In this document: one piece after another, positions 1 through 50,875 of the stretch | Position numbering within the stretch: position 1 is the first letter of the stretch | Layout: each line of letters begins with the position of its first letter | DNA from: a virus | Length of the DNA stretch: 50,875 bases | IMG/VR virus record: IMGVR_UViG_3300045988_097988 | Reading direction: 5' to 3' (one strand) | The notes under the pieces: generated by a model | Databases searched by the model: none | What the model was told of the DNA's origin: nothing | The model's input: only the letters and a program-made list of their open reading frames with translations | Program-made: the position numbers and the translations under genes

Positions 1-24
1 TGGAGCGGGCAATGGGAATCGAAC
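1..24 (-). repeat. attL core: displaced copy of a tRNA 3' end (T-loop, T-stem 3' strand, acceptor 3' strand, discriminator U, CCA)
   Basis: The reverse complement is GTTCGATTCCCATTGCCCGCTCCA. It is identical to 50852..50875. Sequence to the right (25..80) does not complete a cloverleaf, so this is a fragment. Confidence 0.85.
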
Positions 25-140
25 AACGGAAATTCTACGGCAACACGCAAAGAATAGTGCGGATTAAACGAAAGTAAATTGTTTTTATGCAAAGAGCTTG
101 CTATACAAGCAAATCCCTTTGTGGCATCTAAAAAAATAAA

Positions 141-163
141 CTGGGTCAAAAACTGGGTCAAAA
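141..163 (+). repeat. Tandem CTGGGTCAAAA repeats, candidate integrase arm-type sites (P' arm)
   Basis: CTGGGTCAAAA occurs at 141..151 and 153..163. The same tandem pair with the same AAAATAAA leader is at 50783..50805. Confidence 0.6.
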
Positions 164-184
164 TCCGGCCCGCCCAGGGACGTC

Positions 185-1318
185 CTACCCGTGAGCCTTT
201 TTGAGTGCCGCCGTCGTCGCCTCCGCCAGCTCCTCGCGCTGGCCCTGCAGCTCGTGGCGGTAGACGCCGAACGTGTCCATATTCCGGGAGTGGCCTACCA
301 GCATCTTGAGCTGGCCGTCCGTAAGCTCCCCGGCCTCGACGCTGACAAAGGTATGCCTCAGCTCGTAGAGAGTAATGCGCGGCGTGATACCGTTGCCGTC
401 TTGATACTTCTCCCACCGCCGCTTGAGTGACCGCTGGCATGGAATCTGGAACAGGGGCGTGTTGTAGTTGAGCTGGACGCCTGAGTCCTTGAGGAGCTGC
501 ACCTGAGCCTCGTATGCTTCCCGGGCCTGCTGGCACATATCAAAGCTGCGGATGCTGTTTTCATTTTTGCCCGTCGTCGTCTCGTCCTCGACGTTGACAC
601 TCCGCCGGAGGTTGACGGTGTTGCCCTTTATATCCCCGTACCAAAGGCCGACCAGCTCACCGGGGCGCAGGCCCGTAGAGACGGCGAAACGGTAGGCATA
701 GATATAATCATCAAAGATGTGTTTCGCGTACCATTTCCGGGTGTCAACCGAAAAGAGGGTGCGGAGAGCCTGCGGCTGCAAAATCTCCCTCTTTCCGACC
801 CGGGCATTTTTCGGGACGTCGAGGTCTGGATTCAGAGTCGTGTACTTATTCCGGCGGCACCATTTTACAAAAGCCTTTTCGGTGGAGCGAATAGTCGAGA
901 GCGTCTTTTTGCTCAACGGCGTATCGCCTGTGCGCTTTGCGCCCTTTTTGAGGCACCGCTTTTTGTATGACATATCGATGCACTTTTGCAAATCGCCCTC
1001 GGTCAACTCGTCTATGCGGAGATTCTCGATGACGGGCAGGATATAATAATCTCCGTATTTTGCGCACTGCTTGACGTAGGACGTGCCGCAGGTCAGCTTC
1101 AGTTCCTCGACCCACTCCCGGTAGAGTGGGCCGACCTTTTTCCTGCCATCCCGGATACTATCGTCAAGCCAAGCGTCCGCCTTTGCGTTCGCTTCCCGCT
1201 GCCCGGTACGGCCCGGAGTGCTGCTATAAAAGCTTTTCAGCACCCCGTTTTTCTGTACCCGGATGCGCCAGCGTTTTGTCTGTTCCTGCCACTCGGCTGT
1301 TGTTGTCCTCTTCCTCAA
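185..1318 (-). CDS. int: Tyrosine recombinase / phage integrase
   Basis: 377 aa. The C-terminal catalytic signature is present (LRPGE..., YELRHTF, GHS...GVYRHE). It is adjacent to attL. Confidence 0.9.
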   Translation of the reverse strand: MRKRTTTAEWQEQTKRWRIRVQKNGVLKSFYSSTPGRTGQREANAKADAWLDDSIRDGRKKVGPLYREWVEELKLTCGTSYVKQCAKYGDYYILPVIENLRIDELTEGDLQKCIDMSYKKRCLKKGAKRTGDTPLSKKTLSTIRSTEKAFVKWCRRNKYTTLNPDLDVPKNARVGKREILQPQALRTLFSVDTRKWYAKHIFDDYIYAYRFAVSTGLRPGELVGLWYGDIKGNTVNLRRSVNVEDETTTGKNENSIRSFDMCQQAREAYEAQVQLLKDSGVQLNYNTPLFQIPCQRSLKRRWEKYQDGNGITPRITLYELRHTFVSVEAGELTDGQLKMLVGHSRNMDTFGVYRHELQGQREELAEATTAALKKAHG

Positions 1319-1734
1319 TTCAGACGGCCCCCTTTCATCTCTTTATAAAAGTAATATGCCCGGCGGACGTACTCCTCTGTAGTGTCCAGCTCCTCGGCTA
1401 TCTCCCAAGCGTCCAACCCGGCCTTGAGCATGGCCATCAGCTTATCTTCCGGGATTGCGTGAAGTATATACCAGCGGTCAGCGCGGGCCTCGTGTTGCTC
1501 TTTTATATCAAAGGGCGTCCGGCGGGTATAAAATCCCCCATAGAGGCAGTGGCCCAGCTCGTGGCCAAGCCGGGCGGCTTCTTCCCCTCGGGTAAACCGC
1601 CGGGTGCTGTCCATCCCGATATAGCACCGCCCGTCCTGCTCAATGCACAAGCTACCCGTCTCCGGCAGAGGAAAGCCCAAGACTTCGACGCCGTTTTCCT
1701 CGGCTATCCTGTAAAATTCACTGGCTTTTTCCAT
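1315..1734 (-). CDS. ImmA/IrrE-family metallopeptidase (repressor-cleaving protease)
   Basis: HEXXH motif (LGHELGHCLYG). It overlaps and is co-oriented with the XRE repressor gene, the classic ImmR/ImmA arrangement. Confidence 0.8.
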   Translation of the reverse strand: MEKASEFYRIAEENGVEVLGFPLPETGSLCIEQDGRCYIGMDSTRRFTRGEEAARLGHELGHCLYGGFYTRRTPFDIKEQHEARADRWYILHAIPEDKLMAMLKAGLDAWEIAEELDTTEEYVRRAYYFYKEMKGGRLN

Positions 1735-2086
1735 TCGCGTCCCGCTCCTTTACAAAACGGGCGAAGCACTTGACCTCCTGATACTGAGCGTCTGTAGCGT
1801 CGCCCCCAAAAAGCGCGTGTTTAATATCTTCTTCTGTCACCTCGCGGCGATTAGCTGCGGGGGCTTTTTCTTTTTCAGGGGAATCTGTCTCGCCGTATAG
1901 GTATGCGCTAGTCGTTCCAAGCTGCTGCGCGCACAGGAGAACAAAATCCCGGGGAGGTTCTTTGCCGCGCTTCTCAAACATTCGGATGTAGTTGTCCGCG
2001 TGGCCGGAAAGTTGGCAGAGTGCCTTTCTCGTCATTCCGTTGCTTTTCAACAGGGCATCGAGTCGGTCAAACATAAAAGTGCTCAT
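1718..2086 (-). CDS. XRE-family HTH repressor (CI/ImmR-like)
   Basis: N-terminal HTH_3-like segment (GMTRKALCQLSGHADNYIRMFEKRGK). It is divergent from the early promoter/operator region. Confidence 0.8.
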   Translation of the reverse strand: MSTFMFDRLDALLKSNGMTRKALCQLSGHADNYIRMFEKRGKEPPRDFVLLCAQQLGTTSAYLYGETDSPEKEKAPAANRREVTEEDIKHALFGGDATDAQYQEVKCFARFVKERDANGKSQ

Positions 2087-2133
2087 AACAAACCTCCATA
2101 ATTCACTGCCAGCTAAAAATATTTTTTGAAAAT

Positions 2134-2205
2134 TAGCGAATAGCTATTTACAAATTAGCGAAAAGCTAGTATAATAAAAACGCAAAGAAAATTAGATGCT
2201 AGCTA
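2134..2205 (+). promoter_or_regulatory. Early rightward promoter with TAGC-N5-GCTA operators
   Basis: TTTACA (2147..2152), 17-nt spacer, TATAAT (2170..2175). Palindromic TAGCgaataGCTA is at 2134..2146 and TAGCgaaaaGCTA at 2156..2168 (inside the spacer). A degenerate copy is at 2193..2205. Confidence 0.7.
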
Positions 2206-2252
2206 AATAATAACATTAAAGTGCTAGAAAATCAATCGGAAAGGAATAAAAA

Positions 2253-2441
2253 ATGGCAAATCTCAAAAAATACGTCGCCACGTTCTGGCGCGGCAATCCT
2301 CAATTTAAGGCAGGCGGGTACGAGACGACCCGAACCATCGAGGCTGTTTCTATCGCCTCGGCCCGGAAAAAGGCCCGGGAGATTTCCGAACATTGCGCCT
2401 ACGGCAGTATGGAGTTGCGGAGCATCGAGAGGGAGGGTTAA
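2253..2441 (+). CDS. Small hypothetical protein (member of the KY-V-TFW / VEA-S-EA small paralogue family)
   Basis: 62 aa and the first gene after the early promoter. It resembles 10878..11042 in sequence pattern. Confidence 0.6.
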   Translation: MANLKKYVATFWRGNPQFKAGGYETTRTIEAVSIASARKKAREISEHCAYGSMELRSIEREG

Positions 2442-2442
2442 T

Positions 2443-2832
2443 ATGTTCGACATCAACAATGATTCCAAGCTGCGGGCAGCCTATATTTTTGTTATCGCTA
2501 TGGACGCCTCTCCGAAAGGGAGCAAAGGCGCACTGGACGCCTTGATGGTAGATGTGAAGCGTGAAATCCGGGCCTATATCCACCGCCCGGCGGCAGATAC
2601 CCGTATTGTACAAGAGCGCGGGTGTGACGGATATGTTGAGCTGGTACAGCTCCCGGATAGCCTCGACCGGGTACACAAGGAGATTACTGATGACTGGTTC
2701 CGAGCGACCCGTTACCTCGAGTTCTTCCCGACGCCCTACGACTGCTCAGGCCAGAAGTTTACCAGCTGGTATAAGCTCTTTCGCCGCCGGGGACATTGGT
2801 TCGCATATCACTGCGTAAGCATCGACGTTTGA
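2443..2832 (+). CDS. Hypothetical protein
   Basis: ATG at 2443 is preceded by GGGAGGG. The longer 2221 start in the ORF track runs through the previous gene in another frame. Confidence 0.6.
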   Translation: MFDINNDSKLRAAYIFVIAMDASPKGSKGALDALMVDVKREIRAYIHRPAADTRIVQERGCDGYVELVQLPDSLDRVHKEITDDWFRATRYLEFFPTPYDCSGQKFTSWYKLFRRRGHWFAYHCVSIDV

Positions 2833-2849
2833 GAGGAGGTCAAGAGGCG

Positions 2850-3092
2850 ATGAAAAGTTATACTGTAGACCTTATTCTTGAGGTTCGGGGCATAGTAGAG
2901 GTCGAGGCGGATAGCGTCACCGAAGCCTACCTCAAGGTAGGGAAGAATCCGGGCAAGTATTCCAACCCCAAGAGCTGGAACGGCATCGGGAACGCAGAGC
3001 TTAGGGCATACAGCCATATCGACTGCGTCTTTGAGCATAACGTCACGAGCGCGATTTCTACCGCCAGCGGAGAGGAGGCGAACGAAGAATGA
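2850..3092 (+). CDS. Small hypothetical protein (same small-protein family pattern)
   Basis: ATG at 2850 follows GAGAGGAGG. The protein begins MKSYTVDLILEVRGIVEVEADSVTEA. Confidence 0.55.
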   Translation: MKSYTVDLILEVRGIVEVEADSVTEAYLKVGKNPGKYSNPKSWNGIGNAELRAYSHIDCVFEHNVTSAISTASGEEANEE

Positions 3093-3361
3093 GAGGACAC
3101 ATTCAGGCCCCGGCAAAGCCCCCGGTAGGCAGCTACTGCAATATCCCGCACACCGAGCTGCGGGCCGTTATCCGAGGTCATAAGTACCGCGACCAAGACG
3201 TGGCGGAGGCAATCGGGATGCATACCAGTACGTTTTCGCTGAAGATGCGCGGTCACTCGGTTTGGCGCGGGGATGAAATCGCGGCCATCTGCGAGATGCT
3301 GGACATCCCACAGAAAGACATCGGGAAACTCTTTTTCCCGCAAATCAAGAAAGGAGCCTAA
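3089..3361 (+). CDS. HTH DNA-binding protein (Cro/DUF739-like)
   Basis: The segment DVAEAIGMHTSTFSLKMRGHSVWRGDEIAAICEMLDIP matches the phage DUF739/XRE pattern. Confidence 0.55.
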   Translation: MRGHIQAPAKPPVGSYCNIPHTELRAVIRGHKYRDQDVAEAIGMHTSTFSLKMRGHSVWRGDEIAAICEMLDIPQKDIGKLFFPQIKKGA

Positions 3362-3364
3362 ACA

Positions 3365-4279
3365 ATGGCATACGAAATCAACGAAGAGCTGGCCCGGCGG
3401 GCGCACGAGATGCGTTCCACTCGGGACTATAAGCCGGATTCGGCCACGGCGGAGTATCTGCGACAGGTCGAAGAGGCCCGGCGAATTGCCGAGGAGTCAA
3501 AAGCCCGATGCAAGACTACGGCCCAGCGGAACCGGGTAGACGGGATGCTCGACAAGTACGAGCGGACACTGGCCTTTGCCATCAACCGGGAAAATGAGGT
3601 CGGCACATGGTGTCCGAGTATCTTAATCGTCGGCGGCTCAAATTTCCCTGTGGCAAAGAAAAAGCGGCAAGTAGCCGCGATGGATGCGAACCGGGTCAAT
3701 TTTGACAAAGCCCGGGATATACTGGAAAAGATTCAGGGTTATGGCTATACGGCTCCTATCAACAGCCGCGACCCGGAAGCTCTGGCAGCCCTCCGGGAAG
3801 AACTGGACAAAGAGCGCGAGAGCCACGCCCATATGAAAGCTGTCAATGAGTATTTTAAGCGGTACGGCTCCCTAGATGGCTGCGCAGACGTCGGAGAGTA
3901 CGAGCGGGCCGAAATCGATGGCCGGATGAAGCAGTGGGGCGACCCGAGGCCGTTTGTATCGTGGCAGCTTGGCAACTCCCGCAAGCGCATTCAGCGGCTC
4001 GAAAACCGTATCAAAGAGATGGAGGCGGCTGTCGAGGCCAACGCCCAGCCCGTAGAGCTGGACGACCTCCCCGGCGTTACCTACCACGAAAACAGCGCGA
4101 CGATGCGGGTGCAGCTTATCTTTGAGGGTAAGCCAGAGCCGGACATCCGGGCCGTCCTCAAGTCTCACGCCTTTCGCTGGTGTCCCTCGCAGGGCGCGTG
4201 GCAGCGGCAGCTCAACGCCAACGGCAAGCGAGCGGCCCGCGAGGTACTGGAACAAATCAAGGCTTTACAGGGAGGTTGA
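3365..4279 (+). CDS. Hypothetical protein (possibly DUF3560-like)
   Basis: 304 aa, compact coding with an RBS. The C-terminal F-RW-PSQGAWQRQL pattern suggests the family. The family call is from memory only. Confidence 0.4.
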   Translation: MAYEINEELARRAHEMRSTRDYKPDSATAEYLRQVEEARRIAEESKARCKTTAQRNRVDGMLDKYERTLAFAINRENEVGTWCPSILIVGGSNFPVAKKKRQVAAMDANRVNFDKARDILEKIQGYGYTAPINSRDPEALAALREELDKERESHAHMKAVNEYFKRYGSLDGCADVGEYERAEIDGRMKQWGDPRPFVSWQLGNSRKRIQRLENRIKEMEAAVEANAQPVELDDLPGVTYHENSATMRVQLIFEGKPEPDIRAVLKSHAFRWCPSQGAWQRQLNANGKRAAREVLEQIKALQGG

Positions 4280-4283
4280 GACG

Positions 4284-4766
4284 ATGAATGACAAAGAGAG
4301 ATGGGCGGCAGAGGCCCGGGAACAGGTCTATAAGACCTTTGGCGTCGAACCGAAAGACGTTATGGAGAACGAGCGGGAATGCCTCTTGCAGGCGTTCCCG
4401 GGGAGCTTTATCAATAGCCGGGACGAGTTTATAGCTCACCCGCGCACGAACCAGTATTTTATCTTGAGCGACTGCAAGGCCCCGGAAGACGTCAAGGCCA
4501 AGGTGCTGGAATGGCTTTCCCGACCGTCGTGCAAGACCCAACCCTATTCTCAGGAGTGGCGCAACCGCAAGTTTCATACAGATATGCGGTTTTCGGTCAA
4601 CGCCTATCTAGATACGGACTTTTCACAAGAGGACATGGAGCTGATTTATAACTGGCTGGGGAACGCCGTCAATCATCGCTTGACGATGCTTTTTATTCGC
4701 AACGGGATGGATGTAGAGTGGCTGCGGGAGTTTGGCCCGGTTTTCCACTATCCTCCTGAAAAATAA
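4284..4766 (+). CDS. Hypothetical protein
   Basis: ATG at 4284 follows GGAGG. 160 aa. Confidence 0.55.
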   Translation: MNDKERWAAEAREQVYKTFGVEPKDVMENERECLLQAFPGSFINSRDEFIAHPRTNQYFILSDCKAPEDVKAKVLEWLSRPSCKTQPYSQEWRNRKFHTDMRFSVNAYLDTDFSQEDMELIYNWLGNAVNHRLTMLFIRNGMDVEWLREFGPVFHYPPEK

Positions 4767-4784
4767 TTGAGAGGAGATTTTTAC

Positions 4785-5333
4785 ATGAATGGTATGTTTT
4801 ATCGTGGGGAGATTTACTTTGTTCTCCCGGAGGGTAATGAGGTCGGAAGCGAGCAACGGTCAAACCGCCCCGGCATCATCGTCAGCAGCGATACCAACAA
4901 CAAATTTTCGACTACGGTGCAGGTAGTCTACCTGACGACCAAGGAAAAGAAGCCCCTTGCGACGCACGTTCATATCGAGACTGCAAAGCTGCCCTCTACG
5001 GCCCTCTGTGAGCAGATTTTTACCGTGGACAAGCTGCGTATGGATAGCTACGTCGGCAAGCTGACGCCCAAAGAGATGGAAGAGGTCGAGCGGAGCGTTA
5101 TGATTGCTCTTGGCCTCGACAACTACCTCTCTAAGCCTAAGACCGAGACGCCCGACTCTCCGGCGGCTGCCCAACCTCCGCTTCCTGCCGACGTCGTCAA
5201 GAGCTTTTCTTGGGAGAGCGAGAAGCAGCTTGCTGGGGGGGGGCTTGCCTCCCCGGAGCTTATCAGAGCTTATGCGCAGCGTGACGCCTACAAAGAGCTG
5301 CTCACAGGGATTTTGGAGCGGCGGAGAATTTGA
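4785..5333 (+). CDS. PemK/MazF-family toxin-like protein with a C-terminal extension of about 70 aa
   Basis: The sequence RGEIYFV...GSEQRSNRPGIIVSSD...VQVVYLTT...THVHI...ALCEQIFTVDKLRM matches the MazF/PemK fold signature. ATG at 4785 follows GAGAGGAG. Confidence 0.7.
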   Translation: MNGMFYRGEIYFVLPEGNEVGSEQRSNRPGIIVSSDTNNKFSTTVQVVYLTTKEKKPLATHVHIETAKLPSTALCEQIFTVDKLRMDSYVGKLTPKEMEEVERSVMIALGLDNYLSKPKTETPDSPAAAQPPLPADVVKSFSWESEKQLAGGGLASPELIRAYAQRDAYKELLTGILERRRI

Positions 5334-5345
5334 TGAGGTAGCCTA

Positions 5346-5609
5346 ATGAAAATGGTTTCTTTGGTCATCCGGGACGACGTAAAGGGCGAAAGCGGCAGTG
5401 CCGTCGTCGAGCTAAGCGGCGAGGAAATAATCCTCCTGAGCAATATCCTCTATAGGGATATAAAGCAGATGTTTGGCAGGACAGTCCCGCTTGGGCTTGC
5501 AAAGAGCATAAAGCTCTTGAACGCAATCGTCCAGCACGGCGGCGTCGATTCGTATGACATCGGCCTACTTGCCGAGATAAACGAACGGCTCGAAAAGAGA
5601 GTCAAATAA
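5346..5609 (+). CDS. Hypothetical protein
   Basis: 87 aa. It is the last gene before a terminator. Confidence 0.5.
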   Translation: MKMVSLVIRDDVKGESGSAVVELSGEEIILLSNILYRDIKQMFGRTVPLGLAKSIKLLNAIVQHGGVDSYDIGLLAEINERLEKRVK

Positions 5610-5615
5610 TTTTTC

Positions 5616-5649
5616 AGGGCGTTGGCGGAAGCTGACGCCCTTTTCTTTT
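5616..5649 (+). terminator. Rho-independent terminator
   Basis: AGGGCGT / ACGCCCT stem followed by TTTTCTTTT. Confidence 0.7.
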
Positions 5650-5699
5650 GCTCGAATTAGCTGCAAATCTAGCTGTTCACTAAATTTTCTCAGGAAAAA

Positions 5700-5741
5700 T
5701 AGCAAAAAGCTATTTACAAATTAGCTAAAAGCTAGTATAAT
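5700..5741 (+). promoter_or_regulatory. Second early promoter, near-identical duplicate of 2134..2175
   Basis: TTTACA (5713..5718), 17-nt spacer, TATAAT (5736..5741). TAGCaaaaaGCTA is at 5700..5712 and TAGCtaaaaGCTA at 5722..5734. Confidence 0.7.
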
Positions 5742-5780
5742 AAAAGCGTCAAGAGGAGCAACCCCAAAGGAGGACAAAAG

Positions 5781-5942
5781 GTGTTTAAGAAAATCGTTCG
5801 CGCAATCTCCGAAATCAAGACCGAGGTAGACCGCAGCGACTGCTACGACCAGATTGACAAGGCTTTCGATGCCGAGAAGATTTCTTTCGACGACCACGAG
5901 ATGCTGTATAAGCTGGCCGCAATGGTCAGCGTGGAGGGATAA
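5781..5942 (+). CDS. Small hypothetical protein (53 aa, GTG start)
   Basis: The RBS is AAAGGAGG and GTG is at 5781. It is below the size cut-off of the ORF track. Confidence 0.5.
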   Translation: MFKKIVRAISEIKTEVDRSDCYDQIDKAFDAEKISFDDHEMLYKLAAMVSVEG

Positions 5943-5945
5943 ACG

Positions 5946-6152
5946 ATGAAGTGGATTAAGGATTCCGACAGATACGTCCGAGAGGATGGCAAGTGCTATA
6001 TCCGGGAGCGTGAAGTCCGTATCAACGGGAAATGGTGCTGGCGTTGGTGCGTATACGGCGACGTCGGCGGCAAGTACATAGACGACGTTATAGAGATGTT
6101 CAAGACCTTGCGAGCCGCAAAAATAGCCTACGCAAACATAAACCCCGCCTGA
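5946..6152 (+). CDS. Small hypothetical protein
   Basis: 68 aa, tightly packed after the previous ORF. Confidence 0.5.
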   Translation: MKWIKDSDRYVREDGKCYIREREVRINGKWCWRWCVYGDVGGKYIDDVIEMFKTLRAAKIAYANINPA

Positions 6153-6228
6153 CGATGACCCGGCGGCACGGGTCGAAACGCTCCACCCGGAGCGTCGCGG
6201 GAGCCGACCGCAGAAAGGAGGTATAAAC

Positions 6229-6513
6229 GTGCCTCGATTGATGGAAATCGAAGAAACCCCGGGCGTAAAGACTTGGGAACCTTGCTACAACGTCGAGGAA
6301 GCGGCAAAGGTGCTGGGGGTTTGCCGCCAGCGAGTTCTTCAGATGAGGAACGAAAAGAAGCTTATAGGGTTTTCGGATGGCAGAAAAGGAAGCAAAAGCA
6401 GACTCTTTTTCAAGGTGGATGACGTCGAAAAGTATAAGGTCTACAAGAACGCACCCAAGCAGATGTCTCCGCTTCGCCCGGTCTGCGTAGAGTCGGAGAA
6501 AGATAGTGCCTAA
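6229..6513 (+). CDS. HTH DNA-binding protein (excisionase/MerR-like)
   Basis: The segment YNVEEAAKVLGVCRQRVLQMRNEKKLIGF is HTH-like. GTG start follows AAAGGAGG. Confidence 0.45.
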   Translation: MPRLMEIEETPGVKTWEPCYNVEEAAKVLGVCRQRVLQMRNEKKLIGFSDGRKGSKSRLFFKVDDVEKYKVYKNAPKQMSPLRPVCVESEKDSA

Positions 6514-6533
6514 GAGATAGGAGGATATAAACG

Positions 6534-6818
6534 ATGCGATTTGTCAAGAAATTTACCGTCGCAATGCTGGCGGCAATCGGAGCCGTTCAGGTCGTCCGGC
6601 AGGTCATCGGGGCCACGGCCCTTGCCCTTGTTGCCTTTGGCAAGTGGGAGCCTGCCGCCGCCGCAGAAGCGGCCCCGTGGCTTGTCGTTGCCGTTGTCTC
6701 CGGCTTGTCGATGTCGCTCTACGGGATGTACAAGGACAACCAGAGGTACACCCGGCAGAGTTACGGACGTATCGAGCGCAACAGCGCCCGGAACGATGAG
6801 GCCCGAAAGGCGGGCTGA
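6534..6818 (+). CDS. Small membrane protein (two predicted TM helices)
   Basis: Two hydrophobic stretches (FTVAMLAAIGAVQVV..., PWLVVAVVSGLSMSLYG). Strong RBS. Confidence 0.55.
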   Translation: MRFVKKFTVAMLAAIGAVQVVRQVIGATALALVAFGKWEPAAAAEAAPWLVVAVVSGLSMSLYGMYKDNQRYTRQSYGRIERNSARNDEARKAG

Positions 6819-6820
6819 GT

Positions 6821-6955
6821 AATGAGTTGGGGGATGTACGACATCCGGCTTGACTCTTACGGCCCGCCGATAGAGCCGCCGGATGATTATTATTTCCGGC
6901 CTCGTGAGGGGCTGGACGATGAACACGAGGAGGATACCGAGACCGATGACGAATG
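6821..6955 (+). CDS. Possible small acidic protein (44 aa)
   Basis: An open frame with ATG at 6821 that overlaps the next start as ATGA. Support is weak. Confidence 0.3.
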
Positions 6956-7881
6956 AACTGACCGTCCGGGTACAAAGCCCGGCCATTCCGGCGATTGTCT
7001 GGAATGAGGACGAGGTGAAAGCCTACATAACCGAGAAGCTGGCGAAGTACGAGGGCCTGGTCTACACCTCCGACAATATCAAGAGCGCCAAAGAAGACCG
7101 GGCCGACATCAACAAGCTGAAAAAGCAGCTTCACGACTCGACCATCGCCCTCAAGAAGTACCTTGCAAAGCCCGGCGAGGATTTCAATAAAAGGATTCGC
7201 GGGTACGAGGATATGTGTTCTCAGGCCGTGGAGCATATCGACGTTCAGGTCAAGGGCGTCGAGGATGCAGAGAAAGAGGACAAGCTCAAGGCCCTGCAGG
7301 AGGTCTACGACGCCAACATTGACGAGCTTGCCCCGCTTATCCCCTTTGAGCGGCTTTTCGTCGCCCAGTGGCTCAACAAGTCCTATAGCCTGAAAAAGGC
7401 GTCGGACGACCTGCGGGACGCCATCGGCAATATCCGCAACGACCTGCAGTTTATCCGTGAGACCTGCGGCGAGGACGTCGAGGCTTGCCAGACCGAGTAT
7501 CTCCGAACCTTGAGCGTCAACGACGCCGTGCGGGAGCATAACCGCCGCGTCGAGGCCCGTGCAAAGCTGCGGGAGAGCGAGGCGATGAGGGCCGCAGCCG
7601 AAAAGGTCAAAGCTGCTTCCCCGGTCGTCGTCCCTCCTACCCGGGAAGAGCGGGAGGCTCAGGCGAAAGCCGCCGAAGCTGCGCAGGCCCGGGCTTGCAT
7701 TACCCCTGATGGCCGTCTCGACTTTGAGGCGATGCGGTCGATGGTAACGCCGAAGCCCGCCGCCCAGACTCGCCGGAAGTATCTTTTCTGGGTCGAGTTT
7801 ACCGAGGCAGACATCGAGTGGTTCCGCAAGGGCAAAGAGGAGCGCGGCTTCCGTTACGGGCCGATTGAGCAGAGCAAATAA
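6946..7881 (+). CDS. DUF1351-family protein (accessory to the phage recombinase module)
   Basis: The N-terminus MTNELTV...NEDEVKAYITEKLAKYEGLVYTSDNIKSAKEDRADINKLKKQL fits the DUF1351 pattern. The start is chosen by homology pattern. ATG at 6883 or 6919 is also possible. Confidence 0.6.
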   Translation: MTNELTVRVQSPAIPAIVWNEDEVKAYITEKLAKYEGLVYTSDNIKSAKEDRADINKLKKQLHDSTIALKKYLAKPGEDFNKRIRGYEDMCSQAVEHIDVQVKGVEDAEKEDKLKALQEVYDANIDELAPLIPFERLFVAQWLNKSYSLKKASDDLRDAIGNIRNDLQFIRETCGEDVEACQTEYLRTLSVNDAVREHNRRVEARAKLRESEAMRAAAEKVKAASPVVVPPTREEREAQAKAAEAAQARACITPDGRLDFEAMRSMVTPKPAAQTRRKYLFWVEFTEADIEWFRKGKEERGFRYGPIEQSK

Positions 7882-7908
7882 AATTTATTCTTTCAGGAGG
7901 GTAAACAA

Positions 7909-8775
7909 ATGGGATTCAACACACGCACTGGCGCACCCGCGCCGAATACTACGGTTCAGAGCCGTTCTTTCGTATCCCGTCCCAAGCAGGAGGTAGCCGT
8001 TCAGGAGACCGACATTCAGGTGGCCCCCGTCGAGTTCGATAGCATGGACGGCCAGCACCACGTCGTATCGTTCGAGGATGTCCGCAACTTCATCTGCAAG
8101 GATGCGACCCCCGCTGAGTGCAAAATCTATTTGGAGGTCTGCAAGCAGTACAAGGCGAACCCGTTCACCCGTGAGATTTATCTCATCCACTACGACAACA
8201 AAAACGGCGATACGCCCTGCACCATCGTCCTCGGCAAGACGTTTTACCTCAAGGTGGCCGAGGGCCACCCCCAGTACGACGGTTTCGAGGCTGGCATCAT
8301 CGTCCTCGACTCGGCAGCCGGAGAAATCGACCATCGGCAGGGTTCGCTCGTCTACGATGGCGAGACGCTTGTTGGAGGTTGGGCCAAGGTCTACCGCAAA
8401 GACCGCAGCCGCCCGTATTACAGCGAGGTCAAGCTGGCCGAGTACGACACAGGGAAGTCCCTCTGGAACGGCAAAAAGTCCACGATGATTCGCAAGGTGG
8501 CTGTCAATCAGGCTTTGCGCGAGGCGTTCCCGTCACTCTTTGGCAGTCTCTATGACGAGAGCGAGGCAAACATCGATGTAGAGGCCAGCTTCCGGGATGT
8601 CAGCGAAGAGCAGCCCGAGGGCCGTACCTCCCGCCGCCGTATCAAGTCCCCCAAGAAAGAGGAACCTGCCCCGCTGGTCATCGAGAATATGGTTGAGGCT
8701 GAGGGCGACCCCTTTGCAAACCCGGAGCCGGGCGAAGCCGACGACGGCGAAGATACGGGCGGTGATGCTGAATGA
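7909..8775 (+). CDS. recT: RecT/Bet-family single-strand annealing recombinase
   Basis: The central segment ATPAECKIYLEVCKQYKANPFTREIYLIHY...IVLGKTFYLKVAE is typical of the family. It lies between DUF1351 and SSB. Confidence 0.75.
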   Translation: MGFNTRTGAPAPNTTVQSRSFVSRPKQEVAVQETDIQVAPVEFDSMDGQHHVVSFEDVRNFICKDATPAECKIYLEVCKQYKANPFTREIYLIHYDNKNGDTPCTIVLGKTFYLKVAEGHPQYDGFEAGIIVLDSAAGEIDHRQGSLVYDGETLVGGWAKVYRKDRSRPYYSEVKLAEYDTGKSLWNGKKSTMIRKVAVNQALREAFPSLFGSLYDESEANIDVEASFRDVSEEQPEGRTSRRRIKSPKKEEPAPLVIENMVEAEGDPFANPEPGEADDGEDTGGDAE

Positions 8776-9305
8776 TTATCAAGACCAACACGGGCGTTAA
8801 AGTCCTCGGGACTCTTGCCCGCGACCCTAAAATCAAGGAGGCCAAAAACGGCAACCTGTTCATGAGCCTGAACATCAAGTCTCACAGCGCCAAGGATGAA
8901 TCCGGCAAGTGGAACAGTACCTTTGTCGAGTGTACCGTATGGCGGAACGTCGAGACTTGGGACGGGCTGCTTGAAAAAGGCGACGCCGTGGAAGTCTTTG
9001 GACGGGAGCTGAAAAGCCGGGAGGTCGACGGGAAGACCTACTGGGGCCTTGAGGCCGACGGCGTTTTCGTCGGCGGACTCGTAACGGCCCGGTGGGTACA
9101 GCAGGTCATCGACATGATGCAGGAAGCCTCCCCGACGGGCGGCTTCTCCGAAGTTGAAGAGCCTACACCCTTTGACGACGGCGGAAACGCCCAGAAAAAC
9201 GATTTTCCGGGCGAGGCGGACAAACTTCCCGCCCAGACTCCCGCACCTGTTACGGACGACGAGAGCCGTGTGATAGACGATGACGCCGAAGACCTGCCGT
9301 TTTAA
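8772..9305 (+). CDS. ssb: Single-stranded DNA-binding protein
   Basis: OB-fold-like N-terminus and a hallmark acidic tail ending DDDAEDLPF. Confidence 0.8.
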   Translation: MIIKTNTGVKVLGTLARDPKIKEAKNGNLFMSLNIKSHSAKDESGKWNSTFVECTVWRNVETWDGLLEKGDAVEVFGRELKSREVDGKTYWGLEADGVFVGGLVTARWVQQVIDMMQEASPTGGFSEVEEPTPFDDGGNAQKNDFPGEADKLPAQTPAPVTDDESRVIDDDAEDLPF

Positions 9306-9337
9306 CCTCAACCCCACCAAAGAAAGGAGGTGAGCCG

Positions 9338-10141
9338 ATGGCAATCTTCCGCTGCGTATCGCCCAACTTCTGGACAGACCCGAAAGTGGATGACGATTTT
9401 ACCCCGGAGGACAAATACTTTTACCTCTACCTCCTGACAAATCCTCATACGTCCTTGAGCGGCTGCTATGAGCTTGGGAAAAAGCAGGCCAGCCGAGAGC
9501 TGGGCTACAACGAGGATGTCGTAGACCGCCTGATTCGTAGGATGGAAATTGTCCACGGCGTTATCCGTTACGACAAGACCACGAAAGAGGTTTTGCTACT
9601 TAACTGGCACAAATACAACTGGTCGAAATCTCCTAAATGTCTAAAAGGCGTCGAGTATTCGTTAAAAAACATCAAATGCCCCCGCTTTAGACAATACTGT
9701 ATAGATACCCTATCCATACAGTATCAATACAGTATGGATACAACTGTATCTGTATCTGTAACTGATAATATAGATATATCTAATACTAAGAGATTAGAAG
9801 AAGATATACCTGAGGTTATAGAAGAACCTACGCCCGAGGCCCCCAAGAAAAAGAAATTCGTCCCTCCGAAGATAGAGGACGTGAAAGCCATCTTTGCCGA
9901 AAAAGGGGCGACGCCCGCGCAGGCCGAGCAGTTCTTCGCCTACTACGAGTCGAACGGCTGGCGAGTCGGGAAGAATCCGATGAAAAACTGGAAAGCTGCC
10001 GCCGCTGGCTGGGTATCGAGAGACAGAGAACGGAGCGGGCAAAAGCCGTCTCAAGTCCGCGCCCCGGGTCGGGAGAGTACGAAAGACCAGCTTGCCCGTG
10101 TGCTAGCGAATATGGACAAAGAGAGAGGATTTGAACGATGA
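9338..10141 (+). CDS. Replisome organiser / DnaD-like replication initiator
   Basis: The N-terminal phage replisome organiser pattern (FWTDPKV..., YFYLYLLTNPHT) is present. The C-terminal motif is FFAYYESNGWRVGKNPMKNWKAAAAGW. Iterons are embedded in the linker. Confidence 0.7.
   Translation: MAIFRCVSPNFWTDPKVDDDFTPEDKYFYLYLLTNPHTSLSGCYELGKKQASRELGYNEDVVDRLIRRMEIVHGVIRYDKTTKEVLLLNWHKYNWSKSPKCLKGVEYSLKNIKCPRFRQYCIDTLSIQYQYSMDTTVSVSVTDNIDISNTKRLEEDIPEVIEEPTPEAPKKKKFVPPKIEDVKAIFAEKGATPAQAEQFFAYYESNGWRVGKNPMKNWKAAAAGWVSRDRERSGQKPSQVRAPGRESTKDQLARVLANMDKERGFER
9694..9790. repeat. Candidate phage origin: ATACAGTAT/ATACTGTAT iterons plus an AT-rich tract inside the initiator gene
   Basis: ATACTGTAT is at 9694..9702. 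ATACAGTAT is at 9716..9724 and 9727..9735 (11-bp phasing). CTGTATCTGTATCTGTA is at 9744..9760. An AT-rich stretch follows. Confidence 0.6.
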
Positions 10142-10713
10142 CGAAAGAGGAGGCCGCAGAGCTGGTGCTTATGAATGCGACCCTGTACAAGCTGGGGACA
10201 AAACCCTTGACCGACGAGGAGATGAAAACGGTTATTGACGTCTGGACATACCAGTTTCGGGATTATCCGGGCGACGTCGTAAAGCGGGCGTTCCTCGCGG
10301 CAAACCGGGTCTGCGCTTACCCTATTACGGTGGCCGACATCTTCAAGCAGCTTTCCCACAGCCTCGACCCGGACGCAGAGTGGGATGCCTTGGCCGCAGC
10401 CGCTTACGAGGCCCAGAAGTACCTGAGCTGGCGAAACTGCCCGATGATTACGGGATTGGACGAGCAGGGCGGGCTTCTCCGCAGCGACGGAACGCAGGAG
10501 CTGAGGGAGCTGTTCGAGGGCTTGCCCCCGGCGGCGAAATCCTACGCCGGGAGCGTCGGAGGCTTGACCGAGCTGGCCCGGACGTCTGACCTGACATACC
10601 GCCGGGTCGAGTTTCTCAAGCAGGCGCGGGAAGACATTTCGACCGCGCCAAAGGAAGCGGCTATGCTGAGAGGCGGCCCTGCCCCGGCAAGATTGGAGGC
10701 GGGCCGTGCGTAA
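10138..10713 (+). CDS. Putative helicase loader (SPP1 G39P-like)
   Basis: It is positioned directly after the initiator. The pattern VIDVWTYQFRDYPGDVVKRAF supports the call. The family call is tentative. Confidence 0.4.
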   Translation: MTKEEAAELVLMNATLYKLGTKPLTDEEMKTVIDVWTYQFRDYPGDVVKRAFLAANRVCAYPITVADIFKQLSHSLDPDAEWDALAAAAYEAQKYLSWRNCPMITGLDEQGGLLRSDGTQELRELFEGLPPAAKSYAGSVGGLTELARTSDLTYRRVEFLKQAREDISTAPKEAAMLRGGPAPARLEAGRA

Positions 10714-10879
10714 GTATGAGGCTCTTGTCGAGTGCCGCAATATCTGCGGTACGGTCATCTATCGTTGGATACTCGACGCCGAAAGTCCCGGAGAAGCTGA
10801 ACACAGGGCCGTTGAAATGGCCCGGCGGGGCTACCCGGAGTTCGACGAGTTCGAGCCTGTGAGAACGGAGAGAATGCGA
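10706..10879 (+). CDS. Small hypothetical protein (57 aa, GTG start; small paralogue family)
   Basis: Overlapping start and stop with both neighbours. Below the ORF-track cut-off. Confidence 0.4.
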
Positions 10880-11042
10880 TGAAATACAAAGTTACTTTTT
10901 GGGGCCTCGGTTGGTACGAGGTTGAGGCCCGGAGCCGGAAAGAGGCCGAAGAAAATGCCCTCTTTGCCGCCCGTAGCTTCCACCCGGAGCTGAATAACTA
11001 CGACCTGCAGGTCGATAAAGTCGAGGTGATTCCGAATGGCTG
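10878..11042 (+). CDS. Small hypothetical protein (54 aa; KYKVTFW...VEARSRKEAEE family)
   Basis: ATGA overlap with the previous ORF. The sequence pattern is shared with 2253..2441. Confidence 0.45.
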
Positions 11043-11422
11043 AGGTGAAGAAAATTATCCGGCTAGCTGATGTCGGCGAGCTGGAAGCTGACCTGAAGAA
11101 AGACCTTGCCGAGGAAGAAGCAAAGGGAGAGACGGCAGACGTCCTTTACTGCGAGAGCATCGGTGACGAACTTTCAGACCTTGAGAACCTCCCGACTATC
11201 GACCCGGAGAGCCTGCGCGGCCATGCCAAGTGGGTAAAGGACAAAGAACTGAAGTTTATCATCGTCGATAACGAAAACGATAGCCACGAGGAACCGGCAA
11301 TCTGTTGCACAAACTGTAAGGCCAAAATCTCGCAAAGCGATTTCGACGGCTGGGTCTGGAACTTCTGCCCAGTCTGCGGATTCGCTATGGAGGACGCGAC
11401 GGAGGAGAGCAACGATGGTTAA
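11036..11422 (+). CDS. Hypothetical zinc-ribbon protein
   Basis: CxxC...CxxC (CCTNCKAK...FCPVCGF). Acidic N-terminus. Confidence 0.5.
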   Translation: MAEVKKIIRLADVGELEADLKKDLAEEEAKGETADVLYCESIGDELSDLENLPTIDPESLRGHAKWVKDKELKFIIVDNENDSHEEPAICCTNCKAKISQSDFDGWVWNFCPVCGFAMEDATEESNDG

Positions 11423-11819
11423 AGACGTTACTGAATGGTGTCCCTCTTGCGACCGCGAGGTCGAGATAAAGTGGGACGTTGAGGCAGACGGCTACAAAGC
11501 CTACTGTCCTTACTGCGGCGAGCGGTTGATGCTCTGCGATGAGTGCCGCCACCCCGGCGGCGAGTTTTGCGACAAGTGCAACTATGATGCCGAAACTGAT
11601 ACCTGCAAGCACAACGGCTGGTATTTGACCGCCCAGAAGAGACCGACCGAGGACGACGCAGACAAGGACGGGTGCGTCTTGAGCCTCAACCTTAACCCCG
11701 GCGACCAGCGCGTTACAAACTGGTTTTGGAATATCGTTGCCGTTTTCCCTGAGAATTTCCCCATCTGGATGCCGACGCCCAAGCTGCCGAAAAAAGATTT
11801 GAGGGAGATGTGGAAATGA
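11415..11819 (+). CDS. Hypothetical Cys-rich zinc-binding protein
   Basis: Several CxxC pairs (CPSCDRE, CPYCGE, CDECRH, CDKCNY). Confidence 0.5.
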   Translation: MVKDVTEWCPSCDREVEIKWDVEADGYKAYCPYCGERLMLCDECRHPGGEFCDKCNYDAETDTCKHNGWYLTAQKRPTEDDADKDGCVLSLNLNPGDQRVTNWFWNIVAVFPENFPIWMPTPKLPKKDLREMWK

Positions 11820-12052
11820 CGGACTGCTCAACGTGTAAGGCGCGGTCAAAGTGTCCCGGAGATGTAGCCCCCGGCTCGAACCTCTGCTTTTTGTACGGGT
11901 TTCTCCACGGCGGGGAGCCTGAAGCTCAACCCCTGGAGGCTATCAAGGTGCGGCCCTACTACTGCCCCTACTGCGGCCACGTCCTGAAGATTATCGGCAC
12001 TCAGCGGTTTTGTAACAACGTCAGGTGTCTCAACCGCTACCAGCCTATGTAG
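11810..12052 (+). CDS. Hypothetical Cys-rich protein
   Basis: CSTCKARSKC and YYCPYCGHV motifs. Confidence 0.45.
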   Translation: MEMTDCSTCKARSKCPGDVAPGSNLCFLYGFLHGGEPEAQPLEAIKVRPYYCPYCGHVLKIIGTQRFCNNVRCLNRYQPM

Positions 12053-12081
12053 GGCAAAGTTTACGAGAGGATGAAAACACG

Positions 12082-12381
12082 ATGGACAGAATTTTTTGTA
12101 CGAGGCTCAAAGCGGCCCGTATTGCGCAGGGCTTGACCGTGAGAGACCTTGCGCGGCGCGTCGGAACCGATATGCGGGTCGTGACGCTCTACGAAAACGG
12201 CGGGACGACGCCGGGCATCGAGGGCATCCGGGCCTTTGCTGAGGCTCTGGGCGTCTCGGCGGCTTATCTAGTTGACCGCGTACCGCCCCGCCGGGCGACG
12301 GTTTGCCCCTGTTGCGGGGCAGAGTTGGAGGGCAAAGAGAGGGGGGCGACGCATGACTTACCGCGAATTTCTGGAACGTAA
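12082..12381 (+). CDS. XRE-family HTH protein with a C-terminal CxxC
   Basis: LKAARIAQGLTVRDLARRVGTDMRVVTLYENG is an HTH_3 pattern. ATG at 12082 follows GAGAGGA. Confidence 0.6.
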   Translation: MDRIFCTRLKAARIAQGLTVRDLARRVGTDMRVVTLYENGGTTPGIEGIRAFAEALGVSAAYLVDRVPPRRATVCPCCGAELEGKERGATHDLPRISGT

Positions 12382-14857
12382 GATAGACGTCGCGCCCCTT
12401 TCAGGCATCGAGGTTGACCCCTCCGAGGTCAGCCCGGTGCTGAAAGACCACCAGCGCGTGAGCGTCCTTTGGGCCTTGAGAGGCGGACGCCGGGGAATCT
12501 TTGCCCGGTTTGGCCTCGGCAAGACGGTGATGCAGCTCGAATGGTGCCGCCTCCTGCAGAAACACGAGGGTGGACAAACCCTCATAGTGATGCCGCTCAA
12601 CGTAATGCCGGAGTTCCGGGCCGACGCCGTAAACCTGCTGGGCCTGCCGGAGCCGCCCTATTGCCGCACGATGGCCGAGGTCGAGGCCGCGAGCGATGCG
12701 CCTATTGTTCTGACCAACTACGAGAGAGTCAGAGACGGCGATATTGACCCGCACCGCTTCACGGCTGTAAGCCTCGACGAGGCGGCTACCCTCCGCAGCT
12801 TTGGCTCTAAGACCTACCAGAGCTTTGCGGTCAAGTTTAAGGGCGTCAAGTACAAGCTCACCAACACCGCGACGCCCTCGCCGAACCGCTACAAAGAGCT
12901 GATTCACTATGCGGGCTTTTTGGAGGTTATGGACACCGGGCAGGCCCTTACCCGATTTTTCAAGCGCGACTCAACCAAGGCCAACAATCTGACCCTATAC
13001 CCGGGCCGCGAGCGGGAGTTTTGGATTTGGTGCGCGAGCTGGGGCCTGTTCCTGCAAAAGCCCTCCGACCTCGGTTTTTCTGACGAGGGCTATTCGCTCC
13101 CGCCGATGGACATCAGATACCACAAGCTCACGAGCCTTGACCGCCCGGCGGAGTTTGAGGCAGACGGACAGATGAAACTCGGCCACGACGCCGCAATGGG
13201 CCTTTCGGACGCCGCCAAGGAAAAGCGGGACAGTATCGAGATTCGAGCTGCAGAGGTGGCCCGTATCATCGCCGAGGCCCCGCCGGAGGAGCATTTCGTC
13301 GTCTGGCACGACCTCGAAGACGAGCGCAGGGCCTTGAAAAAAGATGTCCCGGAGATGGTGGACATCTACGGCAGTATGGAGCTTGAGGCCCGCGAGCAGC
13401 GTGTTATGGATTTCGCGCAGGGCAAGACCCGTATCTTTGGCACAAAGAAATCTCTCTCCGGCTCTGGATGCAACTTCCAGCGGTTTTGTCACCGGGCAAT
13501 CTTTATGGGCATCGACTACGAGTTCAACGACTTCATTCAGGCCATCCACCGTATTTACCGCTTTTTGCAGACTGCCCCGGTTATTATCGACATCCTGTAT
13601 ATGGACACCGAGACCGAAGTGCTGCTGGCCCTCCAGCGCAAGTGGAAGCAGTACGATGAGTTGAGCAGCCAGATGGAGGAGATTATAAAACAATACGGCC
13701 TCGGGAGCCTTGCGCTTGAGGCCCTCAAGAGAACGATTGGATGTGAGAAAGTGGAAGTCAAGGGCAACAACTACACCGCAATCAACAACGACTGCGTGGA
13801 GGAGGTCAAGAGCTGGCCGACGGACAGCATCGACCTCTACGTCACCAGTATCCCGTTCGGCAACCATTACGAGTATTCGCCGTCTTACAACGATTTCGGT
13901 CACAACCCCAACGATGACGAGTTTTTCCGGCAGATGGACTACTTGACCCCGGAGCTGTTGCGTACTCTCAAGCCGGGCCGCGTAGCAGCTATCCACGTCA
14001 AGGACAGGGTCGAGTTTGCCAACGTGACCGGGCTTGCGGCTCCTACCATCGAGCCTTTCCACGCGGATTGCATCGCTCATTTCCGGCGGCATGGGTTTGC
14101 GTATTTTGGTATGATTACGGTGGTCACGGATGTCGTGCGGGAAAATAATCAGACCTACAGACTCGGCTGGACGGAGCAGTGCAAGGACGGTACAAAGATG
14201 GGCGTTGGATGCCCCGAGTATATCCTGCTTTTCCGCAAGCTGCCTACTGACCGCAGCCGTGGGTACGCCGACGACCCGGTGAAAAAATCCAAAGAGGAGT
14301 ATACCCGCGCCCGCTGGCAAATCGACGCCCACGCCTTTTGGCGTTCGAGCGGCGACCGTCCGTTTGCCCGCGAGGAGCTGGAAAAGATTCCGACCTCGAA
14401 GCTGCAGGCAGTTTACCGCAAGTTTAGCCGTGAAAGCGTCTACTCCTACGATGAGCATATCAAGCTGGCGGAGAGCCTCGACAAGGAAGGACGCCTCCCG
14501 AGTACGTTTATGGTCGTGGCCCCCGGCTCTTGGGATATGACCGTCTGGGACGACATCAACCGTATGCGGACGCTCAACACGACCCAGAGCCAGCGGCGGC
14601 AGAATCTTCACGTCTGTCCCCTGCAAATCGACATCGTGCAGCGGCTGATTGAGCGGTACAGCAACGAGGGCGAAGTTGTTGCTGACCCGTTCGCCGGGCT
14701 GTTCACCGTCCCATACGAGGCCGTGAAGATGAACCGCCGGGGTAAAGGCGTCGAGCTGAACCCCGATTATTTTAGAGACGGCGTGGGCTACCTTGAGGCC
14801 GCAGACGCGGAAAAGGACGCCCCGACCCTCTTTGACCTGTTGGAGAATGGAGCGTGA
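12353..14857 (+). CDS. SNF2/DEAD-like helicase domain fused to a beta-class N6A/N4C DNA methyltransferase
   Basis: Helicase motifs GLGKT, DEAA, TATP and QAIHRIYR are present. The C-terminal MTase has motif IV TSIPFG followed later by motif I DPFAGLFT (IV-before-I order). Confidence 0.75.
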   Translation: MTYREFLERKIDVAPLSGIEVDPSEVSPVLKDHQRVSVLWALRGGRRGIFARFGLGKTVMQLEWCRLLQKHEGGQTLIVMPLNVMPEFRADAVNLLGLPEPPYCRTMAEVEAASDAPIVLTNYERVRDGDIDPHRFTAVSLDEAATLRSFGSKTYQSFAVKFKGVKYKLTNTATPSPNRYKELIHYAGFLEVMDTGQALTRFFKRDSTKANNLTLYPGREREFWIWCASWGLFLQKPSDLGFSDEGYSLPPMDIRYHKLTSLDRPAEFEADGQMKLGHDAAMGLSDAAKEKRDSIEIRAAEVARIIAEAPPEEHFVVWHDLEDERRALKKDVPEMVDIYGSMELEAREQRVMDFAQGKTRIFGTKKSLSGSGCNFQRFCHRAIFMGIDYEFNDFIQAIHRIYRFLQTAPVIIDILYMDTETEVLLALQRKWKQYDELSSQMEEIIKQYGLGSLALEALKRTIGCEKVEVKGNNYTAINNDCVEEVKSWPTDSIDLYVTSIPFGNHYEYSPSYNDFGHNPNDDEFFRQMDYLTPELLRTLKPGRVAAIHVKDRVEFANVTGLAAPTIEPFHADCIAHFRRHGFAYFGMITVVTDVVRENNQTYRLGWTEQCKDGTKMGVGCPEYILLFRKLPTDRSRGYADDPVKKSKEEYTRARWQIDAHAFWRSSGDRPFAREELEKIPTSKLQAVYRKFSRESVYSYDEHIKLAESLDKEGRLPSTFMVVAPGSWDMTVWDDINRMRTLNTTQSQRRQNLHVCPLQIDIVQRLIERYSNEGEVVADPFAGLFTVPYEAVKMNRRGKGVELNPDYFRDGVGYLEAADAEKDAPTLFDLLENGA

Positions 14858-14861
14858 ACGA

Positions 14862-15071
14862 ATGAACCGCAACGCGGAACATTACCCCGACCCGACGCCG
14901 GGGGCCGCTTGGGAAAATATCTGCAAGGATGCCCGGCGGAAAGAAGCTGCGTCCCTCTTGCAAATTAGCATCTTGGTGCCTATCCTGCGCCAGATTGCGG
15001 ACTGGGCGGGCTTTGAGATTATCGGCAGAATCCCCCTGCGGGAGAAATCGACTGGAAAGGAGTTTCGGTGA
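14862..15071 (+). CDS. Small hypothetical protein
   Basis: ATG at 14862 lies after the stop of the upstream gene. N-terminus is NAEHYPDPTPG. Confidence 0.45.
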   Translation: MNRNAEHYPDPTPGAAWENICKDARRKEAASLLQISILVPILRQIADWAGFEIIGRIPLREKSTGKEFR

Positions 15072-15072
15072 T

Positions 15073-15567
15073 ATGGAACAGAAAGAGATTCAGGAGCAGC
15101 TTATTGCGACGGTTCGGGATATGCTTCTCACCTCCTGTGAGAAGATGGGGGCGCAGAGCATCGAGCATTGCTGGACGCGCCACGACGGTACGGAGGTCAA
15201 GCTGGGCCTCTCTATTCACCCGGCGGACGAAAAAGAGGAAGAAGAGCCGGAAGATGAGCTGTATACCTACGCCCGGGCCGCTGTAAAGAAATTCGGGATG
15301 GACAAGCAGGTAGATATGGCCATAGAGGAGATGACCGAGCTTACAAAAGCCCTCCTTAAACACCGCCGGGCGAGGGACTGCGAGACCGTTGTAAAGAGCG
15401 GCGACAATATCCGGGAGGAGATGGAAGACGTCCGAATTATGCTAGCCCAGCTCGATTGTATTTTCGGGCGTAGTCCTCAGTGGGCCGAGAAGAAGCTGGC
15501 GCACCTCAAAGAGCTGGTAGGGGACGAAAAGCCCGACCCGGAGGAAAGGGACAAGAGCGATGGCTGA
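15073..15567 (+). CDS. MazG-like nucleotide pyrophosphohydrolase
   Basis: AIEEMTELTKAL and REEMEDVRIMLAQLD are EExxE-type metal-binding helices. Confidence 0.6.
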   Translation: MEQKEIQEQLIATVRDMLLTSCEKMGAQSIEHCWTRHDGTEVKLGLSIHPADEKEEEEPEDELYTYARAAVKKFGMDKQVDMAIEEMTELTKALLKHRRARDCETVVKSGDNIREEMEDVRIMLAQLDCIFGRSPQWAEKKLAHLKELVGDEKPDPEERDKSDG

Positions 15568-15724
15568 ACACTACAAAATCGACTGCGCGAGCGTTGAAGA
15601 CCGCAAGGCCCTTATCGTTGTACTTGCCATGAACGGCTACATCGTCCGCAACGGCAAGGAAAAGCGCAATGGTAAGAGTACCTATACCACGTTCGTGGAG
15701 TATTGGAGGCCGGACGATGAGTGA
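15560..15724 (+). CDS. Small hypothetical protein (54 aa)
   Basis: Overlaps neighbouring genes at both ends. Below the ORF-track cut-off. Confidence 0.4.
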   Translation: MAEHYKIDCASVEDRKALIVVLAMNGYIVRNGKEKRNGKSTYTTFVEYWRPDDE

Positions 15725-15995
15725 GAAGATGACCGCCGAGGAAGCCGCAAATATTCTCGGCCCGCACTACGATAGGACTCACACTAAATCCGACTTAGAT
15801 ACCGCTCGATGGCTGGGATATTGCGTATTGCGCTTGCAGATTCCCCGTAGCCCGTTCCCGGACGGCGACAAGAGTATTTTGGCTTGCCCCAACTGCGGCA
15901 GCGGCGAATACCTGCACAATCAGGATGAAGCTGAAAACACGTTCTGCGGCCAGTGTGGGCAGGCTATCGACTGGGCGGAGGTGTACGATGGATAA
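15717..15995 (+). CDS. Hypothetical zinc-ribbon protein
   Basis: CPNCGSG...CGQCGQ motifs. Confidence 0.5.
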   Translation: MSEKMTAEEAANILGPHYDRTHTKSDLDTARWLGYCVLRLQIPRSPFPDGDKSILACPNCGSGEYLHNQDEAENTFCGQCGQAIDWAEVYDG

Positions 15996-16542
15996 ACCTG
16001 TATCAATGGTAGCCCGCCGCCGGAGTATGACCGGGGCGAGGAGCCGCGCCGAAGGCTTGGGGTTTGAGCATCTCATCGACAACGCATGCGCCTACTACCT
16101 CTCACGGGACATCGCGGACATTGAAAAGACCCCGGAACCTATGAAACCGCTGGGAAACTCAGACCGCGCGGGCCGCTTTCTAGCCTGCTTCACCAAAAAG
16201 GCCCAGCCGGATTATTCCGGCTTACTCAACGGCGGTAGAGCCATCAAGTTCGAGGCAAAGCATACCGACAGCGACAGAATCACCCAAGACCGGGTATCTA
16301 ACGCTCAGAGCCTGCGCTTAGCCTCTACGGAGCGTTTGGGCGGGGTGGCCTTTGTCCTTTGCTCTTTCGGCTCAAGAGCGTTCTACCGCGTTCCGTGGGC
16401 TGTTTGGCGCGATATGAAAGAATACTTTGGCCGGAAGTATATCACCCCGGCGGACGTCGAAATCTACCGCGTAAAATTCGGCGGGCCGGGAGTACTGCTT
16501 TTTTTGGAGGGGGTTCCATACGAAACCCCGGAGAGGAGATAA
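15988..16542 (+). CDS. recU: RecU-like Holliday junction resolvase
   Basis: GLGFEHLIDNACAYYLSRDIADIEKTPEP ... FEAKHTDSDRI fits the RecU pattern. Confidence 0.65.
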   Translation: MDKPVSMVARRRSMTGARSRAEGLGFEHLIDNACAYYLSRDIADIEKTPEPMKPLGNSDRAGRFLACFTKKAQPDYSGLLNGGRAIKFEAKHTDSDRITQDRVSNAQSLRLASTERLGGVAFVLCSFGSRAFYRVPWAVWRDMKEYFGRKYITPADVEIYRVKFGGPGVLLFLEGVPYETPERR

Positions 16543-16543
16543 C

Positions 16544-17173
16544 ATGGTCAAGAAAATTCCCAAGCTGACAACCGGCAACCCGCAGGACAACTACCAGATG
16601 GCCCTCAACTTTACCGACATCGGGGAAGATGGATGGGTCTGGATGCGGAAGCCGGAGCGGACTTTGGTAGAGTATATGCGTACTCTCGTCAAAGCACACG
16701 GCGGCGATATTGACATCAACGGGGACGACTGCGCGGTGGGCGAAGATTTGGACGACCACCTCCTCGACGGCCCCGAAACTATCGACGGCCTGATTGCCGA
16801 ACATTATACCATCCTGTGGGCCTACGCAACGCTCAGGGAAAAGCTCAAGTGGTATGAGGACGCTGGCGTTCCGGCTATTCCGCCCGAGGGTCTGAAAACT
16901 ATCCAGCGGGCAGTAAATCGCGGTACGGGTTCCCAGCTTGAGCTTGCCTGCGAAGATATGGCAGACCTGATTCGCTTGGTGTGTAAGTACAATCGGCGGT
17001 TAAAGACCGCCCTGAAAGAAACTGAGGAGCTGCGGGCTATCCGCGACAGTATCCGGGACAAGACGGCAAGCGTTTATATTGCGCTGGCCTGCATCGTGGA
17101 TATATTCGGCAAGCCTGAGGACATCCAGCAGGCCGTCGCCGAGAAGCTCGACAACCGCAAAGACCTTATGTGA
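16544..17173 (+). CDS. Hypothetical protein
   Basis: 209 aa, tightly packed. Confidence 0.5.
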   Translation: MVKKIPKLTTGNPQDNYQMALNFTDIGEDGWVWMRKPERTLVEYMRTLVKAHGGDIDINGDDCAVGEDLDDHLLDGPETIDGLIAEHYTILWAYATLREKLKWYEDAGVPAIPPEGLKTIQRAVNRGTGSQLELACEDMADLIRLVCKYNRRLKTALKETEELRAIRDSIRDKTASVYIALACIVDIFGKPEDIQQAVAEKLDNRKDLM

Positions 17174-17185
17174 GGAGGAAATACT

Positions 17186-17440
17186 ATGAGCAACCAAACC
17201 AACCTGTCCGACGTGAAGCTTCTGGCCGACCTGCAGAAGCTCATCGAAACCAAAAAGCGGGCCGTCGGCTCCTCTGAGGACGCACAGGCCGTCGCCGGGG
17301 CAATCTCCCCGGTGTTTGAGAAGCTGATGCCCATCATGAAGAGCAAGTATCAGGGCGAAATCGAGACCCTGACCCGCGCAAAAGACCGCCTGGCCGAGCT
17401 GCTGGACGCAAAGTGGACGGAGGACGCAAGCCATGAGTAA
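17186..17440 (+). CDS. Hypothetical protein
   Basis: 84 aa. The RBS is GAGGAGG. Confidence 0.5.
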   Translation: MSNQTNLSDVKLLADLQKLIETKKRAVGSSEDAQAVAGAISPVFEKLMPIMKSKYQGEIETLTRAKDRLAELLDAKWTEDASHE

Positions 17441-17609
17441 GAGAGCAAACCGCCGCCTCCGTCAGCTTGAGCGTCGCGTGACCGCTCTTGAGCAGACTGC
17501 AAGCTCTAAACCTCTGGTCGTCGGCAATATTGCCGTAAAGCCCGAGACCGAGGTTGCAAAGCTCCCCGAGACGTTGGGGGAGAGGCTGAAAAACATCTTT
17601 GGCAAATAA
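17433..17609 (+). CDS. Small coiled-coil protein (58 aa)
   Basis: ATG at 17433 overlaps the previous gene. Below the ORF-track cut-off. Confidence 0.4.
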   Translation: MSKRANRRLRQLERRVTALEQTASSKPLVVGNIAVKPETEVAKLPETLGERLKNIFGK

Positions 17610-17641
17610 CCCGCCCGCCGGGGCGAGAATCGAGGAAACGC

Positions 17642-18175
17642 ATGATGAGAGTATGGAGGGCCGGAGAGTCCGAGGAACAGGCCCATAATATCCTTGAGGC
17701 GAAGATATGGTTTCAGATGTGCCGCGAGATGGCCGACGCTGTAGAAAACCAGCGCGGCAAACTCTCCCGTTGGATAGACGCTGCGACCCGTATCACCCAG
17801 AACCTCAGTGGTATGCCGGGCGGTGGAGGCGACCACGGGGACAAAATCGCCGAGGCCGTGACCCGCAAAGACACCGAAGCCCGCAGGCTTGAGGTCATGG
17901 AGGATGAGCTGAAGAAACGCCGTGCCGAGGGCGTGACCCGTATCTTTTGCATCGTCTCCGCCGAGGACAAGGGTAGCATCAGTCGGGCCGATTACATCCG
18001 CAGCTATTATATCGACTGCGAGGCAAAGGACGCCGAGGGCCACTTTAAGCTCAAGACCTACGAGGACGTGGCCGCTGAGTATGGGGTATCTGTATCCAGC
18101 GTGGCAAGCGGCCTCAAGCGCGGACTGGAAGCCTTGGCCGAGATTTGGCCCGACATCGCAAAGGATTGTGCGTAA
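17642..18175 (+). CDS. Sigma-70 region-4-type transcriptional activator (ArpU/RinA/DUF1492-like late regulator)
   Basis: The C-terminal segment TYEDVAAEYGVSVSSVASGLKRGLEALAEIW is a region 4.2-like HTH. It is the last early gene before the late region. Confidence 0.6.
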   Translation: MMRVWRAGESEEQAHNILEAKIWFQMCREMADAVENQRGKLSRWIDAATRITQNLSGMPGGGGDHGDKIAEAVTRKDTEARRLEVMEDELKKRRAEGVTRIFCIVSAEDKGSISRADYIRSYYIDCEAKDAEGHFKLKTYEDVAAEYGVSVSSVASGLKRGLEALAEIWPDIAKDCA

Positions 18176-18224
18176 TGTACAAAATGCTCAAAATACGGCC
18201 CGGTTTTTCTACACGGCCCTGTAT

Positions 18225-18256
18225 TGTCGTTGTAGTGTCGTTGTATTGACGTTGCA
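18225..18256 (+). repeat. Three 11-bp-phased direct repeats TG(T/A)CGTTG(T/C)A
   Basis: TGTCGTTGTA at 18225..18234 and 18236..18245, and TGACGTTGCA at 18247..18256. The last overlaps a -35 TTGACG. Confidence 0.6.
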
Positions 18257-18275
18257 ACTAGCTATAAGCTAAAAT
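18246..18275 (+). promoter_or_regulatory. Candidate promoter for the non-coding RNA region
   Basis: TTGACG (18246..18251), 18-nt spacer, TAAAAT (18270..18275). Confidence 0.45.
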
Positions 18276-18388
18276 GCTACCAGCGCAACCGCGCCACGCG
18301 GCCACGCGCTAAAGCGAGAGAGGCACATCCGGCAGGGCCTGTAATGAAGTCGGCAGGCCCCGTCCCTCCACCTCCTCTCCCGTTGTAT

Positions 18389-18433
18389 AACAGCCCTCGC
18401 AAGGTTTAGGCCCCTTGAGAGCGGCTGTTTTTA
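18389..18433 (+). terminator. Long hairpin plus T-run, either an intrinsic terminator or a structural helix of the larger RNA
   Basis: AACAGCCCTCGCAAGG ... CCTTGAGAGCGGCTGTT followed by TTTTT. Confidence 0.45.
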
Positions 18434-18434
18434 T

Positions 18435-18506
18435 GCAGACGTATGAAATGACGGCGTGAGCAGCAGGCATAACGCCGAGGTGGTTTGATTCCGCCCGTTT
18501 GCACCA
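18435..18506 (+). ncRNA. tRNA-like module with a canonical acceptor/T-arm and encoded CCA but no D-arm
   Basis: The acceptor is GCAGACG/CGTTTGC (G4-U69). The T-arm is GGTGG-TTTGATT-CCGCC. The discriminator is A, followed by CCA. The anticodon stem CGGCG/CGCCG has a 16-nt loop, and only 10 nt stand in place of the D-arm. Confidence 0.4.
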
Positions 18507-18746
18507 AGCCGCCGCCAACCCCGCAAGGCGGCTATACTATACGCATGGCCCCATCAGCCACCGGGAGCTTAAATATTCCTTTCCTTTCGACCCTCTCTGA
18601 AAGTTACTCTGCATTTTCTCCTCCTCACGGCATATCCCAGACGGAGGCCCCGGAACGCCGGGCGGTTCGTGTTTTCCGCCAGCGTGTGCGTTAGAATCCC
18701 CCAAACCCCTTGACGCGCCCGACCAACGCGGCAAGGGGGACTATAA

Positions 18747-18880
18747 GCCGTTGTAGCTCAAGTAGAGCGGTGGGCATTTAACCCACGTCACATTGACGAT
18801 ACGCAAGAGCGGCCCCGCCCGGCCTGTCCCCGGGACGGATTGAAACTCTTGTGGTGCTGGTTCGAGTCCAGCCATCGGCT
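18747..18880 (+). ncRNA. Aberrant tRNA-like gene with a 69-nt structured insertion at the variable-arm position
   Basis: The acceptor GCCGTTG/CATCGGC has one T-T mismatch. The D-stem is GCTC/GAGC with a 5-nt loop. The anticodon stem GTGGG/CCCAC has loop CATTTAA (A at position 33, central UUU). The 18787..18855 insert folds as CAAGAG...CCCGG-loop-CCGGG...CTCTTG. The T-arm is GCTGG-TTCGAGT-CCAGC. No CCA is encoded. Confidence 0.45.
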
Positions 18881-18888
18881 CTTTATAT

Positions 18889-18954
18889 GCCGCCTAGCGC
18901 AATTTGGAGCGCGCTCGTGGGAGTAGCCACGGGAGGTTCGATTCCGATGGCGGT
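18889..18954 (+). ncRNA. Degenerate tRNA-like element (pseudo-tRNA?)
   Basis: GCCGCC/GGCGG(T) acceptor-like pairing, a GCGC/GCGC D-stem, a 7-bp stem CTCGTGG/CCACGGG with the 6-nt loop GAGTAG, and a TTCGATT T-loop with a poor T-stem. It is only 66 nt long. Confidence 0.3.
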
Positions 18955-18959
18955 TTTAT

Positions 18960-19035
18960 ACTCGGGTAGCTCAACAGGCAGAGCGGCGGTCTCCAAAACC
19001 GCAGGCTGGTGGTTCGATTCCATCCCTGAGTGCCA
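18960..19035 (+). tRNA. tRNA-Trp (anticodon CCA), phage-encoded
   Basis: Canonical cloverleaf. The acceptor is ACTCGGG/CCTGAGT. The D-arm is GCTC-AACAGGCA-GAGC. The anticodon arm is GCGGT-CTCCAAA-ACCGC. The variable loop is AGGCT. The T-arm is GGTGG-TTCGATT-CCATC. The discriminator is G, and CCA is encoded. Confidence 0.9.
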
Positions 19036-19072
19036 AGCAAAAAATATTCATATTCACGACGAAATTTCACCG

Positions 19073-19115
19073 AAAAGGCTGGACATTATACTCTAAACAA
19101 AGTATAGTAATAGCG
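19073..19115 (+). promoter_or_regulatory. Promoter/operator cassette, near-identical to 49458..49500
   Basis: TGGACA (19080..19085), 17-nt spacer, TATAGT (19103..19108). The operator TATACTC-N6-AAGTATA (19087..19106) lies in the spacer. 40 of 43 nt are identical to the 49.46-kb copy. Confidence 0.7.
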
Positions 19116-19156
19116 TAAGGAAAAGCCGAAAGGCTTGTAAGAAAGGAAGCGAGGAT

Positions 19157-19273
19157 ATGAATTTGAACGTAAGTGAAGCATTACTCAGAGCTATTTTGGA
19201 GCTTATCGACAAATGCGACACGCTTGAAGAGCTGCGCGAGAGCGTCAAGCGTATCGTCGGAGAAGATAAGTAA
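19157..19273 (+). CDS. Small ORF (38 aa), possibly a minimal ribbon-helix-helix protein
   Basis: MNLNVSEALLRAILELIDKCDTLEELRESVKRIVGEDK. The RBS is GCGAGGA. Its position matches that of the RHH genes in the 47-kb cassettes. Confidence 0.4.
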   Translation: MNLNVSEALLRAILELIDKCDTLEELRESVKRIVGEDK

Positions 19274-19356
19274 AAAAATTAGACCCCCCGCAAAGCCTGG
19301 CAAGCACCGGGGAGTCTAACGCCAAAATAGAGCCGCCCGGAAGCCTTACTCCGAGC
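19272..19356 (-). ncRNA. Candidate convergent small RNA (about 85 nt)
   Basis: It is bracketed by the minus-strand promoter at 19363..19391 and a minus-strand intrinsic terminator (GACTCCCCG...CGGGGGGTC plus TAATTTTTTT, plus-strand coordinates 19272..19316). It has a 5' hairpin CCGCTCGG...CCGGGCGG and contains no ORF. Confidence 0.5.
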
Positions 19357-19362
19357 GGTTTT

Positions 19363-19391
19363 ATTATACTATTTTTTCGGTAGCATTTCAA
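19363..19391 (-). promoter_or_regulatory. Minus-strand promoter TTGAAA-17-TATAAT
   Basis: On the plus strand, ATTATA is at 19363..19368 and TTTCAA at 19386..19391, with exact 17-nt spacing. Confidence 0.55.
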
Positions 19392-19418
19392 GCAGTCACA
19401 CAAAGTGGCTGCTTTTTT
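19391..19418 (+). terminator. Rho-independent terminator overlapping the -35 of the antisense promoter
   Basis: AGCAGTCAC / GTGGCTGCT stem (9 bp, one G-U), 5-nt loop, TTTTTT. Confidence 0.65.
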
Positions 19419-19446
19419 ATTTGCCGGAAGTTGGAGGAAAAGAACG

Positions 19447-19935
19447 ATGATTAGCAAAGAGCTGCTCAAGATGGCCGTCGCCGACCTAAAACCTTACGAA
19501 AACAACCCGCGCGTCATCTCCCCGGAGGCCGTCAACGCCTGCGCGGAGAGTATAAAGCAGTGCGGCTCCCTCGACCCTATCGAGGTGGACGAAAACAATG
19601 TCATCCTCAGCGGCCACACCCGCCGCCTCGCCTTGATGCAGCTCCACGTTGAGACCGCCGACGTCGTAAGGTACACGGGCCTGACCGACGAGCAGAAACA
19701 GAAATACCGCCTGCTGGCCAACAAAACGGGAGAGTTCACGGGCTGGGATTTCTCCAAGCTTGAGCGGGAGCTGAAAGAGGTCGATTTTGGGGATTTTGAC
19801 TTTGATTTTGACGGCGACATCCCCGACCCGACAGCCTCCGGCGCAGCGGAAGAGACCGCCCCGGACAGCTTCAAGGAGTACGACGAGGACATCAAGACCG
19901 AGCATAAATGCCCCGCTTGCGGGTACGAGTGGTGA
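19447..19935 (+). CDS. ParB-like nuclease-domain protein with a C-terminal zinc ribbon
   Basis: LKPYENNPRVISPEAV...IEVDENNVILSGHTRRLAL is the ParB N-terminal domain signature. The C-terminus is CPACGYEW. ATG at 19447 follows GGAGGAAAAG. Confidence 0.7.
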   Translation: MISKELLKMAVADLKPYENNPRVISPEAVNACAESIKQCGSLDPIEVDENNVILSGHTRRLALMQLHVETADVVRYTGLTDEQKQKYRLLANKTGEFTGWDFSKLERELKEVDFGDFDFDFDGDIPDPTASGAAEETAPDSFKEYDEDIKTEHKCPACGYEW

Positions 19936-19939
19936 AGAT

Positions 19940-21037
19940 ATGAGTGAGTATAAAATACCCTCTATGCGAGAGATAGAGGCCCTGCCGTGGAACGGCTACA
20001 AGGTCGTTTCGACATTCAGCGGCGGTGGCGGCTCATGTTTAGGATACCGCATGGCCGGGTATCACGTCATATACGCCAACGAGTTCGTGGAGGAGGCCCA
20101 GAAGACCTACCGCCTGAACCACCCGGACGCCTACCTTGACACGCGGGACATCCGCACCGTGACCCCGGAGAGCATTCTGGAAATCACCGGGATGAAAAAG
20201 GGAGAGCTTGACCTGTTCGACGGTTCGCCGCCTTGCTGTGCATTCTCTACCGCCGGAAGCCGGGAGAAAGGCTGGGGCAAGCAGCGGGCCTATTCTGACG
20301 GCAAGACCCAGCGCGTGGATGACCTCTTTTTCGAGTACATCCGCATTTTGGACGGCTTGCAGCCCAAGGCGTTCATCGCTGAGAACGTCTCCGGCCTTAT
20401 CAAGGGGACGGCGAAAGGATACTTTAAGCGTATCATGGCCGCCATGAAAGCCTGCGGGTATACCGTCAAGGCCGCGCTTATCAATGCCCAGTATTGCGGA
20501 GTACCGCAGAACCGGGAGCGCGTCATTTTCATGGGTGTGAGAAACGACCTCGGCCTTTCGCCCGTATATCCCGTGCCGAACCTGCCTGTTATCTCCCTCG
20601 GTGAAGCCCTTGACGGCGTAGTGAATGACCCGCGAGAGGTCGAGATGCTCAAGGCCAACGCCCGGAAATACCGCTGGGGCGACGTCCTGAGAAAGATACC
20701 TCCCGACCCGGACAAGCCCGTCAGCGGCTCTGCCGTAATGAACGGGAGCTATTTTAATCTGGTGCGGGAGTCGTTGTACTACCCGTGCAGCACCATTACC
20801 GCGAGCGGCGGCGGTACGTCGATAGCCGCCATGTGTCATCCGACCGAAAACCGCAAGTTTACTATCCCTGAGCTGAAACGTATTACAAGCCTGCCGGATG
20901 ATTTCATCCTGACGGGAGAGTTTGAGCAGCGGTGGGAACGCGCCGGGCGCATGGTGCCGCCTTTGATGATGAAAGCCATTTCGGAGACCTTGAGAGAGGA
21001 GGTGCTGGACAAGTGCCGGAAAAACGCGACAACTTAA
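19940..21037 (+). CDS. DNA (cytosine-5) methyltransferase-family enzyme with Arg replacing the conserved motif X Asn
   Basis: Motifs present are I (FSGGGGS), IV (SPPCCAFS), VI (AENVSG), VIII (QNRERV) and IX (RKFTIPELKRITSLPDDF). Motif X reads AGRMVPP instead of the canonical GN(A/S)VPP. The Arg codon CGC is at 20948..20950. Confidence 0.85.
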   Translation: MSEYKIPSMREIEALPWNGYKVVSTFSGGGGSCLGYRMAGYHVIYANEFVEEAQKTYRLNHPDAYLDTRDIRTVTPESILEITGMKKGELDLFDGSPPCCAFSTAGSREKGWGKQRAYSDGKTQRVDDLFFEYIRILDGLQPKAFIAENVSGLIKGTAKGYFKRIMAAMKACGYTVKAALINAQYCGVPQNRERVIFMGVRNDLGLSPVYPVPNLPVISLGEALDGVVNDPREVEMLKANARKYRWGDVLRKIPPDPDKPVSGSAVMNGSYFNLVRESLYYPCSTITASGGGTSIAAMCHPTENRKFTIPELKRITSLPDDFILTGEFEQRWERAGRMVPPLMMKAISETLREEVLDKCRKNATT

Positions 21038-21060
21038 AGCCGAGTGGGACGTGGAGATTT
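21033..21060 (+). repeat. 28-bp perfect direct repeat, copy 1 (spans the MTase stop codon and the cmoA N-terminus)
   Basis: CTTAAAGCCGAGTGGGACGTGGAGATTT is identical to 21619..21646. Confidence 0.9.
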
Positions 21061-21618
21061 GACAAGCAGGTTGCAGACTGCTTCGAGGATATGTTGAGCC
21101 GCTCTATCCCGGATTATCCCGTAATGAGAAACCTCGTGTACAGATTCGGCAGCAGAGTCTTGCGCGGCAGGCCCGCGCCTACCGTGGTAGACCTTGGATG
21201 CTCCAACGGCTTGGCCGTCCAGCGTTTCGCTGAGACGTTCCCGGATGCTCATTTCATCTTGAGGGACGTCTCGGAGGATATGGTACAGGCCGCGCGGGAG
21301 AGATACCCCGACGAAAGCCGTTTTGACATCGCCTGCGCCAACATCGCCGACGCCTACCCACTCTGTATGGCAGACCTTTGCCTTTTGGTATTGACCTTGC
21401 AGTTTACCCCGGTAGAGGAGCGGTAGGCCATCCTGCAAAAGGTATACCGCCGCATGAGGCCCGGCGGCGCACTCATTTTGGTGGAAAAGGTACTCGGGGA
21501 CGGCCAGAAAGCCGAGGAAGAGCTTACCGCCATCTACTACGACCTCAAAGAGGAACACAACTACACGCGGGAGCAGATAGCAGCAAAACGCCTCTCCCTG
21601 CGTCACGTCATGGAGCCG

Positions 21619-21646
21619 CTTAAAGCCGAGTGGGACGTGGAGATTT
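21619..21646 (+). repeat. 28-bp perfect direct repeat, copy 2 (cmoA C-terminal region, read in a different frame)
   Basis: Identical to 21033..21060. It is translated LKAEWDVEI here and LKPSGTWRF in copy 1. Confidence 0.9.
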
Positions 21647-21742
21647 TGCGCAAGGCGGGATTCTCTCACGTTTTCCAGTTCTGGCAGTGTCTGAATTTTT
21701 GCGGCTGGATTGCTTATAAGGACTGAAAGGGAGTGAGCAGCG

Positions 21743-22246
21743 ATTGGCCGCAAGGGTAAGTTTGAGCAGTGGCTAGAACCTGAGGGGCTAACGCTGCTGA
21801 GAGGATGGGCGCGGGACGGATTGACCAACGAGCAAATAGCTCAAAACATGGGAGTCCACCGCGATACCCTAGCGGAGTGGCGGAAGCGATTTTCCGTCAT
21901 TTCCGACGCTCTAAAAAGTGGGCGGGAAAATGCCGACTATGCAGTCGAAAATGAGCTGTTCCAGAGCTGCCATACTCGCACCGTGACCGTCAAAAAGCCT
22001 ATCAAGGTAAAGACAGTGAAGCAGGACGGGAAGAAAAAGATAGAGGAGGAAAAGGTCGTGTATGCTGAGGAGCAGGTCGTTGTACCTGCCAACGTCACGG
22101 CTCAAATCTTCTGGCTCAAAAACCGCCGAGCGGACAAATGGAAAGACAAGCCGGAGGCAGTCGAGACGCAGGCCACGCTTGCGGATACCATTCAGGCCGC
22201 CTACGACCGCCGCAAAACAAAAGAAAAGAACGGGGGTGACGGCTGA
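21743..22246 (+). CDS. terS: Terminase small subunit, probable ATT start
   Basis: The conserved TerS N-terminus (I)GRKGKFEQWLEPEGLTLLRGWARDGLTNEQIAQNMGV lies upstream of the first canonical start (TTG at 21821). The frame opens at 21737. ATT at 21743 is 9 nt after AAAGGGAG. Confidence 0.7.
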   Translation: MGRKGKFEQWLEPEGLTLLRGWARDGLTNEQIAQNMGVHRDTLAEWRKRFSVISDALKSGRENADYAVENELFQSCHTRTVTVKKPIKVKTVKQDGKKKIEEEKVVYAEEQVVVPANVTAQIFWLKNRRADKWKDKPEAVETQATLADTIQAAYDRRKTKEKNGGDG

Positions 22247-23688
22247 TGGCCTTGAGTTCCGAGGCTGTTTTATACTATGCCGACAACCCGGTTGATTTTG
22301 TCCGCGACATCATCCGGGCAGAGCCGGACGCAAACCAGCGGGCCATTATGAGCAGCGTTGCCCAAAACCAGATGACGACGGTACGCTCAGGCCATGGCAT
22401 CGGAAAGACCGCCGTAGAGAGCTGGCTGATTATCTGGTTTCTGGCTACCCGGCCCTTTCCCAAGGTTCCCTGCACGGCCCCGACTCAGCATCAGCTCTGG
22501 GATATTCTGTGGGCCGAGATTTCCAAGTGGCTGCGCTCTGACCCGGCCCTCGCCCGGGATTTGATATGGACGAGCGAAAAGGTCTATATGCGCGGCTACC
22601 CGGAGGAGTGGTTTGCAGTAGCCCGTACCGCCAGCAAGCCGGACGCCCTGCAGGGCTTTCACGCTGAACACATCCTCTACGTTATAGATGAGGCATCGGG
22701 CGTCAAAGACGAGGTTTTCGAGCCGATTCTGGGCGCTATGTCTACCAAGGGCGCAAGGCTCTTGATGTGCGGCAACCCTACCCGGATAACGGGCTTTTTT
22801 TATGATTCTCACCATAAAAGCCGCCCGCTCTACAACGCGATGCACATCGACGGGCGCGACTCCTCCCGAGTAGACCAAGAGTTCATAGACCGTATCGTGG
22901 ATATGTTCGGCGAGGATTCCGACGTTTTCCGCGTCCGCGTCGCCGGGGATTTTCCCAAGGCTCTGCCGGACAGCTTCATCCCGATGGAGTGGGCCGAGAA
23001 AGCCAGTGAGGGAGACGCCCCGACCATTGAGCGCGTCTTGAGAGTGGACATCGGCACCGACGTTGCCCGGTACGGCGACGACAGCAGCGTGGTTTGTACG
23101 GTGCTGGACAAACGCAGTCAGCAAGGGCCGGAGGTCTACCACCACAACGACACGATGGAACTTTCCGGGCGTATCGTCCAGACCATCAAGCGCAACGCCA
23201 GGGAACATCCGTGGGCCGCTATCAAGGTCAAAATCGACTGCGATGGCTTGGGCGTCGGCGTATACGACCGCCTTACCGAGTTAAAGCCCGCAATCGAGTT
23301 TGCCGTGAATCAGGAGCGGGAGCGGCTCTTTGAGGGCGCAGACGACGAGGATACCCCGCCGCCACTTGACCTCGAAATCGTCGAGTGCCATTTCGGAGGC
23401 GAGGGCGGCAAGGTCAACGACAAAGACCCTATCAACTACGCCAACAGCACGGGCCTCATGTGGGGTTCGATTCGGGAGGCCCTCAAGACCGGGAGCCTCC
23501 ATCTCTACTACGACGATAAGCAAATCAGCCAGCTATCCAACCGCAAATACAGCGTGAACAGCGCGGGCGAAATCGTCCTCGAACGAAAAGAGGAGATGAA
23601 GAAGCGCGGCCTATCCTCCCCGGATATGGCCGACGCCTTGGGCCTTGCTCTGTACGACCCGCCCGTGAGCGATTGGAGCCTTGATTGA
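22246..23688 (+). CDS. terL: Terminase large subunit
   Basis: Walker A-like SGHGIGKT, Walker B YVIDEASGV, and a C-terminal nuclease-like domain. Confidence 0.85.
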   Translation: MALSSEAVLYYADNPVDFVRDIIRAEPDANQRAIMSSVAQNQMTTVRSGHGIGKTAVESWLIIWFLATRPFPKVPCTAPTQHQLWDILWAEISKWLRSDPALARDLIWTSEKVYMRGYPEEWFAVARTASKPDALQGFHAEHILYVIDEASGVKDEVFEPILGAMSTKGARLLMCGNPTRITGFFYDSHHKSRPLYNAMHIDGRDSSRVDQEFIDRIVDMFGEDSDVFRVRVAGDFPKALPDSFIPMEWAEKASEGDAPTIERVLRVDIGTDVARYGDDSSVVCTVLDKRSQQGPEVYHHNDTMELSGRIVQTIKRNAREHPWAAIKVKIDCDGLGVGVYDRLTELKPAIEFAVNQERERLFEGADDEDTPPPLDLEIVECHFGGEGGKVNDKDPINYANSTGLMWGSIREALKTGSLHLYYDDKQISQLSNRKYSVNSAGEIVLERKEEMKKRGLSSPDMADALGLALYDPPVSDWSLD

Positions 23689-23698
23689 GGTGAACGAC

Positions 23699-23875
23699 AT
23701 GAAGAACACAAACACTTATCTTGTGTCGGCGGACGGCTGGCCGACAAAGTACATCCGCACTGCCGCAACCGCAGCCGAGGCCCGCCGGGCCTACAAGACT
23801 AAAACCGGGTGTCCTCTGACGCCCAAGGTTGAGCAGGTGTGCGGCAAGCAGCCGAAAAGCAAAGGGGGCGAATAA
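23699..23875 (+). CDS. Small hypothetical protein (pattern similar to the small paralogue family)
   Basis: ATG at 23699 follows GAGGTGA. The protein begins MKNTNTYLVSADGW...TAATAAEARRAY. Confidence 0.45.
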   Translation: MKNTNTYLVSADGWPTKYIRTAATAAEARRAYKTKTGCPLTPKVEQVCGKQPKSKGGE

Positions 23876-23877
23876 CC

Positions 23878-26103
23878 GTGCCTCTCTTTAGGAGACCGCA
23901 CCGGGAGAGCGCGACGTCGGCCTATATGGACGGCGGCGTTATGCTCCCTCGGTACACAAACCCGCCTGAGCGGAACACAGAAGAATGGATTAAGGCGTAC
24001 ACCACAAACCCGCGCCTCGCGGTCGTGTCCCGTATCGCCTCCGACCTCTCTTTTGCCGAGGGCAAGCTGTACCGCGTAGACGAGAGCGGCGAGGAGCATG
24101 AGCTGAAACGGCATCCTTTTCTCGACTTCTGGGAGAATCCGAACCCGCTTCACGAGTACACCAACGCGGCGCTCTGGAACCTGTTCGAGATTTACCTGAA
24201 GCTCAAGGGAGAGGGCTATTTCGTCATGGAGCGCAACCCGCTGGGCGTCCCGGTTGAGCTTTGGCCCGTCCCGACGCACTGGGTACAGATGACCCCCTAC
24301 ATCGACCATCCGTTTTATACCATCCGCACCGCGAGCGGCCTGATTATGGACGTATCTGTCGAGGATATGTTTGTTATGAAAGACCTGAACCCGATTGACC
24401 CGTCCCGCCGGGGTATGGGCCAAGCTGAACCGTTGGCAGACGAAATCGAGACCGATGAGTATGCCGCGAAGTTCCAGAAGCGTTTCTTCTTCAATGACGC
24501 CACCCCGAATATCATCATCGGTATGCCGAAGAGTACGGAAGACCAGCGCAAAAGATTTCGGGCCGAATGGCTGGAACGCTTCAAGGGCGTTTTCCAGAGC
24601 CACGGCGTGGCTACCGTCAACGGTGAAGTCACCATCAACAAAGTCGGCGAGAGTATGAAAGATATGGACATGGTTCAGGGCCGTATCTTCCTGCGTGACG
24701 CCGCCTTGGAGCATTTCGGAGTTCCCCGCGAGATTATGGGCATCACTGAGAGCAGCAACCGGGCCACCTCGGAAGCTGCTCAGTTCATTTATGCCCAAAA
24801 CGTCCTGATGCCGAACCTCAAGCGGAGAGAGCAGGCCATAAACCGCCAGCTCGTGCCGCTGTTCGGCCCCGACCTCGTATGGCACTTTGACGACATCATC
24901 CCTCGCAACCAAGAGTTTGACAAGGCCGTGGCGAACGACGGATGGAACAGCGGCTATTTGACCCGGAACGAGGCCCGAGAAAAAGTGGGTATGCCCCCGG
25001 TCAAAAACGGCGACGTCTACAAGACACAGTTCTCCGACATCTACGTTGGAGAGGACGACGACCCTGTGGCAGTCAGTACGGCGGCGGCAGACCTGCAATT
25101 TGCAGACAACGCTCCGCCGATGAGCGCTGACCAGAGCGGCGTGTTGGAGGTAGTGGATGAAGAATCCCTGCCAGACGATAAAAACGCCTTAGACAGTATC
25201 GGGAGCGCGTCTAACGGGCTTGAGGTCGTCGTCTCTAAATCTCTGAGAGGACATGAGCGCAAAAGCGCCCAGCTCCAAGCCGCACAGCGGGCCATTGCTC
25301 AAGCCGAGCGGGAGCAGAGCCGGAAGTTTGAGATTGCCACCATGAAGTATTTCAGGACGCAGGGCCAGCTCATCGAAAACGCGATGAACGGCACCGAAAA
25401 AGCTGAACGCAGCGCATGGGATATTCTGATGGCTGACATCCCGGGCTATAACGGTCTGTCTGAGGATTCGCAAGCCGCCAACGCCACCGCGTGGAACGCC
25501 CTCAGCGAGGAGGGCCGGGCCTCTTTGGTATCCGGCTTCACGGTGGGGCTTATCGACTGGCAGGCCGAGACCGCAACCCTGCTGAACATCTTTGAGCCGC
25601 TCTGGAAAGAGAGCTACAACAAGGGCGCGGGCGTCTCCGCCCAGCTCTACGGGCTGGCAAGCATCCAGAGACCCGAGCTTATTTCCACTGCAAAGCTCCG
25701 GGGCGGCTCCCGCGTCGTCGGCATCACGCAGACGACCAAAGATGCCATCTCTCGTATTGTGTCGGCGGCTCTTGAGCATGGCGACGGACGGGAGAGCATC
25801 GCAAAGCAGATTCAGCAGGAGATGCAGACCTCGACCTCCCGCGCCCGGACTATTGCAAGCCAAGAGTGCAATACCAGCCTGCTCACGGGCCAGTACGATA
25901 TGATGCGTACCGCCGGGGCCGGATACAAAACGTGGCACGTCACAAACCCCGCCGTCGCCCGTCCGTCTCACAAAGCTATCAACGGCCAGACCGTCCCCAT
26001 CGATGCCAAGTTTTCAAACGGCCTGATGCAGCCATGCGACCCGAATTGTGACGACGCTTCGGAGGTCGTGAATTGCCATTGTTTCCTGACGTTCAGCAAG
26101 TAG
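23878..26103 (+). CDS. Portal protein fused to an SPP1 gp7 / Mu F-like head morphogenesis domain
   Basis: The N-terminal ~400 aa are HK97-type portal-like. The C-terminus TWHVTNPAVARPSHKAINGQTVPIDAKF...NCHCFL is the Mu F signature. GTG at 23878 follows AAAGGGGG. Confidence 0.75.
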   Translation: MPLFRRPHRESATSAYMDGGVMLPRYTNPPERNTEEWIKAYTTNPRLAVVSRIASDLSFAEGKLYRVDESGEEHELKRHPFLDFWENPNPLHEYTNAALWNLFEIYLKLKGEGYFVMERNPLGVPVELWPVPTHWVQMTPYIDHPFYTIRTASGLIMDVSVEDMFVMKDLNPIDPSRRGMGQAEPLADEIETDEYAAKFQKRFFFNDATPNIIIGMPKSTEDQRKRFRAEWLERFKGVFQSHGVATVNGEVTINKVGESMKDMDMVQGRIFLRDAALEHFGVPREIMGITESSNRATSEAAQFIYAQNVLMPNLKRREQAINRQLVPLFGPDLVWHFDDIIPRNQEFDKAVANDGWNSGYLTRNEAREKVGMPPVKNGDVYKTQFSDIYVGEDDDPVAVSTAAADLQFADNAPPMSADQSGVLEVVDEESLPDDKNALDSIGSASNGLEVVVSKSLRGHERKSAQLQAAQRAIAQAEREQSRKFEIATMKYFRTQGQLIENAMNGTEKAERSAWDILMADIPGYNGLSEDSQAANATAWNALSEEGRASLVSGFTVGLIDWQAETATLLNIFEPLWKESYNKGAGVSAQLYGLASIQRPELISTAKLRGGSRVVGITQTTKDAISRIVSAALEHGDGRESIAKQIQQEMQTSTSRARTIASQECNTSLLTGQYDMMRTAGAGYKTWHVTNPAVARPSHKAINGQTVPIDAKFSNGLMQPCDPNCDDASEVVNCHCFLTFSK

Positions 26104-26112
26104 GAGGCTTAC

Positions 26113-27099
26113 ATGGAATTTAACGAAAAGCAGGCCCTCGCCGCTGCCCGGGCCGCAGGCATCGACCTTTCGGCTGAGAGGTTCAGCGCAAAAGACCTCG
26201 CGGAAGCTATGACCGCTGAGGCGGAGTATTGGGCTGAGAATCCCGATACCGACATCACAAAAAACGACACTACCATGACGGCGAAAATTGCGGTGGCCCA
26301 CCTCCGCAAATCGCCGTTTTATTATGCCCCGAACCGGGGCCTCAAGGCGTGGGAAAACTCGCTCAGAAAGGGGGTGAAGCAGAAAAGCGTGAAAACCGAA
26401 CACAAAACCATCCAGTTCAAAGCTGATGACTTTGACGAGGAGCAGGGCATTTTCAGCGGCTACGGTGCCGTGTTTGGGAATGTTGATAGCGGCGGCGATA
26501 TTATCGAGCCGGGAGCCTTCACTAAGACAATAGCCGAGGGCTGGGAGCGCGTCAAGATTCTGGCCCTGCACAATGATAGCTGGCTGCCTATCGGTAAGCC
26601 TATTGAGCTGAGAGAGGACAGCAACGGCCTGTATATCAAGGCCAAAATCTCCGATACCTCGATGGGGCGCGACATCAAGGTATTGCTCAAGGATGGTGTG
26701 CTTTGCGAGCTGTCTATCGGCTACGACCCTGTGGCGTTTGACTACGACAAGGACACGGGCATCCGCCACCTGCGTGAGATTAAGCTGTGGGAGGTCTCTG
26801 TCGTCACTTGGGCGATGAACCCGGAGGCGACCATCTCCGACTACAAATCCGCCAGAGACGTTGCCGACAGCGTAGGGGCTGTTGTCCGGGAAATTGCTGC
26901 CGAGGTCAAAGCTGGGCGCAAAATCAGCGCCAGCCGCCTGAAGTCTATGAAAGAGGCCAGCGCCTCCATGAAGACAGTGACCAAAGCTCTGGACACCATC
27001 ATCAAAGAGGCGACCGAAACGCCCGCAAAGCGAGCAGCCAAACCGCAGGCTAGAAAGTCCGCGCATTACTCTGGCCCTATCATCGAAATCGTTCTGTAA
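26113..27099 (+). CDS. HK97-family prohead protease (S78) with an N-terminal extension
   Basis: FSGYGAVFGNVDSGGDIIEPGAF...LHNDSWLPIGKP...LSIGY...LWEVSVVTWAMNPEA. Confidence 0.8.
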   Translation: MEFNEKQALAAARAAGIDLSAERFSAKDLAEAMTAEAEYWAENPDTDITKNDTTMTAKIAVAHLRKSPFYYAPNRGLKAWENSLRKGVKQKSVKTEHKTIQFKADDFDEEQGIFSGYGAVFGNVDSGGDIIEPGAFTKTIAEGWERVKILALHNDSWLPIGKPIELREDSNGLYIKAKISDTSMGRDIKVLLKDGVLCELSIGYDPVAFDYDKDTGIRHLREIKLWEVSVVTWAMNPEATISDYKSARDVADSVGAVVREIAAEVKAGRKISASRLKSMKEASASMKTVTKALDTIIKEATETPAKRAAKPQARKSAHYSGPIIEIVL

Positions 27100-27115
27100 A
27101 GGAGGAACAACCCAC

Positions 27116-28690
27116 ATGAGAATGAAAAAGAAGAATTTCGGCACTCAGCAGAAGTCCGTCAAGATGACCAAGGATGACCTGACCGAGGTTATCAAGTCCG
27201 CCGTCAAGGACGCCCTGTGCGACGAGGAGGGCAAGGACGACGGCGACGAGGGTGACGGCGAGGATAAGGACGATGACGAGGCGGACGTCTCCGACGTCTC
27301 TAGCCTCGTCTCTCAGGCTCTGGACATGGTGGCTGAGAAGCGCAAGGCCCGCAAGGACGCGGGCGAGGAGCTGGGCGACATCACCGCCGATGAGATTCTG
27401 GAGGCAATCGACGAGATTGCAGACTCCGACCTCGGCGAGGACGAAAAGGATGACGACGACGCCGACGGCGAGAGCAAGGACGACGACGACAGCGCAGACG
27501 ACGAGGCCAAGGGCCGCAAGTCCGCAGCCCGTCCCCGCCAGACCAAGAGCCGCAAGTCCGCGCCCTCCGTCGTCCAGCGCAAGTACAGCGCCATCTACCT
27601 GAGCAAGCCTGCCGCCTCCGCTGGCAGCGCACAGAAGTCCATGCCGCCCGAAATCCAGCTGGCCCGCGCGGTCAAGTGTCTGGACGTCTTCGGTCGTCGT
27701 GACCCGGAGGCTGCGGCCTACTACGCAAAGAAGAAGTATGCCGATGAGAACATGGCCCGCCAGTTCAAGGCCCTGTCCGCCACCAACCCCGAAACGGGCG
27801 GCTACCTCATCCCGGAAATCTACCTCGACCAGATTGTCGAGATGCTGTACAGCAAGACCGTCATCTTCGAGCTGGGCGCACAGAAAGTTCCCATGCCTAC
27901 CGGCAACCTGAACATCCCCAAGATGACCTCCGGCGCGCGCGCAACGTGGGGCGGTGAGGCCCGCAAGATTGCGCCCTCTCAGCCCACTTTCGGCAGCATC
28001 AAGCTGTCTGCAAAGCGTCTTGAGGCTATCGTCCCTCAGACCCGCGAGCTGCTGATGAGCACCAGCTATTCCGCAGACCAGCTCTTTGCCAACGACCTGA
28101 CCCGCCGCATGGAGCTGGGTATTGATTTCGGTGGTATGTTCGGCTCCGGCAACGAGTTCCAGCCCCTCGGTGTGTTCCGCGACAAGGACATTACTCATCT
28201 GGACGCCAAGACTCTGAACAACCCCGACATCGCCGATACCAACGGCAAAATCACCGCAGACTTCCCCGTGTTCCTGCGCTCTGAGCTGATGAGCAAGAAC
28301 GTGGACGACGCGGCGGCAGGCTGGGCGATGAATTCCATGCTTGAGGGTTACTTCATGAATATGAAGACTACCACGGGCGAGTACCTGTACCGCGATGAGA
28401 TGTACCAGGGCAAGCTGCTGGGCTTCAACTACAAGGTCAGCAACCAGATTCCGACCGACAAGAACGGCCTCACTGAGCTGTGCTTCGGCAACTGGAGTGA
28501 CCTGCTGGTCGGCGAGCAGCTGGGCCTTGAGACCTATACTACGCTGGATGGTACTTGGGTGGACGAGAACGGCGTTCAGCACAGCGCATTCGACGAGAAC
28601 CTCGCCGCGACCCGCGCCCTGATGTTCGTCGATATGGCCGCCCGCCACAAAGAGAGCTTCATCCATGTGAAGAACATCAAGGTGAAGTAA
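27116..28690 (+). CDS. HK97-fold major capsid protein with an acidic N-terminal delta/scaffold domain
   Basis: GGYLIPEIYLDQIVEMLYSKTVIFELGAQKVPMPTGNLNIPK matches the family. A long D/E-rich low-complexity segment spans residues ~30-130. Confidence 0.8.
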   Translation: MRMKKKNFGTQQKSVKMTKDDLTEVIKSAVKDALCDEEGKDDGDEGDGEDKDDDEADVSDVSSLVSQALDMVAEKRKARKDAGEELGDITADEILEAIDEIADSDLGEDEKDDDDADGESKDDDDSADDEAKGRKSAARPRQTKSRKSAPSVVQRKYSAIYLSKPAASAGSAQKSMPPEIQLARAVKCLDVFGRRDPEAAAYYAKKKYADENMARQFKALSATNPETGGYLIPEIYLDQIVEMLYSKTVIFELGAQKVPMPTGNLNIPKMTSGARATWGGEARKIAPSQPTFGSIKLSAKRLEAIVPQTRELLMSTSYSADQLFANDLTRRMELGIDFGGMFGSGNEFQPLGVFRDKDITHLDAKTLNNPDIADTNGKITADFPVFLRSELMSKNVDDAAAGWAMNSMLEGYFMNMKTTTGEYLYRDEMYQGKLLGFNYKVSNQIPTDKNGLTELCFGNWSDLLVGEQLGLETYTTLDGTWVDENGVQHSAFDENLAATRALMFVDMAARHKESFIHVKNIKVK

Positions 28691-28741
28691 GGAAAACCCC
28701 GTCACCTTTCAACATTTTCCACAGAATCAAGGAGGAAAACT

Positions 28742-29158
28742 ATGAAGCGCGAGCTTATCGAAAATGTGCGCGTGACGCCCTATACCAGCGGCACCGCATT
28801 TGACCGCGAGGGCTTCCTGTCCGGCGTTCTGGGTGTCCTTATCGGCACCCCCTCCGGCAGTCCCGAGACCATGCAGGCCAAGGTCGTCCTGACCGAGTGT
28901 GACACCGAGGACGGAACCTTTACCGTCTGCAAGGACAAGCTCATCCCGGTCGGCAAGGGTATGCTGGACGATGACGGCGCAGTTGCCGTTGAGGTAGACG
29001 CCGCAGGCGGCTCCCTCGTCAACTTCGACCTCGACCTGCTGGGCTGCAAAAAGTACGTCAAGGCCACTGTCTCCGTCGTCTGTACTGGCGGCTCTTCCCC
29101 GAGCTGCACCGCAACCGCTGCTCTGGCTCTGGGCGACGCCGACGAGGTTCCCGTCTAA
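28742..29158 (+). CDS. Hypothetical head-associated protein
   Basis: 138 aa, directly after the capsid gene. Confidence 0.45.
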   Translation: MKRELIENVRVTPYTSGTAFDREGFLSGVLGVLIGTPSGSPETMQAKVVLTECDTEDGTFTVCKDKLIPVGKGMLDDDGAVAVEVDAAGGSLVNFDLDLLGCKKYVKATVSVVCTGGSSPSCTATAALALGDADEVPV

Positions 29159-29193
29159 GCGGCAGAGAGCCTGTTGTAGGAGGTGTTTACACA

Positions 29194-29313
29194 ATGGCAA
29201 GGGTCTATAACCCCAAATGCCAGAAGCCCGCCCAGAACAAACGCGAGAGCGGGCCGAAAGAGAAGAAAGGCACGAACAGTGCCAGCAAAGAGAAAGAGGG
29301 CGCTGGCAAATAA
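29194..29313 (+). CDS. Small Lys-rich protein (39 aa)
   Basis: Strong RBS GTAGGAGGTG. Below the ORF-track cut-off. Confidence 0.4.
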   Translation: MARVYNPKCQKPAQNKRESGPKEKKGTNSASKEKEGAGK

Positions 29314-29345
29314 CCCGCGCTCCTCTATTTGAGGGAGGCTGCACA

Positions 29346-29999
29346 ATGGCGAATGAACCGACCGAGAAGCTGGCCCAGAATGCTATGACGACGTTGGAGG
29401 ATACGATGGAACGCCTCGGCATCCCGGAGGATTCCGCAGATACTACCGTAAAAAACAACATCATCCGGCTTATCAATTCCGCCTCCGCATGGGTCGAGAC
29501 CGTCACCGGGCGCAAGTTCGGCAAGGCGGTCTATACCGACCGATACGCAGGCCCGGGAACACAGGAGCTGTTTCTGAAACAGTATCCTATCCGCAGCGTC
29601 GAGTACGTCAAAGATACGACCGCCGGGGCGTTTATCGAGCCTGAGAGCTACGATTTCACCATGACCGGGAACATCGGCGTATTGTACCGGGACGCCGGGT
29701 GGAATTTCAAGGGCTACGTTGGAGGTCTGGCCGGGGACTACTACGCGGCGCAGCGGTATCTTGAGGTAAAGTATACCGCTGGCTACGTCCTGCCGAAAGA
29801 CGGGACGGCGGAAGAGCCTGCTGACCTCCCTGCCGACATCATCGCCATTGTTTGGGGTATCGCCGAGCAGGAGTTTTCAATCCTGCGGAACGGCGCACAG
29901 GGGCTTTCTGCGTTCTCCATTTCGGACGTCTCGTGGACGTTCGACAAGGAGCCGCGCTCTTCGTGGCTTGATACCCTTTCGCGCTATATGAGCTGGTAA
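29346..29999 (+). CDS. Head-tail connector (gp6-like) protein
   Basis: N-terminus LEDTMERLGIPEDSADTTVKNNIIRLINSASAWVETVTGRKF. ATG at 29346 follows GAGGGAGG. Confidence 0.6.
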   Translation: MANEPTEKLAQNAMTTLEDTMERLGIPEDSADTTVKNNIIRLINSASAWVETVTGRKFGKAVYTDRYAGPGTQELFLKQYPIRSVEYVKDTTAGAFIEPESYDFTMTGNIGVLYRDAGWNFKGYVGGLAGDYYAAQRYLEVKYTAGYVLPKDGTAEEPADLPADIIAIVWGIAEQEFSILRNGAQGLSAFSISDVSWTFDKEPRSSWLDTLSRYMSW

Positions 30000-30002
30000 G
30001 CA

Positions 30003-30653
30003 ATGAGCGGGAGCGGCGATTTAATCCTGCACCTCAAGCAGGTACGGGACGAGCTGGCGGCCCTCAACCGACTGAAAATTAAAGTCGGCATTCAGGGCGA
30101 TGCTGACAGCGAAATCCTGACCATCGCCCGCGTCCACGAGTACGGGGCGACGATTACCGCAAAACACGCCAAAAACCTGTGCATCCCTATCCACAAAAAG
30201 AGCCGAGGCAAAAGCCCCCGCGACTTCCCGGGTCTGTTCTTCATCCAGTCCCACGCGGGGTATCTTTTCGGGGTAGTAGACAAGAGCCTCAAGCGGCGAC
30301 ACAAAAATGAGGAGGACAACCTGCTCTTTTTGTTCCTACTCCTGCCATCCGTCACTATCCCTGAGCGCAGTTTTATCCGCGCAGGCTTTGACTACAACAA
30401 AGACGCTCTGGCACTACTCGTGCGGCAGCAGATAGCCGAGATATATCAAGGCCGTCAGACCGCAAGAGGAGCCGCCGAGTGGATAGGCGGGCAGGCCGTG
30501 GGCCTGATTCAGCAGTATATCAACGACGCCAGCCACTTCACCCCGAAAGGGAGTCTCCAACGTGAGGCGGCTCCGTCTTGGGCGGATAGCCCTCTTGTTG
30601 TTACTGGCAGGCTCCGCAATTCTATCACATTCAAAATCGAGGAGGAGAGCTGA
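30003..30653 (+). CDS. Virion morphogenesis / head-tail adaptor protein
   Basis: Call rests on position and the C-terminal LVVTGRLRNSITFKI pattern. Confidence 0.45.
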   Translation: MSGSGDLILHLKQVRDELAALNRLKIKVGIQGDADSEILTIARVHEYGATITAKHAKNLCIPIHKKSRGKSPRDFPGLFFIQSHAGYLFGVVDKSLKRRHKNEEDNLLFLFLLLPSVTIPERSFIRAGFDYNKDALALLVRQQIAEIYQGRQTARGAAEWIGGQAVGLIQQYINDASHFTPKGSLQREAAPSWADSPLVVTGRLRNSITFKIEEES

Positions 30654-31027
30654 TGGATGCCCCTTTCAGGATGGCCCAGCCGATGATACCCGGTGGCCTC
30701 TTACACACGATGTACGAGGTCAAGACGTCCGGCTCCTACGACCAGAGCAAGGGAGGGCAGTGGGCGTCTACCGCTGCCGAGCGACTCCCCTTTGAGGGCG
30801 CAGTCCTCCCGGTAAGTGACAAAGATATTGCCCGTGGCATCACAGGCACGTCTACGGCCCTCAGCGAGAAGATTTACACCAACGGCTACGTCCTCAACGT
30901 CGGGGCGCGGGTCTATGACCCGGCAAGCTCCACGACCTATACCGTCAAGCAGGAGCTGGGCCACAACAGCATCCACCCGCTGAAACGGTATCTGGTAGAG
31001 GCGAAAGGGGGCGCGGCTCCGAGATGA
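30653..31027 (+). CDS. Head closure / neck protein
   Basis: Call rests on position in the head-tail joining block. ATGA overlap with the previous gene. Confidence 0.4.
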   Translation: MDAPFRMAQPMIPGGLLHTMYEVKTSGSYDQSKGGQWASTAAERLPFEGAVLPVSDKDIARGITGTSTALSEKIYTNGYVLNVGARVYDPASSTTYTVKQELGHNSIHPLKRYLVEAKGGAAPR

Positions 31028-31575
31028 CCTTTGTCGAAAAGCGAAACCGCCTCATTTACGCGCTCAGTCAGGCTGTAGGGCGTCCCGTCCTGCTGGACTC
31101 TCAAACCCAGCCGGAGGTAGAGCCACCGTTCATCATCTACTCGGTTATGAGCGACTACGAGACAACGGGCGGAAGCGGAAACTTCACCCTTGCGTTCGAT
31201 GAAACGCGACAGGATACCGTGTCGGTGCGCGAAGAGCAGCCGACCGCCACGTTTTCTTTCACCGCCTGCAGTATCAACCGACAGACCGAAACCGCCGACG
31301 GCGATACCGTCACGGTCTACGGCGCGGACGAGGCTTCTGAGCTGGCTTCGCTGGCTCAAGGCTTTTTCCTGCACACGGGCCTTTACGCCCTTGAATCTGC
31401 CGGGTTTGTCGTCGTTGAGGTTACAAACTGCACAAGCCGCGATGCTCTTGAAGTAGACGAGATAGAGCGTCGCTACGGGTTCGACGTGCGGCTCAGGTAC
31501 ACCCGTACCGACAGCTATACCGTCGGCTCTATCTCAATCCCCCCGAATGTTATCGACAAAACTGAAAAGGAGTGA
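31024..31575 (+). CDS. Tail completion/terminator-like protein
   Basis: It lies directly upstream of the sheath gene. Confidence 0.4.
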   Translation: MTFVEKRNRLIYALSQAVGRPVLLDSQTQPEVEPPFIIYSVMSDYETTGGSGNFTLAFDETRQDTVSVREEQPTATFSFTACSINRQTETADGDTVTVYGADEASELASLAQGFFLHTGLYALESAGFVVVEVTNCTSRDALEVDEIERRYGFDVRLRYTRTDSYTVGSISIPPNVIDKTEKE

Positions 31576-31580
31576 CTACT

Positions 31581-32639
31581 TTGGCAAAAGACGTTATTGT
31601 CGTCGTAGACATCGACGCAAAGCGCACAGGCACCGAGAGCCTGGACATCCTGCTGGTTTCGACCGAGGGCGCAAAGGACGTTGCAACCTACCGCGACCTC
31701 GACAAAATCACCGAGGCGTTCAAGGGCAAAAAGGTGGCGAAGATGGCCGAGGCTGTGTTCACGCAGGGCAAGACCAGCCTTGCAGACACCCTCATCCGCA
31801 AGGTAAAAATCGTCGGACTTGAGAAGCCTACCAACGCGGCGGGCCTTGTCGAGGCCATCGAGAAGTTCCGCGAGACGGACGATGATTTTTACATCGTTAT
31901 GACCGACCAGAGCGATGACGAATATGTCAAGGCTCTGGCAGCTTGGGCGGAAAGCACCGAGCCTACCGAGGCCGAGCTGGGCGCGGGCGAGGAAGACCAC
32001 CGCAAGATCTATTTCGGCCAGACCACCAACAAGGAGCTGGGCGTCGTCAACGCCCGCAGTGTCATCATCTACACCGACCACGCGGAAGAGTTCGCCGATG
32101 CTGCCTATGTCGGCAATGTCGGCCCGTTCTATCCGCAGTCGGTGACGTGGAAGTTCAAGCGGCCCCAGGGCCTGACCGTTCCCGGCCTGACGAACGGTGA
32201 GCGTGATGCTCTTGAGGAAGCAAATGTTAACTTCCTCACCGTGGAGTATAAGCACGAGTACGTCAAAAACGGCGTCTGCGCCGATGGTAATTTCATCGAT
32301 GTGCAGATGGGCGCGGACTATATCGCCAGCCTGATGCGTGAGAAGCTGTACACCATCTTCCTCGAAAACGCAAAGGTCAGCTATGACGATGCAGGTTTCT
32401 CCCTCGTCGGCACTGCCGCTTACGAGACCCTCAACCGGGCCGTCGAGCTGGGCATCATTGCCAAAGACCCGGAGAGCAAGCAGGGCGTCTTCACCATCAA
32501 CGTACCTAAGCGCAGCGATGCCACCGACGAGCAGGCCCGCAACCGCCAGATGCCCGACATCACATGGGAGGCTCAACTGGAGGGCGCAGTCCACGGCATC
32601 AAGACCAAGGGAACCCTGCGGGCGACCTTGAGCGCATAA
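31581..32639 (+). CDS. Tail sheath-like protein (DUF3383-type)
   Basis: 353 aa, followed by tube, chaperone, tape-measure and baseplate genes. TTG at 31581 is 8 nt after AAAAGGAG. GTG at 31572 is also possible. Confidence 0.6.
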   Translation: MAKDVIVVVDIDAKRTGTESLDILLVSTEGAKDVATYRDLDKITEAFKGKKVAKMAEAVFTQGKTSLADTLIRKVKIVGLEKPTNAAGLVEAIEKFRETDDDFYIVMTDQSDDEYVKALAAWAESTEPTEAELGAGEEDHRKIYFGQTTNKELGVVNARSVIIYTDHAEEFADAAYVGNVGPFYPQSVTWKFKRPQGLTVPGLTNGERDALEEANVNFLTVEYKHEYVKNGVCADGNFIDVQMGADYIASLMREKLYTIFLENAKVSYDDAGFSLVGTAAYETLNRAVELGIIAKDPESKQGVFTINVPKRSDATDEQARNRQMPDITWEAQLEGAVHGIKTKGTLRATLSA

Positions 32640-32657
32640 GGAAAGGAGAGCTAAACA

Positions 32658-33074
32658 ATGGCAGCAAGCATTGAGGTTGCATCTTACGACCCGAAAAAGG
32701 TCAACGTCATTGTCGGTGGCCGTATCATTACGGGTTTTGCCTCCGACGGTGTCGTCACCCTCACCAAGAATGAGGACAGCGTGACTACTTCCGCAGGCGC
32801 AAAGGGTGACATCGTTTACTCTGAAAACGCCAACGAGAGCGGTACTGTGGCCCTGACCCTGTCCTCTACCTCTTCCAGCCTCGCGTACCTGCGTGGTCTG
32901 GACGCCAAGCGTCGGGCCGTCAACGTCACCATCAGCGACGTGAACGACCGCGACGGCTTCGTGATGAGCGAGGGCAACTGCCGCGTTATGAAGATGCCGG
33001 ACACTGGCCGTCAGAAGACCGAGGGCAGCGTCACCGTCAATATCTTCGTGCCGTCTATGACCGTCCGCCAGTAA
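32658..33074 (+). CDS. Tail tube protein
   Basis: 138 aa, in the position between sheath and chaperone. Confidence 0.6.
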   Translation: MAASIEVASYDPKKVNVIVGGRIITGFASDGVVTLTKNEDSVTTSAGAKGDIVYSENANESGTVALTLSSTSSSLAYLRGLDAKRRAVNVTISDVNDRDGFVMSEGNCRVMKMPDTGRQKTEGSVTVNIFVPSMTVRQ

Positions 33075-33143
33075 GCCGCCATGCGGTACAAACACTGGCC
33101 GGAAAGACCTAAATCTTTATCCGAAAGGGGTTACAGAAAATAT

Positions 33144-33413
33144 ATGTCTAAGCAGAAAAAGGTTGCCATCGAGGGCGTCGAGTACACCCTGCAGAGCGTG
33201 TCTCCCTCTTGGTATTTCCAGACCAACGACGACTGCGGCATGACTACCGACAACCGCCGCGATACCGTGAAGTACCTCGATACCATGTTCAAGAACGTAG
33301 TCGTCAGCCCTCCCGAAGTCGGCAAGGATGGCATGGCCTACTTTGACGAAAAAGAGGACGTGAAGACCCCGGAGAAGCTCATTAAGGCCATCGAGCGGTT
33401 TCTGCGCGAGTGA
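33144..33413 (+). CDS. Tail assembly chaperone (G-like)
   Basis: 89 aa, directly upstream of the tape-measure gene. ATG at 33144. Confidence 0.65.
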   Translation: MSKQKKVAIEGVEYTLQSVSPSWYFQTNDDCGMTTDNRRDTVKYLDTMFKNVVVSPPEVGKDGMAYFDEKEDVKTPEKLIKAIERFLRE

Positions 33414-33588
33414 GCTTGACCCCGAACGGGCAAAGAAAGCAGCTCAGGGCCGAAAGGCGTTCTGGCTGCTCGTCTACTCCGGGCAGGGCCTGTCCTACTC
33501 CGACATCAAAGGCATGGATTTGGCCGAGTACCAAGAAGCAATAGAGGCTCGTATCCTCTACAACGAGGAATGGAGCGTTAGGCGGTAG
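33400..33588 (+). CDS. Frameshift extension of the tail chaperone (GT-like), in the +1 frame
   Basis: The +1 frame is open from 33369 to TAG at 33586..33588 and has no start codon of its own. It encodes ...KAFWLLVYSGQGLSYSDIKGMDLAEYQEAIEARILYNEEW. A candidate slip site is T-TTC at 33399..33402. Confidence 0.5.
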   Translation, partial: FCASELDPERAKKAAQGRKAFWLLVYSGQGLSYSDIKGMDLAEYQEAIEARILYNEEWSVRR

Positions 33589-33634
33589 GGCGACCTGCCG
33601 CCTTTGTTTTTTAGAAATGAGGTGAACGGACTCT

Positions 33635-36256
33635 GTGGCAGACGTCAGAGAGCTTACCTTTGGCCTCGACTTCGACCTCGACGACGCGGTGAGGCAACTT
33701 GACCATGCCGTGAGCAGCCTTGAGAGGCTGACGACCGGGATGGACGACGCCACGGGCGCGGCCCGGGGCGTGGGTGCGCAGTTGTCCGCCGGGATGGATG
33801 CGGCGGAAGCCTCGGCCCGCCGCGCCGGGGAAGCAGCGGAGGGCGTCGCCTCCCGCCTTGAGGACGTGAGCGACCGGGCGGACGACGCCACGGGCGCGGC
33901 CCGGGGCGTGGGTGCGCAGTTGTCCGCCGGAGTGGACGCAGCCGAAAGCCTCGGCCACGCCGCCGGGAAAGTTGGCTCTGAGTTCCGGGATATGGGCCGG
34001 AACGCGGACAGCTTCGGTGCCGCCGTCAAAAAGTCGATGGGTACAGCTCTAAAGTCTGGCCAGAGCACCATAAAGAGCCTCAAAGCGGGCGCAGATGGTG
34101 CGATTGGCTACACTGAGAAGCGGTTCGCCGCATTCCAGAAAAAGACGTCGGCAGGGGCGCAGGCCATTGGCAAAGCGTTTCTTCACCCCATCCAGACTAT
34201 CAAGAGCAAGCTGGGAGACGCCCTGCTGTCCAGCGAGAAAAAAACCGAGGGCTTGGGGGCTAAGGCGGTGGCCACGGCCAAAAAGCTGCTCGGTATGGGG
34301 CAGGACTGTGAAAATGCTGGCGACAGCATCAAGGAAGCGATGAAAGGGGCCGTCGGCTCCCTTATTGGTTTTGAGGCCATCAAGGGCGTTATCTCTAAGC
34401 TCAATGAGCTGGGAGCCGCCGCGCTTGAGGTAGCCAAAGCCGCTGAGACGACGGAGAAGAAATTCGATGCCGCTTTCTCCGGCACGGACGCCGCCGACTG
34501 GGTGGATAACTTCGCCGACGCGGTACACCGTAGCACTGCCGAGGTGCAGAGCTTCATGGTCTCCAACAAGTCCATGTATGGCGAGATGGGCATCACGGGA
34601 CAGGCTGCCGCCGACCTCTCCAAGATTACGACCTCTCTTTCCTATGACCTCGGGAATGCCTTTTCCATGGACGACGCCGAGGCTTTGGGAGTGATTCAGG
34701 ACTACATCAAGGGCAACAATGCCGCGCTGGAAGAGTACGGCGTACACATCGACGACGCGACCCTCAAGGCGTCTGCAATGCAGATGGGCCTCGGGGCTAA
34801 CGTGGACAGCCTCAACGACGCAGCCAAGGCTCAGGTACGGCTCAACGCCCTACTGGGGCAGAGCGAAAAAATCCAGCAGGCGGCCATCAACGATACCGAC
34901 GGATTGACGAACGCCCAGAAGTCCCTCAACGGCATTATGCAAAACTTTGCTCTTGAGGCTGGCGAAGAGTTCACCCCGGTGCTTGAGGGCCTCTATGGTA
35001 CCATCATCGAGAATTGGCCGACCATCGAGCCGATGCTCATGGGGCTGGTCGAGACTCTCAGCTCCGGCCTGTCCGAGGCTATGCCCGTCCTGCTGGACTT
35101 AGGCCAGACGCTCATACCGACGCTCACCGACGTAGTGGGTACGCTATTCGAGGCGGCGACACCTATTCTCTCGGTAGTGGGAGAGCTTGCAAGCCAGATT
35201 CTCCCGCCGCTAGTGGGATTTATCGGGGAGATAGCTCAAACCCTGTTACCGCCAGTCGTAGGCCTGTTGGAGACGATTTCTCCGCTGCTTGACTCGATTA
35301 GCCCAGTGCTTTCGGTCATCGGCGACATTTTGCAGGTCGTCGCTCAGGGCCTTGGCTCCGTGATAGGCTGGATGTCCGACGGCGTAGGCAAGGTGACGAG
35401 CTTTTTTAGCGGCATCTTCGGCGGGGCCAAAGATAGCAAGAGCGCGGTAGACGACCTGAGCGGCGCGGTAAACGGGCTGGGTACGGCCACGAGCAAAAAG
35501 ACCTCCCTTGCAGTCGATACCTCGAAATACAAGGAAAAGGTCACGGGCGCGGCTACGGCGTCCACAAAGGCCGTCAAGGACAGCAGCAAGCAGGCCCAGA
35601 CCTCCGCCGAGAGCAGCTTTTCGGCAATGGGTACGTCGGCGACCTCTACCTATTCCAGAATGGAATCCGCCTCGAAAGCCTCGTGGAAGTCTATGACCCT
35701 TGAGGCTACGACGGGGGCGAACAAAATCATCTCCGAGCTGGGCCGGGTCAAGACCGCCGCCGCGTCTACTCCTACCGCTGCCGCCGGAACGACTACGAGC
35801 CGCACCACGGGTTCTTCTTCCGCCTCCTCTGCAGGAGCCAAGACGACCCCGGCGGCGTCCGCTTCGACAGCTGGAAAGGTCGGCACGTCTATCCCGCACC
35901 ACGCGGGCGGCACTCCCAACTTCGAGGGTGGCCCGACGTGGATGAACGAGCAGGGAGGCGAGCTGGCCGTCTTGCCCGGCGGTAGTGCTATCATCCCGGC
36001 AGACCAGACCGAGCGTCTCATGCAGTCCTACACGAATTTTGTTACCAACAGCAACACGAACAACAACACCTCGAATACCAGCCGCACGAGCGTCGTTATC
36101 AACCCCAGCTTTACCATCAAGATTGAGGGCAACGCCGGAGACGAGCGCACAATGTCTGCACTGGAAGACCGCCTGCGCAGTATCTTCCGCGACCTCTACC
36201 AAGAGGCACAGGAGGAAGACTATACCGCCCGGGCGTTGCAAGCTGGTTATGCGTAA
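33635..36256 (+). CDS. Tape measure protein
   Basis: 873 aa with Ala/Gly/Ser-rich helical repeats and an internal 51-bp direct repeat (33742..33792 and 33880..33930). GTG start follows GAGGTGA. Confidence 0.8.
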   Translation: MADVRELTFGLDFDLDDAVRQLDHAVSSLERLTTGMDDATGAARGVGAQLSAGMDAAEASARRAGEAAEGVASRLEDVSDRADDATGAARGVGAQLSAGVDAAESLGHAAGKVGSEFRDMGRNADSFGAAVKKSMGTALKSGQSTIKSLKAGADGAIGYTEKRFAAFQKKTSAGAQAIGKAFLHPIQTIKSKLGDALLSSEKKTEGLGAKAVATAKKLLGMGQDCENAGDSIKEAMKGAVGSLIGFEAIKGVISKLNELGAAALEVAKAAETTEKKFDAAFSGTDAADWVDNFADAVHRSTAEVQSFMVSNKSMYGEMGITGQAAADLSKITTSLSYDLGNAFSMDDAEALGVIQDYIKGNNAALEEYGVHIDDATLKASAMQMGLGANVDSLNDAAKAQVRLNALLGQSEKIQQAAINDTDGLTNAQKSLNGIMQNFALEAGEEFTPVLEGLYGTIIENWPTIEPMLMGLVETLSSGLSEAMPVLLDLGQTLIPTLTDVVGTLFEAATPILSVVGELASQILPPLVGFIGEIAQTLLPPVVGLLETISPLLDSISPVLSVIGDILQVVAQGLGSVIGWMSDGVGKVTSFFSGIFGGAKDSKSAVDDLSGAVNGLGTATSKKTSLAVDTSKYKEKVTGAATASTKAVKDSSKQAQTSAESSFSAMGTSATSTYSRMESASKASWKSMTLEATTGANKIISELGRVKTAAASTPTAAAGTTTSRTTGSSSASSAGAKTTPAASASTAGKVGTSIPHHAGGTPNFEGGPTWMNEQGGELAVLPGGSAIIPADQTERLMQSYTNFVTNSNTNNNTSNTSRTSVVINPSFTIKIEGNAGDERTMSALEDRLRSIFRDLYQEAQEEDYTARALQAGYA

Positions 36257-36268
36257 AGGAGGCCGTAT

Positions 36269-36856
36269 ATGTACACCCTGACCGGGCAGAAATGCGGCAC
36301 CGTCCGCTTTGAGCCTAAGCTGGGAACCGTCACCAGCGAAAAGATAACCCGCACCTCTACCGTGACGGACAACCCCATAGAGAGCGGCAGCAGTGTGGCT
36401 GACCATGTTTTCCGCCAGCCTCGGACGATTCAGGTTCAGGGCGTTGTGGTTGACGGGGACGCAGCCCTTGACTCTCTGGATACTATGTGGCGGAGAGGCG
36501 ATGTGCTTTCCTATACTGGACGCACTCACCTCGAAAACCTCGTGATTCAGAGCTTGCAGACGGGCCACGAGTCCAAAAACCGCAACGGATTTGACTTCAC
36601 GGCTGTCCTCAAGCAGATTACCCTCGGCAGTTCCGAGGATAGCGGGACGGCCTCGACGATGGCCGGGCAGGACGGGGCCAAAACATCCAAAGACCACAAG
36701 ACCGCCGCGACCAAGGCAGACGGCTTGAAAACGACCGTCAGCACGACTATCTCGTCCAGCTCCTATGCGTCCTATGTCAACTCGTACAACAAAAAGGCTG
36801 CAAGCAGTTCCGGGCCGAAGTCCCGGGCGACGCCGAGCAGCTCCGGGAGGCGATGA
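36269..36856 (+). CDS. Tail/baseplate hub-associated protein (XkdP-position)
   Basis: Call rests on position after the tape-measure gene and the motif VTDNPIESGSSVADHVFRQPRTIQVQG. Confidence 0.45.
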   Translation: MYTLTGQKCGTVRFEPKLGTVTSEKITRTSTVTDNPIESGSSVADHVFRQPRTIQVQGVVVDGDAALDSLDTMWRRGDVLSYTGRTHLENLVIQSLQTGHESKNRNGFDFTAVLKQITLGSSEDSGTASTMAGQDGAKTSKDHKTAATKADGLKTTVSTTISSSSYASYVNSYNKKAASSSGPKSRATPSSSGRR

Positions 36857-36859
36857 ACC

Positions 36860-37213
36860 ATGCAGCTTATCGAGCTTGGGGCCGAGGTCGAGTATATCGA
36901 AATTGACACTACAAAGGTACCATATACCTTTTCGGTCAAGCTGACCGACCGCACCTATACGTTCACCATACGGTATAACGATGTGGGAGAATTTTTCACC
37001 GCCGACCTCTCGGTCTCCTCTACGGGCGAGGTACTGGCCTACGGCGACCCTATCCGCTACGGACGCCCGCTGTTCGGCACCATCGAGGACGAGCGTTTCC
37101 CGCTTCCCGTCATCATCCCGCTGTGCTTGAGCGGCGACGGGATAGACACGGTGACGTGGGACAACTTCGGCAAAGAGGTCAAATTGTACCTGTATGAGCG
37201 GAGGACAGAATGA
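36860..37213 (+). CDS. Baseplate-associated protein
   Basis: Call rests on position. 117 aa. Confidence 0.4.
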   Translation: MQLIELGAEVEYIEIDTTKVPYTFSVKLTDRTYTFTIRYNDVGEFFTADLSVSSTGEVLAYGDPIRYGRPLFGTIEDERFPLPVIIPLCLSGDGIDTVTWDNFGKEVKLYLYERRTE

Positions 37214-38055
37214 GTTTTTGGATGAGAGAGGCGTCCCTGCAGATAGGCGGGAAGAAGTACAGCATGGACGACTTTTATTTTGAGTTTGACGTCCCATTTG
37301 AGGACAGCGACACCCTGCAACAGGCTACGTTTTCCATCTACAACCTCGCGGACAGCACCGTCAAGGCCATAAAGCGCGGGGATGCGGTCATCCTCAACGC
37401 AGGCTATGAGGGCGACGTCGGCGCAATCTTCGTGGGGCAGGTCTCGGCCTGCGTCACCAAGAGGCGGACGGTGGACAAAATCACGACGATTACAGCGACA
37501 GCGGCCATGAAAGAGTGGCTCAACTCCAAAGTCTCTAAGACCTACAAAGAGGGCAGCACGGCAAAGGACATCGTGACCGACCTGCTCAACCTTATGGGCC
37601 TTGAGATTGGCGAGTTTTCGCTGGCCGTCGAAAAGGTCTATGACCGGGGCCTTGTCTGCAATGGCAAAGTAAAAGACATCCTCAAGCGCGTTGTCGAGTC
37701 CGACTGCAAGAGCCGCTTTCTCATCCGCACGGAAACTGTTGTTATTTCTGACCCCTCTAAGGGCGTCTCGAACGGCATCGAACTCACCCCGGAAAACGGG
37801 CTGCTCTTGAGCGAGAGCGACACGGACGAAACCGTGCTGGCCGTCGGCACGAACAGCCAGAAAAGCTCCTCGGCCAAGAGCGAGGAGGGCAAGTATGTCA
37901 CCCGCGAAATGCTGCTCAACTACCACGTCGGCCCGGCGGAACAGGTACAGGTGAAGAGCCGCGACCTGAACGGGAAGTATATCGTGGTCAAGGGGAAGCA
38001 CGTCGGCTCCCCGCGAGGAAATTGGAAAACGACGGTACAGATGAAGCCGCTCTAA
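37210..38055 (+). CDS. Baseplate hub / late control D-like (XkdQ-position) protein
   Basis: Call rests on position and size (281 aa). Confidence 0.45.
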   Translation: MSFWMREASLQIGGKKYSMDDFYFEFDVPFEDSDTLQQATFSIYNLADSTVKAIKRGDAVILNAGYEGDVGAIFVGQVSACVTKRRTVDKITTITATAAMKEWLNSKVSKTYKEGSTAKDIVTDLLNLMGLEIGEFSLAVEKVYDRGLVCNGKVKDILKRVVESDCKSRFLIRTETVVISDPSKGVSNGIELTPENGLLLSESDTDETVLAVGTNSQKSSSAKSEEGKYVTREMLLNYHVGPAEQVQVKSRDLNGKYIVVKGKHVGSPRGNWKTTVQMKPL

Positions 38056-38067
38056 GGAGGTAAAACC

Positions 38068-38736
38068 GTGGCAAACCAAAACGCAAAGGACGCATTTGCA
38101 CAGGGCCAGCAGCAAGCCTCCGCCGCGAGCATCTGCGTGGCCGACGTTGTAAAGGTTGTGTCTTTCGATTCTGCCGCGATGAAAGTGAACGTGCAGCCCT
38201 TGACCCGCTACCCTGACGAGGATACCTTTCAGGACAAGCCGCAGGTGCTGGGCGTCCCGGTGGCTATGGTCTACGGCGGCGGCTACGTTATCCGGCCTGT
38301 TTATCAGGAGGGAGACGTCGGCGTCGTGCTGTACCTTGACCGGGATAGCGATTCCACCATCTCTGGCGGCGAGGCCGCAGACCCCAACACCGAACGCCTC
38401 CACAGCGGCGACGATGCGGTTTTTGTCGGCGGTATCCTCTCCGGCAAAAACAAAATTGAGGGCCACCGGGACGGTGCGCTTGACCTTGGCACGACCGACG
38501 GTGGGGTCTACGTCTCTATCAGCAAAGAGGATGTCAAAATCAAGGTCGGCGACTCGGTGAGCATCACGGCCAGCAAGTCCAACATCCAGATAAAGGGTGA
38601 CGTAAAAATCGACGGCAACCTCGGCGTCACAAAGACGGGTACTGCTGACGTCGATTTCGTGGCCGCTGGCAAGAGCCTCAAGACTCACACCCACACGAGC
38701 GAGGCCCCCGGCTCCCCGACGACCCCGCCCGTATAA
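38068..38736 (+). CDS. Baseplate assembly protein V / spike
   Basis: The C-terminal KTHTHTSEAPGSPTTPP motif is typical of gpV/gp45-like spikes. Confidence 0.6.
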   Translation: MANQNAKDAFAQGQQQASAASICVADVVKVVSFDSAAMKVNVQPLTRYPDEDTFQDKPQVLGVPVAMVYGGGYVIRPVYQEGDVGVVLYLDRDSDSTISGGEAADPNTERLHSGDDAVFVGGILSGKNKIEGHRDGALDLGTTDGGVYVSISKEDVKIKVGDSVSITASKSNIQIKGDVKIDGNLGVTKTGTADVDFVAAGKSLKTHTHTSEAPGSPTTPPV

Positions 38737-38746
38737 GGAGACGAAA

Positions 38747-39121
38747 ATGGACGACAACTATACACTCAAAATCGACCCGGATACCCGTGACCTTTGCTTT
38801 GACGATGAGGGTATCATGGAGACGGTGGCCGGAGATGCGACCTCGGCCCAAAACGTCCGCCTGACGCTCTGTGCGTGGAAAGAGGAGTTTCCGCTTGTGC
38901 CGTCCCACGGTACGGACTACGCCCGCATTATGGGCAAAAAGCCCGGCGAGCTTGAGGATGACGAAATCCCGGAGGTCATCCGGGAAGCGGTTTTCCAAGA
39001 GCCGACCGTGGCCGAGGTTGACGGCGTAGACTACAGCCTCGATGGCCGGGCATTATCGGTCACGTTCAACGGACAACTGGTAAACGGGGATAGTATTACA
39101 TCGGAGGTGAGTATTGAGTGA
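38747..39121 (+). CDS. Baseplate wedge protein (gpW/gp25-like)
   Basis: 124 aa, upstream of the J-like gene. Confidence 0.55.
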   Translation: MDDNYTLKIDPDTRDLCFDDEGIMETVAGDATSAQNVRLTLCAWKEEFPLVPSHGTDYARIMGKKPGELEDDEIPEVIREAVFQEPTVAEVDGVDYSLDGRALSVTFNGQLVNGDSITSEVSIE

Positions 39122-40296
39122 ATACCCAAGACTGGGGCGTCACTGCACAGGGCTTTCACCGCCCGACCTATGTAGAGCTGCTCAACGCCTTGGAGTACAA
39201 GGCGCGGGAGCTTTACGGCTCCAAAGCAAACCTGACGGTTCGCTCCCCGCTGGGCCTGTTTTTGAGACTCTGGGCGTGGATGTGGAACATCCTCTTTTCT
39301 CTGGGAGAGGACATCTACAACAGCAGGTTTGTTGATACCGCCGTAGGAGCCAGCCTGTATAATCTGGGTAAATCCATCGGCCTGCGCCTCCTCTCGGCGC
39401 AGAAAGCCTCTGGATACGTCCAGTTCACGGGCAGCCCTGGCACGACAATCCCGACAGGATTCCTCGTGAAGACGGTCTCCAACCTGCAGTATGCCGTATT
39501 GGAGAGCGGCCAGATTGGGGACGACGGCACAGTCGTCTTGCCTGTTCAGGCCGTATCCGCTGGCCCGGACTACAACGTGGCCGCAGGTGAAATCAAGGAG
39601 ATTACAAACCCGCTGGACGGCGTTTCCTCCTGCACGAACCTTGCGGCGGTTGACGGTGGCCGCGTCCGCGAGACGGATGAAGAATACCGTGACCGCTATG
39701 AGCAGTCTGTGGACTACGCGGGAGGCGTCAACGCGGATGCTATCGCGGGCGAAATCCTGCAAAACGTGGAGGCCGTCTATTCGGCTATCTGCTACGAAAA
39801 CTGCGAGGATACCACAAGCCCCCTCGGGCTGCCCCCTCACAGCATCGAGGCCGTCGTCTATGGCGGCTTAGACCAAGATGTCGCCAGAGCGATTTTTAGG
39901 CGCAAGGGCGCAGGGATTCAGACCTACGGCAACAAGACCATCCCGGTCATCGGAACCAACGGCCAGACCTTTAACATCCGTTTCTCCCGGCCTACCGCCG
40001 TACCCGTCTACATCAAAATCACCGACCTGAAGACGTCCAGTAGCTTCCCGGATGATGGGCTGGCTCAAATCAAAGCTGCGCTGATTGCCTACATCGGCGG
40101 CGACGTGACGGGCGGCTTGAAAATCGGCACCGACGTGCTTTATATGGCCATCCCCGGTATCATCCTCGGGGTCTCCGGCGTGACGGATTTCCATCTGAGC
40201 ATCAGCCCGGACGGAGAGACGTACAGCCAGAACAACATCGCCGTCGGCACGAGGGAAAAGGCCGTCACGGACGCTGGAAAGGTGGCGATTTCGTGA
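39118..40296 (+). CDS. Baseplate J-like protein
   Basis: 392 aa in the canonical W-J-I order. Confidence 0.65.
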   Translation: MNTQDWGVTAQGFHRPTYVELLNALEYKARELYGSKANLTVRSPLGLFLRLWAWMWNILFSLGEDIYNSRFVDTAVGASLYNLGKSIGLRLLSAQKASGYVQFTGSPGTTIPTGFLVKTVSNLQYAVLESGQIGDDGTVVLPVQAVSAGPDYNVAAGEIKEITNPLDGVSSCTNLAAVDGGRVRETDEEYRDRYEQSVDYAGGVNADAIAGEILQNVEAVYSAICYENCEDTTSPLGLPPHSIEAVVYGGLDQDVARAIFRRKGAGIQTYGNKTIPVIGTNGQTFNIRFSRPTAVPVYIKITDLKTSSSFPDDGLAQIKAALIAYIGGDVTGGLKIGTDVLYMAIPGIILGVSGVTDFHLSISPDGETYSQNNIAVGTREKAVTDAGKVAIS

Positions 40297-40976
40297 GCTA
40301 CGGCTATGTAGAGCGGATGCTGGAATACCTGACCAGCGCGTATATCCGCGACGACATCCGCAACGCTAAAAAGGGTCTCGCGCCCACCACGAATATCGGC
40401 AAGCTGTTTAGTGTGCTGGGCTGGGGCCTTGAGCTTACCCACGAAAACTTCGAGCGTATCCGGGCATGGGACGACCTCGACAACGCGGAGGGCGCAGTCC
40501 TTGACCGCTACGGGAAAAACTTCGGTGTCAAGCGCGGCGGCGCGGACGATGCTTTTTACAGGCTGATGATAGAGGTCAAGCTGATTTCTATGCTGTCCGG
40601 CGGCGATATTGACACCGTAATTGAGGCGGCTGCGGCCCTGCTTGACGTGGACGTCTCGCAAATTACCCTGAAAGAGAATTTCCCCGCAAAGGTAATTCTT
40701 GAGGTAGACCAAGACCTCTTGACGCAGGGGCATATCGACCTCATCGCGGGCATCGCCGATTCGGTCAAGCGCATTTTGACTGGCGGCGTCGGCCTGCGGC
40801 TCTACCTGCGGACATACCGCCAGTACAAAGCAGAGCTGCCCATCTCACACGGCGGGTTCGTCGGGTCGTATCTCTCCGGCAATCCCAAGAGCGAGCAGCG
40901 CAGCGTAAGAGACGCCCACGGCCACACGTCCGGCGTCCTTTTTTATACCCATTTGACAACAAAAAGAATTGAGTAG
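40293..40976 (+). CDS. Baseplate/tail-fibre adaptor (gpI / XkdU-like)
   Basis: Call rests on position after the J-like gene. 227 aa. Confidence 0.5.
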   Translation: MSYGYVERMLEYLTSAYIRDDIRNAKKGLAPTTNIGKLFSVLGWGLELTHENFERIRAWDDLDNAEGAVLDRYGKNFGVKRGGADDAFYRLMIEVKLISMLSGGDIDTVIEAAAALLDVDVSQITLKENFPAKVILEVDQDLLTQGHIDLIAGIADSVKRILTGGVGLRLYLRTYRQYKAELPISHGGFVGSYLSGNPKSEQRSVRDAHGHTSGVLFYTHLTTKRIE

Positions 40977-40987
40977 GAGGCAGACCG

Positions 40988-41572
40988 ATGGCAAAATTTC
41001 AGGATGGAAATTATGGCACGGCGGCGGGCGTCACCCTTATCGCAAAGGTGCTGGCTGGCCGCTGTACTCTGAAATATACTAGGGCTGCGGTCGGCAAGGG
41101 TACTATCCCGGACGGAAGTACCCCCAAGACCATGACAGGCCCGGCGGATTACGTCATGGACGTCCCCATTTCGGGCGTCACGAACCCCGTAGACGGCGAG
41201 TGTCAGGTCTCGGTACAGGTAAGCAGTGCGAACGTGCAGACGGGCTTTTACTGTACAAACGTGGTGCTGTACGCCCAAGACCCGGACGTCGGCGAGGTTC
41301 CGTTCACCTACCTTGTACTTGAGAACGAGCCGGAGTGGATTCACCCGGCGTCGTCCTCGGTCGGCAAGGTGACGGCCATTGCCCTTATTTCTGCGGTCGG
41401 CGACGTTGACCGGGTAGAGGCCACCATCGACGAAAACACCATTGCGACCATCAAGGCCGCTACCGAAATTTCCACCCGGCTTATCGAGGAACACGACGAG
41501 GCGCAGAAGCTCCATTTCGTGTACGACGAGACGGACGGCGGCTTAAACGCAATCATCAAGGAGGATACCTAA
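40988..41572 (+). CDS. Tail fibre protein (N-terminal tail-collar type)
   Basis: TAAGVTLIAKVLAGRCTLKYTRAAVGKGTIPDG resembles P2 gpH-type N-termini. Confidence 0.5.
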   Translation: MAKFQDGNYGTAAGVTLIAKVLAGRCTLKYTRAAVGKGTIPDGSTPKTMTGPADYVMDVPISGVTNPVDGECQVSVQVSSANVQTGFYCTNVVLYAQDPDVGEVPFTYLVLENEPEWIHPASSSVGKVTAIALISAVGDVDRVEATIDENTIATIKAATEISTRLIEEHDEAQKLHFVYDETDGGLNAIIKEDT

Positions 41573-43267
41573 ATGGCAACTGTGAACTTTCCCCGCGACA
41601 CTACGCTCAAAGACGGAATTTCCATGCAGGAACTCGCGGCCTGCGGCGGCTCCGCTCCCGGTGCTGCCGACCTGTGCTATAAGCGGCTGGTAGCCAAGGC
41701 GACGACCAAAGAGGAGGTAGATGCCCTCTTCGCCGAGTGGTGGCACGTCCAGTATGACGCCAGCAAGTACAGCAAGAGCCAGATGCTTGAGCGTTGGTTT
41801 GGTACGGTTCTGGACGACGACCGTGTTCACGGTTGCACCGTTCCGCTGTATGCTACCAGCACCAGTGCTATCGGCGAGCTGACCGATGACAGCGTTGGCC
41901 TCGTGGCTATCCCGTCCACTGAGTCTACGCCGGGCCGCGACGACTTCGCGCACCTGCCGCAGTTTTGGTGCGTCGAGGTTGCGGCTGAGAAAAAGGCCGA
42001 TGGCAGCCACGATATTTACTATGTGGAGCATATCGACGATTTGGCCGACGTGCGCAGCGGCGAGCATCTTTGCTGGGTGTTGCAGAAAAACACCTTTGTC
42101 CGCGAGTGGCGCGAGAACGGCTATCAGCTCCTGAAGATGCGCTGCCATCAGGCCCCCGGATACTCCCGCTGGCCGGAGGGCAAAGACCGCGCGGGCCACG
42201 TCTACGCATATATGGCCCATCCCAAGTACGCAGCGGGAAAGCTGGGCAGTAAGGTCACCTGTGGCACGGGTCTGGCCCCTGTCAACTATACCTCGCACAC
42301 CTCCGGCGTGACCCTCTGGCGCGCCCGTGGTGCGCAGTATTCCGGCGGCTCCGGCAGACTGCCGAAATTCCTTGACCGTATGACTCGCCTCAAGTACGCC
42401 CGGAAAGGCAATTCTGGCACCATCGAGGGCTGTACCTCCTATAACTACCAGTACAAGGCGGCGGTAGCCGAAACGGGCGTCAAGCGTTTTATCCTCACAA
42501 CTACTCAGGCCGCAAACCTCATCGTTGGCAGCGCGGTCTCTATCGGTACGGATACCGACGGCTCTACCGACCGCAACGTGGCGGACGTCCACGACATCGC
42601 CACCGAAATCCTCATTACCAAAATTGAGCCTGTCACCATCTCCGGCACCGAGTACGCCGCCGTGTACGTCAACGCGGAGAGTGGCTTTAATACCACCAAA
42701 GACCAGACTCTTATCAGCACCATGCCGTACTTCTCCGGCTGGAACGACAACGTGCAGGGCGTGGACGGAAGCCGCTACAGCGCGACCACGGGCCGCGAGC
42801 CTGCACTGCTGCAGAAAGTGGAATTTCAGAATGGCTCCTATCTCATCATCAGTGACGAGATTTGGCAGTGGGGCCAGAACGCCGCAGGTGATTATACCTT
42901 TGACTGCTACCGCTGCAAAGACCAGAGCAAGGTATCCGGCACGGCCATCACCGACGACTACGAGAAGATGGAGGGCCTGACCCTTACTTTCCCGGCCTCC
43001 GCCGGAACGTCTGGACGCTGGCAGTATATCGAGGATACCGACCCGGGCGAGGTCGAATGGCCATCTGGCGTCAATGCCTCGGGCAGCGGAGTCGGCTGTA
43101 AGGCCGGGTTCTACTGCTCTCCCGCCGCCTCGGGTCTCCGGGCTGGTTGGTGCTTCGCCAGCTTGTACGACGGCGGGCTTTGCGGTGTCTCTTGTCGCAA
43201 CTCGAACAACTCTCTCGGGTTCGCGTACTGGAACGGCTGCCTTGGCGCACCTGACATTGCCGGGTAA
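41573..43267 (+). CDS. DGR target protein: distal tail fibre / receptor-binding protein with a C-terminal variable region
   Basis: 564 aa. The last ~50 codons are the VR. It is the last tail gene. Confidence 0.85.
   Translation: MATVNFPRDTTLKDGISMQELAACGGSAPGAADLCYKRLVAKATTKEEVDALFAEWWHVQYDASKYSKSQMLERWFGTVLDDDRVHGCTVPLYATSTSAIGELTDDSVGLVAIPSTESTPGRDDFAHLPQFWCVEVAAEKKADGSHDIYYVEHIDDLADVRSGEHLCWVLQKNTFVREWRENGYQLLKMRCHQAPGYSRWPEGKDRAGHVYAYMAHPKYAAGKLGSKVTCGTGLAPVNYTSHTSGVTLWRARGAQYSGGSGRLPKFLDRMTRLKYARKGNSGTIEGCTSYNYQYKAAVAETGVKRFILTTTQAANLIVGSAVSIGTDTDGSTDRNVADVHDIATEILITKIEPVTISGTEYAAVYVNAESGFNTTKDQTLISTMPYFSGWNDNVQGVDGSRYSATTGREPALLQKVEFQNGSYLIISDEIWQWGQNAAGDYTFDCYRCKDQSKVSGTAITDDYEKMEGLTLTFPASAGTSGRWQYIEDTDPGEVEWPSGVNASGSGVGCKAGFYCSPAASGLRAGWCFASLYDGGLCGVSCRNSNNSLGFAYWNGCLGAPDIAG
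43102..43250 (+). repeat. DGR variable repeat (VR)
   Basis: 149 bp aligned to the TR at an offset of +281. The 8 mismatches (43112, 43119, 43161, 43166, 43179, 43220, 43221, 43226) all correspond to A in the TR. Confidence 0.9.
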
Positions 43268-43280
43268 AGAGCGGGGTGAA

Positions 43281-43321
43281 TTGCCCGGGCGGTGCCGGGC
43301 AAGAGGGGCAGCAGGCCCCTC
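43281..43321 (+). promoter_or_regulatory. Two GC-rich hairpins downstream of the VR (DGR target-recognition hairpin and/or terminator)
   Basis: TTGCCCGG-GCGGTG-CCGGGCAA at 43281..43302. GAGGGGC-AGCAG-GCCCCTC at 43303..43321. Confidence 0.6.
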
Positions 43322-43382
43322 ATTGACGATATTCGGATTTTTATAAAACCCCGAAAATAAAAAGGGTACTATAGCGTAAAGG

Positions 43383-43531
43383 GGCCGGGTTCAACTGCTA
43401 TCCCGCCGCCTCGGGTCTCCGGGCTGGTTGGTGCTTCGCCAACTTGAACGACGGCGGGCATTGCGGTGTCTCTTGTCGCAACTCGAACAACTCTCTCGGG
43501 AACGCGAACTGGAACGGCTGCCTTGGCGCAC
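43383..43531 (+). repeat. DGR template repeat (TR)
   Basis: It carries AAC/TAT/CAT codons where the VR has TAC/AGC/TTC/TCT/CTT. Homology to the VR ends at GGCGCAC. Confidence 0.9.
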
Positions 43532-43677
43532 TGGTGCATAAAATAGGCGAATTATTTCATCGCGTTATAGTATCCTCGCTTATGTGCGAAAATTGCCTGA
43601 AACCGACAGCGGCTGGTACCTCCGGGGAAGGCTGCTGGTAGCAACCAGATGATTTAACAGAAAGGTGGATTATTACG

Positions 43678-44946
43678 ATTTCGAGATGCAAACCGTCTGA
43701 GGTAAATATCGAGTCGGCCAAGTTTAACCTGCCCGCCGTCTTCAAGGCGTTCAGCAAGGGAAAACTGGGCCGGGGCGGCTTCCGGCGGGAACTTATCGGG
43801 ACTGGCTACATTACAAAGCAGGAGCTGGCTCTTGAGAGGCTGGACAAGCACGGCTGTATGCCTAAGACGGCCCGCGCAATCCGCGCCTATAATGAAGAGC
43901 TGACGGCCTGCATTGTAAGCCGGAAACTTGACCTAAAACCGATTCGCTGCTTTCAGCGGGTAGACGGCCTGACGCAGAAGCTCCGTGACATCTGCCAAGA
44001 AAGCCCGAAACAACAGGTTTTGGAATATATCGCGAGAGAGGCGCTGCATCCGCTTTTCCGGGCCAAGCTCTTGCACATCCAGTACGGGAGCATCCCCGGA
44101 CGCGGCCAGACCCTCGGCAAGCGGAAAATCGAGCGGATTCTGCGGAAGAAGCTCAAGTGCAAAACAGACGTCGTAAAAGGCGACGTCAAGAAAGCCTATC
44201 CCTCCGTGACCGTCGAGTGTGTGATGAAGCTCCTCCGCCGGGACATCGGCAAGAACAAGACTCTTTTGTGGTTTGTCGAGGCCCTGATGGAGAATTACCC
44301 CGGGCAGCACCTCTGCATCGGCTCCTACCTCTCCACATGGCTCTTTAATTATGTGATGTCCTACGTCTTGCGGTATATCCAGAGCCTCGGGCAAATCCGC
44401 CGGGGGAAGCTGGCGCGGTACGTCAAAGCTATCGTCTGCTACGCGGACGATTTTTCACTCTTTGGCCGCTTTTCACAGCTCACAAAGGTGATACGCAAGG
44501 CGACGCGCTGGGCGTTGGACGCACTCGGCCTCCGGCTCAAGCCTATGTGGCAGGTCTACCACATCGCCTCTTTCGAGAGCGAGCGGAAGCAGGCCGTACA
44601 GAGAGCCGCCGGGCGGCATCAAAGGACGCCCGCCGTGGACATGGTGGGGTTTGAGGTTCGCCGAACCTATACTATCATCCGTCCTCGGGTTTTCCGACGT
44701 ATCCGCAGGCAGGCGCTCCGAGCCTTGGGCGATTTGGCAAAGTACGGGCTTCTCCCGTGGTGGCGAGCCGCCCGCATTTCGGCGTATAAGGGCTGGGTCA
44801 AGCATTCTGACAGCATCCACTTTTCTGAAAAATACGACTTCCCACGGCTGATGCGGCTTGCGCAGAAGAGCGCGAGCTGGCACGGCAGAAAGGAGATTAT
44901 CGAGCATGAGCAAAGAATTTTACACGAAGCAGCCCTCTGCGGTTGA
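43678..44946 (+). CDS. DGR reverse transcriptase, probable ATT start
   Basis: YADD catalytic motif (IVCYADDFSLFG) and the CIGSYLSTW motif. The conserved N-terminal block FNLPAVFKAFSKGK lies upstream of the first ATG (43858). The frame opens at 43642. ATT at 43678 is 9 nt after AAAGGTGG. Confidence 0.8.
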   Translation: MSRCKPSEVNIESAKFNLPAVFKAFSKGKLGRGGFRRELIGTGYITKQELALERLDKHGCMPKTARAIRAYNEELTACIVSRKLDLKPIRCFQRVDGLTQKLRDICQESPKQQVLEYIAREALHPLFRAKLLHIQYGSIPGRGQTLGKRKIERILRKKLKCKTDVVKGDVKKAYPSVTVECVMKLLRRDIGKNKTLLWFVEALMENYPGQHLCIGSYLSTWLFNYVMSYVLRYIQSLGQIRRGKLARYVKAIVCYADDFSLFGRFSQLTKVIRKATRWALDALGLRLKPMWQVYHIASFESERKQAVQRAAGRHQRTPAVDMVGFEVRRTYTIIRPRVFRRIRRQALRALGDLAKYGLLPWWRAARISAYKGWVKHSDSIHFSEKYDFPRLMRLAQKSASWHGRKEIIEHEQRILHEAALCG

Positions 44947-45286
44947 GGTCTACCCGGTCAGTACGGGTACTGACATCATCCTCCGCCGGAACTTTGAGGA
45001 CTGCACCCTCACCTCGACCTATACCGACGAGGAGGGCCAGACCGTAGAGCAGGAGACGCCCGCCGTATCCTGTGAAGAGGCGCAGTACCGTCACCGTGGC
45101 AGCGTGACCCGCGAGGACGTCGAGGGCCGTTTTGACTACTGGTGGGACGTTGCAACGGGCAGCACTCCCGACGAGGCGGAAGACCACGAGGCCGAGAGCA
45201 AGGGCCTGCCGACCTTGGCCGAGCGCGTGAGCGTGATGGAAGATGCTGTGGGCATCCTGTTGGAGGTGATGCTGAATGCTGAGTAA
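44906..45286 (+). CDS. Hypothetical protein (XkdW-position)
   Basis: ATG at 44906 follows AAAGGAG. It overlaps the RT 3' end. Confidence 0.5.
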   Translation: MSKEFYTKQPSAVEVYPVSTGTDIILRRNFEDCTLTSTYTDEEGQTVEQETPAVSCEEAQYRHRGSVTREDVEGRFDYWWDVATGSTPDEAEDHEAESKGLPTLAERVSVMEDAVGILLEVMLNAE

Positions 45287-45401
45287 ACTGGCGAGATTCT
45301 ACGCCCTGCAGGTCGAGATGGGCAAGATGGACATCGAGGATGTCCCCGCAAAGGTACGAGAGCTGACCAAAGAGCAAGTCAAGAAAGACTGGGAGGGCTA
45401 A
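45276..45401 (+). CDS. Small protein (41 aa, XkdX-like position)
   Basis: Overlaps the previous gene. Below the ORF-track cut-off. Confidence 0.4.
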   Translation: MLSKLARFYALQVEMGKMDIEDVPAKVRELTKEQVKKDWEG

Positions 45402-45404
45402 GAC

Positions 45405-45545
45405 GTGAGCTGGCCTGACCTGTGCGAGAGGCTGCTTTCTCGGCTTGAGGCGGCGGGGGAAGATACCGCCATCGAGCGCGGCGATTTTGCCGCCCTCGTA
45501 TCCGCCTGCACCGTCCGGGACTGCCCTCTGACAAGAAAGAAGTAG
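45405..45545 (+). CDS. Possible small ORF (46 aa, GTG start)
   Basis: It fills the gap before the endolysin gene. Support is weak. Confidence 0.25.
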   Translation: MSWPDLCERLLSRLEAAGEDTAIERGDFAALVSACTVRDCPLTRKK

Positions 45546-45556
45546 GAGATGATGAC

Positions 45557-46213
45557 GTGAGCATTATCGAGTTTCAGCGCGGAGACAAGACCGCGCTCAC
45601 CAAAAATTTCAGCCGCTCCGAGTTTCAGTGTCCTTGCGGCTGCGGCCAGCAGTTTGTAGACCCTGAGCTGGCCGAGAAGCTGCAGCTCATCCGGGACAAG
45701 CTGGGGAAGAGAATCAAAATCACCTCCGGCTACCGCTGTTTCAGCCACAACCAGAGTGTCGGCGGCGGCTTCAATTCCCGCCACCGCTACGGCATGGCCG
45801 CTGACTGGCGGCTCACCAACCGCAGCCTCAACCCCGTGGCCATCGGAATCATCGCGCAGGCGGTAGGCTTTGGGGGCGTCGGTATCTACTGGTATGGCTC
45901 CAACGCATTCTGCCACGCGGACACGCGCGGGACAAAGGCAACGTGGCTGTGCGATGCAAAAAAGCATTACCCCTCCACGACCTACAATGCGTTCATCCTC
46001 CCGACCATCCGCCGGGGTTGTACCGGGGACGCCAACCGCGCGGCCACCAAGATGCTCCAGCGGCTCCTCAAGCTCACGCCTGACGGCCTGTTTGGGGAGG
46101 CGACGGAAAACGCCCTGCTCCGGGCGCAGGAGAGCTACGGCCTCAAGGTTGACGGCATCTGTGGCCCGACCTCGTGGAAAGTCCTCTCCGGCGCAAGCAA
46201 GTACTTGCTGTGA
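45557..46213 (+). CDS. Endolysin: M15-family peptidase plus a PG_binding_1 domain
   Basis: SRSEFQCPCGCG...ITSGYRCFSHNQSVGG...SRHRYGMAADW...CHADTR are zinc-peptidase motifs. The C-terminal LTPDGLFGEATENALLRAQESYGLKVDGICGPTSW is a peptidoglycan-binding repeat. Confidence 0.8.
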   Translation: MSIIEFQRGDKTALTKNFSRSEFQCPCGCGQQFVDPELAEKLQLIRDKLGKRIKITSGYRCFSHNQSVGGGFNSRHRYGMAADWRLTNRSLNPVAIGIIAQAVGFGGVGIYWYGSNAFCHADTRGTKATWLCDAKKHYPSTTYNAFILPTIRRGCTGDANRAATKMLQRLLKLTPDGLFGEATENALLRAQESYGLKVDGICGPTSWKVLSGASKYLL

Positions 46214-46226
46214 GGGGGTGATTCCG

Positions 46227-46511
46227 ATGTGGGAGTTTATCATCCAGTATTGGGCTGAGTGGGCTTTCGGCCTCCTCGGCGCGGCGGTCATCACCGTCGC
46301 GGTCAAGTACAAAGCCCTCCTCGATGGCGTCCTTGCCATCCTCCACGACCGCATTTATCAGGCTTGCCAGTTTTATATTGCTCAAGGCTATGTTGACATG
46401 GCGGGCCTGAAAAACGTCGAGTATCTTTACCGCAGTTATCACGCCCTCGGGGGCAACGGGACAGGCACCGAGCTTTATAACCGTGTCAAGGCCCTGCCCA
46501 TCCGAGGCTGA
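46227..46511 (+). CDS. Membrane protein of the lysis cassette (N-terminal TM helix)
   Basis: WAFGLLGAAVITVAV is a TM segment. ATG at 46227 follows GGGGGTG. Confidence 0.5.
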   Translation: MWEFIIQYWAEWAFGLLGAAVITVAVKYKALLDGVLAILHDRIYQACQFYIAQGYVDMAGLKNVEYLYRSYHALGGNGTGTELYNRVKALPIRG

Positions 46512-46588
46512 TTCACATCGTCCGAACCGCCCACAATCCGTAGGCGGTTTATTTATAGCCCCGGCGTAGCCGGGAGAAAGGCATCTCT

Positions 46589-46843
46589 ATGAAGTACAAC
46601 AACAAAGTCTCCGCTGGCACCATCGCTCGTACCGCCGTGCTGCTCCTCGCGCTGGCAAATCAGGTGCTGTCCGCTATGGGCAAGTCTCCGCTGCCCATCG
46701 AGTCCGCTGAGCTTGAGCAGCTCGTCACCGCTGGCATCACCTCCGTCGCGGCCCTCATCGCATGGTGGAAGAACAACTCTTTCACTCAGGCCGCGCTTGA
46801 GGCCGACAAGACCTATGACCGCGTGAAGAAGTCCGGCTATTGA
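46589..46843 (+). CDS. Holin, SPP1 family
   Basis: ARTAVLLLALANQVLSAMG ... AALIAWWKNNSFTQAA is the hallmark WWKNNSFT motif. Confidence 0.8.
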   Translation: MKYNNKVSAGTIARTAVLLLALANQVLSAMGKSPLPIESAELEQLVTAGITSVAALIAWWKNNSFTQAALEADKTYDRVKKSGY

Positions 46844-46887
46844 TACGTCTTCGCGGCGCCACGAAAACATACGGGAGGTAAATTTAT

Positions 46888-47076
46888 ATGCCCTTTGTTC
46901 CCCCTATCGTCTCGATGGGCGGCGTTATCGCGTCCATCAACTACATGATGCAGCAGGCCCGGAAGCGCCGGGAAGCGGAGGAGAAGAAGCGGCAGGAGGC
47001 GGAAGCCCGCCACACCTGCTCCAAAGACATCCCCTGCGAGAACTGCGTCCCGGGCTGCCACCTGAAAGAGGAGTAA
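46888..47076 (+). CDS. Small lysis-cassette protein with an N-terminal hydrophobic segment
   Basis: Strong RBS GGGAGGT. 62 aa. Confidence 0.45.
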   Translation: MPFVPPIVSMGGVIASINYMMQQARKRREAEEKKRQEAEARHTCSKDIPCENCVPGCHLKEE

Positions 47077-47204
47077 GGCCGCAACCATTTTCGGCACGTC
47101 ACGAAAATGGTTCTGGGCTGCTTACAATCTGAAAGCGGCTAAAACGCCCGTTTTTAACCCTTAACCCCTCGAAAAGTCCAACTTAACTGCTAAAAATGAG
47201 AAAA

Positions 47205-47254
47205 AACGGCCATTTTGGAGTCTAAACCCTCACGAAATGGCCGTTTCATTTTCA
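47205..47254 (+). terminator. Terminator-like hairpin at the end of the late/lysis operon
   Basis: AACGGCCATTT / AAATGGCCGTT 11-bp stem followed by a T-rich tract. A related hairpin AACCATTTTCG/CGAAAATGGTT is at 47083..47112. Confidence 0.55.
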
Positions 47255-47292
47255 GTTTTGACTATTTAGCTATCTGTCTACTTTGGTGTTTT

Positions 47293-47345
47293 CTTTGCAA
47301 TTTTGCAAAGAAAGTATTGACTTGTTATTAGCAACAGTATATAAT
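47293..47345 (+). promoter_or_regulatory. Operator palindrome plus promoter of RHH gene 1
   Basis: CTTTG-N8-CAAAG at 47293..47310. TTGACT (47317..47322), 17-nt spacer, TATAAT (47340..47345). A 10-bp inverted repeat CTTGTTATTA/TAATAACAAG flanks the -10. Confidence 0.7.
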
Positions 47346-47372
47346 TGTTGTTAATAACAAGGAGGTGAGCAG

Positions 47373-47546
47373 GTGGCTGGAAAGAGCCGCGCTGAATATT
47401 TCCGAGAACTCCGTAAAAAACAAAAGCAGCTTGTATTCCTTGTAGATAAGGGGAAGGCAGAAGCTCTTGACCGCAAACTCTCCGAGCGAGGCGAGAGCCG
47501 GGCAGAGTGGTTTAGACGGATTCTCGATAAAGAACTCAGCGAATAA
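47373..47546 (+). CDS. Ribbon-helix-helix (Arc/CopG-like) protein 1 (57 aa, GTG start)
   Basis: KQLVFLVDKGKAEALDRKLSERGESRAEWFRRILDKEL is an RHH pattern. The RBS is AAGGAGGTG. Below the ORF-track cut-off. Confidence 0.65.
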   Translation: MAGKSRAEYFRELRKKQKQLVFLVDKGKAEALDRKLSERGESRAEWFRRILDKELSE

Positions 47547-47619
47547 AAAATAACTGTACCCCGTCACCGTCCAAAGTACCGGGATACAGTTATCAGCGAC
47601 CGAGAGACAAGCCCACGGT
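47542..47619 (-). ncRNA. Candidate convergent small RNA 1 (about 78 nt)
   Basis: It starts downstream of the minus-strand promoter at 47626..47654. It ends at a minus-strand terminator hairpin (47550..47593) plus TTTTTTATT. It contains no ORF with an RBS. Confidence 0.5.
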
Positions 47620-47625
47620 AAATTT

Positions 47626-47654
47626 ATTATACCACCGGGCGCGTTCTCTCACAA
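47626..47654 (-). promoter_or_regulatory. Minus-strand promoter TTGTGA-17-TGGTATAAT
   Basis: On the plus strand, ATTATA is at 47626..47631 and TCACAA at 47649..47654. There is an extended -10 TG. Confidence 0.6.
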
Positions 47655-47673
47655 GAGAAAGAGAGAACTTTTT
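47643..47673 (+). terminator. Plus-strand terminator overlapping the antisense -35
   Basis: GTTCTCTC / GAGAGAAC stem, 10-nt loop, TTTTT. Confidence 0.55.
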
Positions 47674-47690
47674 CCAGTGGTGAGCAAAAG

Positions 47691-47742
47691 CTTTGTGTTT
47701 TTGCAAAGAAAATATTGACTTTTGTGTATCCAAGGGTATAAT
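47691..47742 (+). promoter_or_regulatory. Operator palindrome plus promoter of RHH gene 2 (paralogue of 47293..47345)
   Basis: CTTTG-N8-CAAAG at 47691..47708. TTGACT (47715..47720), 16-nt spacer, TATAAT (47737..47742). Confidence 0.65.
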
Positions 47743-47776
47743 GTACTTATGGGGACACAAAAGAGAGGTGATGCGA

Positions 47777-47947
47777 ATGTCACCCAAAATGGGCCGACCA
47801 ACAACCGACCCTAAGACCCACGAAATGCGCATTAGAATGTCCGATAAAGACGTTCAGACCCTTGAATCGTGCTGCGAAAAATCCGGCATGACGAAAGCGG
47901 ACGTAATTCGTCAGGGGATACGGCTGTTTCTTGAGAGCCTAAAATAA
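47777..47947 (+). CDS. Ribbon-helix-helix (CopG-like) protein 2
   Basis: HEMRIRMSDKDVQTLESCCEKSGMTKADVIRQGIRLFLESL is an RHH pattern. ATG at 47777 is 8 nt after AGAGAGG. ATG at 47771 or 47789 is also possible. Confidence 0.65.
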   Translation: MSPKMGRPTTDPKTHEMRIRMSDKDVQTLESCCEKSGMTKADVIRQGIRLFLESLK

Positions 47948-48026
47948 GAAAATCCCTCACACTGTTGTATCTTGGCGGACGCACAGTGCAAGGGATTCCA
48001 CAAGCCCGAGAGGAATTTCCCCGGGT
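47941..48026 (-). ncRNA. Candidate convergent small RNA 2 (about 86 nt)
   Basis: It starts downstream of the minus-strand promoter at 48033..48061. It ends at the hairpin 47951..47997 plus a T-rich tail. It shares the GGGCTTGT motif with sRNA 1. Confidence 0.5.
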
Positions 48027-48032
48027 AAATTT

Positions 48033-48061
48033 ATTATACCACTGGGAAGAGCCTCTCACAA
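48033..48061 (-). promoter_or_regulatory. Minus-strand promoter TTGTGA-17-TGGTATAAT (second copy)
   Basis: On the plus strand, ATTATA is at 48033..48038 and TCACAA at 48056..48061. The 24-bp block GGTAAATTTATTATACCAC(C/T)GGG is shared with 47617..47640. Confidence 0.6.
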
Positions 48062-48080
48062 GTGCAAGAGAGGTATTTTT
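48052..48080 (+). promoter_or_regulatory. Hairpin whose 3' arm contains the RBS of the 48081 gene
   Basis: CCTCTC / GAGAGG stem, 10-nt loop, then TATTTTT-ATG. GAGAGG is the only SD-like element for ATG at 48081. Confidence 0.5.
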
Positions 48081-48344
48081 ATGAATACGCAAGAAATTCT
48101 GAACAAATGTAGCGAAATCGAGGCAGACGCCGGGGACGCTCTGCATCTCCTCCGGGCCTTTGGGGTCTGGTTTGACAAGAGCTTCAAGGCGTATGACCTT
48201 GACCGCCGTTTTGACCCCAACGCTGCCGCCGACCTCTGGGCCGAATGCCCCGACTTCGCCGCCGTACTGGATGCTGCTGTGTGCGCTTTGCTCAAGGCAG
48301 ACCGCGCACTCGACAAGCTGAGTGAGGAGGGCGTGGAAGAATGA
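48081..48344 (+). CDS. Hypothetical protein
   Basis: 87 aa. Overlaps the antirepressor gene start (ATGA). Confidence 0.5.
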   Translation: MNTQEILNKCSEIEADAGDALHLLRAFGVWFDKSFKAYDLDRRFDPNAAADLWAECPDFAAVLDAAVCALLKADRALDKLSEEGVEE

Positions 48345-49078
48345 ACGAGCTGCAGGTGTTTGACAACCCCGAGTTTGGGGCTATCCGTACCCTCGACGAT
48401 GCCGACGGCACCATTTTGTTTTACGCTACCGATGTAGCTAAGGCCCTCGGATACTCAAAGCCGCAGGCCGCTATCGCCAAGCACTGCCGGTACTCCGTGA
48501 AACGGGGAGTACCTCATCCGCAGGCTCCCGACAAGGTTATTGAGATGAATTTCATCCCGGAGTCTGACCTTTACCGCCTGATTTTCAGCAGCAAGCTCCA
48601 GAACGCCGAAAAGTTTACCGACTGGGTAACGGGCGAGGTGCTGCCGAGCATCCGCAAGAACGGCGGATACATCGCCGGGCAGGAAGAGCTTTCTCCGCAG
48701 GAGCTTATGGCAAAAGCCCTGCTGGTGGCAAATAAGACCCTCGCAGACCGCGAGGCCCGTATCTCCGAGCTGACGGTGCAGAATCAAATCATGGCCCCGA
48801 AAGCGGAGTATTTCGACGCTCTGGTTGACCGCAACCTGCTGACGAGTATCCGCGAGACGGCAAAGCAGCTCAATTTCGGCGAAAAGGCTTTTGTCCGCTT
48901 CCTGCTGGAGAAGAAATATCTCTACCGCAACAAGAAAGGCAAGTTGATGCCCTACGCCGACAAAAACAACGGGCTGTTTGAGGTAAAAGAGTGCCTCAAC
49001 GAAAAGACCCAGTGGAGCGGTGTTCAGACGCTTGTGACCCCCAAGGGCCGAGAGACGTTCCGGCTGCTGTACCTCTAA
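48341..49078 (+). CDS. ant: Antirepressor (BRO-N domain plus KilA-C/ANT C-terminal domain)
   Basis: LQVFDNPEFGAIRTLDDADGTILFYATDVAKALGY ... LYRLIFSSKLQNAEKFTDWVTGEVLPSIRKNGGY is BRO-N. AEYFDALVDRNLLTSIRETAKQL is the phage antirepressor C-terminus. Confidence 0.8.
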   Translation: MNELQVFDNPEFGAIRTLDDADGTILFYATDVAKALGYSKPQAAIAKHCRYSVKRGVPHPQAPDKVIEMNFIPESDLYRLIFSSKLQNAEKFTDWVTGEVLPSIRKNGGYIAGQEELSPQELMAKALLVANKTLADREARISELTVQNQIMAPKAEYFDALVDRNLLTSIRETAKQLNFGEKAFVRFLLEKKYLYRNKKGKLMPYADKNNGLFEVKECLNEKTQWSGVQTLVTPKGRETFRLLYL

Positions 49079-49081
49079 AAT

Positions 49082-49354
49082 TTAATCTTCCGGGCCGGGC
49101 CTCTGCATCTCGCAGGGTTCCGGCCCTTTTTCTGTTTCATCCTCGGGCAAGACCTTGCCGCCGGGCGTCTTGACCTGAACCGTGCCGCCCATCAGCGAGA
49201 TGATTTTCACGAAGTCGTCATAGTTCTTGACACCTTTATATAAGGCGTTGCTGACGCTCTGGGGCCGGATGCCCAGCAGCTCCGAAAGCTGCTTGACCGA
49301 GGTTCCTGTCTCTTCCATGAGCTGCCGGATGAGTTTGGATGCCGACATATACAA
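49082..49354 (-). CDS. XRE-like HTH regulator, divergent from the operator cluster
   Basis: GTSVKQLSELLGIRPQSVSNALYKG is an HTH. The RBS AGGAGG lies upstream on the minus strand. Confidence 0.7.
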   Translation of the reverse strand: MYMSASKLIRQLMEETGTSVKQLSELLGIRPQSVSNALYKGVKNYDDFVKIISLMGGTVQVKTPGGKVLPEDETEKGPEPCEMQRPGPED

Positions 49355-49371
49355 CCTCCTCTCTTGTCTTT

Positions 49372-49400
49372 ATTATACCATGAGCCAAAACGCAATTCAA
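49372..49400 (-). promoter_or_regulatory. Promoter of the HTH regulator: TTGAAT-17-TGGTATAAT
   Basis: On the plus strand, ATTATA is at 49372..49377 and ATTCAA at 49395..49400. Confidence 0.6.
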
Positions 49401-49406
49401 GTGCAA

Positions 49407-49491
49407 TATACTCTAAACTGAGTATAAAATCTGAAAAATATACTCCAAACTGAGTATAAAAGGCTGGACATTATACTCTAAACAGAGTATA
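49407..49491. promoter_or_regulatory. Three 20-bp palindromic operators TATACTC-N6-GAGTATA
   Basis: O1 is at 49407..49426, O2 at 49439..49458 and O3 at 49472..49491. Centre-to-centre spacing is 32-33 bp. O3 fills the spacer of the rightward promoter. Confidence 0.75.
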
Positions 49492-49493
49492 AT
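49465..49493 (+). promoter_or_regulatory. Rightward promoter TGGACA-17-TATAAT
   Basis: TGGACA at 49465..49470 and TATAAT at 49488..49493. It is duplicated at 19080..19108. Confidence 0.7.
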
Positions 49494-49545
49494 AATAGTG
49501 TCAGAGGGAAAGAGAAAACAACAACCAAAACGGAGGAAAACAACA

Positions 49546-50064
49546 ATGAAAAAGTTTGAAATCGGCCACACCTACTTTGACCGCTACGCTTGCGACTACG
49601 AGACCCTGAGCGTCATCAAAATCGTAAAGCGCACCGCGAAGACGGTCGTTTTCGAGCGGAACGGCGAGACCCGCCGCGCCCTCCTCCGCGAGGACAGCAA
49701 CGGGGAATACATCATCCCCGACCACTACAGCATGGCCTGCGTCTACCGCGCAGACAGCGAGATTGTGGACGGCGTTCCCAACGACGAGCTGGACGTCTAC
49801 GAGACCGCCGAGGCCGAGGAAGCCCCGGAGAGCCTCGAAAACGCCCCCGTAGAGGCTGAGAAGCCCGAGGCAGGCAAGGTTATTTACTTCCCGGCTCAGG
49901 CCCGCAAACAGCCCGAGGTCACGGGCTACGCCGTGGCAGACGCTCTTGTCCGCTATACCGTCAAGCAGATGACGGGCGTTTTGTTCGGGGGCTGCGACCT
50001 CCGGGCGAAAGAGCTGGACTTTCTGGCGGCTCTTACCCAGCAGGCGGGCGGCGTCGTCAGGTGA
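49546..50064 (+). CDS. Hypothetical protein
   Basis: ATG at 49546 follows GGAGG. The earlier GTG at 49498 lies upstream of the predicted transcription start. Confidence 0.5.
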   Translation: MKKFEIGHTYFDRYACDYETLSVIKIVKRTAKTVVFERNGETRRALLREDSNGEYIIPDHYSMACVYRADSEIVDGVPNDELDVYETAEAEEAPESLENAPVEAEKPEAGKVIYFPAQARKQPEVTGYAVADALVRYTVKQMTGVLFGGCDLRAKELDFLAALTQQAGGVVR

Positions 50065-50094
50065 CGGCCCCGGGCCGGATACCCGGAGACTCTA

Positions 50095-50123
50095 TTGATA
50101 CCCCACCGCATAGGTGGTACAAT
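50095..50123 (+). promoter_or_regulatory. Promoter TTGATA-17-TGGTACAAT
   Basis: TTGATA at 50095..50100 and TACAAT at 50118..50123, with an extended -10 TG. Confidence 0.55.
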
Positions 50124-50174
50124 ATACAAAAAGCCCCTCAAGGGGCGGGAGGAAACACGATAAAATACGAAAAC

Positions 50175-50681
50175 ATGACCGTTGAGCAGTTTGTAGAAGC
50201 CACAAACACCGTCCGCGTCGGCGACAAGGTGGGCTGCAGCTCCGTCCGCAAGTCCGACGCCCCGGCATACTCCGCCTATGTCAAGGCCCACAAGCCGGAG
50301 ATTATGGCGTACCTGCTGGGCCGCGAGAAAGCCGCCGAGGAGCGGCAGGCGAAAATCGGCGCCATCGAGGGCCTGAAAGAGGTTGAGGCGGCAGAGGAAG
50401 CCGTCTTGACCTACCGGGAGGCTTTCGCAAAGGCGATGGAGCGCGGTGACGGGATTCTCCCGAGCAAGCCCGACATTGACCTTGAGGCCCTTTATGCCAA
50501 GTATCCCCGGGCCGCTGCCTACCGTACCGCCGAGGCAAATTCCCGGGCGGCTCACGACGTCAAGGCCACGGCCTACACAAAAGCCCTTGAGCGTATCATC
50601 AATGGCGAGGACTACGCAAAGGCCCTCGCAGACGCAGACGCCGAGTGGAAAGCCCACTGCGACGCCCATATCTGGGATTGA
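50175..50681 (+). CDS. Hypothetical protein
   Basis: 168 aa from ATG at 50175. The only good SD (GGGAGGA at 50147..50153) is 21 nt upstream, so the start is uncertain. Confidence 0.45.
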   Translation: MTVEQFVEATNTVRVGDKVGCSSVRKSDAPAYSAYVKAHKPEIMAYLLGREKAAEERQAKIGAIEGLKEVEAAEEAVLTYREAFAKAMERGDGILPSKPDIDLEALYAKYPRAAAYRTAEANSRAAHDVKATAYTKALERIINGEDYAKALADADAEWKAHCDAHIWD

Positions 50682-50782
50682 TTCAGCGCAAAAATAAAGA
50701 GAGGTCGGCGTCCCGATTCTTGGGCGTCGGCCCTTTTTCTTTGGGCCAAAACAAAGGGCTTTGTGTGCCGTAAAAATAAAAA

Positions 50783-50805
50783 CTGGGTCAAAAACTGGGT
50801 CAAAG
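50783..50805 (+). repeat. Tandem CTGGGTCAAA(A/G) repeats, candidate integrase arm-type sites (P arm)
   Basis: Same tandem pair and orientation as 141..163. It lies 46 bp from the core, against 117 bp at the left end. Confidence 0.6.
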
Positions 50806-50816
50806 GGCAAACAGAA

Positions 50817-50842
50817 AGCGTAGTATCTTGCGATACTACGCT
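50817..50842 (-). terminator. Perfect 11-bp hairpin just downstream (minus strand) of the reconstituted tRNA 3' end
   Basis: AGCGTAGTATC-TTGC-GATACTACGCT, followed on the minus strand by the T-rich TTCTGTTTGCCCTTTG. Confidence 0.55.
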
Positions 50843-50851
50843 TGAAATAGG

Positions 50852-50875
50852 TGGAGCGGGCAATGGGAATCGAAC
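50852..50875 (-). repeat. attR core, the 3' end of the presumably intact host tRNA (probably tRNA-Gly) that continues beyond the window
   Basis: Identical to 1..24. The acceptor 3' strand TGCCCGC, discriminator U and CCA are compatible with tRNA-Gly. The rest of the gene is outside the window, so the identity is provisional. Confidence 0.6.

Follow-up and report, generated by a model that had tools for sequence, protein, structure and literature searches.

A phage RNA operon of tRNA-like modules, including a tRNA family with a pseudoknotted variable-loop domain

A noncoding RNA locus between a regulator gene and tRNA-Trp

The window analyzed here is a stretch of viral DNA of 50,875 nucleotides (IMG/VR record IMGVR_UViG_3300045988_097988). 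Between the stop codon of a transcriptional regulator gene (18175) and a canonical tRNA-Trp gene, it carries RNA modules in the order leader, tRNA-like #1, a core domain, a tRNA with a greatly enlarged variable region (V-tRNA), tRNA-like #3, and tRNA-Trp, with UUUAUAU-type linkers between them (Table 1). Packaging genes (terminase small subunit, large subunit, and portal) follow from position 21821.

Table 1. Features of the RNA locus and its upstream gene (positions in the window)
Feature	Position	Strand	Evidence or detail
Upstream gene	17642..18175	+	Sigma-70 region-4-like/DUF1492-like phage transcriptional regulator (phrog_36)
Regulatory region	18226..18275	+	Direct repeats and sigma-70-like promoter
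Conserved 5' hairpin	18282..18310	+	AGCGCAACCGCGC...GCGCU; block GCGCAACCGCGC invariant in 8/8 aligned sequences
Lineage-variable leader	18316..18434	+	Purine/pyrimidine hairpin and terminator-like hairpin; minimum-free-energy fold
tRNA-like #1	18435..18506	+	Covariation, minimum-free-energy fold, weak Rfam tRNA-Sec match
Core structured domain (~240 nt)	18507..18746	+	RNAalifold consensus structures and pair counts
Core hairpin	18508-18532	+	Loop ACCCCGCA
Core long-range helix, 9 bp	18538-18546 with about 18684-18695	+	
Core hairpin	18547-18559	+	
Core nested helix, 8 bp	18561-18568 with 18643-18656	+	CCGGGAGC with GCCCCGG in invariant GGAGGCCCCGGAAC
Core pyrimidine tracts	18576-18598, 18614-18626	+	
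Core hairpin	18660-18680	+	
Core nested hairpin	18706-18738	+	
V-tRNA	18747..18880	+	Rfam tRNA match, ARAGORN after insert excision, covariation
V-domain	18787..18855	+	Inside V-tRNA variable region; covariation and pseudoknot variants
tRNA-like #3	18889..18954	+	Covariation; 17 unique homologues
tRNA-Trp (anticodon CCA)	18960..19035	+	Canonical, encoded CCA end; ARAGORN; Rfam 64.4 bits

Could this interval encode a small protein? The longest open reading frame between the regulator stop and tRNA-Trp, on either strand, was 69 amino acids. Translated similarity to five diverged relatives was spread over all six frames and shifted frame between lineages, which points to conservation at the nucleotide rather than the protein level. 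On the basis of these results, a conserved small protein in 18176-18960 was rejected, in agreement with the first-pass annotation, which had seen no credible open reading frame there. A remnant of attP or of another integration site was also rejected, because a complete tRNA-like gene is present and the integrase gene is distant (185-1318). The folding energy of the whole 785 nt was only modestly better than that of shuffles (z = -2.5 for the plus strand and -3.0 for the minus strand) and was not strand specific; thus, the case for a structured RNA rests on comparative evidence. This evidence bears out the proposal of a noncoding, conserved, and highly structured RNA locus adjoining a phage tRNA. 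The host clade of the locus is Faecalibacterium/Gemmiger. A regulator homologue was present upstream of the RNA locus in every Faecalibacterium-type locus examined (210 to 570 nt, mostly 370 to 570 nt), and terminase and portal genes lie downstream, the terminase genes in all Faecalibacterium-type loci. These data show that the region is a phage RNA operon and not a protein-coding gap, with a sigma-like regulator gene upstream and packaging genes downstream.

The sigma-70-like promoter matches 10 of 12 consensus positions (-35 TTGACG at 18246-18251, 18-nt spacer, -10 TAAAAT at 18270-18275), and the scanned region held four promoter-like sites compared to 1.0 ± 1.1 in shuffles. Two exact GTCGTTGTA repeats (18226-18234 and 18237-18245; 11-bp spacing) abut the -35 element, and a third copy is degenerate. 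Other lineages have analogous direct repeats and a -10 element before the RNA, with repeat sequences that differ and that match different regulator variants. In the window, L006, and L259, representing three lineages, the -10 element was found 6 to 7 nt 5' of the same conserved hairpin, which is likely the 5' end of the transcript. A further promoter-like site (19080-19108) is located in the window between the RNA unit and the downstream genes.

The leader that follows is the least conserved part of the locus. In its minimum-free-energy fold, GAGAGAGG (18316-18323) pairs with CCUCCUCUCC around 18371-18380, and a terminator-like hairpin (18390-18428) is followed by UUUUUAU (z = -3.3 for the fold of 18285-18434). 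An analogous purine/pyrimidine hairpin with a U-tract was observed in the L020/L171 group and was absent from L005/L006. An RNA of 150 nt (18282-18433) is plausible as a promoter-proximal terminated product.

The core domain contains invariant blocks common to at least six lineages. Three of its hairpins show compensatory changes, as does its long-range helix, where 5 of 15 sequences have A-U in place of G-C; this covariation comes from few independent lineages, and the two longest nested helices are partly invariant and hence uninformative either way. The presence of this large structured domain agrees with the first-pass annotation. The candidate promoter proposed there (18246..18275) was borne out by its consensus match and by the -10 placement kept in three lineages, and the four hairpins it had listed proved to be real: 18284..18312 is kept in every lineage, 18389..18429 has a terminator-like fold confined to the window's lineage, 18507..18533 covaries by eye, and 18703..18739 covaries in pair counts.

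Three tRNA-like modules and the V-tRNA family

ARAGORN called only tRNA-Trp and missed all three tRNA-like modules. Each of the three retains an acceptor stem together with a T loop and shows covariation among diverged phages; the embedded tRNA-like modules suspected at first pass are real. tRNA-like #1 has a 7-bp acceptor stem (GCAGACG/CGUUUGC), no D arm, and a 6- to 7-bp hairpin with a 14-nt loop; its 3' part consists of a T arm (GGUGG-UUUGAUU-CCGCC), A73, and an encoded CCA (ACCA at 18503-18506). The minimum-free-energy fold is the proposed structure (z = -2.9). In the alignment, 96.3% of cells were paired versus 27 to 53% in slid controls, and five pairs had changed on both sides. Rfam gave a weak tRNA-Sec match (18 bits, E = 2). 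tRNA-like #3 has a 6- to 7-bp acceptor stem, a D arm (GCGC-AAUUUGGA-GCGC), and no variable loop; a 7-bp hairpin with the 6-nt loop GAGUAG replaces the anticodon arm, and the T loop (UUCGAUU) is closed by only 2 to 3 pairs. For this module, 90.6% of alignment cells were paired versus 38 to 48% in slid controls, again with five pairs changed on both sides, and a 3' CCA is encoded after it in some relatives (L017).

V-tRNA scored 40.6 bits against the Rfam tRNA model (RF00005; gathering score, 29), covering model positions 1 to 71 with a 62-nt insert, and its relatives scored 32.9 to 47.6 bits. The window copy has a full cloverleaf, a canonical T loop, a discriminator U, and no encoded CCA. The anticodon and D loops depart from those of a canonical decoding tRNA: the anticodon loop CAUUUAA (18775-18781) has UUU at positions 34 to 36 preceded by A33 instead of U33, and the 5-nt D loop AAGUA is without G18G19. 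The CAUUUAA loop with A33 is kept across differing anticodon-stem sequences and two insert types. The variable region is 69 nt long, exceeding the norms of type I (4 to 5 nt) and type II (~10 to 25 nt) tRNAs; in the Faecalibacterium-type V-tRNAs checked, it measures 65 to 72 nt and includes a pseudoknot.

The domain within this variable region, the V-domain, consists of a conserved strand, GUCACAUUGACGAUAC (18787-18802), followed by a long irregular hairpin (18803-18852) with the outer stem GCAAGAG/CUCUUGU. The apical loop CCUGUCC (18823-18829) is predicted to pair with UGAC/GACG (18794-18798) and so to form a pseudoknot. Three matched variants of this pairing were observed (UGAC:GUCA, UGAU:AUCA, and UGGU:ACCA), which probably trace back to no more than two independent events. 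Most sequences can also form a local hairpin, GUCA-CAU-UGAC, in competition with the pseudoknot. As the sole fold of the conserved strand, this hairpin is disfavored, because the V2 variant (GACA...UGGU) breaks the hairpin and keeps the UGGU:ACCA loop pairing. Quantification of the complete V-tRNA fold revealed 93.0% of alignment cells paired, versus 73.1% in shuffles and 30 to 51% in slid controls, and 163 cells with double-sided changes versus 45.6 expected; none of 500 shuffles reached the observed values. Pairs changed on both sides made up 7/7 of the acceptor stem, 5/5 of the anticodon stem, 3/5 of the T stem, and 6/7 of the outer V-stem.

Two other interpretations of V-tRNA were considered and rejected. 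Pieces of the V-domain (UGAYGA, GUC, and GAAA) resemble by eye the cores of hammerhead or hairpin ribozymes, but the order of the helices does not match, their topology is inconsistent between insert classes, and self-cleaving ribozyme families (hammerhead, hairpin, twister, pistol, hatchet, and HDV-like) had no Rfam match in 17900-19500 (E <= 10) or in relatives (E <= 1). An ochre or amber suppressor tRNA read one position off (CAU-UUA-A, UAG-CUA-A) was discarded on three grounds: the register does not fit, a base other than U precedes the triplet, and in-frame stops are not spread genome-wide in the window, where only one domain-splitting in-frame stop was found (TAG at 21424) and no tRNA with anticodon CUA is present.

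V-tRNA belongs to a wider phage tRNA family with a conserved ~60-nt pseudoknotted domain at one fixed position in the variable loop. Insert-bearing tRNAs with differing anticodons were recovered from >100 gut viral and metagenomic contigs; most homologues came from searches with patterns derived from the element, which inflates the apparent conservation of the pattern regions. After in silico removal of the insert, ARAGORN found a tRNA of 70 to 76 nt in 61 of 65 unique sequences, calling tRNA-Lys(UUU) in the window and the anticodons UUU, GUU, GCU, GGA, GAU, UCU, and others across the family. Several V-tRNAs lie inside phage tRNA arrays (L193, with 43 ARAGORN tRNAs, L186, L158, L227, and L213), and CCA is encoded after those of L138, L139, L184, L203, L024, and L179. 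An A occupies position 33 in the window copy and in most V-tRNAs of Faecalibacterium phages; relatives have A33 or C33, some with 6- or 8-nt loops, and U33 was seen only in L160, L186, and L227. A D-loop GG was restricted to array-type members (for example, L107, L158, L186, L193, L213, and L227). L186, L160, and L227, in which U33 and a purine at position 37 go together with a D-loop GG, may be plain decoding tRNAs, and the family could thus be primarily translational. In L171, by comparison, a canonical tRNA-Lys(UUU) follows V-tRNA(UUU), which would be redundant there as a plain decoder.

Other searches returned little. A regulator-based protein scan of GTDB genomes found no relative, an exact 40-mer scan of viral contigs gave no match, and a loose pattern scan and a 14-mer GGAGGCCCCGGAAC scan gave mostly chance-level matches. 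In blastn comparisons with GenBank phages, the region and an array-type V-tRNA matched nothing except tRNA-Trp and one unannotated gut contig. We found no description of an insert-bearing tRNA family in Rfam or in the papers searched. A near-threshold match to the abiF motif (35.2 bits versus a gathering score of 37) was observed in the relative L138, not in the window.

Modularity, function, and rival explanations

The first-pass annotation had suggested a large ornate RNA of the ROOL/GOLLD type, classes that have been reported in phage locations beside tRNAs. All 4,227 families of Rfam 15 were run with cmscan, on the window at the gathering threshold and on 17900-19500 at E <= 10. ROOL, GOLLD, HEARO, and raiA had no match in the window at the gathering threshold, in 17900-19500 at E <= 10, or in relatives; the permissive scan of 17900-19500 returned two tRNA matches and two at chance level. 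The class assignment was therefore not borne out, as the Rfam search yields only tRNA. Related phages gain, lose, and reorder the modules: L004 is without exactly 18740-18876, and other orders or combinations occur in L017, L024, L297, and MT839005.1. L004 and L297 have the core domain without an adjacent V-tRNA, and L012-type loci and tRNA arrays have V-tRNA but no core domain. An intrinsic terminator lies directly 3' of V-tRNA in L012-type loci and 3' of tRNA-like #3 in L006, and encoded CCA ends were found in two module types.

Is the locus one large ornate RNA in the ROOL/GOLLD sense, that is, a single molecule or RNA-only assembly of ~600 to 750 nt with the tRNA-like parts integral to it? 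Several observations would suit such a molecule: the conserved core of ~240 nt combines a number of covarying hairpins with two helices, a long-range one of 9 bp and a nested one of 8 bp; single-stranded blocks such as GGAGGCCCCGGAAC are strictly invariant; a single promoter serves the whole locus; and the phage location resembles that of GOLLD/ROOL. We nonetheless consider it quite unlikely: even at E <= 10, none of the large-RNA models matches, close relatives lose, swap, and reorder modules, the core occurs without an adjacent V-tRNA and V-tRNA without the core, and encoded CCA ends together with A/U linkers point to separate processed RNAs. Thus, of the initial reading, a conserved structured RNA by a tRNA stands, whereas the class and the single ornate RNA do not. 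The alternative that the first-pass annotation had held in reserve, a new class or several smaller RNAs, fits better with the shuffled modules, A/U-rich linkers, and encoded CCA ends.

The best explanation overall, to which we assign about even chances, is a phage RNA operon processed into tRNA mimics or variants that engage tRNA-binding factors. Host tRNA-processing enzymes would cleave the primary transcript at the A/U-rich UUUAUAU linkers, with RNase P generating the 5' ends and RNase Z, together with the CCA-adding enzyme, completing 3' ends that have no encoded CCA. Processing could yield several stable tRNA-shaped RNAs in the late phase. The V-tRNA of Faecalibacterium phages seems to have lost features that efficient decoding requires (A33, no G18G19), and its V-domain is strictly conserved, which suggests that these RNAs are mainly tRNA mimics or nuclease-insensitive variants. 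The upkeep of the A33 loop CAUUUAA across differing anticodon stems and the redundancy of V-tRNA in L171 agree with such a role. The most likely reading of their function is that they would act as tRNA mimics in tRNA-centered translation support or counter-defense. The tRNA body would supply processing and stability and the V-domain a specific functional surface, while codon supplementation proper would come from the co-transcribed canonical tRNA. The best candidate targets would be host tRNA-targeting defense nucleases or other tRNA-handling enzymes. In published work, tRNAs are described as frequent targets of bacterial immunity, and changes in the anticodon loops of phage tRNAs are proposed to evade host anticodon nucleases (PMC10264068, PMC11464382, PMC11555353, PMC12851939, PMC13096335). 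A more specific proposal is tentative and on balance rather doubtful: the V-domain would be a natural tRNA-scaffolded pseudoknot that binds and neutralizes a host factor, for which a tRNA-targeting immune nuclease or another tRNA-handling enzyme is the most plausible candidate, and the locus would be a late anti-defense decoy operon. The mimic model does not account for the leader or for its terminator-like hairpin.

V-tRNA might instead be a genuine decoding tRNA (Lys in the window), with the V-domain a tolerated giant arm or a new small intron. The full cloverleaf and canonical T loop, the standard-length tRNA restored by insert excision in 61/65 sequences, the fully canonical anticodon and D loops of the array members L186, L160, and L227, and the CCA ends encoded in several members agree with decoding, as does the coherent set of anticodons (UUU, GUU, GCU, UCU, and GAU), which mostly read A-starting codons with U36-A37-A38. 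Engineered tRNAs with variable-arm aptamers are reported to remain translation active (PMC7590224). Decoding is nevertheless unlikely in our judgment, given A33 in the window and most Faecalibacterium-phage members, several 6- or 8-nt loops, the lack of G18G19, and an anticodon loop that varies freely among close relatives in which the V-domain is fixed; moreover, V-tRNA duplicates a canonical tRNA in L171 and L193. The insert matches no self-splicing or ribozyme family, and no insert-free allele was present among the fetched loci, a retrieval biased toward the insert. A cis-acting late-operon leader controlling terminator read-through into the packaging genes, comparable to lambda PR'-6S-tR' with Q or to HK022 put, would explain the position between a late-type regulator gene and terminase genes in all Faecalibacterium-type loci, the regulator-type repeats at the promoter, the terminator-like hairpin ~110 to 150 nt after the start, and the intrinsic terminators that end the RNA unit in L006 and L012. 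Against it, the V-tRNA family also occurs in tRNA arrays without such context, the downstream genes are preceded by a promoter-like site of their own (19080-19108), antitermination needs neither CCA ends nor tRNA-like folds, the leader is the least conserved portion, and activator is the usual annotation for the sigma-region-4-like class to which the regulator belongs; we regard this explanation as very unlikely. Finally, the departures from canonical tRNA (A33, missing GG, and the weak T stem of tRNA-like #3) and the missed ARAGORN calls could suggest that the interval consists of tRNA pseudogenes in decay and of spacer, neither of which would itself be functional. This is extremely improbable, since every helix is kept by compensatory changes across lineages whose flanking regulators share only 24 to 60% identity with that of the window, long invariant blocks persist within otherwise diverged intergenic DNA, and the element recurs in >100 contigs.

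Significance and comparison with known systems

Bacterial and phage tRNAs are generally taken to adopt the canonical cloverleaf, in which the variable arm is short or simple. The family described here is a recurrent, covariation-supported group of tRNAs with a ~60-nt pseudoknotted variable-loop domain; its members occur in Faecalibacterium/Gemmiger phages that are abundant in the human gut and in large phage tRNA arrays. Standard tRNA finders miss all three modules, and phage tRNA inventories are therefore incomplete. Should the modules prove to be mimics or nuclease-proof tRNAs, the tRNA-centered conflict between phage and host would gain an RNA-based layer; a true decoy function would make them a new class of RNA-based phage counter-defense, and decoding by V-tRNAs would extend the structural limits of a functional tRNA. 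As a compact natural RNA that combines a scaffold with a domain, V-tRNA is also suited to structural work.

Among known RNAs, the tRNA-like domain of tmRNA resembles tRNA-like #1 in its acceptor stem stacked on the T arm, absence of a D stem, helix in place of the anticodon arm, and A73 with CCA. Among 10 relatives of tRNA-like #1, 7 have a G3:U70 pair; the window copy has A3-U70 and G4:U69 instead. Unlike tmRNA, tRNA-like #1 is only 72 nt long, lacks an mRNA-like tag region and pseudoknots, and has the T loop UUUGAUU, and Rfam gave no tmRNA match for it in the window at the gathering threshold or at E <= 10. Like GOLLD and ROOL, the locus is a large conserved structured noncoding RNA beside tRNA genes in a Firmicutes (pro)phage; it differs in its Faecalibacterium/Gemmiger host clade, in showing no covariance-model similarity, and in being modular and shuffled rather than of one fixed architecture. 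Species 1 and 2 RNAs of phage T4 are small stable non-tRNA RNAs in a tRNA transcription unit, freed by tRNA-processing enzymes. Their tRNA-unit setting is similar, but the T4 RNAs are not known to have a variable-loop domain.

Phage tRNA clusters, including phage tRNAs whose anticodon-loop changes are proposed to evade host anticodon nucleases (PMC10264068; for T5 tRNA-Lys versus PARIS, PMC11464382), share with the locus clustered co-oriented tRNA-type genes co-transcribed with a canonical tRNA. Altered positions beside the anticodon and a Lys(UUU)-type loop, the classic nuclease target, are likewise common to both. In V-tRNA, however, the change falls on the near-universal U33, the D-loop GG is missing, the 69-nt variable region is pseudoknotted, and two neighboring modules are not cloverleafs. 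Type II tRNAs (Ser, Leu, Tyr, and Sec) and allo-tRNAs (PMC5389517, PMC7609411) also have an extra helix between the anticodon and T arms, and in allo-tRNAs the anticodon identity is uncoupled from the body, as in the V-tRNA family. Their arms are simple hairpins of ~10 to 25 nt from position 44/45, whereas V-tRNA has a 16-nt conserved strand and a 50-nt irregular hairpin joined in a pseudoknot, a type I D arm, and discriminator bases that vary. Engineered tRNA scaffolds and aptamer-tagged tRNAs (PMC7590224) likewise display an RNA fold from a tRNA body at the variable arm; those constructs are synthetic, whereas V-tRNA would be a natural and conserved counterpart.

The RNA locus between the regulator gene and tRNA-Trp

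Our analysis shows the 18176-18960 region to be a modular, conserved, structured RNA locus made mostly of tRNA-shaped units, driven by a promoter that adjoins the phage regulator gene and positioned at the early/late boundary. The protein encoded upstream is a sigma-70 region-4-like/DUF1492-like phage transcriptional regulator (phrog_36). The first-pass annotation had seen no credible ORF here, and we agree: from the end of the 177-aa gene (stop at 18175) to tRNA-Trp (18960), the longest ORF on either strand is 69 aa. Translated similarity to five diverged relatives ran through all six frames, the frame changing from lineage to lineage, which fits conservation of an RNA and not of a peptide.

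The candidate promoter proposed for this region is supported by its consensus match, which ranks second within the scanned region; four promoter-like sites were found there versus 1.0 ± 1.1 in shuffles. Two exact GTCGTTGTA repeats lie immediately 5' of it with 11-bp spacing. The 5' end of the V-tRNA, the tRNA-like RNA with a large variable-loop insert (GCCGTTGTA, 18747-18755), is one base away from the promoter-proximal GTCGTTGTA (18226-18245), a likeness that is probably due to chance, since this tRNA 5' end recurs in other lineages together with different repeats. Bulk folding energy was only modestly better than in shuffles, with no advantage for the + strand (z = -2.5) over the - strand (z = -3.0), so our claim rests on comparative evidence; energy alone is insufficient.

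Features of the locus (window positions)
Feature	Position	Description
Promoter-like site	18246-18275	TTGACG-18-TAAAAT; 10/12 consensus positions
tRNA-like #1	18435-18506	7-bp acceptor stem; D arm replaced by 9-nt linker; 6-7-bp hairpin with 14-nt loop
Core domain	18507-18746	Conserved in at least 6 lineages; RNAalifold consensus
V-tRNA	18747-18880	Acceptor stem 7 bp, D stem 4 bp, anticodon stem 5 bp, canonical T arm
tRNA-like #3	18889-18954	Acceptor stem, normal-looking D arm, 7-bp hairpin with 6-nt loop GAGUAG
tRNA-Trp	18960-19035	ARAGORN; Rfam 64.4 bits

All 4227 covariance models of Rfam 15, run over the whole window, returned two matches only, tRNA-Trp and a second tRNA coinciding with the V-tRNA (40.6 bits versus a gathering score of 29; 62-nt insertion in the variable region). 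With the cutoff relaxed to E <= 10 over 17900-19500, the sole additions were a weak match resembling tRNA-Sec (18434-18503, 18 bits) and an sRNA match at chance level. The suggested ROOL or GOLLD class, like HEARO and raiA, thus drew no match in either scan and is not supported, and was equally unsupported in the related loci scanned with Rfam. Searches of Rfam families, GenBank phage annotation and the literature found no tRNA with such a variable-loop domain, nor such a module set; this absence of prior description holds within the collections searched and is not proof of novelty.

Downstream of tRNA-Trp, we observed a 38-aa ORF (19157-19273) with a promoter-like site of its own (19080-19108). 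Beyond the ORF are convergent terminator-like hairpins (19333-19358, - strand; 19390-19414, + strand), and the - strand also has a strong promoter-like site (19391-19363, 11/12 positions).

The V-tRNA and its variable-loop domain

The V-tRNA fold was evaluated on a 28-sequence alignment against 500 shuffles and slid controls, and is well supported by this comparison. Standard pairs filled 93.0% of cells (73.1% in shuffles, 30-51% in slid controls) and 163 cells were changed on both sides versus 45.6 expected, values reached by 0/500 shuffles. Such changes affected 7/7 acceptor, 5/5 anticodon-stem, 3/5 T-stem and 6/7 insert outer-stem pairs. When the insert was cut out in silico, ARAGORN found a 70- to 76-nt tRNA in 61 of 65 unique sequences, typed as Lys UUU (window), Asn GUU, Ser GCU and GGA, Ile GAU, Arg UCU and "His AUG" and including irregular 6- or 8-nt anticodon loops.

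Position 33 of tRNAs is near-universally U; in the window, the anticodon loop is CAUUUAA, with A at this position. The D loop has 5 nt and no GG, the discriminator is U, CCA is not encoded, and the variable region spans 69 nt. The CAUUUAA loop with A33 is kept across differing anticodon-stem sequences and both insert types, an argument for selection on the loop and against decay.

The insert always starts with GUCA(A)CAUUGAYGAUAC, a conserved strand directly 3' of the anticodon stem. A long irregular hairpin follows, whose outer stem differs wholly in sequence among lineages while its pairing is kept, and a conserved GG ends the insert immediately 5' of the T stem. In its apical loop, the hairpin has (Y)UAGUCA(C) or a derived form; this loop is complementary to UGAY of the conserved strand, and the two covary: UGAC goes with GUCA, UGAU with AUCA (14/14 class-B variants), and UGGU, in a second insert type that has diverged (L297, L322, L327, GenBank MT839005.1), with ACCA or ACCG. 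For the class to which the window belongs, this pairing is offset by one base (GACG with UGUC). The alternative local hairpin GUCA-CAU-UGAC is disrupted in the UGGU variant, and a pseudoknot is therefore the preferred reading; these comparisons favor it on few independent events. The tRNAs with the second insert type (GACAACRYUGGUGAYAC plus hairpin; L344 1368-1501 for MT839005.1) have the same CAUUUAA loop and a canonical GG-containing D loop, and lie 3' of tRNA-Trp instead of 5'.

Companion modules and the core domain

The embedded tRNA-like modules noticed in the first pass were borne out, with pairs changed on both sides in each of the three. Pairing in tRNA-like #1 reached 96.3% versus 27-53% in slid controls (5 such pairs), and energy minimization gives this same fold (z = -2.9); its T arm has the loop UUUGAUU and is followed by A73 and an encoded CCA. 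The corresponding values for tRNA-like #3 were 90.6% versus 38-48%, again with 5 pairs. This module has no variable loop, and just 2-3 Watson-Crick pairs close its T loop; in the related locus L017 an encoded CCA follows it. Inspection of the sequences revealed an A/U-rich linker of the UUUAUAU type 5' of every module. Upstream of the V-tRNA in L024 (2691-2761; also in L034) is an extra tRNA-like gene (Rfam tRNA, 39.7 bits) with normal acceptor, D and T arms, an encoded ACCA, and an "anticodon arm" of a 5-bp stem and 3-nt loop (GCUCC-CCG-GGAGC).

The RNAalifold consensus of the core domain contains several hairpins with compensatory changes, as well as a long-range helix of 9 bp (18538-18546 paired with about 18684-18695), in which one pair changes from G-C to A-U in 5/15 sequences and which has two mismatches in the window. 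A nested helix joins CCGGGAGC to GCCCCGG within the invariant block GGAGGCCCCGGAAC; both strands being invariant, it yields no covariation information.

Distribution and interpretation

Relatives retrieved from IMG/VR with the regulator protein as query fell into three groups: L001-L003 are 96-98% identical over the entire region, L004 exactly misses 18740-18876, and L005-L010, despite a regulator of just 51% identity, align at ~72% over 18638-18947. Pattern scans found the V-tRNA in 39 viral stretches, with further variants among 65 pattern matches, in 68 metagenome stretches, mostly human gut, and in two GTDB contigs (uncultured Faecalibacterium and Candidatus Gemmiger MAGs). Among cultured phages, only Faecalibacterium phage Roos is related to the window in its structural genes. 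In all Faecalibacterium-type loci, the V-tRNA lies 210-570 nt (mostly 370-570 nt) beyond the end of a homologous regulator gene and is followed by genes for HNH, ParB-like, methylase and terminase proteins; in the window, the genes for the small and large terminase subunits and the portal begin at 21821.

Preceding these is a class-I SAM methyltransferase gene (20932-21726; product closest to CmoA and phrog_4752 "tRNA methyltransferase"), split by a single in-frame TAG (21424-21426) beyond which frame and homology go on. The TAG is common to close relatives L001-L003 and L215; a search of the window found neither a tRNA with anticodon CUA nor a further in-frame stop that splits a domain. The TAG may be a read-through site, or the gene may be a pseudogene or come in two pieces with a restart at ATG 21454. 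GC content dips to 0.46 at 47001-48000 (0.49-0.62 elsewhere), close to the right-hand end of the prophage-like region, and may mark a moron or acquired gene. A spacer hairpin directly upstream of the V-tRNA in a Faecalibacterium MAG contig (L138 7641-7676) resembles the Rfam abiF motif (35.2 bits versus a gathering score of 37, E = 0.012), with similar hairpins in L177 and L203; the Rfam scan of the window contained no abiF match.

RNase P and RNase Z would release individual units, which may act via tRNA mimicry. The V-tRNA could instead be a decoder, its V-domain possibly an intron. The family does extend beyond Faecalibacterium phages to members with U33 and a canonical D loop in phage tRNA arrays (L193, L186, L158, L227, L213), and several members encode the 3' CCA. 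The phage-like L193 array (JGI metagenome contig Ga0265298_10004458, 2160-10767, ~8.6 kb) has 43 ARAGORN-called tRNAs; its V-domain tRNA (about 3867-4003), flanked by two tRNA-Ile genes, was missed by ARAGORN. For the Faecalibacterium-phage branch, we prefer mimicry or nuclease-insensitive variants and give plain decoding lower probability, because features of ribosomal function are lost (A33, no GG) with the V-domain fixed, relatives differ in their anticodon loop, and a canonical tRNA-Lys(UUU) stands beside the V-tRNA(UUU) in L171.

We likewise assign lower probability to a single large RNA and to a cis-regulatory leader. Of all the parts, the core domain (~240 nt) comes closest to the large structured RNA first envisaged; however, it occurs with or without an adjoining V-tRNA (L004, L297). 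In L012-type and L024-type loci the V-tRNA lies downstream of unrelated structured leaders.

Mimicry would be compatible with, and is not proven by, a published framework in which phage tRNAs counter host tRNA-targeting immunity (PMC10264068 and further papers).

The window copy of tRNA-like #1 has A3-U70, its G:U having moved to G4:U69. Seven of ten relatives (L020, L043, L171, L182, L259, L309, L335; columns 3/66 of their alignment, A9) have G3:U70, the alanine identity pair. Together with A73 and CCA, which these seven also carry, this pair forms the alanine identity set that tmRNA uses too.

Follow-up and report, generated by a model that had tools for sequence, protein, structure and literature searches.

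The locus examined here raises the question as to whether a phage can, with its own genes, supply carboxy-SAM (Cx-SAM) to a DNA cytosine C5-methyltransferase (C5-MTase) and so write 5-carboxymethylcytosine (5cxmC) into its DNA, and whether the copy at hand is still able to do so. The window, i.e., the whole stretch of viral DNA analysed (50,875 nucleotides; IMG/VR record IMGVR_UViG_3300045988_097988), carries at 19447..21726 (window positions) a cassette of three genes, all on the + strand and in the order ParB-like, CmoX and CmoA, with a terminator-like hairpin just 5' of it and the small and large terminase genes directly downstream. Anti-restriction methylases of phages typically adjoin terminase genes.

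19390..19422, + strand: putative terminator-like hairpin and T-tract, a 10-pair stem followed by TTTTATTT (consensus scan only)
19447..19935, + strand: ParB-like gene, 162 aa (ORF; PHROG 620; profile against the PDB)
19940..21037, + strand: homologue of the CmoX-type DNA cytosine C5-carboxymethyltransferases, 365 aa (PF00145; PDB 8YF3)
21013..21726, + strand: cmoA, 237 codons, interrupted in this copy (TIGR00740; PHROG 4752; 4GEK)

These three genes are read as one DNA-modification operon. Our main reading, to which a probability of about 0.8 is given, is that this operon writes 5cxmC for a prophage of Faecalibacterium and is disabled in this copy by an in-frame TAG in cmoA.

The middle gene had been described in the initial annotation as a C5-MTase with an arginine in motif X, and its translation and codons bear this out, with FSGGGGS, SPPCCAFS, AENVSG, QNRERV, the motif IX block and ERAGRMVPP all in place; the product matches PF00145 over positions 1-322 of the 324 of the model (E=9e-55). 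The top PDB match is 8YF3 (E=1.3e-88; 164/333, i.e., 49% identity), namely SpCmoX of Synechococcus phage S-B43, whereas HaeIII, an ordinary 5mC enzyme, matches at ~1e-25 only and M.MpeI (4DKJ) at E=2.5e-5. The residues on which the assignment turns are the following.

20225..20236, + strand: SPPC motif, S96-P97-P98-C99, aligned to SpCmoX S95-P96-P97-C98
20234..20236, + strand: codon of the catalytic Cys99, placed by the SPPC alignment to SpCmoX
20948..20950, + strand: codon CGC of Arg337 in motif X (G-R-M-V-P-P), aligned to SpCmoX Arg350

Arg337 lies inside the block GRMVPPLMMKAI, identical to residues 349-360 of 8YF3, where HaeIII has G-N, and the contacts to Cx-SAM are kept as well, with F26, E48, F49 and D70 corresponding to SpCmoX F25, E47, F48 and D69. 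The G-R of motif X was found in every viral relative (19/19, 42-99% identity). Judged by its sequence, the window enzyme is a clear CmoX homologue; with the orphan phage C5-MTases (HaeIII/HhaI-like, 5mC) it shares the fold, the catalytic Cys and the ENV and QxRxR motifs, but it has G-R instead of G-N in motif X and is linked to cmoA.

The CmoA-CmoX-CmoY system of S-B43 was described together with the crystal structure of SpCmoX (PDB 8YF3) by Yang et al. (Nat Commun, Dec 2025; PMC12783734). In this system, SpCmoA makes Cx-SAM and SpCmoX, the target of which is GC, writes 5cxmC, accepting Cx-SAM only and not SAM; Arg350, which replaces Asn304 of HhaI, touches the carboxymethyl group of Cx-SAM in the crystal structure, and the R350N variant is dead (PMC12783734). 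Arg350 mirrors the engineered M.MpeI N374K, the earlier "unnatural" writer of 5cxmC (PMC12783734). This engineered enzyme and the window enzyme have in common a basic residue in place of the motif X Asn, switching a C5-MTase to Cx-SAM; while the former is a CpG enzyme with Lys, the latter occurs naturally, has Arg and falls into another subfamily. For the window enzyme, we infer both activity and target sequence.

The third gene has GTG as its start codon, and its first 25 nt lie within the 3' end of CmoX. That it would be collinear with CmoA, save for one TAG, had been proposed at the outset and agrees with end-to-end matches to TIGR00740 (E=1e-41, positions 12-239 of 239, with 143 bits being below the NCBIfam equivalog cut-off of 193) and to E. 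coli CmoA 4GEK (E=2e-31), beside a match to PHROG 4752 (E=2e-65), a family annotated "tRNA methyltransferase." Close relatives carry an uninterrupted gene of 237 aa. In E. coli CmoA, the carboxylate of Cx-SAM is held by a salt bridge from Arg199 (PMC3663124); the equivalents of Arg199 and of Tyr39, Asp62, Asp89 and Phe137 are conserved in the phage CmoA, and Asn132 is not conserved in the phage CmoAs.

21589..21591, + strand: codon of Arg193 of CmoA, equivalent to E. coli Arg199 (alignment AAKRLSL / SQKRSML), downstream of the TAG

Compared with the E. coli CmoA/CmoB pathway to tRNA cmo5U (PDB 4GEK/4IWN), the window thus has the same family of Cx-SAM synthase, aligned end to end and with the Arg199 equivalent, but with a similarity below the equivalog cut-off, no cmoB in the cassette and, as consumer of the cofactor, a DNA C5-MTase homologue.

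The first gene, which ends 4 nt before the start codon of CmoX, had likewise been called ParB-like, an assignment that requires PHROGs or a profile since Pfam is insufficient: as a single sequence the protein has no Pfam match at E<=0.01, but it matches PHROG 620, "ParB-like partition protein" (E=6e-48), and a profile of 10 orthologues retrieves from the PDB the N-terminal domains of Noc/ParB/Spo0J (E=1.5e-8), i.e., the ParB N-terminal domain (ParB/Srx, PF02195). The orthologue alignment further places a GHTR motif at G56-H57-T-R59 and reveals an invariant C-terminal tail, T-x-H-x-C-P-x-C-G-Y-E-W. Weaker PDB matches of the same profile are to sulfiredoxin and free serine kinase, ATP-using enzymes of the ParB/Srx fold. 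As to its role, we infer that the protein probably serves as a partner for DNA binding or loading; in the published survey, ParBc neighbours are frequent, occurring in 1,660 contigs (PMC12783734). The E-values of the ParB-like, MTase and cmoA matches are all far beyond chance.

The linkage expected of such a system, namely of cmoA to MTases with Arg in motif X in related phages, holds to CmoX identities as low as 64%. ParB-CmoX-CmoA occurs in the same order in five relatives (L005, L010, L012, L013 and L015; 64-69% CmoX identity) and a CmoX-CmoA pair in L009, and the adjacency of cmoA and CmoX with overlapping reading frames is kept across divergent phages. In five others (L007, L008, L011, L014 and L017), ParB-CmoX with the Arg has no cmoA within the fetched flanks, so that CmoX may sometimes use another source of cofactor. 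Outside the window, the majority of sampled phage cmoA genes adjoin not CmoX but an uncharacterised fusion of ParB with a methyltransferase fold, which belongs to phrog_5475 and is present for example at L043:3436-4998. The C-terminal domain of this fusion has no sequence-based assignment in Pfam or the PDB and is given a methyltransferase fold by AlphaFold/Foldseek only; the fusion could represent a second type of DNA modification that depends on Cx-SAM, and the published picture, where cmoA typically stands beside CmoX, may be incomplete.

The element carrying the cassette is an integrated, contractile-tailed and apparently complete prophage of Faecalibacterium. The host is assigned from the flanking genes (pyrH-frr-uppS-cdsA-dxr-rseP-ispG-polC), the exact protein matches of which bear the name Faecalibacterium. 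A blastn search of 50,697 deposited phage records found no close relative and only weak MTase/ParB matches; Streptomyces phage TurkishDelight ranked first, at 67.5% with a query coverage of 22%. With the S-B43 system, the window shares cmoA adjoining a C5-MTase with SPPC and motif X Arg, the Cx-SAM contacts and a ParBc-type neighbour; it differs in (i) being a temperate prophage in a Firmicute of the gut rather than a cyanophage, (ii) a cmoA that overlaps CmoX by 25 nt and carries a nonsense allele, and (iii) lacking CmoY, with bare 5cxmC predicted instead of 5-glycylcarboxymethylcytosine (5gcxmC). The related IMG/VR contigs do not occur in the supplementary text of Yang et al. (2025) that was searched, and the literature on CmoX, on CmoA with ParB and on Faecalibacterium phage methylases yielded nothing beyond that paper.

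In an intact cassette, CmoA would turn SAM and prephenate into Cx-SAM, and Cys99 of CmoX would attack C6 of a flipped-out cytosine by ordinary C5-methyltransferase chemistry. Because Arg337, in place of the motif X Asn, would bind the carboxylate of the cofactor, CmoX would transfer the carboxymethyl group and leave 5cxmC on the phage DNA, where it would shield it from restriction.

The copy in the window departs from this scheme at a single codon.

21424..21426, + strand: in-frame TAG at codon 138 of cmoA, a CAG(Gln138)->TAG nonsense allele, CAG in relatives

That the TAG was originally a CAG, as first supposed, is confirmed by the relatives, four from IMG/VR and seven contigs with identical CmoX all having CAG at this codon; E. 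coli CmoA likewise has Gln at the position. A truncated CmoA of 137 aa is found on four of the 13 contigs carrying identical CmoX. The TAG is a genuine nonsense allele and not recoding. A one-off sequencing error was rejected in view of the four separate contigs with the truncated product; recoding or suppression was rejected as TAG also ends the portal gene and another prophage gene and relatives have CAG.

It might still be argued that this copy of the cassette works in full, the TAG being an artefact, read through, or made harmless by Cx-SAM from the host, and thus without phenotypic consequence. For this speak that host CmoA alone can feed SpCmoX in E. coli (PMC12783734), that relatives with ParB-CmoX exist without a nearby cmoA, and that L026, L027 and L029 differ from the window at the TAG alone across all 714 bases of cmoA. 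Recurrence of the truncated product on separate contigs and a coverage of the source contig of ~55x (record name) nonetheless argue against an artefact, and against read-through stands, besides the use of TAG as a terminator elsewhere in the prophage, that ARAGORN and Rfam found no suppressor tRNA but only a tRNA-Trp(CCA) beside an unusual tRNA-like element whose anticodon is UUU. As for the host, Gram-positive bacteria are reported to use mo5U/TrmR instead of cmo5U/CmoA-CmoB. By analogy with this general pattern of tRNA modification, a Gram-positive host such as this probably lacks Cx-SAM of its own, and the phage CmoA is probably the sole source of Cx-SAM in Faecalibacterium. Full function of this copy is therefore considered unlikely; since its cmoA is broken, the host is probably without Cx-SAM and CmoX-type enzymes refuse SAM, the window copy is most likely unable to modify DNA.

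A somewhat less probable alternative is that 5cxmC is a mere intermediate, elaborated further by an unrecognised prophage enzyme homologous neither to CmoY nor to asparagine synthetase. The S-B43 virion does hold 5gcxmC and not 5cxmC (PMC12783734), many ORFs of the prophage lack an assigned family, and the ParB/Srx fold, as seen above, includes ATP-using enzymes. Against this, the ORFs scanned over 1..50.8 kb include no CmoY-type, AMP-forming or Asn-synthetase-like ligase and no ATP-grasp family, for which reason the pathway is predicted to stop at bare 5cxmC, and ligase-less CmoX systems are common, as a ligase is present for only 2,251/5,615 CmoX candidates of the survey (PMC12783734). Finally, that the MTase would be an ordinary SAM-dependent 5mC orphan and the cmoA-like gene an unrelated auxiliary, e.g., tuning host tRNA modification, is very improbable: all canonical C5-MTase motifs are present and the PHROG label of the cmoA-like family is that of a tRNA methyltransferase, but 8YF3, a carboxymethyltransferase, is by far the closest of the solved structures, the Arg is kept in every relative, SpCmoX refuses SAM, the cassette lacks cmoB, and the overlapping cmoA-CmoX pair persists across divergent phages.

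The ends of cmoA also hold a perfect direct repeat of 28 nt, for which 0 occurrences are expected by chance.

21033..21060, + strand: copy 1 of the perfect 28-nt direct repeat, spanning the CmoX stop codon and the 5' end of cmoA
21619..21646, + strand: copy 2, near the 3' end of cmoA and in another reading frame

This repeat is confined to the window's own lineage and absent from all more distant cmoA loci, and a conserved functional site, e.g., a ParB site, is unsupported.

The proposal of a natural 5cxmC system made of CmoA and an MTase with Arg in motif X is thus upheld by homology to the proteins of Yang et al., by the equivalence of Arg337 and Arg350 and by linkage. The novelty it implied is not, as the mechanism, ParBc neighbours included, is known already (Yang et al., 2025); a prediction from raw sequence re-derived what was experimentally established in late 2025. 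What is new here is the biological setting, the CmoA/CmoX family now reaching a temperate phage of Faecalibacterium, which is a keystone commensal of the human gut; the cmoA nonsense allele is a further particular of the locus. Taken jointly, and tentatively, the data may possibly mean that in prophages of gut Clostridia with ParB-CmoX-CmoA but no ligase (i) free 5cxmC is the final, negatively charged mark of virion DNA, (ii) the ParB-like protein with its CPxCGYEW tail is an obligate DNA-loading partner of CmoX, and (iii) the co-circulating CAG and TAG alleles of cmoA, in Faecalibacterium prophages that are otherwise identical, are natural on/off variants of the modification. To our knowledge, recombinant systems are as yet the only ones where free 5cxmC has been observed. 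The co-occurrence of intact and nonsense cmoA alleles provides a natural genetic control for the role of 5cxmC in such phage.

The region at 19447-21726 comprises three closely packed genes, all on the + strand, which are read here, with a probability of about 0.8, as a CmoX/CmoA system for 5-carboxymethylcytosine (5cxmC) that is disabled, or at least starved of its cofactor carboxy-SAM (Cx-SAM), in the window copy. The three-gene cassette of the initial annotation was confirmed in full as regards open reading frames (ORFs), motifs, family matches and coordinates, namely:

19447..19935, + strand, ParB-like gene (162 aa), ending 4 nt short of the MTase start codon
19940..21037, + strand, C5-MTase gene, CmoX homologue (365 aa; PF00145, E=9e-55)
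21013..21726, + strand, cmoA-like gene, with a GTG start 25 nt within the MTase gene

The C5-MTase carries all the motifs previously listed for it, and its motif X indeed reads ERAGRMVPP, with an Arg codon (CGC, 20948..20950) in place of Asn. Its top match among solved structures in the PDB is 8YF3 (E=1.3e-88), HaeIII and HhaI scoring ~1e-25 and ~1e-13 for the same query; 8YF3 is the structure of SpCmoX, a DNA cytosine C5-carboxymethyltransferase encoded by Synechococcus phage S-B43 (PMC12783734). The two proteins share 164/333 residues (49% identity) and, since the window GRMVPPLMMKAI and SpCmoX residues 349-360 are the same, Arg337 of the window CmoX corresponds to SpCmoX Arg350, which in the crystal touches the carboxymethyl group of Cx-SAM and stands in for HhaI Asn304 (PMC12783734). 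The remaining published cofactor contacts of SpCmoX are also kept in the alignment, i.e., F25, E47, F48 and D69 (F26, E48, F49 and D70 in the window CmoX), and S95-P96-P97-C98 likewise aligns with S96-P97-P98-C99. Gly-Arg occupies the motif X position in 19/19 IMG/VR relatives recovered with the CmoX protein (42-99% identity).

The proposal of a natural Cx-SAM-using 5cxmC system matches a published mechanism. In the work of Yang et al. (Nat Commun, 7 Dec 2025), SpCmoA was shown to convert SAM and prephenate into Cx-SAM, and SpCmoX to write 5cxmC at GC sites (PMC12783734); the mechanism is thus supported, and the claim to novelty falls. SpCmoX uses Cx-SAM only, SAM not being accepted and the R350N variant being inactive, and glycine is attached to 5cxmC by the amide ligase SpCmoY, which is homologous to asparagine synthetase (PMC12783734). 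As these authors remark, the CmoX Arg mirrors the engineered M.MpeI N374K (PMC12783734), an account with which the statement on M.MpeI in the initial annotation agrees. Their criterion of SPPC plus R350 gave 5,615 candidate CmoX sequences from IMG/VR, UniProt and MGnify, the contigs of which held 4,257 CmoA, 2,251 ligase and 1,660 ParBc sequences (PMC12783734), the last recalling the ParB-like neighbour in the window cassette.

This ParB-like protein, as a single sequence, has no Pfam match at E<=0.01; it matches PHROG 620, 'ParB-like partition protein' (E=6e-48), and a profile of ten orthologues matches Noc, ParB and Spo0J in the PDB at their N-terminal domains (~1e-8). All ParB-like partners aligned, at an overall identity of only 34-49%, end in an invariant tail, T-x-H-x-C-P-x-C-G-Y-E-W, possibly a docking peptide or the half-site of a zinc knuckle. 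Linkage of cmoA to MTases with Arg at motif X was found in related IMG/VR phage loci, with the order ParB-like, CmoX, CmoA in L005, L010, L012, L013 and L015 (identity to the window of 64-69% for CmoX, 44-46% for CmoA and 38-47% for ParB) and CmoX-CmoA in L009. In L007, L008, L011, L014 and L017, cmoA is absent from the fetched flanks despite a ParB-CmoX pair with Arg (GRMVPP), and terminase genes directly follow this pair.

The cmoA-like gene was, as annotated, similar to CmoA over its entire length, with the 25-nt overlap and one in-frame TAG; its product matches TIGR00740 (E=1e-41, the 143 bits falling short of the 193 required for an equivalog), PHROG 4752 (E=2e-65) and E. coli CmoA 4GEK (E=2e-31). 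The family hallmark according to Byrne et al., Arg199 of E. coli CmoA, is joined by a salt bridge to the carboxylate of the cofactor (PMC3663124) and aligns with R193 of the window CmoA; Tyr39, Asp62, Asp89 and Phe137 of E. coli CmoA are likewise aligned, and Asn132 is conserved in none of the phage CmoAs compared. In two otherwise near-identical relatives (L002 and L003), Gly replaces at codon 85 the Asp aligned with ribose-binding Asp89 (FILRGVSEDM versus FILRDVSEDM), possibly a second inactivating cmoA variant in this lineage. The 28-nt sequence CTTAAAGCCGAGTGGGACGTGGAGATTT occurs twice as a perfect direct repeat, at 21033..21060, at the junction of the CmoX stop and the cmoA start, and at 21619..21646, near the cmoA 3' end; the copies stand in different reading frames, both encode conserved CmoA residues, and the repeat is restricted to the phage lineage of the window, intragenic gene conversion being one possible origin.

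A segment of ENA contig ERZ1745321 NODE_395 is identical to the window; beyond it, this contig carries pyrH, frr, uppS, cdsA, dxr, rseP, ispG and a polymerase gene of polC type, and its Dxr, IspG and RRF are exact matches of proteins named Faecalibacterium. The element has the appearance of a complete temperate prophage of myovirus type, in which the integrase is followed by a RecT/SSB/RecU replication-recombination module, the modification cassette, terS/terL, portal, protease and capsid, then by sheath and baseplate, a diversity-generating retroelement (DGR) and lysis genes. Its other features include:

185..1318, - strand, integrase, at one end of the element
4767..5333, MazF/PemK toxin
12272..14857, 861-aa protein with an N6/N4 DNA methylase domain and a helicase C-terminal match too weak to reach the threshold (PF00271, E=9e-4)
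14929..15567 and 16544..17173, two MazG-like NTP pyrophosphohydrolases
18747..18880, tRNA-like element of 134 nt (Rfam tRNA, 40.6 bits)
18960..19035, normal tRNA-Trp(CCA), adjoining the tRNA-like element
41573..44946, DGR
43102..43250, DGR variable repeat, at the 3' end of a 564-aa tail-fibre-like gene
43383..43531, DGR template repeat; 8/8 mismatches to the variable repeat are adenines in the template
43858..44946, DGR reverse transcriptase gene

The tRNA-like element carries ~60 inserted nt in its variable region, has UUU as its anticodon with A at position 33, and was not called by ARAGORN; the ~1.2-kb stretch around both tRNA elements (18180..19150 generally) holds no convincing ORF.

The single in-frame TAG of cmoA (21424..21426) is CAG in four IMG/VR relatives (~97.5% nucleotide identity) and in seven contigs with an identical CmoX protein, and Gln stands at the equivalent position of E. 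coli CmoA; in L026, L027 and L029, TAG/CAG is the sole difference from the window over the 714 bases of cmoA. Since the truncated 137-aa CmoA recurs on four of the 13 contigs with an identical CmoX, the TAG is a real, circulating nonsense allele. Recoding is excluded, as TAG ends at least two other prophage genes and no suppressor tRNA is present in the prophage. The mutated C (21424, CAG to TAG) lies in a GC dinucleotide (GGCAGG), GC being the motif modified by SpCmoX; a contribution from deamination of a modified cytosine is pure speculation.

Cofactor can be supplied in vivo by E. coli's own CmoA (PMC12783734), and a cassette functional despite the TAG is one alternative. As mo5U made via TrmR, not cmo5U via CmoA/CmoB, is the reported modification in Gram-positive bacteria (PMC6599085), and SpCmoX rejects SAM, the TAG copy is probably unable to modify DNA, and such function is unlikely. 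Because the prophage ORFs scanned yielded no CmoY-like family, bare 5cxmC is the predicted product of the cassette; a further, unrecognised hypermodification step, compatible with a disabled or cofactor-starved 5cxmC system, is decidedly improbable. That an MTase bearing the SpCmoX arginine is a plain 5mC methylase is scarcely credible.

Beyond the window, IMG/VR was scanned with a CmoA profile, which gave 442 contigs, and neighbours were inspected in the best 80 loci. CmoX adjoins cmoA in only ~17 of these; ~60 instead show a conserved trio of a PHROG 5475 protein ('unknown function', 505-520 aa), a PHROG 32036 protein (~150 aa) and cmoA (e.g., L043:1600-5693 and L055:2281-5711), just upstream of terS/terL, i.e., in the same slot as the window cassette. 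In the PHROG 5475 protein, two ParB-like domains are accompanied by a C-terminal domain in which DFGAG, FEPY and NSVPF are conserved and for which no sequence match was found in Pfam or the PDB. An AlphaFold2 model (pLDDT 86.9, pTM 0.78) and Foldseek hits to this domain (E ~5e-5 to 1e-3; TM-scores normalised to target <=0.60) assign its fold to the class I SAM methyltransferases. The family counts at least 592 relatives, which carry no other names than 'ParB N-terminal domain-containing protein' or 'hypothetical'. Yang et al. found no CmoA-linked N6-A or N4-C carboxymethyltransferase candidates (PMC12783734), and no other paper linking CmoA and ParB was found in the literature collection searched. 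As a lead rather than a finding, the PHROG 5475 fusion is a candidate that could represent a second Cx-SAM-dependent DNA-modifying enzyme.

Follow-up and report, generated by a model that had tools for sequence, protein, structure and literature searches.

The window, i.e., the whole stretch of DNA that was analysed (50,875 nucleotides; IMG/VR record IMGVR_UViG_3300045988_097988), is an integrated prophage, in which an integrase and att repeats are present, and its host is a gut Clostridia bacterium. The antirepressor-proximal region consists of two tandem control cassettes (47290-47680 and 47688-48083), each with a DNA-binding repressor gene of the RHH type, an opposing predicted small RNA, and an mRNA leader predicted to refold. 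They lie past the lysis genes, and the int gene and the HTH repressor are found at the opposite end of the prophage. The features are, in order:

47290..47313: upstream palindrome 1, TTTCTTTGCAA-TT-TTGCAAAGAAA, perfect 11-2-11, core CTTTG-N8-CAAAG
47317..47345, plus strand: promoter P1, TTGACT-17-TATAAT, 11/12 matches
47321..47361 (47321-36/47346-61): inverted repeats CTTGTTATTAGCAACA / TGTTGTTAATAACAAG at the P1 -10, putative RHH1 operator
47373..47546, plus strand: RHH1 gene, 57 aa, GTG start, phrog_3896 (E 1e-13)
47544..47619, minus strand: predicted sRNA1, ~76 nt, with 5' SL1, terminator SL2 (47550-47593) and a U-run overlapping the RHH1 stop
47599..47650, plus strand: predicted leader helix B1, anti-terminator; 5' arm 47599-47620 inside the sRNA1 target, 3' arm 47630-47650
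47626..47654, minus strand: predicted sRNA1 promoter, TTGTGA-17-TGGTATAAT, extended -10
47643..47673, plus strand: hairpin C1 (GTTCTCTC...GAGAGAAC), hairpin 47643-47668 followed by TTTTT, terminator-like, -10.9 kcal
47691..47708: upstream palindrome 2, CTTTGTGTTTTTGCAAAG
47715..47742, plus strand: promoter P2, TTGACT-16-TATAAT, 11/12 matches
47719..47763 (47719-32/47750-63): inverted repeats CTTTTGTGTATCCA / TGGGGACACAAAAG at the P2 -10, putative RHH2 operator
47777..47947, plus strand: RHH2 gene, 56 aa, phrog_876 'transcriptional repressor' (E 3e-16)
47945..48026, minus strand: predicted sRNA2, ~82 nt, with SL1, terminator SL2 (47951-47997) and a U-run overlapping the RHH2 stop
48008..48057, plus strand: predicted leader helix B2; 5' arm 48008-48027 inside the sRNA2 target, 3' arm 48037-48057
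48033..48061, minus strand: predicted sRNA2 promoter, TTGTGA-17-TGGTATAAT
48051..48080, plus strand: hairpin C2, anti-SD 48051-48057 paired to SD arm 48068-48074, then TATTTTT; terminator-like
48081..48344, plus strand: orf87, small ORF with no assigned family; its stop overlaps the ant start (ATGA)
48341..49078, plus strand: antirepressor, Bro-N (E 6e-21), KilAC/ANT (E 1e-24), phrog_130 Ant (1e-71)

All the parts that the initial annotation had listed for the two cassettes are present, exactly where it placed them or a few bases away. It had described a duplicated module, which holds in so far as both cassettes follow one design; they are not a simple duplication, the RHH families being unrelated (phrog_3896 for RHH1 and phrog_876 for RHH2). 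Likeness between cassettes 1 and 2 is confined to regulatory stretches of 31 nt and 62 nt (87% and 77%), and a 19-nt sequence, GGTAAATTTATTATACCAC, occurs exactly twice vs 0.01 times expected. The region contains nine promoter-like sites, vs 1.7 +/- 1.2 in shuffles. When the 50.9 kb were scanned with a combined rule (a promoter, then 48-92 nt, then a hairpin and U-run), three units were returned on the minus strand and none on the plus strand, and 20 block-shuffled windows gave none. The third minus-strand unit, at ~19.3 kb, comprises a convergent small RNA and its terminator, and no obvious alternative of the helix B/hairpin C type is seen there.

The initial annotation had considered both small proteins to be of the RHH type, an assignment that is firm for RHH2, from profiles, and moderate for RHH1, from a weak Pfam match and from AF2/Foldseek. 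The fold is defined by a profile-recognisable domain of ~45 residues (strand, helix, G-x-S/T/N turn, helix), and RHH2 belongs to it by its profile matches. Its Pfam match to RHH_1 (E 1e-3, 19.3 bits) falls just under the 20.5 cutoff and is accompanied by MobC_2 and NikA-like matches, and its homologue in phiCD211 is annotated 'RHH protein, copG family'. The profile of its family matches CopG (1b01/2cpg) across the whole RHH domain at E 0.015-0.019, and the full-domain matches as a set (CopG 1b01/2cpg, SvtR, ORF56, ParG) range over E 0.015-0.1. The homologues of RHH1 form 114 clusters, which are unannotated; its match to Pfam RHH_1 reaches only E 0.022, below threshold, and a sequence-profile search of the PDB gave no match. 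Its AF2 model, built with an MSA (pLDDT 90), is extended over residues 17-25 and helical over 26-39 and 43-56. All six Foldseek matches of this model in the PDB are RHH proteins (CopG, VapB, MazE6), at E 4-8, and the superposition on CopG has a TM of 0.64-0.67 and an rmsd of about 2 A, with E above 4. Alignment of RHH1 with the RHH2 family by hhalign gave the right register (KQLVFLV/EMRIRMS, GESR/GMTK) at only E 0.029. From this modelling, RHH1 is probably an RHH protein with an extra N-terminal helix. Among natural proteins in the PDB, both families match CopG best, if weakly.

The inverted repeats situated at each promoter's own -10 were absent from the initial annotation. A P1-equivalent promoter is found in all RHH1 relatives, and TTGTT..AACAA repeats flank the -10 throughout the RHH1 family. 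In closer RHH2-family relatives the -10 is flanked by TTTTGTGT.ACC-type repeats, and distant members, as well as phiCD211, have other repeats at this same position. We infer that these repeats are putative operators, through which each RHH protein would repress its own gene.

On the opposite strand, 30 of the 35 distinct IMG/VR relatives, which reach as low as 30% RHH identity, have an antisense promoter 66-91 nt past the stop of the RHH gene, and at 31 of the 36 testable prophage loci of Clostridia genomes it lies 67-87 nt past this stop. Some promoter-like site occupies that position at 34 of these 36 loci, and many of the Clostridia antisense promoters are perfect TTGACA-17-TATAAT. The initial annotation had chosen the retention of promoter-like sequences in relatives as a check on itself, and their conservation, at a fixed distance, extends to over 60 loci that have diverged. 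Polarity is clear for the hairpin at the RHH stop. Its folding energy for sRNA1 is -25.3 kcal in the minus orientation vs -17.0 kcal in the plus orientation, and for sRNA2 two C.A mismatches of the plus strand are replaced by G.U pairs in the minus one. The minus-strand fold is the more stable one in 28 of 28 cassettes (-21.8 kcal vs -15.8 kcal for the plus strand, p 2e-6) and in 32 of 34 from the independent Clostridia set (60/62 combined). The U-run invariably lies on the minus side and in no cassette on the plus side. As read from these sequences, the stop-codon hairpin is a minus-strand terminator. All cassette small RNAs are folded as SL1 followed by the terminator; RNAalifold found no consensus structure in a MAFFT alignment of them, which was out of register.

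These observations bear on another reading, that the minus-strand 'promoters' are chance matches in AT-rich DNA and the RHH genes end at ordinary hairpin terminators that work in both directions, with no functional small RNA made. The intergenic DNA is AT-rich, consensus scans are not proof, and an Rfam search with E up to 10 gave chance matches only; but the fixed promoter spacing shared by over 60 diverged loci, the minus orientation of the terminator in 60 of 62 cassettes with a U-run that is never on the plus side, the lack of units in block shuffles and the streptococcal homologue described below make this reading extremely improbable. The ORF-less minus-strand transcripts that had been proposed are borne out computationally by the conserved promoter and the minus-oriented terminator, and we consider these small RNAs very likely to be real. 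Their proposed size of 78-86 nt is corrected to about 74-79 nt for sRNA1 and 79-86 nt for sRNA2. Many unannotated small RNA genes are thereby predicted, which gene callers and Rfam have missed.

In prophage 370.3 of Streptococcus pyogenes SF370, the order is an RHH protein that shares 44% identity with RHH2, the small RNA, a small ORF and an antirepressor. The predicted 91-nt small RNA region is found at 100% identity only in SF370 and Alab49 prophages, exactly the distribution given for Spy_sRNA800369 in PMC4829319. There, Spy_sRNA800369 is placed on the minus strand of prophage 370.3, where it is antisense to a hypothetical phage gene's 3' UTR, with its own promoter and terminator, a length of <150 nt, a Northern signal (Le Rhun et al. 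2015) and the top coverage in the table. The coordinates are consistent with this placement and, given its position, its strand and the strains that carry it, Spy_sRNA800369 is very probably the homologue of the cassette small RNA. The paper presents it only as an expressed antisense RNA with no function assigned, and makes no link to an RHH gene, a leader switch or an antirepressor. An orphan abundant antisense RNA of S. pyogenes would in this way gain a probable function.

The refolding of the leader, which the initial annotation had missed, is predicted to oppose two structures. The 3' arm of helix B overlaps the 5' arm of hairpin C, and its 5' arm lies within the small RNA target, so that, in the folding models, B and C exclude each other. 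In cassette 2, the arms of B2 carry an SD mimic, GAGAGG (48008-13), in 5' and an anti-SD, CCTCTC (48052-57), in 3'. The second plus-strand hairpin had been said to bury the only SD of the next gene and it does: the 3' arm of C2 contains GAGAGG 48069-48074, the only SD ahead of the orf87 ATG at 48081. In cassette 1, C1 competes with B1, and the next element past C1 is cassette 2, with no gene between. The predicted start of sRNA2 (48026) precedes the SD (48069-74) by 43 nt, with the promoter -10 and -35 between them; since the small RNA starts this far upstream, its action must be through leader refolding (B vs C). The distance from the small RNA promoter -10 to the start codon is 42-51 nt for 14 of 18 correctly assigned starts, and 39-58 nt overall in relatives.

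Helix B is specific to each locus. Duplexes between cognate arms have a mean of -19.2 kcal vs -9.6 kcal for non-cognate arms (MWU p 5e-14), and the mean z against shuffles is -4.4, or -4.65 in an independent set. Pairing covers 74.6% of the cells of alignment A5 vs 63.3% in shuffles (0/500), slid controls giving 37-50%, and the covariation score is 0.306 vs 0.148 (0/500). Because helix B covaries and its 3' arm is outside the small RNA gene, it appears to be selected in the mRNA strand. The predicted SD accessibility follows the same logic. Over 19 leaders, the mean probability that the SD is unpaired is 0.42 in the free leader, 0.14 when the target is masked and 0.42 when the anti-SD is shuffled (p 2e-6); in the window, it passes from 0.52 to 0.01 upon masking and is brought back to 0.42 by additional shuffling of the anti-SD. 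Masking lowers it from 0.64 to 0.00 in S. pyogenes and from 0.40 to 0.02 in phiCD211. Some loci are exceptions: even in the unmasked leader their SD is paired (L039, 0.01; L047, 0.03). These are thermodynamic predictions, which ignore co-transcriptional kinetics, ribosomes and RNases.

Hairpin C behaves otherwise in the cross-locus test, with little cognate specificity (mean -12.3 vs -9.5 kcal) and poor ranks, which we attribute to the fact that SDs are alike everywhere. A T-run follows both C1 and C2 and only 8 of 18 hairpins in relatives; termination is thus not universal to the mechanism. Both properties of hairpin C would also suit a scheme in which the small RNAs are real and the B/C switch is not used: polymerases would collide, or RNase III would cleave the duplex, a cut in the 3' UTR/leader duplex of the RHH mRNA uncoupling and destabilising the downstream part, and helix B would be incidental. 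Convergent promoters about 280 bp apart, full complementarity over ~75 nt and the ~19.3 kb unit, with its convergent small RNA and terminator and no obvious B/C alternative, are compatible with this scheme, but an incidental helix would not be expected to covary so strongly with a 3' arm outside the small RNA gene. Masking of the target also cuts SD accessibility specifically, an effect that anti-SD shuffling abolishes, and the -10 to start codon distance is tight (42-51 nt in 14/18 loci). We therefore regard the absence of a switch as unlikely, and retain the B/C switch as predicted from folding and covariation.

The genes downstream agree with the target, the antirepressor operon, that had been proposed: BRO-N/KilAC domains are encoded there, and the same families are met in relatives. 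RHH2, orf87 and the BRO-N/KilAC gene are co-directional, and no promoter-like site was found between them in the scan. The order of RHH gene, small ORF and antirepressor is the same in relatives, where the top downstream families, in the IMG/VR and Clostridia sets, are Bro-N, Rha, ANT, AntA and ORF6N. The interposed small ORFs (39-121 aa) belong to many unrelated families and overlap the next start codon at 17 of 22 loci. From its ATGA overlap, orf87 is likely to be translationally coupled to ant.

The reading that we favour, and hold to be probable, is that an autorepressing RHH protein is combined with a countertranscript that refolds the leader, by which the SD is hidden, transcription is terminated and the antirepressor is kept off. 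Each cassette would be a self-contained gate ahead of the antirepressor operon. P1 or P2, both strong, would direct synthesis of a small RHH protein that binds the repeats at its own -10, and the convergent promoter with its extended -10, situated between the RHH gene and the gene that follows, would produce a 65-90-nt RNA whose terminator adjoins the RHH stop. The RHH mRNA would run on into a leader with two folds. In helix B, GAGAGG 48008-13 would pair with CCTCTC 48052-57, leaving the real SD free and preventing the terminator; in hairpin C, the anti-SD would pair instead with the real SD (48069-74), just ahead of the T-run. The small RNA, a full complement of the 5' arm of B and not of its 3' arm, would block B upon pairing and let C form, so that the SD of orf87 would be hidden, transcription would tend to stop, and ant, whose translation would depend on orf87 through the ATGA overlap, would remain silent. 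Two gates would thus act in series, transcripts from P1 passing C1 then C2 and those from P2 only C2. On balance, the RHH protein would still be made and the antirepressor would be off once RHH protein and small RNA have accumulated, in the lysogen or late in infection; by analogy with P22, a brief burst of antirepressor may occur on entry into a naive cell. The antisense RNA flipping a switch between SD mimic, anti-SD and SD is a concrete and testable mechanism.

In P22 immI, the RHH repressors Arc and Mnt and the antisense sar RNA control ant, and sar covers the SD and start codon of ant, as can be followed on the X01916.1 sequence. In this record, arc stops at 531 and is abutted by a hairpin (537-567), after which come the SD (586-589) and ATG (600) of ant, a layout that places sar in the arc-ant gap, convergent to Pant and with its end adjoining the RHH stop codon. 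The 3'-convergent geometry had been thought to differ from P22; this does not stand, as sar is likewise convergent and adjoins the arc stop. The immI logic that had been recognised, an RHH gene and a countertranscript ahead of an antirepressor, is shared. In both cases the RHH gene (arc in P22) is directly upstream of the antirepressor and, for the cassette by gene arrangement, co-transcribed with it; the countertranscript, predicted computationally here, issues from the gap between RHH gene and target, convergent to the operon promoter; and the module is far from the main repressor locus. Unlike sar, which is 68/69 nt long (PMC12197685), the cassette small RNA is not complementary to the RBS and starts ~43 nt upstream of the SD. 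There is also no divergent Mnt-like gene, the second RHH gene being co-directional and upstream, and a small ORF sits before ant and overlaps it. The proteins and DNA of the window gave no Arc/Mnt match in Pfam and no match to sar in Rfam, which we take to include a P22 sar family.

The copG-RNAII-repB region of pMV158 has an RHH autorepressor followed by a gap-encoded countertranscript with a 5' tail and an intrinsic terminator, complementary to the mRNA just upstream of the target initiation signals, which are left uncovered (PMC4485353). The cassettes resemble it in their ~45-57-aa RHH protein, with autorepression inferred from the repeats, and in their tail and terminator countertranscript. 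They differ in their target, a phage antirepressor operon and not a rolling-circle Rep initiator, in the length of the small RNA (65-90 nt with an extra 5' stem-loop vs 48 nt for RNAII), and in their explicit B/C alternative and tandem arrangement. In plasmids pT181 (RNAI) and pIP501 (CopR and RNAIII), a countertranscript acting on the nascent leader decides between a pre-emptor and a terminator helix; CopR is not known to be an RHH protein. The predicted cassette leaders likewise contain mutually exclusive helices, with the antisense target in the 5' arm of the pre-emptor, and, as in pIP501, antisense RNA is combined with a small repressor protein. Unlike in these plasmids, the 3' arm of the terminator is the SD itself, so translation would be blocked too; about half of the relatives lack the T-run, and the carrier is a phage. 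In the copB-CopA-tap-repA system of R1, the RNA blocks tap translation, to which repA is coupled. In P1/P7 immI, c4 RNA blocks the small upstream ORF icd, to which ant expression is coupled (for P1, PMC12197685). The cassette shares with both a coupled small upstream ORF, orf87 overlapping ant by ATGA; c4 is co-directional and processed from the same transcript, whereas the cassette small RNA is convergent. The initial annotation had believed the arrangement to be undescribed for Clostridia-type phages. This must be narrowed, since pMV158 has the same layout (PMC4485353) and the S. pyogenes RNA had been detected, with no function assigned to it (PMC4829319); as a unit, the cassette is apparently undescribed. 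What is new relative to P22 and pMV158 is that the small RNA leaves the SD uncovered and that different RHH families stack, up to four in relatives.

The cassette layout is kept in more than 60 diverged relatives, from IMG/VR phages and Clostridia prophages to phiCD211 and SF370 370.3. It is carried by prophages of Faecalibacterium, Ruminococcus, Oscillospiraceae and Lachnospiraceae, by C. difficile phiCD211-like phages, and by prophages of S. pyogenes and other streptococci; by these sequence comparisons, the design is widespread in phages of Gram-positive bacteria, one compact module recurring in prophages of major gut Clostridia, C. difficile phages and streptococci. Antirepressors decide prophage silence, and their restraint in Gram-positive phages is poorly known: in a 2025 review of phage small RNAs, the cases of ant control are Gram-negative only and Gram-positive bacteria are unmentioned (PMC12197685).

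At 19 of 110 loci, two to four cassettes whose RHH paralogues differ form an array, some arrays end in a small ORF with no recognisable antirepressor, and cassette parts are swapped between phages. Such arrays, together with the diffusible nature of small RNA and RHH protein, could suggest that cassettes act mainly in trans, as immunity by which the resident RHH protein and small RNA silence the cognate cassette, and through it the antirepressor, of an incoming related phage, stacked specificities widening the protection and control of the resident ant being secondary. At most loci, however, the cassette immediately precedes an antirepressor-type gene that belongs to the same phage, and we find a predominantly trans role very unlikely; trans action is, moreover, compatible with control of the resident antirepressor by leader refolding and not exclusive of it. 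More speculatively, and at a low probability in our view, the RHH-sRNA cassette could be a portable, stackable antirepressor 'lock' that recombines at a breakpoint within the small RNA gene, arrays forming a trans immunity repertoire: SL2 may move with the RHH gene and operators, and the 5' tail, promoter and switch with the target gene. If so, the two to four locks of an array, differing in specificity, would keep the antirepressors of incoming relatives silent and shield the resident prophage from induction by competitors; in gut Clostridia and streptococci, competition between phages would then have a further layer that is undescribed. The modular tandem layout could account for some of the cross-talk in immunity and induction among co-resident gut prophages, and small orthogonal repressor and small RNA parts are on offer for synthetic circuits in Firmicutes.

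Finally, the CTTTG-N8-CAAAG palindrome upstream of both promoters is a conserved candidate site for a further factor. Palindrome 1 ends 3 nt ahead of the P1 -35 and, in the relative L017, the palindrome half-sites are kept with a variable spacer, even where the RHH gene is swapped.

The window is a complete integrated prophage, whose ends carry a 24-nt direct repeat (bases 1-24 and 50852-50875) similar to the 3' terminus of a minus-strand tRNA gene. The two cassettes lie at the right end, past the endolysin and holin genes, and the integrase and HTH_3 genes at the left end; the cassettes are thus remote from the main switch, an arrangement in common with P22 immI. The initial annotation had listed for each cassette a palindrome, a promoter, a small RHH gene (RHH1, RHH2), a long hairpin, an opposing promoter for a small RNA (sRNA1, sRNA2) and a plus-strand hairpin with a T-run. 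By reading 46800-49600 and by using the ORF list, consensus scans and a repeat finder, we recovered every one of these parts in both cassettes. The features of both prophage ends are as follows.

185-1318, minus strand: integrase (tyrosine integrase), left end
1718-2086, minus strand: HTH_3 protein, left end
47290-47313: upstream palindrome 1, perfect 11-2-11 (repeat finder)
47317-47345, plus strand: promoter P1 of RHH1, near-consensus (consensus scans)
47373-47546, plus strand: small gene RHH1 (ORF list)
47550-47593: long hairpin adjoining the RHH1 stop codon
47654-47626, minus strand: antisense promoter TTGTGA-17-TGGTATAAT (consensus scans)
47643-47673, plus strand: hairpin and T-run over the -35 of this antisense promoter
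47691-47708: upstream palindrome 2 (repeat finder)
47715-47742, plus strand: promoter P2 of RHH2, near-consensus (consensus scans)
47777-47947, plus strand: small gene RHH2 (ORF list)
47951-47997: long hairpin adjoining the RHH2 stop codon
48061-48033, minus strand: antisense promoter TTGTGA-17-TGGTATAAT (consensus scans)
48051-48080, plus strand: hairpin and T-run over the -35 of this antisense promoter
49082-49354, minus strand: 90-aa HTH gene

The repeat finder also revealed, around the -10 of each plus-strand promoter, an inverted repeat of its own, which was absent from the first list. The second plus-strand hairpin has as its 3' arm GAGAGG (48069-48074), the sole SD before the ATG at 48081; the small ORF that starts at this ATG, orf87, overlaps by ATGA the gene of the BRO-N and KilAC protein (ant), which matches phrog_130 Ant. 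Chance is a very poor explanation for this cassette pattern. The 19-mer around the antisense -10 is present in two copies where 0.01 would be expected, and a scan of the window for promoter, spacer and terminator returned three minus-strand units; it returned no plus-strand unit, nor any unit in 20 block-shuffled windows. The description as a duplicated module is imprecise: only regulatory stretches of 31 and 62 nt are common to both cassettes (87% and 77%), and the proteins are not paralogue copies; RHH1 and RHH2 belong to different PHROGs and their profile-to-profile alignment reaches an E-value of 0.029 only. Near both prophage ends (134-166 and 50773-50806), AAACTGGGTCAAAAACTGGGTCAAA is repeated and may represent arm sites.

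By several weak-to-good lines of sequence evidence, RHH2 is an RHH repressor (phrog_876; Pfam RHH_1, E 1e-3; a PDB profile search that matched CopG, SvtR, ORF56 and ParG). RHH1 belongs to a tight family of 114 clusters, none of them annotated, and PDB sequence profile searches with it gave no match. Its AlphaFold2 model built with an alignment of database homologues (pLDDT 90) places two helices after an extended segment, in the RHH register, and all six Foldseek matches of this model are RHH proteins, with non-significant E-values; the model built without alignment has three helices and no Foldseek match. RHH1 is thus, from its modelled fold, probably an RHH protein as well. From the position of the -10 repeats and their co-variation with the protein family, we infer that the RHH proteins would bind these repeats and would be autorepressors. 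The CTTTG-N8-CAAAG palindrome is confined to the lineage of the window. One relative, L017, retains both copies with altered spacers, although its first cassette has another RHH gene and other -10 repeats; this retention despite the swap argues that the palindrome is a real site, for a factor other than the cassette RHH protein. A third match, at 50739, was judged to be due to chance, being near the prophage end and without a promoter. The product of the 90-aa HTH gene was ruled out as the palindrome binder, since its region carries another repeated operator, TATACTCTAAAC.GAGTATA. Three copies of this 20-bp palindromic operator lie within 49407-49491, between the 90-aa HTH gene and the rightward genes, and a fourth, at 19087-19106, lies in the promoter of a unit at 19 kb; together they look like a second small regulatory circuit joining the two regions.

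Searches of IMG/VR with the two RHH proteins gave 16 and 55 loci, and a search of bacterial genomes, with a query built from the 10 closest RHH2 members, gave 39 loci, all of them in Clostridia (Faecalibacterium, Ruminococcus, Oscillospiraceae, Lachnospiraceae and three cultured isolates: Clostridium sp. AM49-4BH, Anaeromassilibacillus senegalensis and Muriventricola aceti). The RHH2 homologues that tblastn identified among cultured phages belong to C. difficile phiCD211/phiCDIF1296T, to many prophages and satellites of streptococci, and to Fusobacterium phage Funu2. As a DNA query, the 2.4-kb region matched no cultured phage outside the KilAC part of ant, and for the window region and the loci of S. 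pyogenes and C. difficile, Rfam yielded nothing beyond chance matches, all below gathering scores. The flanks of the relatives present a uniform order: TTGAC(A/T), a -10 flanked by family-specific repeats, the RHH gene, an A-run with the stop codon and hairpin, a minus-strand (TGn)TATAAT, a hairpin containing its -35, an SD and an ATG.

Conservation of the sRNA promoter in relatives, on which the initial annotation had staked its reading, was found in the viral and genome sets alike. Of the 35 distinct viral loci, 30 have the antisense promoter 66-91 nt past the RHH stop codon. A promoter-like antisense site is present in 34 of the 36 testable loci of the genome set, located 67-87 nt past the stop in 31 of them and often a perfect TTGACA-17-TATAAT. 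Moreover, the stop-codon hairpin is biased in strand as a terminator. The minus-strand RNA forms the stabler hairpin in 28/28 cassettes (mean -21.8 vs -15.8 kcal, p 2e-6) and in 32/34 of the genome set, C.A mismatches of the plus strand being G.U pairs on the minus strand; the U-run is invariably on the minus side, where it is encoded by the A-rich final codons and stop of the RHH gene. The sRNAs of the window phage are presumably transcribed. The predicted sRNAs are 64-90 nt long and all share a short 5' stem-loop followed by a long terminator stem-loop. RNAalifold gave no consensus structure on a MAFFT alignment of 28 sRNAs, because stems of differing length throw the alignment out of register; we used instead per-sequence folding, duplex tests between cognate and non-cognate arms, and a pair count on an alignment anchored at the -10. 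The apex of the terminator stem-loop (window 47560-47585 and 47965-47985) carries a conserved CUUUGGUCGG-like motif, also present in the sRNA loops of L008, L009, L035-L038, L044, L048 and others. Most cassettes have this motif on the sRNA strand, whereas cassette 2, L017, L043 and L067 have it on the mRNA strand; with its YUNR (UUGG), it may form a U-turn loop for fast RNA-RNA kissing.

Direct masking of the SD is impossible for the sRNA, whose predicted start, around 48026, lies 43 nt upstream of it. Recurrent in the folded leaders is a long helix, B, which encloses the antisense -10, its 5' arm lying within the sRNA-complementary part and its 3' arm in the interval from the antisense -10 to its -35. 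If the sRNA-complementary part is blocked in the folding, the 3' arm of helix B pairs with the SD, forming the mutually exclusive hairpin C. In cassette 2, the 5' arm of helix B holds a copy of the SD, GAGAGG (48008-13), which would compete with the real SD for CCTCTC (48052-57). Helix B is supported in several ways: cognate arms form duplexes of -19.2 kcal vs -9.6 for non-cognate ones (p 5e-14), the cognate arm is the best partner in 16 of 22 cases, and the mean z-score against shuffles is -4.4 (-4.65 in the independent genome set). On the -10-anchored alignment, 74.6% of helix B cells are paired vs 63.3% in shuffles (0/500), slid controls give 37-50%, and the covariation score is 0.306 vs 0.148 in shuffles (0/500). 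Masking the sRNA target lowers mean SD accessibility from 0.42 in the free leader to 0.14, and additional shuffling of the anti-SD brings it back to 0.42 (n=19, p 2e-6); the corresponding values are 0.52, 0.01 and 0.42 in the window, and masking lowers it from 0.64 to 0.00 in the S. pyogenes cassette and from 0.40 to 0.02 in phiCD211. In a few loci the SD is paired even without masking. Hairpin C has no cognate specificity in the duplex test, because SDs are alike everywhere. A T-run follows it in both window cassettes but in just 8 of the 18 relatives, so that what the loci have in common is SD sequestration, with termination as an add-on. Leader refolding as the mechanism, and its biological timing, are what we infer. 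Transcripts from P1 would run into C1 and then C2, the hairpins C of the two cassettes, and so meet two gates in series.

Bro-N, Phage_pRha, ANT/KilAC, AntA and ORF6N lead the Pfam families of the first two ORFs past the cassette, in the viral and genome sets alike. A toxin-antitoxin or defence reading was ruled out, as no toxin-like ORF is present and the downstream genes belong to antirepressor families; a plasmid copy-control reading was also ruled out, the element being an integrated prophage. The first ORF after the cassette is often a small one of varying family (comparison ruled out a single family preceding ant), which overlaps the next start codon in 17/22 loci, as orf87 does; this overlap suggests translational coupling. 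Of 110 loci, 19 have at least two units, spaced by 300-600 nt. There are three cassettes in L072 and four each in L091 and L095, every one with a distinct RHH paralogue (L095 array, 2630-4335); at the end of the two latter arrays stand an 82-aa ORF and then a metallo-beta-lactamase-fold gene, without a recognisable antirepressor. The cassettes are also mosaic, with a recombination joint inside the sRNA gene both between the window and L017 (47594-47680) and among streptococcal phages (L112 1694-1735 vs phages of S. equi, S. oralis, S. mitis and S. suis). The terminator stem-loop stays with the RHH gene, and the 5' tail, promoter and B/C switch stay with the downstream gene; the latter block can be nearly identical between phages that differ in RHH gene and terminator stem, and the converse is also found. 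Outside its first 18 or so codons, which are unrelated, orf87 is 85% identical to its L017 homologue, which therefore places a second joint just inside the target ORF (window 48081-48140 vs L017 3305-3360).

A counterpart has very probably already been detected as RNA. Le Rhun et al. (PMC4829319) validated by Northern blot an RNA shorter than 150 nt, Spy_sRNA800369, which is encoded with a promoter and a terminator of its own on the minus strand of prophage 370.3 of S. pyogenes SF370, antisense to the 3' UTR of a hypothetical phage gene. It has the highest coverage in the antisense table of that paper, is present beyond SF370 in strain Alab49 only, and is recorded there solely as an expressed antisense RNA (PMC4829319). 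In Javan489, the SF370 prophage record, an RHH2 homologue (21490-21660) precedes a small ORF and an antirepressor, and the 128-nt gap after it has the complete architecture. The region of the predicted 91-nt sRNA is 100% identical in exactly two phage records, those of SF370 and Alab49, and the spacing from the int-proximal sRNA named in PMC4829319 agrees with the assignment. It is thus very probable that Spy_sRNA800369 is the sRNA of the homologous S. pyogenes cassette.

The geometry had been thought to differ from that of P22. On the contrary, gene order and convergent layout are those of P22 arc-sar-ant, as checked on record X01916.1. The differences lie elsewhere: the P22 sRNA covers the RBS, which the sRNA leaves uncovered here, and immI has a divergent Mnt-like gene, which the cassettes lack; no homology to immI was detected. 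The pMV158 copG-RNAII-repB region has the same layout except for the target gene (PMC4485353), the B/C logic is like the attenuation mechanism of pT181/pIP501, and the coupled small ORF is reminiscent of P1 icd-ant and R1 tap-repA. Hence, the module is classed as working like these systems and not as a member of the P22 or pMV158 families; it represents a widespread, mechanistically specific variant of known circuits. That it was undescribed stands insofar as literature searches gave no account of the module, and a 2025 review of phage sRNAs includes no Gram-positive case (PMC12197685); it does not extend to the S. pyogenes RNA, already on record as expressed.

A third unit of similar design occupies 19084-19446 of the window, and its promoter carries the operator TATACTCTAAACAAAGTATA; no clear B/C alternative was found in it. 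Its parts are as follows.

19157-19273: 38-aa ORF
TSS at about 19356, terminator at 19280-19325, minus strand: convergent sRNA unit (terminator -24.9 kcal on the minus vs -16.2 on the plus strand)
19419-19441, plus strand: terminator with T-run
19447-19935: ParB-like nuclease gene, then a cytosine methyltransferase gene

A tRNA-Trp gene is located at 18960-19035 and, upstream of it (within 18800-19035), two stretches with a T-loop-like GGTTCGA(G/T)TCC, uncalled by ARAGORN, may be tRNA remnants.
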